Made by a program: the position numbers and the translations under genes. Shown here one piece after another: positions 1 to 53,131 of a stretch of 53,131 bases of DNA (position 1 is the stretch's first letter; each line of letters begins with the position of its first letter). The notes beneath the pieces were generated by a model. The model worked only from the letters and a program-made list of their open reading frames with translations, was not told the origin of the DNA and made no database searches. This DNA is from Girardia tigrina (lineage: Eukaryota): assembly GCA_001938485.1 (NCBI GenBank), contig MQRK01248900.1, positions 146,706 to 199,836 of the forward strand. Reading direction: 5' to 3'.

Positions 1-1140
1 TATCTGTCAAGAAATACCTTATTTATTTTCATACGATAGTTCAAAGTTAAGTTATACGCGATTGAAATGTAAGGTGTGAAGTTTGACCCGTTTCATATCG
101 AACAACCTAATATTATATCCATCTTTTTACAGAATGAATCGTATCAGGTTTCTTCCACCATTAGTTACCAAGATAAAGATAAGATTGCTTTATTTCTTCG
201 AAAGTATCTCTCTCTTCATTATCTTAATTACTGGAAGAAGCAAACAAGTGCTGGTCGTTCCGCCTCTTCTCTCTCTCTTTCTGGTTTCTCAACTTCTGTA
301 ATTTTCAATAGTCGTCTGTCCTACTCTGAATAGGATTTTGTTCATCGTAGTCGGTCCTATACACTTCAAGTTGGATGCCGTTTCCAAAAAGTTGTTGTTT
401 GTCGTAGTTGTAGAGGCTACAACGAGACTTTAGCTCATGTTGTTTCTCATTGCGATACTCTTCAGGCCTATATAAATGCTAGCCATGACACGGTTGTTGA
501 CACTTTAAAGACTGAAATCCAAGAGTATTGCAATGTTGAATTGTATGTAAATGTCACCTACAGGTTTGTTTATTCAACCTTGATGGTTGATTTGCAAGTG
601 TTCTTTCTGGATCGTAAGCGAATAGTCCTGATTGATGTGAAGTGTCCTTTTGATGAGAAGGAGAACTTGGACAAGGCAAACAGGGACAACTTGGCTAAGT
701 ACAAACCTCTCCGCGATGCAATTAAAGATAAATACCGTGATCACACAGTTTTGCTTTACACATTTGTTGTAGGTGCTCTTGGCACATGGATCCCTGCCAT
801 TAGATACCGTTTTCTTATCAGGCAGAGAAAAGGCCATTTTATTGTCTCTTTCCGATCAAACATCCGATGGTCTGCAAGAATGCGGAAAGCTTTCTGTGAT
901 GGACGTGATGCCCACGACTTGTCGGAGTTTCGTGATCCTAAACACAATCCTAGAGATACTCTTCTATTCCAGGAAGGGGCTGTGTTAGACGAGGAAGATT
1001 CTGTAGACGAATTGTGAGTTCATGCTTGAACTTCACGGAACACTCCTATCTGTGCTTGAACAAACTGAAGTATTGAGCTCGCATGCAGTGGGCACCGACT
1101 GGCGAACCGTGCTGCTGCAGAAAAAAAAGCTGCCAACAAA
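1..1140 (+). mobile_element. 3' part of an RLE-type (restriction-like endonuclease) non-LTR retrotransposon, NeSL/R5/Utopia-like, decayed
   Basis: Reading through the TAG at 331-333 gives ...SE*DFVHRSRSYTL...CRSCRGYNETLAHVVSHC (CCHC knuckle), then SHD, LMVDL...LIDVKCPFD...NLAKY...FVVGALGTW (degenerate PD-D/ExK, KxxKY and GxLG motifs). Stop at 1015-1017, followed by a short structured 3' UTR. The element continues off the left edge. Confidence 0.85.
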
Positions 1141-1370
1141 AATTCAGATAAAGTCCCGTCTGGGCAATTGTAAAATTTTAATAATAATAAATATTTGTGA
1201 TTTTTAATGATATTAATTTTAAATACTAATTAATTAAAGTTTTATAATTATGAATAATTCAGATAAAGTCCCGTCTGGGCAATTGTAAAATTTTAATAAT
1301 AATAAATATTTGTGATTTTTAATGATATTAATTTTAAATACTAATTAATTAAAGTTTTATAATTATGAAT
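1141..1370. repeat. Perfect tandem duplication, 2 x 115 bp
   Basis: 1141-1255 and 1256-1370 both read AATTCAGATAAAGTCCCGTCTGGGCAATTG...TAATTATGAAT. Confidence 0.95.
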
Positions 1371-1693
1371 TTTGTTGTAATAATATTTTTAGTAAACGAT
1401 TTTAACTTATTAAATTTAATATATTTTAAAAATTAATGTTACTTTAAAAAAAATACGTAATGCCTTTTTATCCAATAAAATTAAAAGTTAATATTAAAAA
1501 ATTTCTCATTCATTGTTTTTTTTTAGATTTGAATAAAAAAAGACAAAAACTATATCAATCAAAGAAAGATGCTTACTGAGAATTGTTGTGAAGAATCTGT
1601 TTGTGTTGTCAATAAATTTTTACATTCAAATTGTGATGTTGTTAATATTGCGACCACGGCTCATGTGACAACGAACATTATGGGATGTGAAAA

Positions 1694-2290
1694 ATGGGAT
1701 CAGAATCGGATTTGAAAGATTTCATTGATAATTTCGAACGCTATTTCGACATTATGGGTATAGCAGAAGAGATAAATATACTGAAGGTGATTGTGTTAAT
1801 GACAACATCGGCAATAAAAAAATATTCAGAGATTGACGGTAAAAATTACAAAGAAAAATTGAAGGCTGCATTTACTAAAGAAAAATACATTTTGGATACA
1901 ATGAAGGAGTTGGTAAACTTACGGTGGGGATCCTCAAACCCAGAAGAAACATACAAAAAAGCAGAACTTGTGAATATACTAACAAAAGAAAAATTTTCTA
2001 AAAAAGAACTACTCAACCTTGCCTGTTTAAATATGGTTGACAGTTATAAAATCAAAAAAGAATTAAAACTGCGAAGAACAACTGAAACCAAAGATATAAA
2101 AAGCGTAGTTACTAATATGTACGAACTACGTAAAATGGAAAGTGAGGAAACAGTGGCAGCATATACGACGGTAAATAAACAAGATAATTGGAACAGCGTA
2201 ACTAGACGCAAAGCTGTACACAACGAAAGAACCCCGCATAGACATTACAAACACAACAATAGGAAGAAAAAATTGGTTATCGGGATTTGA
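1694..2290 (+). mobile_element. LTR retrotransposon gag N-terminal/capsid-like fragment, probably Gypsy, truncated
   Basis: 198-aa ORF with a gag-like start (DLKDFIDNFERYFDIMGI) and a basic tail. It is cut off by the adjacent mariner relic. No pol is visible. Confidence 0.5.
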
Positions 2291-3096
2291 TGAAGTCAAC
2301 AAATGATCATTTTATTTGGTCCTGATTGTTGAAGATCCTATCGTGGAGAAAGTTATCAAGATTCATGAAAATGTATTAGTTTATTGGCGAAAGGTCTGGG
2401 AGTATTTTGGATGATGGAGAACTTTAATCTCCAAATTGTTCAATTTTCGTAAAGTAATTCGTAAAATATAGGGTCTGACGTTTTCCTTCAAAATGATTAT
2501 TCTCCTCCTATTGAATAATGTACGCTGTTGTTGTAATTCTTCAAAAATATCATCAATTTCAAGACAGTAACCTTTTTTTCTGGTTGGTTTTGGCCTTTGG
2601 AAGTTGTTTTGTGGACCAATCTTTGACATGCAAGTGGCCAGGACGCTTCCTGTTGTCGTACAAAATCCATTTTTTATCACACGTAAAAAACTGGTAAAAA
2701 TGGGTCACTCTTGTTGTACAAAATCAGAAAGGAAGAAACTTCAAAACGTGAGGATTTTTGTCAATCGTTCAAATCATGAGGGACCCATTTGTCAAGCTTT
2801 TTCACCTTCCTAATTAAATTCAAAACATCTTCAACTAACATTCAATTTATCTGTCATACATCATACTGTCGACCGGAGTTCTCAGTTTGTCATCCTAGAT
2901 TACTGTAGGTCGACAGGTTTGTTGTGCATCTTCAGGACCAAAATCATTAGAACGAAATTTTTTGAACCAACGTTGCACAGTGACTTTATCGACACTATTG
3001 GCTCCTCAAACATCGTTAATATTTTCAGTCGTTTCAACAGTGCTTTAATCTAGCTTGAACTCAAAATGTAATGGTCGGAAATTGCTCCTCTGACAT
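2291..3096 (-). mobile_element. Degenerate mariner transposase relic
   Basis: Minus strand: MSEEQF...TVQRWFKKFRS (HTH) near 2950-3096 and ILKENVRPYI...KVLHHPKYSQ (decayed HDNARPH/HPPYSPD) near 2390-2520. Many stops and frameshifts. Confidence 0.8.
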
Positions 3097-3700
3097 TTTG
3101 AGAAATACCTTCAAAGAGTACTAAAAAGATTACATTTTTTAAAACACAATGTGTCACCTTATAGAGCATAAAAGTTATTTATTAAAATCGTTATTTTTAC
3201 AAATTTTATATTTTTAGTGCCAATAATTTTACAGAAATACAATTAATATTTTACAAAATTTAATTTAAAATACATTTCAAAATCTACTGAATTTAACTCA
3301 AATAGTTCTCAAAGTTATTCACATTTAAAAAATCAATTAATTTAAAAAATCAATTATTTAACGAATAATTTAAAACTTACATTTCTAACAAATAAAATTT
3401 CATTAAATTATTTTTGAGATGTAGTTTTTTTTAAATTAATTAGAGATATTTTTAAAAAATAATTCTTTTCAAAAACCTTTGATTTTAGATATTTTCGTAC
3501 TTTAAATATTCAAAAATTTTAAGAGTATGCCAGATCCTCACAAGGATATTTGCTAAAAAAATACTGTAAAAATTTAGCGATAAAATTTACTATTCGATGG
3601 ATTTTCCCTGCGACATTTTTCCTGTCATGTTTTTTGTGGATCCCTAAAATTACCATATTAAAAGTTGGCAAAAGAGTATAAATGATTTCTAGAAAATTGA

Positions 3701-3938
3701 ATCCCTGTTGGCGTTAAATCAAGGATTATTTTCCAACTATCATTAAATTTACTCAAGAAGGAGGATAGATGTTCATCTTTTAAAAGGGATAATTTCGAAA
3801 TTTATCATTTTCTCTGTTAAACATTTTCAAATAGAATCTTAATCGATTGCAAATGACCACTTATCATTTATAACCTTCTAAACCTAATGTTAATTTAGTC
3901 TGAAGATGGCGGATAATCCAGTGAAATTAATTACTGAA
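3701..3938 (+). mobile_element. Penelope-like element 3' relic
   Basis: 3701-3820 translates as IPVGVKSRIIFQLSLNLLKKEDRCSSFKRDNFEIYHFLC*, resembling the KD......xNxxYxFxC start of the PLE GIY-YIG endonuclease. A hammerhead-like motif follows, as expected for a PLE pseudo-LTR. Confidence 0.5.
3894..3938 (+). ncRNA. Minimal type I hammerhead ribozyme motif, PLE-type, stem II degraded
   Basis: Stem I TTTAGT (3894-99) pairs with ACTGAA (3933-38). Core CTGAAGA (3900-06) and GAAA (3923-26). Palindromic stem III ATTAAT. Cleavage triplet AUU. Stem II keeps only GGA-TAA-TCC. Confidence 0.55.
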
Positions 3939-3941
3939 ATA

Positions 3942-5206
3942 TTAGGTTGAACCAAAAGTCTTTTCGTATTTTTATTAAAAATTTAAGCATAATTTTACAA
4001 CAAATAAAAAACATTTAAGTTTCAAGTAAATGCCATTTGAATCTATAGCTTTAACCCATCTATGGGCAAATTGTGCGATCCCGCTGCGGTACCAATCCTT
4101 GTTCTGAGAAGCGAAGAACTGGTGACACCTGTTTTCGACCTCAGTCAGATTATTGAAGCTGCGACCACGAAGAAAGTGTACCATAGAGCAGAAAAGGTGA
4201 TGGTCGGATGGCGCAAGATCCGGACTATACGCTGGGTGTGAAAGAAGTTCAAAGGCGTCGAGATTTTTGATTTTTTCCGTTGTTTGTTTGGTGGTGTGCG
4301 GTTTTGCATTGTCCTGTTGTAGAAGAACTCGCTTTTGATTAATCAAAGCGGGGTATTTCTCGCCAAGTGCCGCATACATTCGATCAAGTAAAGATCAGCG
4401 TCGATGGTACCACCATTTGAACCAGCTCGAAGTGAATCACGCCTTCGAAATTCCACCAAACACACAAAAGTGCCTTCCTTGAGAAACAATCTCGTTTCGC
4501 TACCGATTTCGACATTTTTCCGGGGTCCAACCATTGATTTTGTTGGTCTGGATTACTGAAGTAAACCCACTTTTCATCGCAAGTTACAATTCGACGGATG
4601 AAACGGTCATCGCGCGGATTTTCAAACAATTTTTGACAAGTTTCGAAACGCTTTTTGGCTTGAATTTGTGTCAATTCATGAGGCGCTTCTCGACATCGTT
4701 TATTGACCTTGCCAAGAGGGTGAAGGTGTCGTACAATGGATGTTTGAGGAATATCGAGTTCGGCCGACAATCTGCGAGTACTTATTGACGGATTTGTCTC
4801 GACAGCTACACGAATTGCTCCGGAATCTACAGTGATAGGTCGGCCTGAACGTGCATTGTCTCCGAGGTCAATGTCGCCTTCGTTGAACCTTTTGAACCAA
4901 TTTTGTGCAGTACGAATTGAGACCACATTATCGCCTTCAACTTCACATATCTTGTTTGTTGCTGCAATTGCGTTTAAGCCCTGTTTCCAGTAATGGCGCA
5001 AAAGAATACGAATTTCAAAATTTTCCATGATTTTTCTAAAAGACCATAAAAATTATATTAACAACTAATTAATATATATTGTGATAGAGCAGTTCAAGAG
5101 CTTTAAAAACATATAACACGTGTATATAAAATATCTTTATTTGGTAATAAGAAACAATTGAACAAAAAGACGTAGAAAATTCGATAAGAATTTTGGTTCA
5201 CCCTAA
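3942..5206 (-). mobile_element. Full-length mariner (DD34D) with frameshifted transposase
   Basis: About 31-bp TIRs, TTAGGTTGAACCAAAAGTCTTTTCGTATTTT on the left with a 4-mismatch inverse on the right, and TA TSD. Transposase from 5028 to about 3975 has TCDEKW, QDNAKPH and YSPDLAPSD, split by frameshifts near 4380-4420. Confidence 0.95.
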
Positions 5207-6059
5207 TAAATGTTGAAAAATTGCTTTCAACATTTTTTAAATAAATATAAATATAATTAAATTAAATTAAATCGTTTATACTTCATTTTCTTGCTAAAAA
5301 TTATTTCTCCATTTATGAAAAATTGTATTTCCCACAAAAAACACATTTCAGTCTTATATTAAATTTCTTTATATTTGTTTTTTTAGATTAGCTGTAATTG
5401 AGCTCTGAAGGTTCAATAAACCAGAATATCATTATACACTTTGAAAAAGCATTTTGCCGCCTTTATTGGCTTTATAAAAAATAGTTTCGTTGCTGTTTAT
5501 GCAGATACTTTAAGGCTTTTACATTATAATTATAACAGCCTCTCAGAAATATTCTCAAATTATTTAGGTTATGATATTGTGATAAGCCTTTTCTTGGTAC
5601 GTTGGCTTAGCTGTTCTCAGAGGAGAGAAATAATTGCTCATCATTGCGGAAACTAAGCATTTCAGGCTCGAAATTTAGCTTAATCAAATGGAGTTATTCT
5701 AGAGAAATCTAGATTCATGAATATTTTAATTCGTCATGTATATTAATAAAAAAGGAAATATTTGATAATAAATAACTAAATTAAAATGATAAATGTCCTT
5801 CAATAATTAATAAAATTTATCTTAAAAAATAAAATTTTGATGATTCCACGACTATTTAACCGTAGCATTGAAGGATGCTAATATTGTTGTTTTTACACTA
5901 CGAACTACCTTTTATAACTGACATTTGGGTAGGTTTTCGCCATTAGTTTTATTGTCTTCTGTATCGATTTCTATCTATACACCGAGGTTAATTGTATTTC
6001 GATCTTAGGTAGTTATTGTCATCCGTACGTTGTTGTCTTATTCTCCCAATGAGTCTTGT

Positions 6060-6175
6060 ATAAGGTTCACTTTCTCTATGACCTCTATTTTGGCATCTCT
6101 TGTATTCAATGTTCGTACAGTTTCTTCTTATGTGTCCCTGTTGTCCACAGCCATAGCATCTTACTAATCCCCTTT
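6060..6175 (-). mobile_element. LTR retrotransposon gag nucleocapsid relic
   Basis: Minus strand reads VRCYGCGQQGHIRRNC (intact CCHC, 6117-6158), then a decayed second knuckle YKRCQNRGHRESEP. Confidence 0.75.
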
Positions 6176-6669
6176 TTTAATCGACTTTATAAAATTGCAC
6201 GATTTTTTTTTATTAGAACTGTAAAATAATATTCATTTTTCATTGATGATATTTTTTTATAATCTCTTTTTTTATTCTAAGTTATTGTTTTTGTTTATTT
6301 TCCTAAATTGTTACAAACATATCGTCCTCTGTTTTTTCTTGTTGTTAATTATTTTGTTCATTTTTTAAATCATATTCTTTTATTCTTTTAAATATATTAA
6401 ACATCAGAATTATGAGGGGTTAATTTAAATTTTTATCTCGCCTGAATAATTTATTATTTTTTTAATTTAAAGGGTAAAATATTTTTATGATAATATGCTT
6501 ATTCAATATTTTAAAATTAAAAATGATATAATAAAACAACTATTAAAAATTCAAAAACGTTTTTAAAAATAAAATATTTTTTAATGTGTTCTTAAATATT
6601 TTAAAAAAATTAAAAATGATATAATAAAAGAAAATCATAAAAAAATAAAATATCTATTTAAAAATAAAA

Positions 6670-6719
6670 NNNNNNNNNNNNNNNNNNNNNNNNNNNNNNN
6701 NNNNNNNNNNNNNNNNNNN
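6670..6719. other. Assembly gap (50 N)
   Basis: Run of N. Confidence 1.
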
Positions 6720-8060
6720 CGAGATAATTAAATTAAATTAACAGGAAAATTTGTTTTAAATATGTGAATTGTTATATAAATAAATTTTGGTGTTAAAAAA
6801 ATGAATCCTGATATTGAGGTTGCAACCACTTCTCACAAGAATATTTTCTTATTTTACTTCTAAAAATCACCTTAAAATTGTCTTTTAATCCTTCAAATAA
6901 TTTGATACTTTTTCTTTAACCGTTTTTTATATTTTTGAAATCATTGCGAATTGTTTTTGTCTTCACCATTCAATGACATTATAAGAAAAATTATTGAAAA
7001 TAGTATAAGATATATGTGTTATGATAAATTGATATCTGAAGTAAATGGCCTTACAATAGAACCTCAAAATAAAGATTTAGGTACCTTAAATCTTACAAAA
7101 GACAAGTTTTGTAACCGTCAAAGCCACAAGACTCAATGCGTAAAGATGAAAATGAAGAATTTATAGAAGTAATTTATAGTCTGTAATGTTTTGCTGCCTT
7201 TTTTGGCATTTTTTAGGTAATATTAAATTTAATGCTAAAAGAATATTGTGTTGGAAATCTTAAGCCCGTAGTAGAAGCATCAAAGAAAACAGGAATTATA
7301 TCTTTGCCTTTGAATAACAATCGTTTGGGACAGTGCATCATGAAGTCCAAAAATGAATGATTTGAGCAGATTATACAAGAAGAACTTACTTGGAATTGTT
7401 TATTGTGATGTGGTGATTCAGAAGGCTTGTATACAGGAATACTGCAAACGATGATAAATGTTATTGGAACTATAAATTAAACCATAAGGGGAGCAATGAC
7501 AAAATACTATTGTTTAATAAGATACAATAAACCTATGATCCCATATGATAACAATATTGTAATTAGGTCGACATAAATATTGGCGCTATTCTTGTTTCAG
7601 TATTCCCATTAGTACTTTGGTATTGATATTTCCATAGGCAGATTCATTAAACTATGATAAATATTGAAATCAAAAATATATGAATTTATTCTTTTAGTTG
7701 TTATGATGAAAAAGAACATGATATCGATACTTGATGTTGAAAAGGAACACTGTCTACAAATTTTTTCTATATTCTTCTAATGAAATAAAAAATGCAATAA
7801 ATTTTTTATATAATCTTTTCGGATATACAATTTAGTTTTTGGTAGCATCAATTTTAAAAATTCTAAGTTTCGAGTTTTGTTCTCTAAAATTTGATCTTTC
7901 CCTATTATTGATGTCGAATTGCATATTTCAAAGGTCTCGTGTTCAAGTAATTCAAGATACATCATTTATTAATTAAGAAATGAAGCAAGCCATATACTTC
8001 TCGCAATGTAATTGTAACATTAAAGAAATACCTTCAAAGGAAGTCGATTTTCTTATTTGT

Positions 8061-8750
8061 TCTTACTATAATATATTCTGTATGTGATATGTACCTAAAA
8101 TTTGTGTTTGTTTGTTTTTTTGTCACGCTATTAAATGTGAAATTGCGGAGGAACCAGATTGAATCCACCTAAGGACATGGTCACTCTGGATAGCCCGCAT
8201 CAAGATGGTTCTTTTGGTACAGCGCCTTTGCCGAAAGACATCGGGAAGCCGATGAAATCGACCGAAAACCGTGCTAGTCGAATGAATTTGAATAATGCCG
8301 ATTTGGATGATTCCTACTAAGAATTTCTTGAGAATTTCTTAAAAATAACATAATAATTCATTTGATAAATAACGATTTTTGTCACTTATTTACTAATTAT
8401 ATTTCTAAAAATAAATTTACTGTAAATTTGCAAAATTTCGTTATCATCTGAATCACGATTTGTCTGTCAAGCTCAAATTTTACTATGATCATACATTTGT
8501 TGATAAAATGCAAAATAGTCGAAGAAAAGTGAGTAAATCCGAGTAAAGTTGAGGTCAATCTGTATAATCCGCATCGAGATGGTTCTGTCTGAGCAGTGCC
8601 TTCGCCGAAAGAAGCCGGAAGCCGACTTAATTGACTGACTGTTAAATCAATACAGAATTCGAAACAATAAATAATAAATTACAATAATTACGATTTGAAA
8701 ATTAAAGCAGAAATTTTCAAAGACGAAAATTCAGCTCATCCATCATATAT
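8061..8750 (+). mobile_element. Non-autonomous Helitron, copy 1, 3'-truncated
   Basis: Colinear with 24455-25291: TC start, TGTTTGTTTG tract, two internal GC-rich subrepeats and a shared GAAAATTCAGCTCA end. The terminal CTAG is missing. Confidence 0.7.
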
Positions 8751-8865
8751 TCTTGTTCATCATATTTTCTTGTTGAAAGATACTGGAGGAAGGTAACGAA
8801 TAGGATCCATATTTGCTATCATACACAAAATGATAGAATTTTTTTAACATAATTATTTATAAATG

Positions 8866-8870
<5 letters not shown>

Positions 8871-8904
<34 letters not shown>
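8871..8904. repeat. (AT)n microsatellite
   Basis: About 17 AT units. Confidence 0.95.
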
Positions 8905-8906
<2 letters not shown>

Positions 8907-9354
8907 TTAATAGTAGTCTTAATATGATATACCATATCCAGTTTCCATGTTAATTACAAATGCCCAAATGTGAGTGGTATAGTTAAATAATTCGAGATTC
9001 CTTATTATTATTTAATATATTTCTTGATGCTAAATACGAAAATGTTTCACAGTCGCATTTTACATAGCAGTGTCATAGGCTACATAAATAAGGAAACAGG
9101 TAATTTTATGTTTTGCTTTCATAACCAAATAGAAAAACATCTCCTTTTCCACTAATATTTATTCTGTTCTTTAGTGATATTATTACCTGAAATGTAAATA
9201 CTAAAAGTCAAGTCTCACACATGAAATATCATTATTTTCGTTCAGATCAGATACTACAACAAATGTTAAATGTATGTCAAATAATAATTATTATTATAAG
9301 TAGGGGGAAAATGGGGCTTCTCCCTCACACAACCCCCCCGGGGACAAATAGCCC

Positions 9355-9472
9355 GTTGCCATGGTAACGGTTCCGGTTACCATAGCAACGTTCGCGGTTA
9401 CGATACAACGGTGGCGGTTACCATAGCAATGACTGAGGTTACCATGGCAACGGTTCTGGTTACCAAAGTAAC
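9355..9472. promoter_or_regulatory. Tandem array of six RFX X-box-like palindromes, 21-bp period
   Basis: GTTGCCATGGTAAC (9355), GTTACCATAGCAAC (9376), GTTACGATACAAC (9397), GTTACCATAGCAAT (9417), GTTACCATGGCAAC (9438), GTTACCAAAGTAAC (9459). Four fit GTNRCC-N2-RGYAAC exactly. The repeat is certain, the regulatory function is inferred. Confidence 0.65.
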
Positions 9473-10073
9473 AGGATTCTGAATTTTGAATAATAGATTC
9501 TTCAAATAAAGAATAGGGCGAGACTTTGAATTGCTAATTTTCTAAATATAGTCGATTTTTGCTACAAAATCATGTCAATATGTTTTACACTTTCCTGGCT
9601 AGCCTAGGTTAGTCCTGGTTATATTAGGATAAGCTATACCATATCACGAATATTAGTATACAATCTATTGAAGTCATAAATGATTATGGTCAACATATTA
9701 ATACTATGGAAATATATGAATATGAGCGATATATAGTCTGTTATGTAATAGAAAGATGTTGATTCTCTTAATCTAATTTAATTAAGATCAAATTTTCATT
9801 AAACATCCTTTCCTTATAAAGATGACTTACATAACAGAAAAGGACACCCGCATGTCGTCCAGCACATTCTACATAACATCCTCTTCAGAAGTAAGAATAT
9901 CATTGCTCCGACTTTTAAAAATAAAATCCATTTTTCTAGATCTTGAAATGGCATTACTTTTCCCACTTAAAGGAACCTAAAATTTAGAAGATGAATTAAG
10001 ACTTATTTATGCAGAGATATTGAATTGACATTAACCATCATGAAAAAAGATTATCATTTTACATAATATGATA

Positions 10074-10895
10074 CGTGGTGCAACAAATAAATACTTAGAC
10101 TCAACCAAAAATTAGCAACCGATTTTATTCAAATTCATATCAATAAACAAGCAATTAATCTAGATTTATTTCTCAATATAAGCTCCAGCGTTCTAAGTTC
10201 CCTTTTCATTGAAGGTTTTTGGGTACGAAGCCAGCATATCTGTAACATGCTGCTACAGATCACTGACACAATCAAAAAATTTTCCTTGCAAATCTTTCAT
10301 CAGTTTTCGGAAGAGCTGAAAACCATTAAGGGCGAGATTGGGACTCTATGGCACCAGTGATGATCTACATGAGACACTTGTTGATGTTGTCCGATTAGAT
10401 GAGTGAATTCGACGATTGCAATTCAATAGCCAGATTTTCCTCTTTTTTGCTGCTTTACTTTACTTCATTTATCAGTCGTACATAATCATCGGAGTTGATT
10501 TTGACATCTGATGCAGTTAAACTCACTTTGAAGTTAAACCCCATCTACAGCATTTGTTTCATCTGATGCCTAAATTCCATGGGGTTTTTAATGCTTTGCC
10601 AAATCAAAAACATTAGTGCAACCACTTTTAAAGCCACGAGTTTCAAAGGGTTGCTTTACAAAGGCACTCAATCTCGAGAAAGTTTTTCAGTTGTGCAATA
10701 ATTTCTTGGCTGCTAGTTTTCTTCACGAGCAGAAACTTTTTAAAGCTTCGAAACTCAATGTTATCTGACATGTTCTGAAGAAATAATGAAAAAGTGCAAT
10801 TTTTTAATTACAGAAGTACCTTAGAAAAACAAAACCACTTTTCCTTGAGAAGTAACTATTTTTTGCCGAGTTCAAATATTATCGGGTGAACCATG
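10074..10895 (-). mobile_element. Old internally deleted mariner
   Basis: Diverged TIRs (CGTGGTGCAACAAATAAATAC... and inverse CATGGTTCACCCGATAATAT...) with TA TSD. Minus strand has P*SPNLALNGFQLFRKLMKDLQGK, a decayed PYSPDLAPSDFxLF. Confidence 0.7.
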
Positions 10896-11388
10896 TATAT
10901 TTGTTTCCATTAAAGTAATATTTATATTTAATTATTTAATTACCAAATAGAAATTTATATTTTAACTAGAAACAGTGAATGAAACGTCGATCCAATGTAC
11001 TTTGGAAACAAGTACTCAACATTTTAAGAACTCTCACGAACACTTGAAACCAAATATTTTATACAAAACTAAATTAAATAATTAAAAAATAAAATAGTTA
11101 ATTTAGAAAAAGTATTAAAATGTTGTTGGGAAATAAATTATAAAAGAAAATTTAATTATAAATATTAATACTAATCTAATCGATTTCGACTTCAAATGAA
11201 AGTTTTTAGTTCAGATTACCTTTATCTTAGAGACAAGAAGCATATTTCGCTAGGAAAGATTAAATTAATTAAAATATTATGTTATAAATAAAAAATGAAT
11301 ATTTCATAAATCCCTATCGTTTGCTTTTCTCTACTATTTAGTCCATCATTAAATATGCGCGTTGCTTTTATTATTATTATTATTATTA

Positions 11389-12793
11389 CAATGTACGACA
11401 AATTAATTGCACCAGGCTGAGAAAGTGGTAATATGCTGCACTGTAATCTACTAAGGACAACTGACAGAGGGTGATGAGTCATTCCGTGGGTTGCGTGTGT
11501 AAGTGTGAATGGAGATAAAGTACACTATGTGTATCGCTGTATCACATACTGTATATGCACTGAGAATGGACTTTGAACTCACCTCACACTGCAGTAGGCT
11601 GGTTTTGTAGCATAGTCATTTCTGCAATGGCAGACATCTCGCCAGGACTGAGAGAAAGAGTTATTGCTTTGAGCTAGCATACTTACAAGACTCACAGAGA
11701 GATTGGAGAAGCTATTGGTGTACATCACTCTACAGTTACAAGGATCATTAACCACTAAAAGAACACAAGCTCAGCTGCAACTTTACGTAAAGGACATTGT
11801 GGCCGGAAAGGAAAGCTGTCAGAACTAGACAAGAAAGCCATTATCCGAGAGAGCAAGAAAGACCCGCGTGTCAGTGCTCACTCTGTTCAAGCAGCTTCTT
11901 GGATGATTACAGCTAACGTTTCATTGAGAACCATACAGTGTACCCTGGTGGAAGGTGGACGGCTGGCGTTTCGACCCAGGAAGATGCACTTCCTTGACAA
12001 GAGAAAATGCAAAAATCGATTCCAATGGACAAAGCAGCACATGCATTTATCTTAGGAGATGTGGGATAAGGTAAGCAATGACTCTTTATTGTAAGGCATA
12101 TCCTCCACTGTACCTGTTTATACTGCACTGTACCACAGGTGATCTTCACCAATGAGGCTGCGACTGAAATCGGTGCACAGACAGTACAATTCGTTCGCCG
12201 TGGACAAAGGGAAGCACTCACATCTGCTCATTTCAAATAGCAGCGTGGCATCACAACGAAAGTGATGTTCTGGGGGCCATATCTGTGTTTGTTGTGGGCC
12301 CTCTCGTGCCTATTACTGGCACTATGAACTCAGACAAGTACATCGCCACTCTCACGCAGCATCTTCTACCAGCTGCACAGCATTGGTTTGGTGGTTCACT
12401 TTGGCAACTTCTTCAAAATGGCGAGCCATGCCATACGTCAATCAAGACGACGCAATTCTTAAATGCCAATGGCATTCACTGCGTACCTTTGCCATCGTAT
12501 TCACCAGATATAAATGCGATAGAGAACGTCTGAAATGTCTTGAAGAGGAAGCTGTGCCGTTTTGACCGAGGTGGAAGCACAGATGAGTTGATCGCCAAAG
12601 CTATTCACATTTTGAATACCGATCCCGATGTCAAGGCAACAGCCACCGCCTGTATGCAATCTATGCAACATTGTGGGTCTGAGTTAGTTTTGAGAAAGGG
12701 TGGACCCACTCATTACTGAAATATTAAATACTTGTCACTGGTTTCTTATTTCCTTAGAATATTCCGGTAGGGGCAATTAATTTGTCGCACATT

Positions 12794-12794
<1 letters not shown>
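11389..12794 (+). mobile_element. Tc1-family (DD34E) element with an intron-containing transposase pseudogene, Minos-like architecture
   Basis: TIRs CAATGTACGACAAATTAATTGCACC and GGGGCAATTAATTTGTCGCACATTG, TA TSD. CDS runs from ATG 11627 to TGA 12719. A phase-0 intron 12071-12138 (GTAAGC...CACAG) separates WDK from VIFTNE. QNGEPCH to SPDINAIE has 34-residue spacing. Several stops and frameshifts. Confidence 0.92.

Positions 12795-12861
<67 letters not shown>
12795..12861. repeat. (TAT)n microsatellite, right half of a tract split by the Tc1 insertion (left half about 11368-11388)
   Basis: About 22 TAT units on the right and about 6 on the left. Confidence 0.95.
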
Positions 12862-13521
12862 GTTGTTTAACATAAATTTAACATTTTAGATTTTATATTT
12901 CTGACAGTTTAAAATAAATTAAGATATTTTCATCTCCCTTCTCAGATCTATTTATTGGTAACAAATACAATAATATATAATATATAATTAAATAATCACC
13001 AAGAAAATAACCTTTAAAAAACTGATCATTTAATTTAATATTTTTGGAGATATTTATATAAAAGTATTTAGACTTTTAGTGAAAATTTTCTTTAATTATT
13101 TATCATAAACAAAAGTAAATATTGCCATCTCGACGTCCAAATTTACTCTTGTCTCCCAAGCAGACTGATTCATATGGAAATGAACATATGTTGTTAACAA
13201 ATATTTCCGTAAAAGTGAATAACGCAGCTGTATAAAACAATCAAAACTGAAAAAGAAAGTAATATCTTTGATATATAATTTGGTGAACATTTTCAGTTAT
13301 TAAAATATTTTTATATTTATAATTTTTAATTTTCAAATGTCTCTTTTTGTCTCACAATACCATTTTTATTGCTTTTAAATATTATACACAATTGTAAAAC
13401 TAATTTTACATAGTAGAAATCTTTTCTGTAAATAAACGTTTTTTTGTAAATCACAAAATTTTATTATTTTTTAAAAAAATAGAATAAACTTTTATTAATA
13501 TGATATATTATATATATATAT

Positions 13522-13711
13522 NNNNNNNNNNNNNNNNNNNNNNNNNNNNNNNNNNNNNNNNNNNNNNNNNNNNNNNNNNNNNNNNNNNNNNNNNNNNNNN
13601 NNNNNNNNNNNNNNNNNNNNNNNNNNNNNNNNNNNNNNNNNNNNNNNNNNNNNNNNNNNNNNNNNNNNNNNNNNNNNNNNNNNNNNNNNNNNNNNNNNNN
13701 NNNNNNNNNNN
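13522..13711. other. Assembly gap (190 N) inside a (TA)n tract
   Basis: N run flanked by TA repeats on both sides. Confidence 1.
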
Positions 13712-15349
13712 ATATATATATAGTGATACAATCTTGTGTTTTACGTAACAATAACCTCTTCTAGTCAATTACTACATTTATTATTCATTGTTATTGTTCC
13801 ATGTTAAAAGGTTTTGTATTTAATTTATAAAAACGTTTTTCAATTATTAAAATGAGAGAGGGTGCGGGGGGAGGCCGCTAGAAAAAGAACCCCTGTGGAA
13901 ACCAGGGCCGGTGCAGAGGACGCCCTCGGGCCGATGCATGCGGCGAATTTATTTATGTTCCAACCTGGCACTTTTGCTCAACGATAAAAAAAAATTTGTA
14001 TTAAATTCAAAATTGAAATATTTTTATACTCTTACTTGTGTCTTTTAATTTAAATATTTGTTTATACATAATTATCGGTGTCAGTGCAACTTGACTGGGT
14101 ACACTATTTGACAAGTGAGTGTAGGCTTACCATAGTACCTGTCCGTATGTCTATATCAGCATAAGTTATTTGAAGAATGACAAAAATATTTACGTATCCA
14201 AATGCAGTAGTCTTGCATTGCTTCTAAGCCTATAAATGATTCGAACTTCCTGAAATTGTTAGATGCGTTGATGAAAATGGAACTTTCAATATGATCCAGA
14301 AACAAAACACCAAAGTGCGGAATAGAATTTCAAAAACATCGAGACCTTGTACATTTTATTCTTCAAAGTTTTGTATCGTTTCATGACGAGAATTCGTCAT
14401 ATACTCCACTAAATTTGAGACCCCCAATAATTCATCTTCTCAATGGTGTTCCAAAATCTAGTCTTTTGGTTCAATCTTCCATCTTATACACCATTATTTT
14501 GGTCGGGACAACTTCTAAATACAGAAATTGAAATTAAAGTCGAAAAATTGTTTTGTGATGGGCAATTGCCGCCAATAACGGTCATTTCCCGAGACAACCA
14601 GAATGAAATAAAATACTGAAAATTATTGAAGTAAAATTTATTGACAAAAAAAAGTATATTGAAAAAGGAATCAAAAATCAAAATCTTTAAAAAAGTGTTG
14701 ATTATATCAGTTAGTTGCTTAATAATAAACTGTATTTTTTCGGTCATAATTTTTGTTTGAACCCGAATTGAAAGGCAAAGACAGGATGAGAACCATAAAA
14801 TTATTTAAATAAAATTGGCCCAAAAAGGGGAAATTTGGATTTCGAATGTTGCGGGGAAATATTAATTAAATTAATGGACACTAGAAATGCCCCTTTTAAG
14901 ATGCAGATACATCAAGAGGAATGTTATGAAGATCTTAATGGTATTAGGTATGATGCGTTCGACATTTGAATTTATGATGAAAACTTGACTGACTTTTATA
15001 TGGAATAGACTACGGTGGGATTGATCTGGTCATCATCTATGAGAGTGCTGGGATTCAATTTTCATAGATTTACGGTGCAATTTGCTCCGTTAAATTCGAT
15101 GGGGGCCATACTAGACACCATGTGGAGCTGCAGAACTCGGTATGAGCCTGTGTAGCTGCTTTGGAGAGACGTGTGATGTTCTCAAACAAGCCAAACTAAT
15201 TAAGCACTCACAAGATCTTTCGGCACATTCACTTTATATGCGTCATGTGTCGGCTGGAAAGTGACCAGATTGGGAAAGTGAAATGTTGTCGGGCCAGTTT
15301 AATGGGTTCGTCGTTGCAGGGAGAGTCGCTAAAAATATCATCAATGATT

Positions 15350-15560
15350 ATTAATCATTAAAGAGTAAGGTGTAGGAGCCGAATAGCAGCCAAGCATATA
15401 AAATCCAATAACGACTGTTTGGAATGTTTCGCCATTCCAGGAAAACCAGAAGCAATTGTTTAATTCAAATTCTATAGATAGACATTTTCTTCATCGAATT
15501 CTTCAGTGTCTGCTGAAATCTTTCGACAACGCCATTCGATCTGGTTCAATGGACCTTGGT
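15350..15560 (-). mobile_element. Gypsy-type integrase relic
   Basis: Minus strand reads RSNGVVERFQQTLKNSMKK...LLVFLEWRNIP...LLFG, matching the SNGxxER and RNTP motifs of the integrase core. Confidence 0.75.
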
Positions 15561-16115
15561 TTGTCAATGGCATTCTAACCATTCAAACCCCTTCAATACA
15601 TACACCAAAGGAAATATTACGAAATGAGCAGAATGATACATTCCAATCATTTTTCAATATTGATAAAATATGAGTATTAAATGTTTTAAAAGATTTATAA
15701 AATAATTCGGACTTTAAAATTCAAATTGATAATTGTAAATGCAAACAAACTACAAACTACTGTATTTAATAATAATGTTGTTGGAGGTTTTATATGATTT
15801 ATTATTAAAATAGACTCTTTGTTGCTTCAGTATTTTAGTGTGAATTTTCATCATTCTTCTAAAAGGTTAAACTCATTTCCTACACAAAAATATAACATGA
15901 TTCTTATAATTATGGATTAGCCATACTTTTTATTGTATATTTTTATTTTTTTAATACTATTATTTTTAAAACGTCGTTTTATGATTAATCAGTAACATAG
16001 ATAAAAACATTGAGACTATATGGAAATTAGAAGTGAATTTAACGGACTCAATATTTTTATTAATGTTTTCTAGTTCTCCTTTAGAAATTTTGTAACAAAC
16101 TTGTATATTTCTTAG

Positions 16116-16330
16116 GAAAATGCGACTTATTCGGAATTGAAATCAACCAACATCCAAGCAGGTCCGGTTACGATGTGAGATCCCTCACGTACTGTGAGCT
16201 CCAATGCCTCGACCTTTCAAGTCTTGTTGTCATATTTGATCAATACCCTAATTTCAAAAAATCCTTTACGGACGCCTTATCTGATGAACTGTCTTTCAAT
16301 ATAACAGATAATTCGGAAAATAATAATTCC
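16116..16330 (+). CDS. elk: ELK/Kv12 (KCNH3/4/8-like) voltage-gated K+ channel, internal exon encoding the C-terminal half of the cyclic-nucleotide-binding homology domain
   Basis: Acceptor TTTCTTAG, donor GTAAGT, phase 1 to phase 0. Translates as (G)KCDLFGIEINQHPSRSGYDVRSLTYCELQCLDLSSLVVIFDQYPNFKKSFTDALSDELSFNITDNSENNNS, matching KCNH GKGD...DVxALTYCDL...YP.F...L(T/S)(Y/F)N. Not in the ORF track. Confidence 0.93.
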
Positions 16331-16544
16331 GTAAGTTTTAAATTCTTTTAACAGTTCTTATTAAAATACAAATACAAAAATAGAACACGATACACTTTCC
16401 TTATAATTTTAAGATATTTACAAAAAAAACAGAACTTGATCCTTCAAAAAGTGGTTAGTGTAATCGATATTCAATTTTTATAATAATACTTTTATAATAA
16501 TTAATAAAAAATTTTAATAACCAGTCCGAGACAAAGGCAAAGGT

Positions 16545-16900
16545 GTGCTTTTGGTGATTGTCTTGTTAGAATATCATACCACGAACCATTGCATGCCTCG
16601 CATTAAGAAGCATATGAGTCTCCAGGATGTCCCTAAACCTAATGGCCCATGGTGTCACAAATGCGGACGAGGAGCAAACAACGTTGAGGGAGAAACAGCT
16701 CTACACTTGATAGTGATAGTGGAATTTCTCACTCCTACGATATTTACATACGTTGTTCATCGGATTCGAAAAGAAGAAAAGAATACTGGTCCGAGAAGAG
16801 CACCTTTTTCAAGTCTGCTGATGTCCAATGGTAGTGCTTTTTGGTGAATAAAACTCTTTGGAGAAATCAGAGTTTTCTTGGCGATACATTCTTCAAGCAG
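16545..16900 (+). mobile_element. Highly decayed LTR-retrotransposon integrase relic
   Basis: LQDVPKPNGPW...LIVIVEF...APFSSLLMSNGSAF*IKLFGEIRVFLAI resembles the integrase pattern PxPxxPW, LVIVD, PxxLxSDNGxxF. Confidence 0.5.
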
Positions 16901-17374
16901 TCCGACAGAGAAAAGCCTAAGCTGAAACGTTGATGGAGATAGCATAACGCAGTGGGTGGTGTCAATTTCCCTCTTTATGTCCACCCATTGAAGCGATAGT
17001 TAGCCTTGATGGAATCTTCTCTCAGAGTGGGTGTCATGGTGTTAGTGAGATTTGTAACAAGCTAATATATAAATTACCCTTCTACAGGAGAAATTTAACT
17101 GTTTGCAGAGGTCGTCAATAAAGATACCTACCCATCAACAAAAATAACAAAAATTAATAGTAATTATGAAAATATAAAGTCCAAAACTTAAAAAATTAAA
17201 TCAGCAAAATCAAAATATTCCGACTGAACCCGGTGTTAGAAATTTCTTGGTACACCTACAGTATACCGGAAGCTCACGATACACTAAAATCAAGATTCAT
17301 CTGTATTAAAACTAGAAAGAGCCCATTTGAAAAAAATTGCGTAAAATTGATCAAATTTTAGGCTTTTTACCACG

Positions 17375-17500
17375 TTTTTATTAGCTTGCTTTCTTGTCTG
17401 TTTGTCTGTCTGGAACAAATCTTGCGATTGATTTTTCGACCACTTTCAGTCATCCAATTCAGCTGAATTTTTTATACAGGCTTGCTTCCGATGGCAATAC
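17375..17500 (+). mobile_element. Helentron/DINE-1-like (HINE) 5' fragment
   Basis: TTTTTATTAGCTT start, (GTCT)-like microsatellite and CCAATTCAGCTGAATTTTT core, the usual HINE layout. Confidence 0.5.
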
Positions 17501-17556
17501 AATTTGATAAAAAAAATTTTGAAAAAGAAATTCCTAAATGATAACTAAAAATAGTT

Positions 17557-17905
17557 AAATAATATTATTAATAAAAAAAATTTTTTATAAAAACAACCAC
17601 GCTTTTCAAGCATTACTAATGCACTAAAAAGAGGAAAATATTTTTTTTCTAGACATGTGAGAAATTTTATACCTAACCAAAAACGTGGGGCATAGAAATG
17701 ATCGATTGTTACTAAAAAGCAGTAAAGAGGAAATAGNNNNNNNNNNNNNNNNNNNNNNNNNNNNNNNNNNNNNNNNNNNNNNNNNNTTAGGTATAAAATT
17801 TCGCACATGTCTAGAAAAAAATTATTTTCCTCTTTTTAGTGCATTGGTAATGCTTGAAAAACGTGGTTGTTTTTATAAAAAAAATTTTTATTAATAATAT
17901 TATTT
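17557..17905. repeat. Foldback/MITE-like inverted repeat with about 120-bp arms around a 50-N gap (17737-17786)
   Basis: 17557-17676 is the near-perfect reverse complement of 17787-17905, with a few substitutions. ORFs 17545-17808(-) and 17685-17894(+) share peptide for this reason. Confidence 0.85.
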
Positions 17906-18639
17906 CTTTTTAATTCCAAATAATTGAAATTAAATAAAACTAGAATATTTTTAATGATTGGTTGAATCACTTTGAACATTTAAACATGGTTTAAAATTTT
18001 ATTTAATTCGAAAGTTTATTATAATCGAATCTCAGACATAAAATTCCTTGGATAAAAACTCGAAGAACAAAAACCTTGTATTTTATTTCAATTATGGGAT
18101 AGAAGAGAATCACTAAATCAATTTACTGGAAAATAGCTAGTGCAGATGGCACTGCAACATTACATCGGACGATAAATAATACTTTTGATGTTTCAATATG
18201 GGCAAAGAATAATTCAACGAGATAAGAAAGCAGGAACCTTTCTTCGCCGACTACGAGTAGGTCATCCTTCGAAAGCATCTCTTAAAACACATAAGAAAGA
18301 AAGTAGACGAGCTACATTAAGGGACATTTTGGAAAGAAGTGTGTTTAACATCTTTAAAAGTTTTGAGCGTCAAATCTTTACTAAGTAAAAATTTTGTATT
18401 AGGACAATCAAAAAATGAATCATTAGAAAATCGTCAAACCAGAATTTTTGGTGTTAGGAACGATTGCATTAGAATGAAGAAGATTAAAATTATTTTCTTT
18501 GGAAAGATGAATGCCCAGTGCAGTTATGTCCTAAAATCGATTAGTTACAGTTTTAAAGCACGCGAGGGAATATTTTAATCGTTATTGTATTTCTGTTGAA
18601 GGTGTTGAAAGGGGTAAGTTGACCAAGTTATATGATTTC

Positions 18640-19090
18640 ACTTCATCCTTTGGAACAGTCGATATTTGTTTTTTTATGGAATAGTTTATCGGTTTTCATT
18701 CATAGAAGTCAATTCATTTTTGAGCACATTCCAAGAATTATCAATTGGACTGAGGCCTGGGGAGTTTCGAAACCATAGTTCTAAGACCTTTATCCCCTCT
18801 TCTCAAAGCCATTGGAGCTCAGATCTAGCTGTATAGCACCTCGATCTATCTTGTTCAAATATATTTGTATTTCTTCAATATTTCGTTTCTTGGAGTACTA
18901 CTTTATAAACTGTTTTATTAATACAAAAACCTTATAGTAAAATAAGTTACGATAATCAAACCATTCTTTTGGTAATATAGATAACAAAATGATCTGCTGG
19001 GGTTCATTTTGAGGTCGTCCCCTTAGAAGAAATCCGAACTTTTCAAAGGAAGTTTTATCTGAGAATAGTACTTTTCTCCTATTGATAGTA
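18640..19090 (-). mobile_element. Decayed Tc1 transposase relic
   Basis: Minus strand has RKVLFSDKTSFEKFG and FEQDRSRCYTARS...KVLELWFRNSPGLSPIDNSWNVLK, decayed forms of FSDE, QQDNA and SPDLNPIENxW. Confidence 0.8.
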
Positions 19091-20427
19091 GTGCTTTCAA
19101 TTGATAGAAATTGTAGTGCCTTGGCACAAAGTAATAAAAGAATCATTCTTAAATTTAAGAATAGGGTGAGGTTTAAGAATCGGTTGTTTTTTGAGTCTTT
19201 TAAGTTGACTAGTTTGATTGAAGGTCTAACTCTTAAATGTACAAGAATAATTTTGAAAGTTAAGTATTCGCATCAGTATATGTATTTTATTTTTACCATT
19301 TAATCATTCAATTGTTTTTCTCAATATTATATAAATATTAAGACTATTTACATGTGTATGTCTATGAAACTCATATTTCCAGGATGAGAATTAATTAACT
19401 CTCAGGAAATTTTTATAGGAAAAATAATCGGTTGTTTTTGTATTATAAATTAATAATCATAAACAATATGTACGAAGTATAACTATTTAGTCAGACCGGA
19501 AATAATTGAGATATAGGAAATAAAAAAATTTGAACTATACATCAGAAAAGAACAATGATGATGTTGTAATGATCCAAGAGCTTTTGTAGGTCGTGACTGA
19601 AAATTGTTTGGAGTATGGCTTATTTGACCTACCCTTGTCAAATGGGAGAAGACGTTTTGTAAATTGTATCAGGTCTAATTGAAGTTTGATCCCCTTTTTA
19701 CTAGTTTTATAAAGAAATAGATGAAGTAATCGCAATTCACTACTTGTTTAACGTTCTTGTAACCGATTAATATTAAAGATAACAGGATTTCTTAAATGTC
19801 CTAAAAAGGTTTTTTGAATTTTTGTCGCAGTTTTCACATAAAGTGTTCATATTGTAACTCGTATTTTACCCTTGGAAAAATTTCGTTTGCAAAAAATATA
19901 TTCCCATTTACTTTATAGAATATAACAGTAAAAGGAACATCTGCACTACCCTGAGATTATGTTAACGCCATCTATGAACATAGGGTATAAAATGTATAAG
20001 TTATTCGCTATATCTATAAAAATTTACTGTTGAACGATCAAGAAAGATTTAAGCTGTTAGATGATCGACTTTCAAACTTCTTAGAGATCTGTGGCATATG
20101 TACCAAAATAAACATGAAAATAATCAAATATCATTTGAATCTTCATTTTATATTTAAGGAAAATTAATTTATTTATCATATGTATTTTGGGTCACCTATC
20201 AAAATTTCGCAATAACAATTTGCAGAAAAAAAAATCACGAAACTTTTCATAATTATCTAGAAAAACTTCGTAAAAATTATTCTAATATTTTTGGTAGTAA
20301 ATTTCGTCTCGAAAATGATGATTATATTTAATTTTTAAAAAATAAAGGTTAAGTACACATAATACTTCTTTCCGCAACGATCAGAGATATTTTTTCGCAA
20401 AAACATTTACTAAATAAATACATAATA

Positions 20428-21717
20428 TTAGGTTGTTGCAAAAGTAATGCAGGTTGTCGAAGCTAAACTTTAAACAAATGTAAGTCAGCACAGAATAAAC
20501 TTTATTAATCGAAATAAAAACCATCAGAATCAGTACATGTTTGCCAACGAAGAACAAGTTTATTGATGACCCTAGTGTAGAACTCCTGATTTCTTGATGC
20601 GATGAAAACGTTAAAGGTGTCTTTTGTATCGTCTTGGTTTTTGAAGCATTTTTTTTCTGGAAGTTGTCCAGATGCTTGAAAAAATGGTAGTCGGTGAGCG
20701 AGAGGTCCGGTGAGTAGGGTGGATGAGGCAGTTTCGTGGCCCAATTCGTTAGCTTTTGTAGGGTCGGTTTTGCGATGTGTGGCCGGACATTGTCGTGGAG
20801 GAGAATTGTCCCATTCATATTGACCAATCTTGGGCACATACGTCGAAGCTCGTGATGCATTTTGTCAATTTGTTGGCATTTCTTCTCTGTGGTGATCATT
20901 TCACTTGAACTCTGAAAGCTGTGATGAATGAGGCCAGATGCAGATCATCAAATATTCACCATAACCTTCTTTTGGTGGAGTTTCGGTTTCGGAAATTGGT
21001 GAGGTGCCTCATCGCTATCTAAATATTGTGCCGAACGTCGCCGATAGTTGTAGATAATCCACTTCTTATCAAACATCCCAATCCGATGGAGAAACGAGTC
21101 GTTCTTGTAGCACGGAAGAAGCGCGGAAGACACCTCAAAACGACGATTTTTTTGACTTTTGTTCAATTTGTGAGGCTCCCTTTTGTTGAGCTTTTTTGAC
21201 TTTTTAATTTGCTTCAAGTGCCAAGCGACGGTTTAGGGATCAACGTTAAGCTCTTATGCGAGTGCTCGAATAACTGTGTGTGGATCGACAACCTAGAGCT
21301 CCTTCAATTCGTCGTTGTCAAAGGTCGATGGGCGGCTTCTATGAGGCTCATCTTCCAGGTTGGTATTGCCAGAGCGAAACTTATGATACCAGCGCTACAC
21401 CGTGCATTCATTGACACTTCTCTTGTCCCAAACTTCGTTCATGTTTCGAGCGGTTTGAGCTGCATTACGTCCTAGCTTGAACATGTAGAAGTAAATGTTG
21501 CGAAAATCACGTTTAGACATCTGCAATTAAAATCGAAATTATTAACAAAAGAAACATTATAATAAGTTTTAGGTAAATATATATGAAATAGTATAAATTA
21601 AGCTTTCGAATAACTCATAACATAGTACAATACATAACATCATACATGATTTAGTCGTATAAAATTGCGGTAAATACAAAAAAATCAAAAACCTGCATTC
21701 CTTTTGCAACAACTTAA
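20428..21717 (-). mobile_element. Full-length mariner, cecropia/Hsmar1-like, pseudogenised
   Basis: TIRs TTAGGTTGTTGCAAAAGTAATGCAGGTT and inverse, TA TSD, 1290 bp. ATG at 21520 (MSKRDFRNIYFYMFKLG). Contains HDNVRPH and YSPDLSLTDYHFFKHLDNF. Multiple frameshifts. Confidence 0.95.
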
Positions 21718-23064
21718 TATATAACGTAAAAATCACGCTTCACAAAATTGTTTTGTGGTCAACATAAATTGATCTCTTGGACCGCACTTTGTCAACCTCT
21801 GCTGAACATAATGTTGCATAACAAATAATTGAAGATTACTTAAAATAAAAACTTTCTTAATTATTTTAATACCCATTTCCTTCATATTCCAAACAAAATC
21901 AAAAAAAAATAATTTTAATATTTGTATTAAATTAATTATATATGACCAAATGCTGAGAAAATGGACTACAAGTAGGAAACTGAGTTAAGAGTGCCGCGTT
22001 GTATGTCTCATAATAGTTAACAACTATGCAAAAAATCATGCTGATATTCCATTATTTGACTCTTCTACAGATATTACAATGGTCATATTCATAAAAACTC
22101 GTTTTTGAGAAAACACGAATTGAAACATTATGTTTATTATGCAATGCGTTTATAATGCGTTTTGGACTGCAGCAGTCTGAATAATGATTCACCTGACTTT
22201 AAATATTTTCACTGAAATTAATCATCAAGCCGCTATATATACCTAATTACAAAAAGTATTTTCCTCAGTATTGGTATGATTTATTAGCGAAAACACAATG
22301 ACCGACTTGTGGTCCCTTTTCACTCAGTCACTTGAAGTTGGTAGTTATGGCCTATAAATAGGTCCGAACAACAAATGATGCATGCTGTATTCATGGGCAT
22401 GGATTGACCTATTGAAATAGATAGAGAACTTCTTTTGCCCCATTTTTGACCAATCCACTATTACAGGCGATTTCTGGGCTTTCTGTGCAGCGACTTATGG
22501 TCCCTTTCTCAGCTGCGGTCACATATTACAATAATAGAGGTATAGTTATGTAACATTAGATATGGGGAATGACAAATTCTGTTTACTTTAAATATTCAGA
22601 ACCAAAAAATAAAAAAGAAAAAGAGTATAATTGTAATTTAAATAAACAAAGAGAAAAAATATTTTCGAGAACCAAAAATACATTTACTGAATAACAGAAA
22701 CAAATAAATTAAAGCATCAAACAACTAGCTATGTTTTTCAAATATTTTATCCTTTCGGAATGCAGATAACTGCCTATGGTGGCCATTATATTTCGGCTAT
22801 ATACTTTATATTTTTTCTATTTGGAAATGCAATGATACTGCTACTAGCCCTAATATAATCATCGTATGCAATTTTTTCTTCAAGCTGAATTTTATTCAAT
22901 AACACAAATAATGAAGGATGAGATTTGCGACATTTTAATTACGAAATTTTGATTTGCAAGATAACAGTTGATTTTTTAAATTTTTTCATGTTAAAGATTT
23001 GAATTAATATTATAGAGAACATCTTTTATGAACCAATTAAAATGACCAAAGTTGAACTCTTCAG

Positions 23065-23321
23065 GGAACTGAGAGCAATTCAGAAACAAATTCAAGAGGA
23101 GAAACAGATTTGATTCTTCCTGCTATTTCAGAAGGAGACGAAGAAGATACAAATGAGCCACAGAAATCTCCTGAGGAACTTGAGTTAAGTCCAAATCTTT
23201 CAAGTAAAGACAATTTCATAGATCGAGATTTTGAGTCCGATCGGAACAGATTCTTTCAAAAAAAAGAGCAGCCTTATGATCAGAATTTCAAGCGACATAA
23301 CTCAATTGTGTCGCAATCAAG
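23065..23321 (+). CDS. elk: ELK/Kv12 channel, penultimate coding exon (post-CNBHD linker)
   Basis: Acceptor CTCTTCAG, donor GTAAAT, phase 0 to phase 2, in frame with both flanking exons. GTESNSETNSRGETDLILPAISEGDEED... contains the LPxIxEx(D/E)E motif found after the CNBHD in ELK channels. Confidence 0.85.
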
Positions 23322-24454
23322 GTAAATTATACTTCGTTCAAAGTAAATAAGAGGAACAATTAATAGATAATTTAGATGGAAACTAAAACTATCTTAAATT
23401 GTATTTCTGCATAAATTTGATATTATTTTTCACATTATATTTGTTTTATGTTTACTCAAAATTGTGAGAAATTCTAAAGGATTTTTTCGAAAGATACAAA
23501 TATTTAATTAACGAGTCCAAATTCTGTTTTTTAGAAATATTCTTTTATATAATAGAATTAATTTAATTTTTATAATATAATATGTGCAAAAAGAATTAAA
23601 TGTTTTTTTTTAATTTTAATTAAAAATTTAAAATGAAAATTACTTTTATTTGAAATTATTTTTTAAAAAAATGTATTAAATTATTATAAAATAAAATATT
23701 TAAATTATAAACTTTTCATGAGAGATTACCTAGAAAGAGTGACTGCATCGTTACTACTGCAAATCTTGGACTTTTAATACTTCTCTTTATTCTATGACTT
23801 GATAAAAATACAGGAAAATAAGTTAGAATTTGTATATCAAAATTTAAAAGACTCATAATAAAAGAGAAAAAATATAAATTCAGAAAAATATTTTTTAAAG
23901 AAAAGGAAAGTTGAATATTTTTCTGGGCATAAATTTAAAAATTGTACAGATTTCGTTCGGTTCCTAATGCTATTCCTCGCCCTTTATTATTGAAAAGGTT
24001 AAGATGTGGTTTCTTCTGAGTCAAAATATAAAACCAAATTTTTCTACTTGCCTGCATGGAATTTTCACAATTATAAAATTCGGCTCAATCTTTGTCAGTT
24101 GAAGTGTTGCACCACCTTGAATGCTTGATGTTTTGGAAAAACAATACATGTTGAGTGGAAAATTAACATTTTGAATTTACCGAACATTTTACAAACTGAA
24201 CAACTCCTGGTCAAGTGTAACAAATCAGTTGAAAAAGTGTTCCAATGATGATAAAATTCATTTAACTATGGATGAATTTAAAGATGAATACAAATTTCAA
24301 ATCTCACAGAAAAGCCTAAAATAAATCAAATTATATGTTACTAAAAAAACTGAATTAAAATGAATTTAATAAATAAATAATAATATTTCATATTAAAAGT
24401 TATTTAAATATTTTAAAAGTTGATTAGAAATGTCATCAGTTGTATGACTTTATA

Positions 24455-25291
24455 TCTTTATATTAATAGTATATATAATATATTTGTCTAAAAAGTGTGT
24501 TTGTTTGTTTGTCGCTCACGCTATGAAATGTAAAATTACGTAACGACGTGATTAATATGGACAGCCCGGATCGAGACGGTTCTGTCGGTACAGCACATTT
24601 GCCGAAAGACGCGGGAAACCGACGAAATTGACCGAAAACCGTACGGGTCGTTTAATTGCTAAATCAACAACGATTTTGATGATTCCTTCAATGAATTTCG
24701 TGAAAGTGTTTATGAAAATGATAATGGAATATTAATTTAATTCATTTGATAAATGACGATTTATATCACTAATTTGCTATTTATTTCGCTAAAAATCAAT
24801 TTAGTATAAATTAAATATATTCGTTATTATCAAATAATATACACATTTCATTTATAAATAAGTTTTTTATTAATAAGGTAAATTTAAAAAAAATTAGAGG
24901 TGAAAATTTAAGTGATAAAAGATCTTTTGATAACCTTAATAAAATATTTTTCAAAAATAAAAATAATACAAAATTTTTTTTACAAATTACTATCAATATT
25001 TGTCTGAAATCGGTCACGCTTAAAGTTTACAATGATTAAAATGCAAAATTGTGGAAAAACCGGATGTAGGCCGTAGTCAATCTGGATAGCATTCATCGCG
25101 AGACGGTTCTATCAGTGCAGCGCCTTCGCCAAACGTCAACGGGAGCCGACATAATTGACCAACTGTTAAATCAACTTAGAATTTGAAATAATAAATTATA
25201 AATTATAATAATTACGATTTGAAAATTATAACAGAAACTTTCAAAGACGAAAATTCAGCTCACCCCTCATATATGGCAGGTCTCTTTCTAG
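24455..25291 (+). mobile_element. Non-autonomous Helitron, copy 2, complete termini
   Basis: A|TC...CTAG|T junctions (A24454, T25292) with no TSD. TGTTTGTTTG tract near the 5' end. Homologous to 8061-8750. Confidence 0.8.
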
Positions 25292-25329
25292 TAACTTTAT
25301 ATTCGACATATGTTATGTCGATTTCTTAA

Positions 25330-26335
25330 AGAAATTCTTTCCGATCACTGGATTTTTATGGAAAATATGTTGTGAGTAAAAAATTAGTTCGGTCTGTTTT
25401 CTGTCGTCAAATTTCAGAACAACAAAATGAAAAGGTTAATCGAAGTATAATCAATTTCCATATACTACTTTTTTCTCACTCAAAACTTTTCAAATTCCAT
25501 CGCGAAAAATGTTTCATCTTTCGAGGTGATCCAAGTTAGGAACAACTTTTTTATTTCGCTGAATTCAACAGAACAACCAGTAATCAAAAGAGAAATGTTC
25601 AAAAGAATGGGTTCAAAAAAATATAGCACAAACGTTTTTAAAAACATTATGAATAAGAATAATTTTGTCATATCTTTGTTCTTATTAGGGCCGTTGATCT
25701 CGTAACATGCGACTTAAATGAATCGATTGTAGTTTATAATGATCTCTAGAAACCATTAAGTTTTCTCAGCTCGTAGTATACCACAGTCTTTTTTGCACCA
25801 CATACGTAACATGACATTTAATTCTGGAACATTCGGCTTTGGTGTTGATATTGAGGTCAATGATAAAAATTGACCGAGCATATTGTAGAAGTTTTTCTTC
25901 TCGGAGTTAATGTAGAATATCTATTTTTCATCCTCAGTCGTAATCCGATGTAAGAAAACCCTTGCTTTGTTGTTTTTGAATTTGCTGGTCTCAAATCGCA
26001 TTTGAATGCATCTCTGTTTCAATTTCTTAAGGAAACCAGTTTCCTTGCTTATCAATCATTCCCATGGGTTTCAATAAAAGGAAACCAGTTTTAAGAGCAA
26101 CTTCCAGGAATTGCAAGTTCCTCAATTCTATCTTCGAAATTTTGGTCTTCCTGAGCAAGATTGTCTTCAAAGCTGACATTACCATTTTGAAATGTCATTA
26201 TATATCAGTTGGGCAATGTTAACCATAAACCTCAGCAAGTATTCGACGCGATGCAGCTGCTCTTTTCTTCTAATTAAAGCAGAAACTAAAATCTTCCGCA
26301 CATACAGCATTGTTGAAACGAAATTGGACATATTC
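25330..26335 (-). mobile_element. Decayed mariner, mauritiana/Mos1-like
   Basis: Minus strand has FCFN*KKRAAASRRILAEVYG (Mos1-like N-terminus) and FLHRITTEDEK*IFYINS (decayed VTGDEKW). Confidence 0.75.
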
Positions 26336-28033
26336 AACACTGAAAAAATATTGGTTTTGTGTCAAACTCAAACTTGTTTGCCATTATGAAACATTCATAA
26401 CATTCAGAATCATGTTATTGAAGTGAATTGATCTAATTTGTATTCCTAATACATTACTTAAATAATTAGTTAAATAATTATTAAACTAGTTAATCAAAAA
26501 AATGTTTTCATATCCATTCTTTATGTTGGTAGAACTCTACTTGGTCAAGAGAATTTTTTGTTATCTTTTGTAGAAGGGAAAATTACTATTACATTTACTG
26601 TTTTATCTTTACTTTTTTGCGTAATATATAAACTACTTATAATTTATAAGTAGATTATTTATTCTAATATTGTTCAGGAACTTTGATTTGTCGTTTTTCC
26701 CAATTCTGAGACCTTAAAAAGTTTTTTTGATCAAATTTTCTCATAATCATTGATTGTCATCGAGAATGAGTGAGTGTGCAAAGATGGGAGAAAATTGATT
26801 GAGTAAAAAGGCCGTCAAAAATATATTTCTAAATTTCATGGAATAATATATAAAGCAAGCTAATAAAAAGAATGGAAGGAAAATATTTTTTAAGTAGTTA
26901 TAATAAAAGTATGTTATTTAAGTTTATAATTTTAGATTATTCTAAAATTTAAGTGATTCTTTCTTGAAAAATCGAAACAAGTCTTTACTTTGAAAATTTT
27001 GAAATTCTCATATTTTCTAAACTTTTAAATTGCTCATAAAATTATTCAAAAACAATTATTTATTTTTCACAAAATAGTTGAACTCAAATTAAATTTTTTG
27101 AATTTATTTCACCAATGATAAAATTTTATTTTCTTTTGATAAAAATAATAGAAATTATGTAATAAATTTAATTTTTAAATGAAAAATTATTAATTTTAAA
27201 TTAATAAATAATAATGATATTCAATATGAAGCAATTTTATTTAATTATTTATGATTATTAAGAATAATTATAAAATATAAATTAAAAATGCTGTCTCCTT
27301 ACCATAATTAAATAAGTATTTAAAAAGAAATTTTTCTCTGTAGATTTTAATGAAATTATTCATTGAAGAGAAGTCGCATCAAATTCGTTAGTTATTTTAT
27401 TATTAATATCTAATATGTTTTATTAAAAAATCTTCAACTATAATTATTTTCTAACCAGTTTCTGACTTTTATATTTTGTGTCTCTCGAAAGCTCTTCTTT
27501 GGGTACCAAACGAACCCAATTTTTAGAGGGATGAAGTTTGGTTTTTAATCACTTTTCAGAAAGAATTTAATGTTAAAGAGTAAATTACTTGAAATACGTA
27601 AAAAAAATATTTAACTGATATCTTAAACTACTATTTTTTTAAATAATATAATTATTATTAAATCACTATTAAAAATGATTATCATTAATATACATATACA
27701 TTATAATAATATATATAAAATAAAAAATTTTATTTTGTTAAAATTTTATCACAAAGATGTTACTTCATCTTTTATTAAATTTCCATTTTATTTTACATTT
27801 TCATTTTAAACCAATTACCTTTTCAATTAACTTTGTAACATACATTTTCATTTCAATAAAATTACATTTTCATTTATTTTAATTGAATTTTTAATGAAAG
27901 TTACATTTTCATTTTGTCTCAAAACAATTATATTTTAATTTTTAAATTTATAAATTCATATGATATTTGATTTGCTTTATATTTAGATAAAATAATTTTT
28001 TAGTCTATTTATTATCATTTCAAATATTAAATA

Positions 28034-30544
28034 GGTGGCTGATCGTTTCGACTAACGGTCGATTCGAGTAAGATCGTTTCGACTAACTATTGGGTTGGCC
28101 AAAAAGTCATTGCGTTTTTTACTAAAATATATATTATCAAAAAATGACATAGATGCACAAATATTTTTACACGATATAGTGTCCATTATTTTCAATCACT
28201 TTCTTCCACCTTTCCGGGAGCTTCATTATTCCTGATTCATAAAAACCTTTGCCTTTGTCAGCAAAAAAGCCGTCTAGGAACGATTTGATGTCATCATCAC
28301 TGGCGTATGTTTTTCTGTTTAATGAAGTCTGCAGTGATCTAAATAAGTGAAAATCCGATGGGACCCAGTATGGTGAATACAGTGGGTGCGGCAAAACCTC
28401 CCAACTCAGTGATAAGAGTTTCTGGCGAGTGGTCAAACTTGTATGCGGTCTTGTGTTATCATGCTGAATTACAAATCCTTTTCGATTTGCAATTCAGGAC
28501 GTTCCTGTTGAATTGAATGAGCCAATTTCTCCAGCTGATCACAATATCTGTCTGAATTGATGGTTTCATTCCTCGGAAAGAGTTCAAAAAACACAATTCC
28601 TTTAAAATTCCACCAGATGGAAAGCATAACCTTCTTTTGGTGAATTTCTGCTTTTAGGAACGTTTTGGCAGGCTCACCATGTTTTTTTCATGATCGTCAG
28701 CGTTCCACATTGTTGTAAACAATCCATTTTTCGTCACCCGTAATCAAGCGCTTCAAAAATGGATCACTTTGTTCTCGCTTCAAAAGAGAATCGCAAATGT
28801 CTATACGTTTCACCAAATTAATTTCTTTCAGTTCATGTGGTAACCACATATCGAGTTTACTGACGAATCTAAGTTTCTTTAAATGACTTCCAACACTTGC
28901 TTTTAATATTTCCAGAGTCTCTGCAATTTCTCTTGTCGTCATATGTGGATTAGATTTGATCAGTGCTGTTATTTTGTCGCCATCAACTTCAACTGGTCGA
29001 CCGGAGCGTGGTGCATCTTTCAGAGGAAATTTTTCAGAACGAAATTTAGAAAACCAATATTGACACTTTCGAAGTTTTAGGGAGTCACTACCATATACAA
29101 AACTTATCTTCTTATGAGCTTGCACAGCGGTTTTCCCTTTGAGAAAATAATGCTACAAAACATGACGAATATGCTCATTTTGATTTTCCATTTCGAATTG
29201 ACGGTAAAGTAATAAATTAAAACAAAATCAATTAATATTTTGTATAAACATAGTCTGGAAATTAAGGTTTCAGAATATATAATTGAATTTAAATTTTATC
29301 ACATCGTTTTATATTTTCAAGCTTTTTATTAAGACGTACTCAAAAACGCAATGACTTTTTGGCCAACCCAATAATAATCTTTAGAACAATAGTTTTTATA
29401 AAAATATTGTTTTTAAAAATAAGTTTTGATTATTTTAAGATAAAATTAAAATTTTATATTAATTTTTAAAAACAATATCTGGAAAATATAATCTTTTAAA
29501 AAAATTTATACTCTTTCCATTATTTCTACATTCTGAAAAAAAATGGGTATAAGACATAAAAAAATTTTGTTTTTGTCTCAATATATGAATTTTGTATGAT
29601 AAATTCAAAAAGATTTGGAACAATGTTTTAAGAATTCAGGCCAAAAAAATTAAAAAATATTAATAAATATTTGAATAAACTTTAAACTGATGAAAACAAA
29701 ATAAAAATTGATTCTCAAAACAATTTAAAAGAATGGGTTTTCTTAATGTTATTTATCCAAGTGATTTATGAAGTTTATGATAAAATAGGGTTTGTGTCAA
29801 ATGCCCGAATCCCAAAAGACCGAAATTATTACAAAAATTATTTTTATAAATCAAATAAGGTTTTTTTTCCTTTTAAAGTGATTTTTTTTATTTTAAAAGG
29901 AGTTTTTTCTATTAAAATTCAGATTTTAAATGTCTTAAAAATATACAAATAAAGAAAATGAGACAATCTCAAGTTTAAATGAAAAAAATTAATTTTGTAA
30001 TAATTTAGGTCTTTTAGAATTCGGTCTTTTGGGATCCTAATAAAATAATATCTTTAATAAATAAAAAACATTTTAATAATATTAAATTATTTTAATAATA
30101 AATAATATTTATTATACTTAAAATTTTCAAACAATTTTAAATTTAAATTTTTTCATAATTTTTTATAGTATAGAGGTAATAAAAATGTGAGGTGTCGATA
30201 ATTTTTTGTCATCGAAAAATAGAAGGAAAAAAATTGGCGTTAATATTACAAAAATCAATTCCTTCAGTTCCAACTGTTTTTGAAAAATAATTTTTATTAA
30301 TCTATTTTATTTATTTATTAATTATTTATTAATTTATTATAATTTATTTATTAAATAATTTTATTTAGTTAATTTATTATAATTTATTTATTAATTATTT
30401 TTATTTACTTATTTTATTTATTTATTATGTATTTATTTATTAAGTTTTAAATGTTTTGTTACAATCAACAATTAATAAATAAAATTCATAATTATTCGAA
30501 TCGACGGTTAGTCGAACTGACCTTAGTCGAATCGACCTAGAACC
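28034..30544. mobile_element. Non-autonomous TIR element (MULE/Merlin-like) carrying a nested mariner
   Basis: GG...CC termini with inverted subterminal repeats (GATCGTTTCGACTAAC on the left, GTTAGTCGAA on the right). 8-bp TSD ATTAAATA at 28026-33 and 30545-52. Confidence 0.75.
28090..29371 (-). mobile_element. Full-length mariner, mellifera subfamily (Famar1/Ammar1-like), pseudogenised
   Basis: Perfect 30-bp TIRs TTGGGTTGGCCAAAAAGTCATTGCGTTTTT, TA TSD, 1282 bp. ATG at 29191 (MENQNEHIRH). Contains ITGDEKW, HDNTRPH and RWKKVIENNGHY, with stops and frameshifts. Confidence 0.95.
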
Positions 30545-30790
30545 ATTAAATATTACATTTTGTTTAGAATTAAAAATTAACTTTATTAGTAAATCTGTTT
30601 ATGTATTTTGTGTTAAACCTTAAAAATCTACTTTAAATTTTATTGTTATATTAATTTATTTTGTACGCTATTTTATAAAAATCTTATTTTAACATAATTT
30701 ATAGACCTACTATTTGAAATCTAATTTTTCATTATTAAATTGATCAGATTTTAAATTCAAAATTTTTATGAACTCACCAAAGCTCCTAAC

Positions 30791-31177
30791 AAGTATCTTG
30801 CTAATAATGATTCACAGAACTGTTGCTAATAATGTCAATCAAAACCCTTCTGTAAAACAGAAAACCTAAAGTGGTTTCAATTACATCCAAAGTACAAAGC
30901 CTTCTCTCTAATAAATCGAAAACGATTTTTGGAATGCAAGCTAATCTGGTTTATAAAGTTCATTGTCACACGTGTAAAAACTCGCACATTGGAGAGACAA
31001 ATCGTCGTCTCAAAACCCGGATTAGTGAACATTCACAGTAAATTCGATCGAGTAAGTTCTTGATTACATTGTAAAAATATTATCTTTTCTGTTATAAAAG
31101 TTTGTTTTCTGTTCTACAGAAAGACTTTGATCCACACTTTGAGCGATAGTATGTGAATCATTATTGATAAGAGACTA
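30791..31177. mobile_element. Old MITE with about 80-bp degenerate inverted arms
   Basis: AATAATGATTCACAGAAC...TTCTGTAAAACAGAAAAC is mirrored by GTTTTCTGTTCTACAGAA...GTATGTGAATCATTATT. Confidence 0.6.
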
Positions 31178-32890
31178 CAATCAATTTTTAAACATTGAAG
31201 ATGGACAAAGTAAAGTCGTTTCAAATTCTAAAATATATTATTAAATTTTAAAAAATGTGGACATTATTGTCAAAAAAAATTGAAAAAACTAAAATAAATA
31301 AAAAAAATAATTCCTTTAAAACTAACATTCATAAAACTAACATTAAAACTAATAAATATTAGAAACAAGTTCAATAATCAATTTCTTAAAATAGCTTTAA
31401 AAAATATTTTTCAAAAATATTCATTTAGAGTTCTCAACACACAATTATATCTAGAAATATATATATATATATATACTAAAAAAGCCTTTTTTGGAGGAAA
31501 AAGAATGTAAAAGACTAAAAATTTTATAAAACTGTCAAAAAGTTACAGGTATAGTAGAGCAGAAGCTTTCTTTGATGCAGTAAGTCATCTTTCTGATTTA
31601 TATAAATTTGTGCAAATAACATGTACACAACATTCAAAATAATGGAGAATGTTGAAACTTTTTGTTATTTTATAATTTTAGTAATATAAATAGATACTTG
31701 TAGAAAGAAGATATCTCCTTCATTTAATATATAAATTATATTAATAGTTTATTTGATTAATATTAATGAAAGAAAGGTGTAGTTAAGGAGAAGAGAACTA
31801 AAACTTTTGAGTTTAGATAAAAGACTTTATTTATCACAACCGCTATGTGTACTCTGATACGTAAATGCTTCCATCATTTTGCAATGGAAATTGAAATAAC
31901 TTGTATGAGTTGCCCTTAATAACACCAATTTATATTTTTATTTATTTTTGGTTAGCCATTAAAATTTTGCAAAACGTTTAAAATAATACGTAAGAAGTAA
32001 AGTTTAAATTAATAAACACGAAGGTGAATTTGGTATTCTAATCTTTTAATATCACTTATTAAATTTTATGAGGATTTCGGAAAAGAAATTGCTTTAAAAT
32101 ACTTTAATATAAATTGATACTTTACAGGGTAAATAATACTTTAACACTTTGTACGTTTAAACATAATTGTTTTATCAGAATATTATTTCAAAATATATTT
32201 TTGGTATTCTAATTTATTATTGCAGTTATTGAAAAATAAAGAAATGCAATAAGACTTTATTTTATCAACACATTTGATATAATTGACCCAGATTCGAAAA
32301 ATGACCTCTTTTTTGATTCTTAAAGCAACACCAAATAATAAAATTACAACACTTCCCCTTATCTTCAAGGCACATATACATCTTCCATCTGAGCACTGAA
32401 GAGTCAAGTTCTTTTCTCATGACTGTACCCCAGCGGAGACAAAGTCCTTGAACTGAGCTGACCTCACGATCACTTTAATCAATTTCTGCTTATTTCTCTC
32501 GTCACCCTGAAGCTGACCGCTTTCCGAGTCTTTTATGTCACAATAACCGGAAAACTCATATTCTGAATCGGAGCTATCACACCCTTCTGAATCACTCGCA
32601 AATTTATTGGTATCACCCTTGGGTCTTTTGTACTACTCTCATGCATGTGCCAAACTTTTGATACCCGGTATTGGATTCCGTCAATATCCCCTTGATAGAG
32701 TAGTGCAACTCGCTCACTATCACATTCATCCACTACGTGTACATGTTGGGTTCATCGGCTTCCCAAACACTACTTTCTCCGTGTGTCCTATAATATGAAA
32801 CCTCAGAATCTCCATTGCGAAATCGACTAGAAGAGGTAGTCGTTGCCACTGAGCGAACACAGTTGATGCTGTAATTACTCCGCTTAAGTT

Positions 32891-33112
32891 TTAGTTAGCG
32901 TTGTACCACGTCACCATATCATTGAACGGTTTTTCAGTACATGCTGACATGCGCTTGACGATTCCATCCCCACAGGGCTGATTGATGCACCAAAATTTCA
33001 TGTTAAGACCCATTTCAGACAGTAACTTCCGAATTGTCGCGCCATTAAGCATCCTAAAATTATCAAGCAGTAACTTTTTTGGGAGACAGAACACGGTAAT
33101 CACAGACTTCAA
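32891..33112 (-). mobile_element. LTR-retrotransposon integrase relic, within a larger decayed block of about 32380-33500
   Basis: VFCLPKKLLLDNFRMLNG...QPCGDGIVKRM resembles FGxPxxLxxDNG...PxxNGxVER. Confidence 0.65.
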
Positions 33113-34543
33113 TGCTACTTATAAGTATGTCACCATCGAGAAGATTTTTCTACTCACAGTGAACTGTCCCTCTGAGATTTTCATCAGTTTCATGAATTTT
33201 TCTAGATTTCATCAATTCTCGGATTCACATTCGCTTCAAAAGCATGTGCTATTACTTTTTTCTTCGAATAATGTTTAGGAAACCTGGTCACTCTATCTGA
33301 AAAATTAGATTAGGATTTCACCAGTTGCAGTACTAGTTCGAAATTTCTGCTGGTCCTTCAATTCTCAAATGATATTGAACCTTCGTTGCAGTAGATGTTC
33401 AGATAAGATGCGTGTTTTTGGTTATGTTTATTCTTAAATACTAACATGAGCTATCCGTATACTGTTTTTGAGTCCGTCATTTGTTTGCATTTATGAAAAC
33501 CATAAGTTATTGCCAAATTTATACCTCTAATGGCTGAATCCAGTTCGCTCTTATTAATGTGGTTTGCATTTTCATCTTTTCTTAGCCAAGCAGCATACTC
33601 GTCCATATCACCATTTTTAAATATTAGAAATAAGCGAAATTATTGTTCAAAGAGACAAAGAAACGAAAATATTTGTTTAAATTTTGTGTATAATAAATTC
33701 TCATTTCATTAACCTTAATAATCAATTTCGAAATTAGGACTGCAGAAATAGACATTACAACACAGATAAAAAAGGATATGGTTTATTACTGTTTAATACT
33801 AATTCAGGATAATGTGTGTGAGGAATATGGGGTGTGTAATTGTTTTTGTAGTGTTTGCATGTTTAAATGTTGTGTGTTGATTTGGGATGGTGCCTCTCCT
33901 AACCAGATGGATGATCAATATTTTAATTCTTATAATATGAAACTAATTTATTTAAATTTAGATTTAATATTCAAATTTTTAATTTTTATTATTGCAACTT
34001 TTAAATAATTTTATTGATTTTATTTTTGTAAATTTTTAAATAATTAAAATCAAATTAATGTTTCAAAATGACTATAGAAATATTTTATTTAAGTCAATAA
34101 AATTTAAATTAAATATTTTTTTTAATAAAATAATTTTTCAAGTATAGTTCAGATTATAATGAGAGATATTGAAATTGAGTGATGGATTATAGTGAAAGCA
34201 ATACTATTGATCATCATAAAGATGATAAGAAATGTGAATGTAATAAATGTTCTGTCAAATGTTCTCTTAACAATGTGTATTAAAAATTGTAGATTACGTC
34301 TTCCTTTTATCTGCTTGTTAAAATTTGAAGTTTAAATTCAGGATTTAGATATGTTGATGAGGAATCTTAATAGGCATTTTAAAACTTTTTAAGGAATACA
34401 TTTCGATAGAATTTTTTTGGATTAAATAAGAGATTCCTTCTTCAAGTACAGAATTGTCACATGAATGTGGTTGCATTTAACTTTGAAAACAGATATGAAG
34501 TTATTTTAAATGTTAATTATTTAATACATAATTTTATTAAGTA

Positions 34544-34806
34544 TTGGGGATTGAGTATATAAAATATTATATTAAAAAAAGTTTTTTTGAAAAATATATA
34601 AATAATACTTCATAATAAATTTTAAAAATTTCTTAATAAAATAAAATTAAAAAGTATGTATGATAAAAGTATTTCTTAAAATTTTTATTAGATATATTTT
34701 TTTAATTTGATGTTTATTAAGAAATTTTTAAAATTTATTATGAAGTATTATTTATATTTTTTTCAAAAAAACTTTTTATATAATATTTTATATACTCTAT
34801 CCCCAA
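34544..34806. mobile_element. Palindromic AT-rich MITE with about 110-bp arms
   Basis: TTGGGGATTGAGTATATAAAATATTATA... is mirrored by ...TATAATATTTTATATACTCTATCCCCAA. Confidence 0.8.
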
Positions 34807-35335
34807 CAGAAGTATTTTCATTCCAAGAATAATTAATAGTCTTTTAGAAGAGATCATTTTCTGATCTTGGCTTTTAAAACTACAAAAATGAATAAAATAT
34901 AAATACGAATACACAAAAATAAAAATCGTGGAACAAACAATAATAATTGCACAATTACACATTAAATGATATGTGATAAATAATTATATATTTATATTGC
35001 AAAATATTTTTAATTTGTCCTTTATGTTGTCTAAAAAATATTTGGTCGCTGTAATTATAATATGCAATGTAAATTATTGTTAGCGAAATATGTTTAAATC
35101 TAGAAATATCTATTCATATGACAATACTCAATAAAATTAATTAAATTAGTTAATTTCTTTATTGAATTGACCAACTTCACCAATTATTGCCAATATTCGA
35201 CCAGAACATGACTGGAAATCGAAATCTAAAATGTAATTTGATGTTGAGCTTTTTTTGTCTTGTATCTTTTATCTCAAGGAATTTCGATTAAGAATTTTAT
35301 GTCAACACCATTTCGTTTTTTACACTTTCTTAGTA

Positions 35336-35973
35336 TTAGGTTGTTTAAAAAATAATGTCGTTTTTTAACCTTAATCTTTAAAGACAAATATCTCAGCGTA
35401 GAATCAACTTTATTAATCGAAATTTAAAAAACCGTTAACATCAATACACTTTTGCTAACGTTGCACAGGTTTATTTATTCCGGTTGCATAAAATTCTGGC
35501 TTTCTAGAGGTGATGAAATCGTTGAAGGCAGTTTTAGCATCCCCTTTATTTTGAAGTATTTCACCTGGAGAAAAATGTCAAAATGTTTGAAAAAGTAATA
35601 ATCAGTAGGCGAGAGGTCAGGTGAGTATTGTGGATGACTCAAAGTTTCGTAGCCAAGTTCGTTCAACAGTTGCATTGTCAGTCGTACGATGTGTGGCCGA
35701 GTGTTGTCGTGGCGTTGATATTACGGGCGGTTTTGTGGGCAAGTTTGAATTCATATAAAAAATTGCTCGTAATTGCACTTTTTGCATATTGACAACTATT
35801 TAAATAAACACATTATTTTAAAGTTAATATTTAAAAAAAGTATCATAGAAATAGAGTTTTTCATAAGCTTTATATTTATGTATAAAACATAAATAAATGA
35901 TAAAGATTTATTTCAAAACATGATCAAAAATCAGGACCATTCAAAAAACGACATTATTTTTTAAATAACATAA
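35336..35973 (-). mobile_element. Internally deleted (638 bp) cecropia-like mariner
   Basis: TIRs TTAGGTTGTTTAAAAAATAATGTCGTTTTT and inverse, TA TSD. The N-terminus MQKVQLRAIF is joined almost directly to HDNTRPH...YSPDLSPTDYYFFKHFD. Confidence 0.9.
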
Positions 35974-36034
35974 TATAACGTAATTGTTAAAGTTTAAAAT
36001 TTTCTTTAGATTTTTTGGAAGCTTTAAATATTAG

Positions 36035-36206
36035 CACTTTGACGGTCGCAAGTAAATATACATTTTTCAGCTACGTTTTTTCTCGTTGAATTGTGGTATG
36101 ATACTCCAGCTTCGATCTGTCCTTTTTGCGTTCTTCTGCAATATTTGGGTTCTTTTAATTTAATTATGCTCGGGTAACGACTATAGGCGACTCGACCGTT
36201 AAAGTG
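36035..36206. mobile_element. piggyBac-type MITE (172 bp)
   Basis: TTAG|CACTTTGACGGTCG ... CGACCGTTAAAGTG|TTAA, a TTAA-like TSD with 14-bp TIRs. Confidence 0.75.
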
Positions 36207-37333
36207 TTAAAACTTTACAGACATGTAATCCGTTATTATAAGAAATTTTTAATTTCATATTTTTAATAAAAGGAATAAAGTTTTTTTAACATATTTTAAT
36301 GTTATATTTTTAAATACTTGTCGTATATTTGGAAATAATCCTTCAACGACATTTCTTTTATAACTTAAGAGGAAATTTTTGAACTTTCCAAGCTCGAGTA
36401 TTTTTCTTAATTCTATTGCGAAGATCTCGGTTTTCATAGAACTCCTTTGGGTATTAAAAATTTGTACTTCGTGTTGCTCTTTACATTACAATTTTAATTT
36501 CAAAAAAAAAGATTATAATTACATCCTCATTAAATGTTTGCCAAAAAAATCTTTCAAAGTGCAAAAATTAATAATTAATTTCGTAGGTCATTATTTGCTT
36601 TATGGTAGAGACACATTGATGATTAAATAATTACGCATCTTTGAAACATTTATGGAACATTTTTTTAAGAAAAACATTGGGAAAAAGAAAAATATCAACT
36701 TAATTAAGAATTAATCTTTAGAAGAATTAAGTAAATAATTGAGAAACGTAACTGACAACTCTCATTATATGTTTGACAGAACAATTTTAACAAAAGATTC
36801 TGCTTGCAGATTTCATTTCGAGTATTCCTTTCCTATTAATCAGAACAATAATCATGAAAATCATTACTTAAAACACGAAAAATTATTAAAATCTTTGGTA
36901 AAATATTTTCCTCATTTAAGCATTTATTTCTGAAATTATTTTCAAACTACGATCTTCTTTCATTGAAATCCTTCGAAAAATTTTTTAAAACAAAAAAACC
37001 TCTAAAATTAAGTAGTAAAAAATATAATTTTTTTATTTAAAAATTTATTTTAGAAATAAAATATAATTTTAGAAAAGTATTTTCACCCTTTTACTGCTCT
37101 ACATCTATATATTCGCAAAAAATGTGTACCTCAAAATCTTTGAACGTGTATTTTTGTGCAATTTTTTAAATAAGTTTTATGCTCAACATAACTTTTGCTG
37201 TTGTTTCTACATGAACAAAACACTGGCCACATACGAGCATAACATTCTCCAACTGCTCAACACAAATAAACCCTCAACATAAACTTTACGAACTCCAAGT
37301 CTCAAAAAGAATTGCGCAGTGAAAGGGTTAAAG

Positions 37334-37720
37334 CAGGTCTGGGAAACCTTTTCAAACCAATAGGCCGCACAGATATTTTGGGCCATAAGAAAAGGCCGCA
37401 CCACATAAAAGTCCCTTTTTATGCAACTTCTTTTTGGCATTTTTATCAATATATTATCCCAGAATTAACCACAAATGCATTACAATATAACTAGGAATTT
37501 ATTACAGAGACAAATACAAACTTATTATGATAGAAACAAGATTTTTTATTGAGTTTTTTGAAACTGTTTACTTTTCACAAGTGAATTAATAACAGGTTCC
37601 AAGATTGTTGTTTTTAGACGTAATTGATCTTTTAAATTGTCATCAGTTAATTGTGTTTTCAGCTTCGATTTTATGAGAGTCATATGGGAAAAAGTTGATT
37701 CACAATAGTAAGACGACTCC
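37334..37720 (-). mobile_element. hAT (Buster/SPIN/Charlie-like) 3' end relic
   Basis: Terminus CAGGTCTGGGAAACCT after the NNNTANNN-type site GGTTAAAG. C-terminal dimerisation domain YYCESTFSHMTLIKSKLKTQLTDDNLKDQLRL...KQFQKTQ*. Confidence 0.85.
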
Positions 37721-38376
37721 AAACACATACAAACATCAAAACATACAACATTTTTTGGACATTTAAATACACACACTATTAAATGTCATGATTGCAGCCA
37801 CGTGTTGTTGTTAAATGAAACGCACTGTATGTGAGCGAGAATTTTTAATTGGTGAAATTTTGATTTAAGAAAATATTGATCTAATTATCAAATGGACTTT
37901 TGTATCCCAAACACAAATCAGAGTAAATCTTTTATTTATTTTATAATCACAATAAGTTCAATTTCAATTCAACAATAGTTGAAAGTGTTTTTTTTTCATT
38001 TAACGTATTAAAAATTATTTATGAAACAAATAAATGATGTGACCTCCCTTAAATTACACGACTCATCCAGAACATTTTTAAAATGAAGAAAACATGTTGA
38101 TTTCACGCTCATCCATATTTTTCTCAACAATTTAAGAATTTATAATAAATGATAAAATATTATTTTATTGTTATTTTCATTAAATAATAATTTGTATTTT
38201 GCCTTGATCCTCATACATATCTGTTAACTCACCAGTAGATAGAAGTGTATGAAACGTGTATCAGACGTCTTTTTTTCAATATTTTAGATTCTCTTATATA
38301 CATGTTATAAAAAAAATTTATTGTTATATTTTATTTAAATATGTTTAGAAAAAGACTAATAAAACAATTATTTCAG

Positions 38377-38968
38377 TATAAGCTTTGATGTTCCATCACC
38401 TCCTTCGAGTTCAAAAGAGTTTTCAAAGTATTACACTGATTTCTGCAGTGAAACGATGCAAACAAAGCTAGAAATGATACAATCTACGACGGCTTCAATG
38501 CAGAATCAAATTAATGAACTACAGAATGCAGTATTACAATTGTCTTCCAATTTCGAAATGTTATTCAAAACAGTTGTAAATCAAAATCAGGAGAAGCTGA
38601 AACATTCAACGGATAAAATTTACCAAGCTCCATTATCATATGAGAATGTTCCTTATGTAGATGATAGCCCCACATCAGAAATGGATGCGACTGAACCAAG
38701 TTTAGTTGTCAATCAGGAATTTAGTGATATCCGTCAAAGTTGCTCAAGACCCAATTCCCTTCCATACCAACCATCAAATGGTTCTGAAGTTCATGTCACA
38801 TTTGATTTAAATCCAACAAATATCGATCTGCCAAACAGGTCAAAAATGTCTATTCCATTACTCTCAAAAAAGTCACATTTCTCAACAAAAAAATTCAAAT
38901 CAAAAATATTCAGAAACAATTCGTCCTCCGGAGGAATGACGAGACGATATCGATGCAGTAATTTGTAA
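38377..38968 (+). CDS. elk: ELK/Kv12 channel, terminal coding exon (tetramerising coiled coil and disordered tail)
   Basis: Acceptor TTATTTCAG. One leading base completes the AG|T codon from the phase-2 donor at 23321. Open frame to TAA 38966-68. The heptad segment LEMIQSTTASMQNQINELQNAVLQLSSNFEMLF resembles the KCNH C-terminal coiled coil. Confidence 0.8.
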
Positions 38969-40426
38969 AAAGTATGCCACTTTTGGTCTTTCTCTAATCG
39001 GTTGCTTTCAGCAAAAAAATACTGATTTTTTAGTCAAAATTCGTTGTATGTATCATAAAAAGTTATCTTAGACTTTGTCCTTTCAACTTTGATTTATTTT
39101 AAATATATCAAACATTTTTTATCATGTTATATTTATTTTTTAAAAATGACTACATTTTAGTAAAATAGGAAGGCTCAATTATAATCAGAAAATCTCAATG
39201 TCAAAAAGTTAATTTATGGAGGTCATAGAGGTTGAAGAATAGAAAATAGAAACTTTAATAGAAAAGAATTGTTAACTTACGAGACCCTGGCTTGACCGTT
39301 TGTTTTTCCAATTAGAAAAATCATCAGGTATATCCAAATGTTTTTTATAAATTAATTTTCCACTAATACTTTTTAAATAAGGACTTCAAGTACTTCAAAT
39401 TGATAAGAATGGCCAATAATAATTTGTGTGAGTCGTGGTTGTCTTAGGTTCACTGTGTAAAGATTATTAAAAATTAATAAAAAAAAGATAAAGAATTAAT
39501 CGTGAGGAATATTTTTAATGGTTTTTATTGTTTGTTGTTTTGAGGATTATGTTTCTCCGACCCAGATGGAAAAATGATATTTTGAACCGTCGGATTTTTT
39601 GAACAATTTTGAAATGTAAATAACAACTTTAAAATTAAATTGCTATATTATTACTACATTTAATATATTTAATATAGTTAAACTATATTAACTATACTTT
39701 AATCAATAATATTTAAATCATAATATTTTAAATTTATTTGAAAGTGATTTAAAATATTTTAATAGTGGATTTTAACGTAAAGATTTATTTAATCATAAAT
39801 AATGTATTTAAAATGAATTAAAATACTTTTGAAAAAAGCCTTAAATATTTTAGTAATGAATTGTAATTTAGATTTGTTCGAATAATTAGAGCTTTAGAAA
39901 TAGAATTTTAATTTATCGATCAAGAATAATGTCTAACTACGAAAGTTTTGTGGAGAATTGTCTGGAGGCAATTCGAGTTGTGATGTAAGTATTGGAAATA
40001 GTCTAAGTGTCCTCGATATGATTCATGAACATCATATTTTCTATCTTTAAGTATGTTTTTAATTAAACTAGTTTTTTAATGGCTTAATTCATTAAGTTCG
40101 GAAATAGTATTTGACATGATTATCTGTGCTATTCATGATCTAACCGTACATGGTACAAATCTTCGCATCTCTGAAAATTGCGTTTAAAGTTTGTCAACTT
40201 TTCACTATTGTGTTTTATCTTGACAATAAAAATTTTAAATACCAGGTTGACTGGAAATGTTTGCCGACATTTAAAATAAAACAAAATAATAATTACAACT
40301 CATTCATCAAAGTTATTCAAATGTTCAAAATAGTTACCACTATGATCAATACAGAGATATCAGTGGTTGGACAATTTTTACCATAAACGAAGAAATTTCG
40401 GTGTTCGGAAAAAACTCAAAGTTTGA

Positions 40427-40615
40427 TTATTTGCTCAGTTTCATCAGTATTTTGGAAAACTTTTCCTCGTAATAATGACTATATTGATCAGTACAAGTAG
40501 AAGACGAAAGAGAAAAGATCGGAAAGTATGGTGGATGTGGAAGCAATTGTGATCCGATTTCCTGCAGATTTGATTTTTGGTGATATCCATTGTGTACCTT
40601 CATTACTTTTGTCAA
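40427..40615 (-). mobile_element. Mariner relic, part of a larger decayed copy interrupted by a MITE
   Basis: HNGYHQKSNLQEIGSQLLPHPPYFPIF is a decayed HDNA...HPPYSPDL. Confidence 0.65.
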
Positions 40616-40652
40616 ATTGTTAAAAATCGAGAATTGAAAAGTAGATTAAGTA

Positions 40653-40887
40653 GGGGAGACTCGGCTAATTTCGTGATATTAAGAGATAATTTTGATTTTT
40701 TAATTTTTTATTTTATTTTATTAATTTTATTTTATTTTTTTATTTTTTTTACATTGTATCCACTCCTCTCCAGATAGATCATCTTCAAATCTACCCTTAC
40801 ACACTTTGCAATTTTGTTACATTTTGCATTAGTTATACTTAAGCTATCACGAATTTAGCCGTGTCACGGAGAAAGCCGAGTCTCCCC
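40653..40887. mobile_element. MITE (235 bp) with TA TSD
   Basis: TA|GGGGAGACTCGGCT ... AGCCGAGTCTCCCC|TA, plus an internal inverted CGGCTAATTTCGTGATA repeat. Confidence 0.85.
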
Positions 40888-42242
40888 TATTATTTATTTT
40901 CTGCCCATCCAACAAGGCATTTGGCAAAATTACACCTTTGTTGTTTCAGGAGCCCACGACCACATGTTTCGTCATTGTAAGTGTTAGCTGTGCTTCAGTA
41001 TAGATATCATGACCATGACCTCTCTAGGATTTCTGGGTAGTGTTCAATTGGTTATCTCAGTACAAATCAACCTTTTCATCTGTCAAAAATTTGTTTGATT
41101 TGTTTTATTCGATTGATTAGTACTTTTGATGGCCTGTATTAAATTTTCCTTGTTGTCGCATTATTTTTGTCATCGAAATTCGCTTAAATTTTATCATATA
41201 CTTTATAGGTGTGCCGCATGCCCGTACTTTATTATGACTACCCATTTTTTCAGATTTGATTTGGGCAATCCAATATGCATTGTTTTGAAGACGGACAGTA
41301 TTTTTTGCAGTAATTTCAACGAGCGTACTAAAAAAATTAACTTAGCTAGCAATTGTAGTTAATTAACACCATATTCAGGGATTTCCTTAGAGATCTGTCT
41401 GGATCTCTGGAGCTCTAGGAAGGAATATACCTTCTAGATATATAGAAATATATAAAGGATTTGTGATTTAATTATGTCTGGTCGGATATCAGACAAAATG
41501 ACAAACATTAGATTATTTAGAGCAGAAACGTTCATCTTTTTTTACAAAAAATGTCAGTCAAAACAGAATTATTAAAACAGAAAGTCTCCAAAAGTTGCAA
41601 TATTTCTTTTTAAAATTAAAATAAATCAAATAAATTAAATTGAGATTCTGAAAATAATTAGCTTCATATAAAAATAATAATAATAATATTACTGCGTTTC
41701 GCATCCAATCATTACTTTTAGTCCTCATGAGGACTGTTCTTCGTTCTCTTTCGTTTTCATCGGTTTTTTTCGATCATACAGAAAATATTAATGATTTGCA
41801 GTTTCCCTGAATCCAAAATCGTATGGAACAATGTGAAATAGAAATTGTTGGGAAATTTTTCGGGGAATCTTTTGTTAATTTCAAACAGATTTGTGTTAAC
41901 TCTGAACAAATTGAAGCGACTTGACAGGTCGCATTCTTCGTCGACAATACGCGTACAATAGTCGCGATATATCGCATGATGTTACTGTCGAATTGGCCGT
42001 CGATCAAATGATTTTCGTACGCGAAATTAATTGAAAGTTTGATCAATTTGTACAATTCTTTCCATTTTTTGTCTTTTACATTTTTATTCATTAATTTCTG
42101 ATTTGACGAAAAAAATTTTGACGAAATCGATGTAACCACATTGCTTCGCGTAGCTAAGCTGTCGCGGCATTTTTTCTATATATCTGTGTTGTTTGTATAT
42201 AAGCAAATTTTTATGGCAATCAACGTTTATTACACGTATTTA

Positions 42243-43144
42243 CGTGATGCACTTAATAAGTAGTGAGCCTAACATAAAAATAATAATCCGATTCATATGA
42301 AATTTATTTTTCATAACAAGCAAGTTATAAAGGCATCATTTCTCAAAGAAATCTCCATTCACACCAACACCTTTTTTCCAGCGCACAAAAAGGTCCAAAA
42401 AGGCTTATTCAAAGAATTTCAGTGGCTGTTGAGCCAAGTCTTCATTTGTAGCAAAATGTTGACCCCTGAGAGCATTCACGTCTTGATTCTGGGACATAAA
42501 GGGCAAATGGTGGTTCATCCATTGTCATAATATTCTGTAAGAAGCGGTCTCCAATACGTTCATAGAGGTTTAAGTTTTCCTGGCAGTACATCAATCGCCG
42601 ATCCTTCATGTATGCTGTTAAAAACCGTGGCACAAAGCGTGAACACAATTTTCTAATTCCAGTTTCCGCAAGCAGTGATTGTAAGGTACCTGTGCTGACA
42701 TTTAATCGCATTGTCAGTTCTCTGGTGGTGATTCGTCGCTCACACTGCACGATTTTCTTGAGTTTTTTCGCTATTTCTTCGCAAATTTCACGTGGCCTAC
42801 CTAACTTTTCTTCATCAAAAACAGACGTTCGACCATCTTGAAAATGGTTGAACCATCGTTTGACAGTAGATATGGATGGACTCTCTTCGCCATAAACAAA
42901 ACTAAGCTCCACGAATATTTCTTCCCGGCGTTTCCTTTTCATTAACAAGAAACAAATAACACTTCGATATTGGACGTTTTTCAATGACATTTTCGAATTT
43001 ATGCGCTCTCTAACCTAAACACAAATAATAGATTAAAGCAAATATCACAAATATTACCTTAATAACTTGCTTGTTATGAAAAAAATTCATTGGAATCAGA
43101 ATATTATTTCTATGTTAGGCTCTCTACTTATTGAGCGCACCGCT
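42243..43144 (-). mobile_element. Internally deleted irritans-like mariner with long (about 95 bp) TIRs
   Basis: Inverted arms at 42243-42340 and about 43030-43144, TA TSD. ORF 42990-42442 has YRSVICFL...TVKRWFNHF, FVPRFL and IMTMDE. The catalytic centre is deleted. Confidence 0.88.
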
Positions 43145-43354
43145 TAATTACCTAGGTACCAAGGATGTTCTGTCGTTATCAATACATTTTGTTTACTAAA
43201 TTTCTTGTACTAGTTTTCATTAAAGTAGTTAATAAATTTTATTTAAATTTGTGTTCAATTTGTTAATTTTTAAGAAAAACTACCTTTTTGTGATAAATAA
43301 CATAAGGTAAGTCAAAGAAAGAATTATTTTTGATTTAAAGAACTATCCCATAAG

Positions 43355-43990
43355 ATGGCCGAGGAATTAATTGCGAATATTGTAGACCGATTGAAGAATG
43401 GGACAACACCGATGGAGTTACTTGTCCATATCAAGCAACTTCTTGATGATTCCTTGACTGGAGAAGAAATCATCTTTACCACCGAATCAAATTTAATAAT
43501 GCAAAATGCATCGGAATTCGAAGATGATAAATTTGATGCAAGCGATATTTCGTATAGCGATGATTACGATTGTTCTTCCATCGAAGATGATGAGAATTTC
43601 AGCCGTCCTCCTGATGAAATAGGTTTTGAACAAATGCGGGCTGCAGTAGAATATTGGTAATCAGGAAAGAAGAAACTTTTAAATGAAACGCAGATTCACT
43701 GTGAAACGCAGATTTCGTTTCATCAAGGACAGGCGACAACTCTATCGTTTTGCAGATATTGTCAACAAAGGAAGTTCACGATCTCTAAAGCTTAAGCAAG
43801 TTTGCGAGCATACTTGCGATCTTTTTAAAGGTTTGACTGCCAAGTACATGATAATTCATGACAACGATTTAAGAAGATGGGCATTGGATAAAGCACGAGA
43901 AATATCATTACTTAATTTTAAAGCGAAATGACATTGGCTCCACAAATTTAAAAAGCATAATCGGATTGTGTCGAGAAAAATAAACAAAAT
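43355..43990 (+). mobile_element. Tc5/pogo-like transposase N-terminal relic (CENP-B-type HTH)
   Basis: AVEYW*SGKKK...VKRRFRFI...IHDNDLRRWAL...NFKAK*HWLHKFKKHNRIVSRKINK. Has stops and a frameshift, and is truncated before the DDE domain. Confidence 0.75.
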
Positions 43991-44149
43991 GATATCATTC
44001 AAAATATCGTGTTTCAAAAAATGAGTAGTAACAATGAAAATATTTAATTTTAGTTATTGGACGAATTAAAAAATGTGTTGAATTAAAAAAATTAATCGAA
44101 TTTTAAAAATGTCGAAATAAAATATTTGTCCAATTAAAAAATGTGTCGA

Positions 44150-44748
44150 ATTGTCATGGAACTGTTTGAGACAAGGGAAGTATCATCGAATGCACGGTGC
44201 AGCGCTGTTATCAAATGTTTCACTCTGACAATACCGGTTAGATGGTCATTTGTAAATTTGGGGTGATATTTCGATTTTAGAAACTTTAATGCAGAGTACA
44301 TGAATACGTTGCGCTGAAAATAAAAAGTAAAGGACAGACCTGTATAATAATACAAATAAAAATAATTTACGAAATAAAATAAAAAGGTTTCAATAAATTT
44401 TATTGACAAAATAAAATTTAAACTTTAAAATAATTTTTATTTAAAATAGTAAATAAAAAATCAATAAAAAAACATGAAAATAATTAACAAATTACAATAA
44501 AATTAATGAAACATAAATATTAATTTAAATATTTGTTTTCTACGAAAGACCATCTAAATTATAAAAACATTGTAATATATATTTTTTTATTTAGAGAAAG
44601 AGAATTCAAAGTGGATTGGCGAATTAAATTAACATTACTATTATTTTTGGGTTAACATCTAATAATTTGGTTCTTATTGTCAACTTTTCCCGTAATTTCC
44701 AAAGGAGCCACTCGGAACGCTTCAAAGAGCCACATTTAGGCACCCCTG
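44150..44748. mobile_element. Composite relic: short + strand mariner HTH fragment (about 44160-44222) plus hAT fragment and terminus
   Basis: Plus strand V*DKGSIIECTVQRCYQMF is similar to the 20428 element. Minus strand has YSALKFLKSKYHPKFTNDHL. The end reads CAGGGGTGCCTAAATGTGGCTCT on the minus strand from 44748. Confidence 0.65.
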
Positions 44749-45822
44749 GTTTATATATTCAAGCATCTTGTTTATGATTAACGATATTAATTATATGATT
44801 TTAATATCAAATTAATATCAAATTATATGATTTTCATGTTCGAAATTCAAAATAACTCTTAATTATTAATTTTTAAGATCGAATTTTCGAATCCAGAGAT
44901 TAATTTAGCCTTAATAAAACAGAAATTACACAATTAAGACTTATGTAATTGCTTGATAATCTATTGCATAATTCAAATAAATTGTGCTAAGTACTCTATT
45001 GTTTCTACGGGTGTTTCACATCGTTTATCAAATTTTCATTTAAATTAAGAGTATAACTTCCAAGTTCCGTTACAAATATACTTTATTAAGCAAGTGCTTT
45101 TCATTTGTATAAATTAGAACCTCTAAAATTATTTTAAAATGAATATTCATTTAAAATAGTAAATGTAGGTATGCAAAAAATATAATTCTAAACACAAACG
45201 AAATCATGGGATTGTAAGCATAATATAACTGCGGGTCCATTTTTTCGAAGTAAAATTTTAAAAGATTTACCATCGAGTTATTATAAAAATACTTTTTTCG
45301 GTTTCCCTAACACACTTAAATATTTTATTATAAAACTTTTAAAATAAAACTTCAGTATTTTAGGAATAGCATTAAAATTAATAATTTTATCGATTATTAT
45401 TGACTCGTTGACCTTCATGTGATCGTGGAAATAGTAAACTTTCGAGCGAAATGCTAATTTTTTACATAGTAAAAATTTATTCAACTATAAAAATGATTCA
45501 ACAAGAAATAATTAAAAATAAAAACAATAGAAATGTGAAAAAATTAAAAGCTATTTAACAATAACAAAAGTTATTAAAAAATTAATAAATCATAATAAAG
45601 AAACATTAAAGAACTCTAGTAATTTTATAAAAAACTAAATTTTACAATTTCCATTACCTAGAATTTTCGAATAAAAATTTTTATGTTTTATCAAAAAAAG
45701 AATTTTTTTCATTAAATTACAATTTTCACAAAAAAAATGTATTCCGAATAAATTAACAAAAAAACAATATCTTAATATATTTTAAATAGAAAAAAATCAA
45801 TTAAATTTGTTTTACTAAACCA

Positions 45823-45848
45823 ACGTCAGTATTCATAGAAGCCATTTT
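45823..45848 (+). promoter_or_regulatory. Putative TATA-less core promoter of the hnRNP gene
   Basis: ACGTCA (CRE/ATF half site) overlaps Inr-like TCAGT (45826-30). YY1-type GCCATTTT lies at 45841-48, 16 nt before the ATG. Short motifs, function inferred. Confidence 0.4.
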
Positions 45849-45863
45849 GCATCCTTAACGGCA

Positions 45864-46844
45864 ATGTCTAATAGAAACGATAACGATCGATCTTCCGAAC
45901 AATTTCGAAAACTGTTCATCGGTGGATTGAGTTTCGTGACCAACGAAGATACTTTAAAGTCGCATTTCGAACAATGGGGAGAACTGGTCGACGTTGTGGT
46001 GATGAGAATGGGTGGAAAAAATGGCAAATCTCGTGGATTCGGATTCGTCACTTACAAAGACCCGGAAATGGTCGACGCAGCCCAACTCAATCGACCACAC
46101 AACATCGATGATCGAAATGTCGAAACGAAACGAGCAATGCCACGCGATGAAGCCAACTCCGCCGAAGCTCACATGACCGTCAAGAAACTGTTCGTTGGAG
46201 CGTTGAAAAAGGAAGTTGTCGCCGATGATTTACGGGATTATTTCGGACAATTCGGGAATATTGTCGAGTGCGAAATAATCACATGGCGAGAGACCGGTGA
46301 GTCACGAGGATTCGGCTTCGTCACATTCGACGATTACGACCCGGTGGACAAGATCTTGCTCCACAAGCCGCACTACATCGACAAGAAGCGATGCGAAGTA
46401 AAAAAAGCGTTGAGTAAAGAAGAGGCGCGTTCATTGAAAGCCAAAGAGAACATGAGCACAATCGGCAAATCGAAATACGGCAACAACAACAGCTCGAGTA
46501 ACTCGCAACAGTCGCACTCGAATGGCGGAATGATGGGTAATGACACGCGAGTTATCGCGTCTTTTTTATTCTCGTTTTTCTCTCGTCTTGACTTTTTTTC
46601 TTTTCTTAATATTTTCTTTAAAACTTTTAATTTGTTTTAAATTTATTAAGGATTTATGGGGGACGTTCGAAACGAATTTAATAGTCGTTATGATAATTTT
46701 GGTGGTTATCAGGATTATGATGATAGGTTTGGTCGGTACCCGAGTCAGGGATACAGCGGAGGGCCCGTGAGAGGCAATGTGAGTTACAGGAGTCAGCAGC
46801 AGGCGCCCTATAGCAGTAGCGGCAGGATGAGGCGGGATTATTAG
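45864..46844 (+). CDS. hnRNPA1: Heterogeneous nuclear ribonucleoprotein A/B family (A1/A2B1/Hrb98DE-like), 2 exons join(45864..46536,46651..46844), 288 aa
   Basis: Two RRMs ([40 protein letters not shown]). A phase-1 114-nt intron G|GTAATG...TTAAG|GA restores a G/Y/R-rich tail ending GGPVRG...R...APY (PY-NLS-like). Confidence 0.93.
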
Positions 46845-49483
46845 ACCAGGGTCGTCTGAGTTGTTGTTGAGCTTGTAAGACATGATTTATCTTGGATTTA
46901 GAGAGATAATTATCGAATGATTAACGATTTCTAGGAATACAGTTTTGAGAGATTGAGAGAGAGAAAGAAAAGCATAGAAGAGAGAGAAGTGAATTGTTAT
47001 TTAATGAGAGAATATTGAGAGGCAGGGTTAAGCTATCATAGAAGCGCAGTTACAGTGATTGATATTGTGTTAAGTGTTGATGTGAGAGCTTGGCTTATCG
47101 TTTTATTTTCTTATCTCAATTCGTGTGAGTGAGCGAGCGACAGCGTATTCGAGCTAGTGTAATTTTGTGTACAGAAAAAAAATTTTAGTGATCGTCATTT
47201 TTTACATATTTTGACTTTAATCATTCAATCAATAATTACATTTAATTAGTTTTTGTCGATTAAAATTTAATGTGTGTTTGTTTATTGAAATAAAGGTGCC
47301 TAAAATTTGAGTTGTGTTCGTATAATTGAATAATGATTGCTAATTACAGTGTTGATTGATCCAAAGGAATTTATTGAGTGTATATTTACTTCCATTTGGT
47401 TGAGTGTGGACATCAACAGATTTTATCAGAATTTTGATCATGCTACGTAAATAATTATTAAAAATTTAATATATAACTTATCGTATTGAAATAATGATAT
47501 AAGTGAGTTTAGTACATATTATTTATCGACTGGTGAATATTACCGCAATGATTTGTAGTATTTAGTTACAAAGTTATGACAGAAATAAGTTTTTAGGGTA
47601 TAGTTACGTTTAAAAATAGTGAGTTAAAGTGTTATATGAAAGTGACTTATCATGCAATAGGTTTCGTGTAACGGTTACTAGTGGTTTGTATTCGCAAATG
47701 TGAATTATGATGTGCGTATTATTTAGTGATCTACATATTTGTTTTCAGCGACTTCAGTAGTGTGAAGATCAGTTAATTTCCTTATCTGACTTAGTCTAGT
47801 AATTATTATTCTGTATTGTCGTATGAAAGTTCTAATGATAAAATCATGACTATGATTGTTAAGTTTAGTGATGTTAACATTATGTATTTATGAGCGCTTT
47901 AAGATATGGTTACTATTGATTTAAATGTCAGTTCTTTTGATTTTATTTATTTGAAAATATAGGTATGATTAAAGAGTCTATATGTTGTACTCTAATTTCG
48001 ACAGCAACAAGTTAGTTATATAAATGATAATAATATTTCGAGTAAGAATTTATCATAAGTATCATAATATATTCAACTTCATAAATTTTTTTAACAGGAT
48101 TTGTCATTTACTATATATTAAAATTAGTTATATTTATTATTGGATTTTATTAAAATAATATTTATATAAAGCTATTCGATGTTTTAAGAAAACCAATTAG
48201 TGCTTCAGTTATTTTAAACATTTTGAATGGCATGATATTTGTTCATTTTCAAATTCGTTTTTCCTTTTTAGTCACATTTTTAAAGTGACTTTATTGTTAT
48301 TTATTTTAGAATACATGATATAATTTATTGATTGGTTATTAATCGATGTGCTATTATTATCTAAATGCGTCACACGATTATATCTTGTTGCATTATTCGA
48401 GGATGTTTATCAGTTAATTTTCTAGTTACATAATTTAATCTGGAAGCCTGCAGTTAAAATGTTATTTATATTTTAAAATTATTAATTCGTTGTGCATTAT
48501 CATTATTCCATATTTAATCGTGAAAAATCTCTTAATTATTGTATTAGTTTGTCCAAAAGAATTTTTTGAAGTTTATTCCTTTTTTGAATTCCACTTCAAG
48601 TCATTAATTAACCAGTGATTTTGTGCATTCTAATTTCTAATATTCTATTAGCGTAGTATTTTTATAAACTGATTCTTGAGACCTATTTTAAATAAATTTG
48701 AGGAACTTGGATTTGCTGTATGTAAGGTACGTATTGATTTTTTTATATGTGAAGTAAAATTAAATAAATACGTACCACATTAAAACATTAAACTAAAGTA
48801 AAATAAAAAACACAAAAAATTATTGGCCACGTATTTTAATAACCTCTTAATGTTATAGTAATCGAAATTTTCATTGATACAAAAGGTATTCGCGTTATTA
48901 ACCGTCATTATACTGCATCCCTTGTTTTACATCGAACTTATCCACTCTTCTCCCTCGTCTCTGATGTTTTACTTGATGTCGTCATACAGCAAATCGAGCA
49001 ACTCTGGCGGCCTGCTACTACTTCGACTCTAATTTGACTTGTCTCCTAGACTTTCGATATTTGCTGTTAGAATTTTTCTCGTGCCCGAACAATTTTAACG
49101 TATAATGAATGAAATAAGAACGGATTTATTTAATTTAAAATTTATTGATTTAACACAACATAACCTTAGTAATTGGTTAATCTTCAAAATAACTCTGTGT
49201 TATAATAAGTCATGTTTTGCTATGTACACCTGTCTACACCAATGAACTCTGTTCTGACGACCTCCACACCCCTTGACTCTACAACGTTACCTAACGCGGG
49301 TTCTTATCGACTTACTATCTTAACACAACGCCGGTCTCTTGACTACCTTGTCGTCGTCGGCAGCCAAATCACAGTTGGGGACCGACTCGGTCGAACCGGC
49401 CTCAGACTCTGTCTCAAAAATCGATTCTTGGTGGTGTGGCGGCGGACGAAGGTACATCTGACTTCTCCCCGGTAGAGAGGAGA

Positions 49484-50130
49484 TGTTTTAAGTGTAATAA
49501 TTTAGGACATATGGCAAGATATTGTGGGGTGCCAAAACGAGCTTGTTTTGTTTGTGGTGACGAGACGCATCTGGCTGGTCAAAAGATGCACGGACTACAA
49601 AAAAATGAATGACGGAAAACAGATATGCGCAGCTGGTTTTCCATCTTGGAGTGCGCAGTTACCGGGTTTAGTTGTCGAGGTGAATAATGCAGCTGTGCGG
49701 GCGTTGGTGGATTCATGTTGTAGCCGATCGATCATTGCTCGTGATATTGTCATATTATGTAAGTTGGAAAACGTGAATACAGGTATTATGCTGATGAGCC
49801 TAGACTCGTTTGAATGTACGCAAGCCTGCACGGTAAGCGTAAGCGTTAGGGGGGCTTCAATAACTTTGAGTTGTTTGATTGTTGATAAGTTACCAGGGTG
49901 TGAGTTAATTATGGGTGTTGATGGAATCAGGAAATTGGGGGTAGTTTGGATCAAGGAAAATGGAGACGTAGTGTTTGGTGTTGAGCAGAGATTGTCTAAG
50001 ACTGGGAATATGAAACGTTAGTATTGTACCGCGTGTTGTCAGGAAGAATGGTACCGAGGTCAATGGTTCCCTCCGGATGGAACCGGTGACAAGGATTTTG
50101 AAGCCTACTTTGACGGCAAAAGATGGATCA
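49484..50130 (+). mobile_element. Gypsy gag-protease relic, with possible LTR/leader from about 49196
   Basis: CFKCNNLGHMARYC (49484-49525), second knuckle CFVCGDETHL, and aspartic protease ALVDSCCSRSII...LIMGVDGI. Frameshifted and truncated before RT. Confidence 0.85.
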
Positions 50131-52258
50131 TATTGGGTAATCGAAAATGTTTTTGTTAATAACTTTAAACAAGCTTTCAAATAATTGTCTTAATCCTTTT
50201 CAAATGGTTCTTCCAACTTTGTAATGAATATATTAATTTGATTAACTCTCTCTTGAGGTTTCAATTCAAATGAATCTCGTCGGAGATTAGTTTTCCAATA
50301 TTAATAATAGTAATAAGTCAAAGGAATTCTGCTTAAAAACTTTATTCAATTGAATCACAAAATTCTTCCGAATAATACAACGTATAAATAACTATGGAGG
50401 ATTCCAAAATATTTTGTAAATCTTCTATTAATAATTTTACCTTTGAAATATATGACTTTTCTATTAAAAAATTTCTTTCTTATTACGTTTACTATTCTTG
50501 CGTTTTGCGTTCCTTTATTCTTTAAGTTTTGGGGCATTTATACCAGTTTTGATTATATAAAAAAATAGTTAAATAAAAATTTTAATTAGTTTAATGTTAA
50601 AATAAAATTTAGAAAATTTGAAATTTTTTAATGATTATGTAAATTTGTTTTTCTGGGCTCAATTGCCCATTTATTTCGACATTTAAATCGACAAACCCTC
50701 CAAACTAATCCCAGCATATTTGCTGATGGATTAGGGCATAATTGCCCGTTTTTATCTTATAAATTATTTGGGCATAATTGCCCAATTCATTTTTTATTCA
50801 AAAATCACGAAAGATTTTTATTTTTTATATTGTGATTTTTTATATTATATATTTTTTTATTTGTTTTTTTTATATATGAAATAATAATATTAATAATAAT
50901 GATTGTAGTAAAAATAACGTTAATAATAATAGTAATTTTAATAATAATAATAATAATAATATATTAATAATCATAAAAATACTAATAATATTAATAAATA
51001 ATAATGATTAGAAAAAAATAAAGATAATAATAATAAATTAATTATTTCCCAAGCCTTTAACGGCTTTTTCTAACCGACACAGGCGTGCCCCCTTAATGAA
51101 CGGGCCCCTGCGAGGGAGGAAAAACTCGTTGACAAGGAGCTAAATAAAATAATAATAATTTTAATAATAATAATTGTTTCATATTAATTTTAATAAAATA
51201 TAATAGTAATAAAATATAATAACATAAAATATAACAATAAAATATAATAAAATATATAATATAAATATATAATATAAAATATATAATATAAATATATAAT
51301 AAGTAATAAAATATAACAATAAATCTAATTATAATAATAAAAAATAAAAAATTAAATAATAATAATATAATAATAATGAAATAGTCATAATTTTAATATA
51401 ATAAATAATATTATTAATATTGGTAATATTGCTTATACTGTTACAAATTATCCCTATTAACAACCTTGAGTCCCTGAGCACTAGCCCAAACAAAAAGGAA
51501 GTTACAAAGGGACTGATCAACACATTTTATTTTAATTTTAATTGTTTATTTTTTAGAATTTATTTTTAGGATTATGAGGAGTTAGTTTAAATATAAGTTT
51601 CGCCAAAATAATTTATTATTTTTTTGATTTGAAAATTTAAAAGAAATAAATTAAAAAATTAAAATGTAGAGTAAAAATATGATAAATAAATACTTATTTA
51701 AAATATGTTTACAGTAATAACAATTGATATATTTTGATAAAAGTTATGAAATAAGTTTAAATAAATTTAAAATAAATAATTAACGGATCAATATTTCAGA
51801 AATAATTTTTAAACAAAAGGGTCTATTGTATATTTAAATTAATTATTTTTTTATGATAGTTTCATAGAAAAATGTAAAATAATTTAAGATTTAGATTTTG
51901 AAATATTTTTAGTAAAAAATGTAAATATAATTTGAAGTTTAATTTGAAAAATGAAGAATAATTTAAAATTTAAATTTTGTAAAAATTTCGTAAAAAAATG
52001 TTATTATAAATAATTAATATAACAATTTAACAATGATAATATAATGATAATATAACAATAAATTATAATTCAATATAAATGAAAAAAAAACATTCGGGAT
52101 TGGAGAAAGTCGAAAATTTTTTTAAACGTAATGCCGAAAAAAAGAAAACAAAAAGAGGGGGATTTTCACATTGACTCAATTTAGAAAAGGCCGTTAAAAA
52201 GAATGTAATTGAGAAAATGGAGAAAGGGTTTAAAGTTTCTACAATTAATATTAGATTA

Positions 52259-53131
52259 TTGGGTGTATAACTAATTAATTTCGTATTATTTTGGTAAAAA
52301 AACCATTTATTTAAGTATAAAAGTGAAAAAATATTTTATTCAAAATATTGTCCATCGGAAGCGGCAACTTTTTCCCATCTGTCAGGCAATTTATGGATTC
52401 CATCCCAAAAAAACTTCTCATCTTTTGCGCCGAGAAAGCCATCAAGCCATTTTTTAATACCTTCAACATTGGTGAACCGTATTCCAGAAAGGTGATTCTG
52501 TATCGACCGAAACAAGTGATAATCAGAAGGAGCTATGTCTGGGCTATAAGGCGGGGGAGGTAGAATTTCCCATCCGGCATTTTCCAAATAATTTTTCACC
52601 GGTACTGCAACATGTGGCCGAGCATTGTCATGATGGAAAATCAATTTTTCGTGTCTGGTCGCCCATTCTGGCCGTTTATCGGCTATTGCTTGCTTCAAAC
52701 GTATCAATTGTTGCCTGTATAGCTCTCCCGTGATCGTCTGGCCCGATTTTAACAGCTCATAGTACAGCACACCCTTCTGATCCCACCAAATACAGAGCAT
52801 TACCTCCAAACTATGGTGTCGATTTGGCTGGTTGGCCTGGCTTCACATATGATCTTTTACGCTTTGGGTTGTCGTAATGAATCCACTTTTCATCGCCAGT
52901 GACAATACGATGTAAAAAACGGTTTCTTTTTGTGGCGATTAAGCAGCATTTCAGACATGCAAAATCGTCTCTCAACGTCTCTCGGCTTCAATTCGTGTGG
53001 CACCCAATTTCTTTGTTTCTGAATGTATCCAGCTGCTTTTAAACGTTTAGAAATGGCTTGTTGAGTGACTTCCAATGTTTTTCCAAGTTCTTCTTGAGTT
53101 TGACATGGATCTTGATCGAGTAATGCCTCCA
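52259..53131 (-). mobile_element. Mariner, mauritiana/Mos1-like, running off the right edge, frameshifted
   Basis: TA plus TIR start TTGGGTGTATAACT at 52259. Motifs WVPHEL, VTGDEKW, HDNARPH, YSPDIAPSDYHLF and RWEKVAASDGQYFE*. Confidence 0.95.

Follow-up and report, generated by a model that had tools for sequence, protein, structure and literature searches.

Introduction

Polintons or Mavericks (adintoviruses) are recognized by terminal inverted repeats (TIRs) of 100–1,500 bp, a 6-bp target-site duplication, an (AG)3 or (AGT)2 end motif, a protein-primed family B polymerase, a capsid, a packaging ATPase and a retroviral-like integrase. An expansion of Mavericks has been reported in Dugesia genomes (10.64898/2025.12.11.693146). 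Host RFX proteins are known to bind the DNA of other parasites: targets of RFX1/3 include the inverted terminal repeat of AAV and the EF-C enhancers of HBV and polyomavirus (PMC5760533). The strict X-box consensus for RFX that we use, GTNRCC-NN-RGYAAC, is taken from 10.1101/2021.02.03.429678, and in a Drosophila study the X-box alone did not predict RFX control (PMC2375033).

Here, we analyse an array of X-box-like units in a stretch of 53,131 nucleotides (the window) of the Girardia tigrina genome, for which the original prediction proposed a selected RFX platform, possibly transposon-borne and acting on elk. In the reading that we favour, a high-copy Polinton/Maverick-like element has this array as its subterminal repeat, where phased sites likely let host RFX dock and serve the element's own genes, and the copy in an intron of a channel gene is truncated and probably inert. 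The identity of the family as Polinton-like we hold with high confidence; given that identity, we lean modestly, on sequence grounds, towards the use of RFX by its ends.

Results

A 21-bp repeat with four strict X-boxes

The array occupies 9355..9472 (+ strand) and is identified by sequence, TRF, X-box scan and family statistics as a subterminal 21-bp repeat of six X-box-like units. The units start at 9355, 9376, 9397, 9417, 9438 and 9459 and are separated by the five spacers originally read, and TRF agrees with the proposed spacing of about 21 bp (period 21, 5.7 copies, 73% matches). Not all six match the X-box, however: the strict pattern GTNRCC-N0-3-RGYAAC fits four (9355, 9376, 9438 and 9459, + strand), which are the only + strand matches in the window, where 100 base shuffles gave a mean of 0.13 matches and a maximum of 1. 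Unit 3 (9397) departs from the consensus by one substitution and a 1-bp loss, and unit 4 (9417) by its last base, T. The description of the units as palindromes has to be given up, since read from the sequence none of the six (0/6) is perfectly palindromic. The spacers do differ within the window as proposed, but across the family five of the seven spacer positions keep one base in 77–94% of units; the variable spacers seen here are partly family variants and partly decay.

Ends of a dispersed element family

What kind of sequence carries the array? A TIR terminus just upstream had been suspected, and we confirm one, although it begins at 9299 with AGTAG and not at 9301 with TAG. In the 1.43-Gb AT-rich assembly that we searched, the array gave 1,902 candidates, and the exact 18-base end motif occurs at least 3,781 times as against 0 for a control; the window's own end is one base off this motif and lies outside that count. 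All copies shown lose similarity in their flanks immediately upstream of AGTAG, and this flank divergence delimits the terminus in the window, AGTAG plus the C/G tract of the TIR, at 9299..9354 (+). The left flank at 9293..9298 (+) would be one half of a 6-bp target duplication, the partner of which was not found.

Copies with both ends have AGTAG at one tip and a closing CTACT at the other. Among ten such copies, taken from the fetched loci and with an extra inner end in L294 left out, six have a perfect 6-bp target duplication, two match at 5/6 and two have none; allowing one mismatch, this gives 8/10 versus 2/90 for cross-paired, mismatched flanks. The many exact ends, the sharp divergence of the flanks and these duplications bear out the proposal that the array is transposon-borne. 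The duplication has the Polinton length, and the TIRs of about 1.2–1.5 kb (about 1.45 kb matching at both ends of L184/L185) fall within the Polinton range. The tips read AGTAG and then G (AGTAGG), a single base away from (AGT)2. In the genome, pairs of perfect boxes at a distance of 7 bp amount to 11,381 strand matches, with self-complementary pairs counted twice, as against 11 for pairs at 8–12 bp.

A C/G hairpin lies near the tip and would suit the end of a Helitron/Helentron or Academ element. Helitrons and Helentrons have asymmetric ends and no target duplication, and Academ elements have a TAG tip with a 3–4-bp duplication. Membership of the former fails on the symmetrical inverted ends, which exceed 1 kb, and on the 6-bp duplications; membership of the latter fails on a boundary two bases further out, with AGTAG...CTACT tips, and on duplications of exactly 6 bp. 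With a Maverick-type polymerase between the ends in addition, this assignment is hardly credible, and the genome's other arrays of this kind probably do not mark Helitron ends either.

Several short contigs (L071, L085, L086, L083/L084) are bounded by two outward-pointing family ends, which suggests clustered insertions and that family ends break the assembly. At L093:1270-2140, what comes after a family end is an acidic ORF region that departs from the usual genes and may represent another subtype. Window positions 33817–34272 match, at 88%, a 445-bp stretch in L286 beside its right end, probably another repeat nested in L286.

Constraint on the box positions

Position-specific variation was measured in 348 units from 81 ends that had not been retrieved through the array. 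Of the 60 among these ends that are at least 150 bp long, 53 have two or more units. The eight RFX-fixed positions have a heterozygosity of 0.14, compared with 0.39 for the six tolerant positions and 0.40 for the spacers. Differences as extreme arose in 19/3,003 permutations for fixed versus tolerant positions and in 33/6,435 for fixed positions versus spacers, counts that overstate independence because the units are related by descent; core versus spacer overall gave 5,618/116,280. The constraint persists among the 233 distinct unit sequences (11/3,003 permutations). Cores mutating as freely as spacers across many copies would have spoken against the original prediction; at the family level we find instead that the RFX-fixed positions vary least.

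GTNRCC-N1-3-RGYAAC fits four of the six window units and 151 of the 348 family units as strict matches, and the degenerate consensus fits 203. Two positions are misfits to the RFX pattern: fixed position 1 varies (0.40) and tolerant position 8 hardly does (0.11). An A at position 1 is permitted by the degenerate X-box consensus (PMC2375033).

In the plain sense, the array is also a 21-bp minisatellite. Could one founding X-box-like word have been multiplied by slippage and be carried in the ends without function? A 21-bp period is expected from whole-unit slippage, and 152 unit-to-unit gaps measure 21 bp, the next commonest gap occurring 23 times. Moreover, unit number per end ranges from one or two to more than ten, and derivatives with few or no boxes (L002, L006, L007, L013) have spread too. 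Drift would not spare RFX-fixed bases, however, and the constraint among distinct units makes this explanation quite unlikely.

Alternatively, within the same element, the units may serve a protein of the element itself or of a helper that recognizes the ends or replicates the DNA, and their likeness to X-boxes would be incidental; candidate readers are the product of the element's Cys-rich ORF, the polymerase or terminal protein, and an integrase. Subterminal repeats are commonly bound by the own proteins of TIR elements, and the spacer bases adjacent to the cores are conserved as well: spacer positions 1–3 are well kept (0.14–0.30), in a GGT..CG frame. The Cys-rich ORF, which has no convincing family match, leaves room for such a reader. 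Against this, the variable core positions coincide with those that the RFX consensus tolerates, CCAAT boxes are interleaved among the units, and capsid-bearing Mavericks that own an integrase have no such arrays. We consider reading by such a protein unlikely. A hairpin function of the units is rejected, as only 12 of the 348 cores are perfect palindromes.

For docking by host RFX, the reading that we favour, the surroundings of the boxes are of interest. CYGATTGG (CCAAT) boxes occur in 18 of 45 long termini, mostly 18 or 39 bp after a box. Among distances other than multiples of 21 bp, those of 30–32, 51–52 and 62 bp fit whole helical turns and those of 36, 66 and 67 bp do not, and helical phasing outside the basic unit is modest (mean cosine 0.37–0.41). 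The genome encodes RFX DNA-binding domains (six matches on five contigs). A search of viral contigs returned no paired X-boxes.

A truncated copy in a channel-gene intron

The copy in the window measures 461 bp, from its left boundary at 9299 to 9759, where it stops abruptly; the first 175 bp are left end and the other 286 bp come from inside the element. The internal segment (9474..9759, +) is a deletion-joined piece of the same family, with 88–95% identity to other copies, and contains a degenerate TBP-like piece (approximately 9559–9702; 38% identity to the element's TBP-like ORF, E 3e-9). Neither a right terminus nor a terminus-plus-duplication string was found in the window. End-to-internal junctions of this type occur in L002 and L006, and the segment downstream of the array has 2,690 candidates in the genome.

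The host gene encodes a KCNH channel, of which consecutive exons match residues 57–140 and 140–208 of chain 3ukn_A. We take 3ukn to be an ELK channel, and the ELK label for the host gene depends on that; a full-length ELK homology search returned one near-identical fragment only. The next exon of this likely ELK gene, recognized by its match to 3ukn_A, lies at 16115..16318 (+), and the preceding KCNH exon approximately 9.7 kb before the window start, which gives an intron of about 25.8 kb. The relic sits about 19 kb into this intron, whose flanking exons are both late ones, within the 3' half of the channel gene.

Has the host adopted this copy as an RFX enhancer for elk expression in ciliated cells, as originally suggested? 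Four strict boxes persist inside the channel gene, and in worm neurons a reporter can be weakly expressed from three X-boxes in tandem (10.1101/2021.02.03.429678). Letters that are rare in the family occur five times in the spacers of the window array and four times in its cores (units 3, 4 and 6; those of unit 3 were counted by eye), a lean to the spacers (5/9) that is not significant (P 0.09), and three of the six cores are altered. The copy is one-ended and internally deleted and lies deep in a late intron, the same array is present at thousands of ends, better arrays number in the thousands across the genome, and nothing sets this one apart. Neither selection at this locus nor a role in elk expression is borne out, and an enhancer function of the window copy is very improbable. 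It is probably an inert, truncated relic, a decaying passenger, and we advise against annotating the array as an elk enhancer.

The window contains further features. An intronless ORF with two RRMs at 45819–46637 (+; Pfam RRM_1, E 3e-30) resembles an hnRNP A/B gene or a retrocopy. A 227-aa frame at 334–1014 (+) has no Pfam match and looks like the endonuclease end of a non-LTR retrotransposon. Two identical 115-bp tandem copies at 1141–1370 could be an assembly artefact. Relics of mariner/Tc1-type transposases, recognized by eye from translations, lie at 3978–5052, 11759–12716, 20384–21232, 28170–29152 and 52339–53129.

Gene content of the long copies

Long copies measure 8–10 kb (L283, 8.9 kb; L286, 8.3 kb; L184/L185, 10.2 kb), are distinguished from each other by inversions and deletions, and have ORFs interrupted by stops or frameshifts. 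All of them contain a Cys-rich ORF and a polymerase, to which L283 and L286 add a fourth ORF and the TBP-like ORF. The genes belong with the ends: TIR sequence lies within 1.5 kb of the polymerase in 13 of 30 polymerase loci, and 7 of 10 extended polymerase contigs have X-box ends. The polymerase of L283 points away from one end of the element, and the fourth ORF of that copy away from the opposite end.

Over 429 aa, the family polymerase shares 32% identity (E 5e-65) with the DNA_pol_B_2 (PF03175) protein of a capsid-bearing Maverick, a homology that places it with the family B polymerases of Polintons and predicts protein priming; the family polymerase ORFs themselves gave no PF03175 match in the Pfam search. 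The polymerase carries an Endonuclease_7 domain, and its best named relatives are insect proteins (38–49%). The TBP-like ORF has a TBP domain (E 9e-16) and 1,776 candidates in the genome; the search for relatives with context in metagenomes gave one weak locus only. The Cys-rich ORF has no convincing family in PHROGs or Pfam.

The fourth ORF is predicted to encode a viral-type ssDNA-binding protein, although a shared fold is no proof of function. Its model (pLDDT 91) resembles the phage Enc34 SSB (Z 8.3, rmsd 3.0, 103 aligned), T7 gp2.5 (Z 7.9) and ASFV CP312R (Z 6.9), with the next unrelated row at 5.4. Foldseek gave nothing at E 0.001 or better on the PDB and eight matches, unnamed or uncharacterised, on viral models, and a look-up in a structure atlas returned no usable match. 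Part of the element is present in public sequencing runs, with shares of at most 0.14 and on contigs of uncertain RNA status; coverage extends over all 30 bins, a pattern that cannot tell RNA from DNA.

Possible helpers among capsid-bearing Mavericks

Queries with Maverick integrase, two capsids and one ATPase gave no tblastn match attributable to the element in 98 family loci (482 kb), the lone integrase match (27–28%) belonging to a neighbouring retroelement in L182. Likewise, no integrase was found in eight stretches of both-end copies, of which L286, L284 and L091 are free of N; the absence is that of homologues of three Maverick integrases in sampled loci, some with N stretches. Polintons by definition carry an integrase (PMC5499653); in operation the family therefore resembles a Polinton, but it does not qualify as one.

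Capsid-bearing Mavericks with rve integrases and AGTAGT ends are numerous in the genome, and we saw no X-box arrays in them. A partner segment combining X-box ends with integrase and capsid is absent from 58 capsid/ATPase loci and their flanks, and 49 integrase-side loci have no X-box ends. Two near-cases came out of this search, a nested X-box element beside an integrase in L233 and a 59-bp fragment in L199. The former, at L233:3704-5668, is 2 kb long, nearly palindromic and apparently a nested insertion, and is immediately followed by a Maverick integrase gene.

Many capsid-bearing Mavericks are found among L227–L246 (for example L229/L230), with AGTAGT ends and integrases fused to a phospholipase-like domain, and one of them has a perfect 6-bp duplication; these are candidate helpers. 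In L307, L317, L348 and L350, end-like motifs (AGTAGT..GAAATGG) without boxes lie near integrase-type genes and share much of the first 18 bases of the X-box family.

Discussion

How might such an element maintain itself? We infer that it copies itself by protein-primed synthesis and, because 6-bp duplications occur without an integrase of its own, that it would borrow the integrase of capsid-bearing Mavericks in the same genome. In RFX-active cells, dimers of RFX would sit on the same side of the helix at successive units; together with NF-Y, and perhaps with the TBP-like protein that the element encodes, they could direct transcription inward from each end. Activity in the germ line would account for the high copy number. 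NF-YB has been described in planarian spermatogonial stem cells (PMC4909293). If RFX reads the ends, the parasite would couple the timing of its replication to the programme for cilia or sperm tails. This would bear on how Polintons gain access to the germ line and multiply there.

More tentatively, the family may be a self-copying Polinton satellite, integrase-less and capsid-less, with phased RFX and NF-Y sites in both ends to attract host regulators of cilia or the germ line and a TBP-like protein of its own to complete initiation, that relies on the integrase of a helper Maverick and has seeded thousands of clustered RFX sites; we regard this full scenario as possible rather than probable. 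The gene set (polymerase, predicted SSB and TBP-like gene, with no integrase or capsid found) would define a reduced, helper-dependent form of Polinton. A family with well over 5,000 perfect box pairs could soak up host RFX or supply ready-made enhancers. Our searches of openly accessible papers turned up no account of RFX sites at the ends of Polintons, nor of this combination of genes.

How does the family compare with described systems? With Polintons/Mavericks (adintoviruses) it shares long TIRs, AGT...ACT tips and 6-bp duplications (PMC10748475, PMC8097293, PMC8502044), and its polymerase is homologous to that of pPolB2-type Polintons with an HNH domain, the family having the HNH-type Endonuclease_7 (PMC10748475). 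Its copies of 8–10 kb or shorter are smaller than the 13–25 kb given for Polintons/Mavericks, and in contrast to these it has no integrase, capsid or ATPase that we could find and has a TBP-like gene and a predicted gp2.5-type SSB. Within this genome, the tip AGTAGG and the X-box arrays distinguish the family from capsid-bearing Mavericks, which have AGTAGT tips and no arrays.

A MELD element with an adintovirus-like PolB is also listed with a TBP-like gene, and integrase-less linear MELD elements exist, those of Hydra and a spider being described as apparently complete viruses (PMC8502044). Unlike these integrase-less MELDs as described there, the family integrates with 6-bp duplications, and we saw no virion genes in it. 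The ciliary X-box promoters of RFX/DAF-19 have the same core, GTNRCC-NN-RGYAAC with one strong half-site (10.1101/2021.02.03.429678, PMC3245922, PMC2375033), but the boxes described here, unlike the ciliary X-boxes of these accounts, are repeat-borne, not single and not in a promoter.

In conclusion, AAV offers a close parallel, as a parasite with linear DNA whose inverted end contains an RFX-type site, the D sequence (PMC5760533). The sites reported there for AAV, HBV and polyomavirus are single and have been shown to bind, whereas those of the family are putative and form phased arrays that can reach ten or more. For viral ends and enhancers, RFX sites have been proposed to support transcription of the parasite (PMC5760533), the same role that we propose for the ends of this family.
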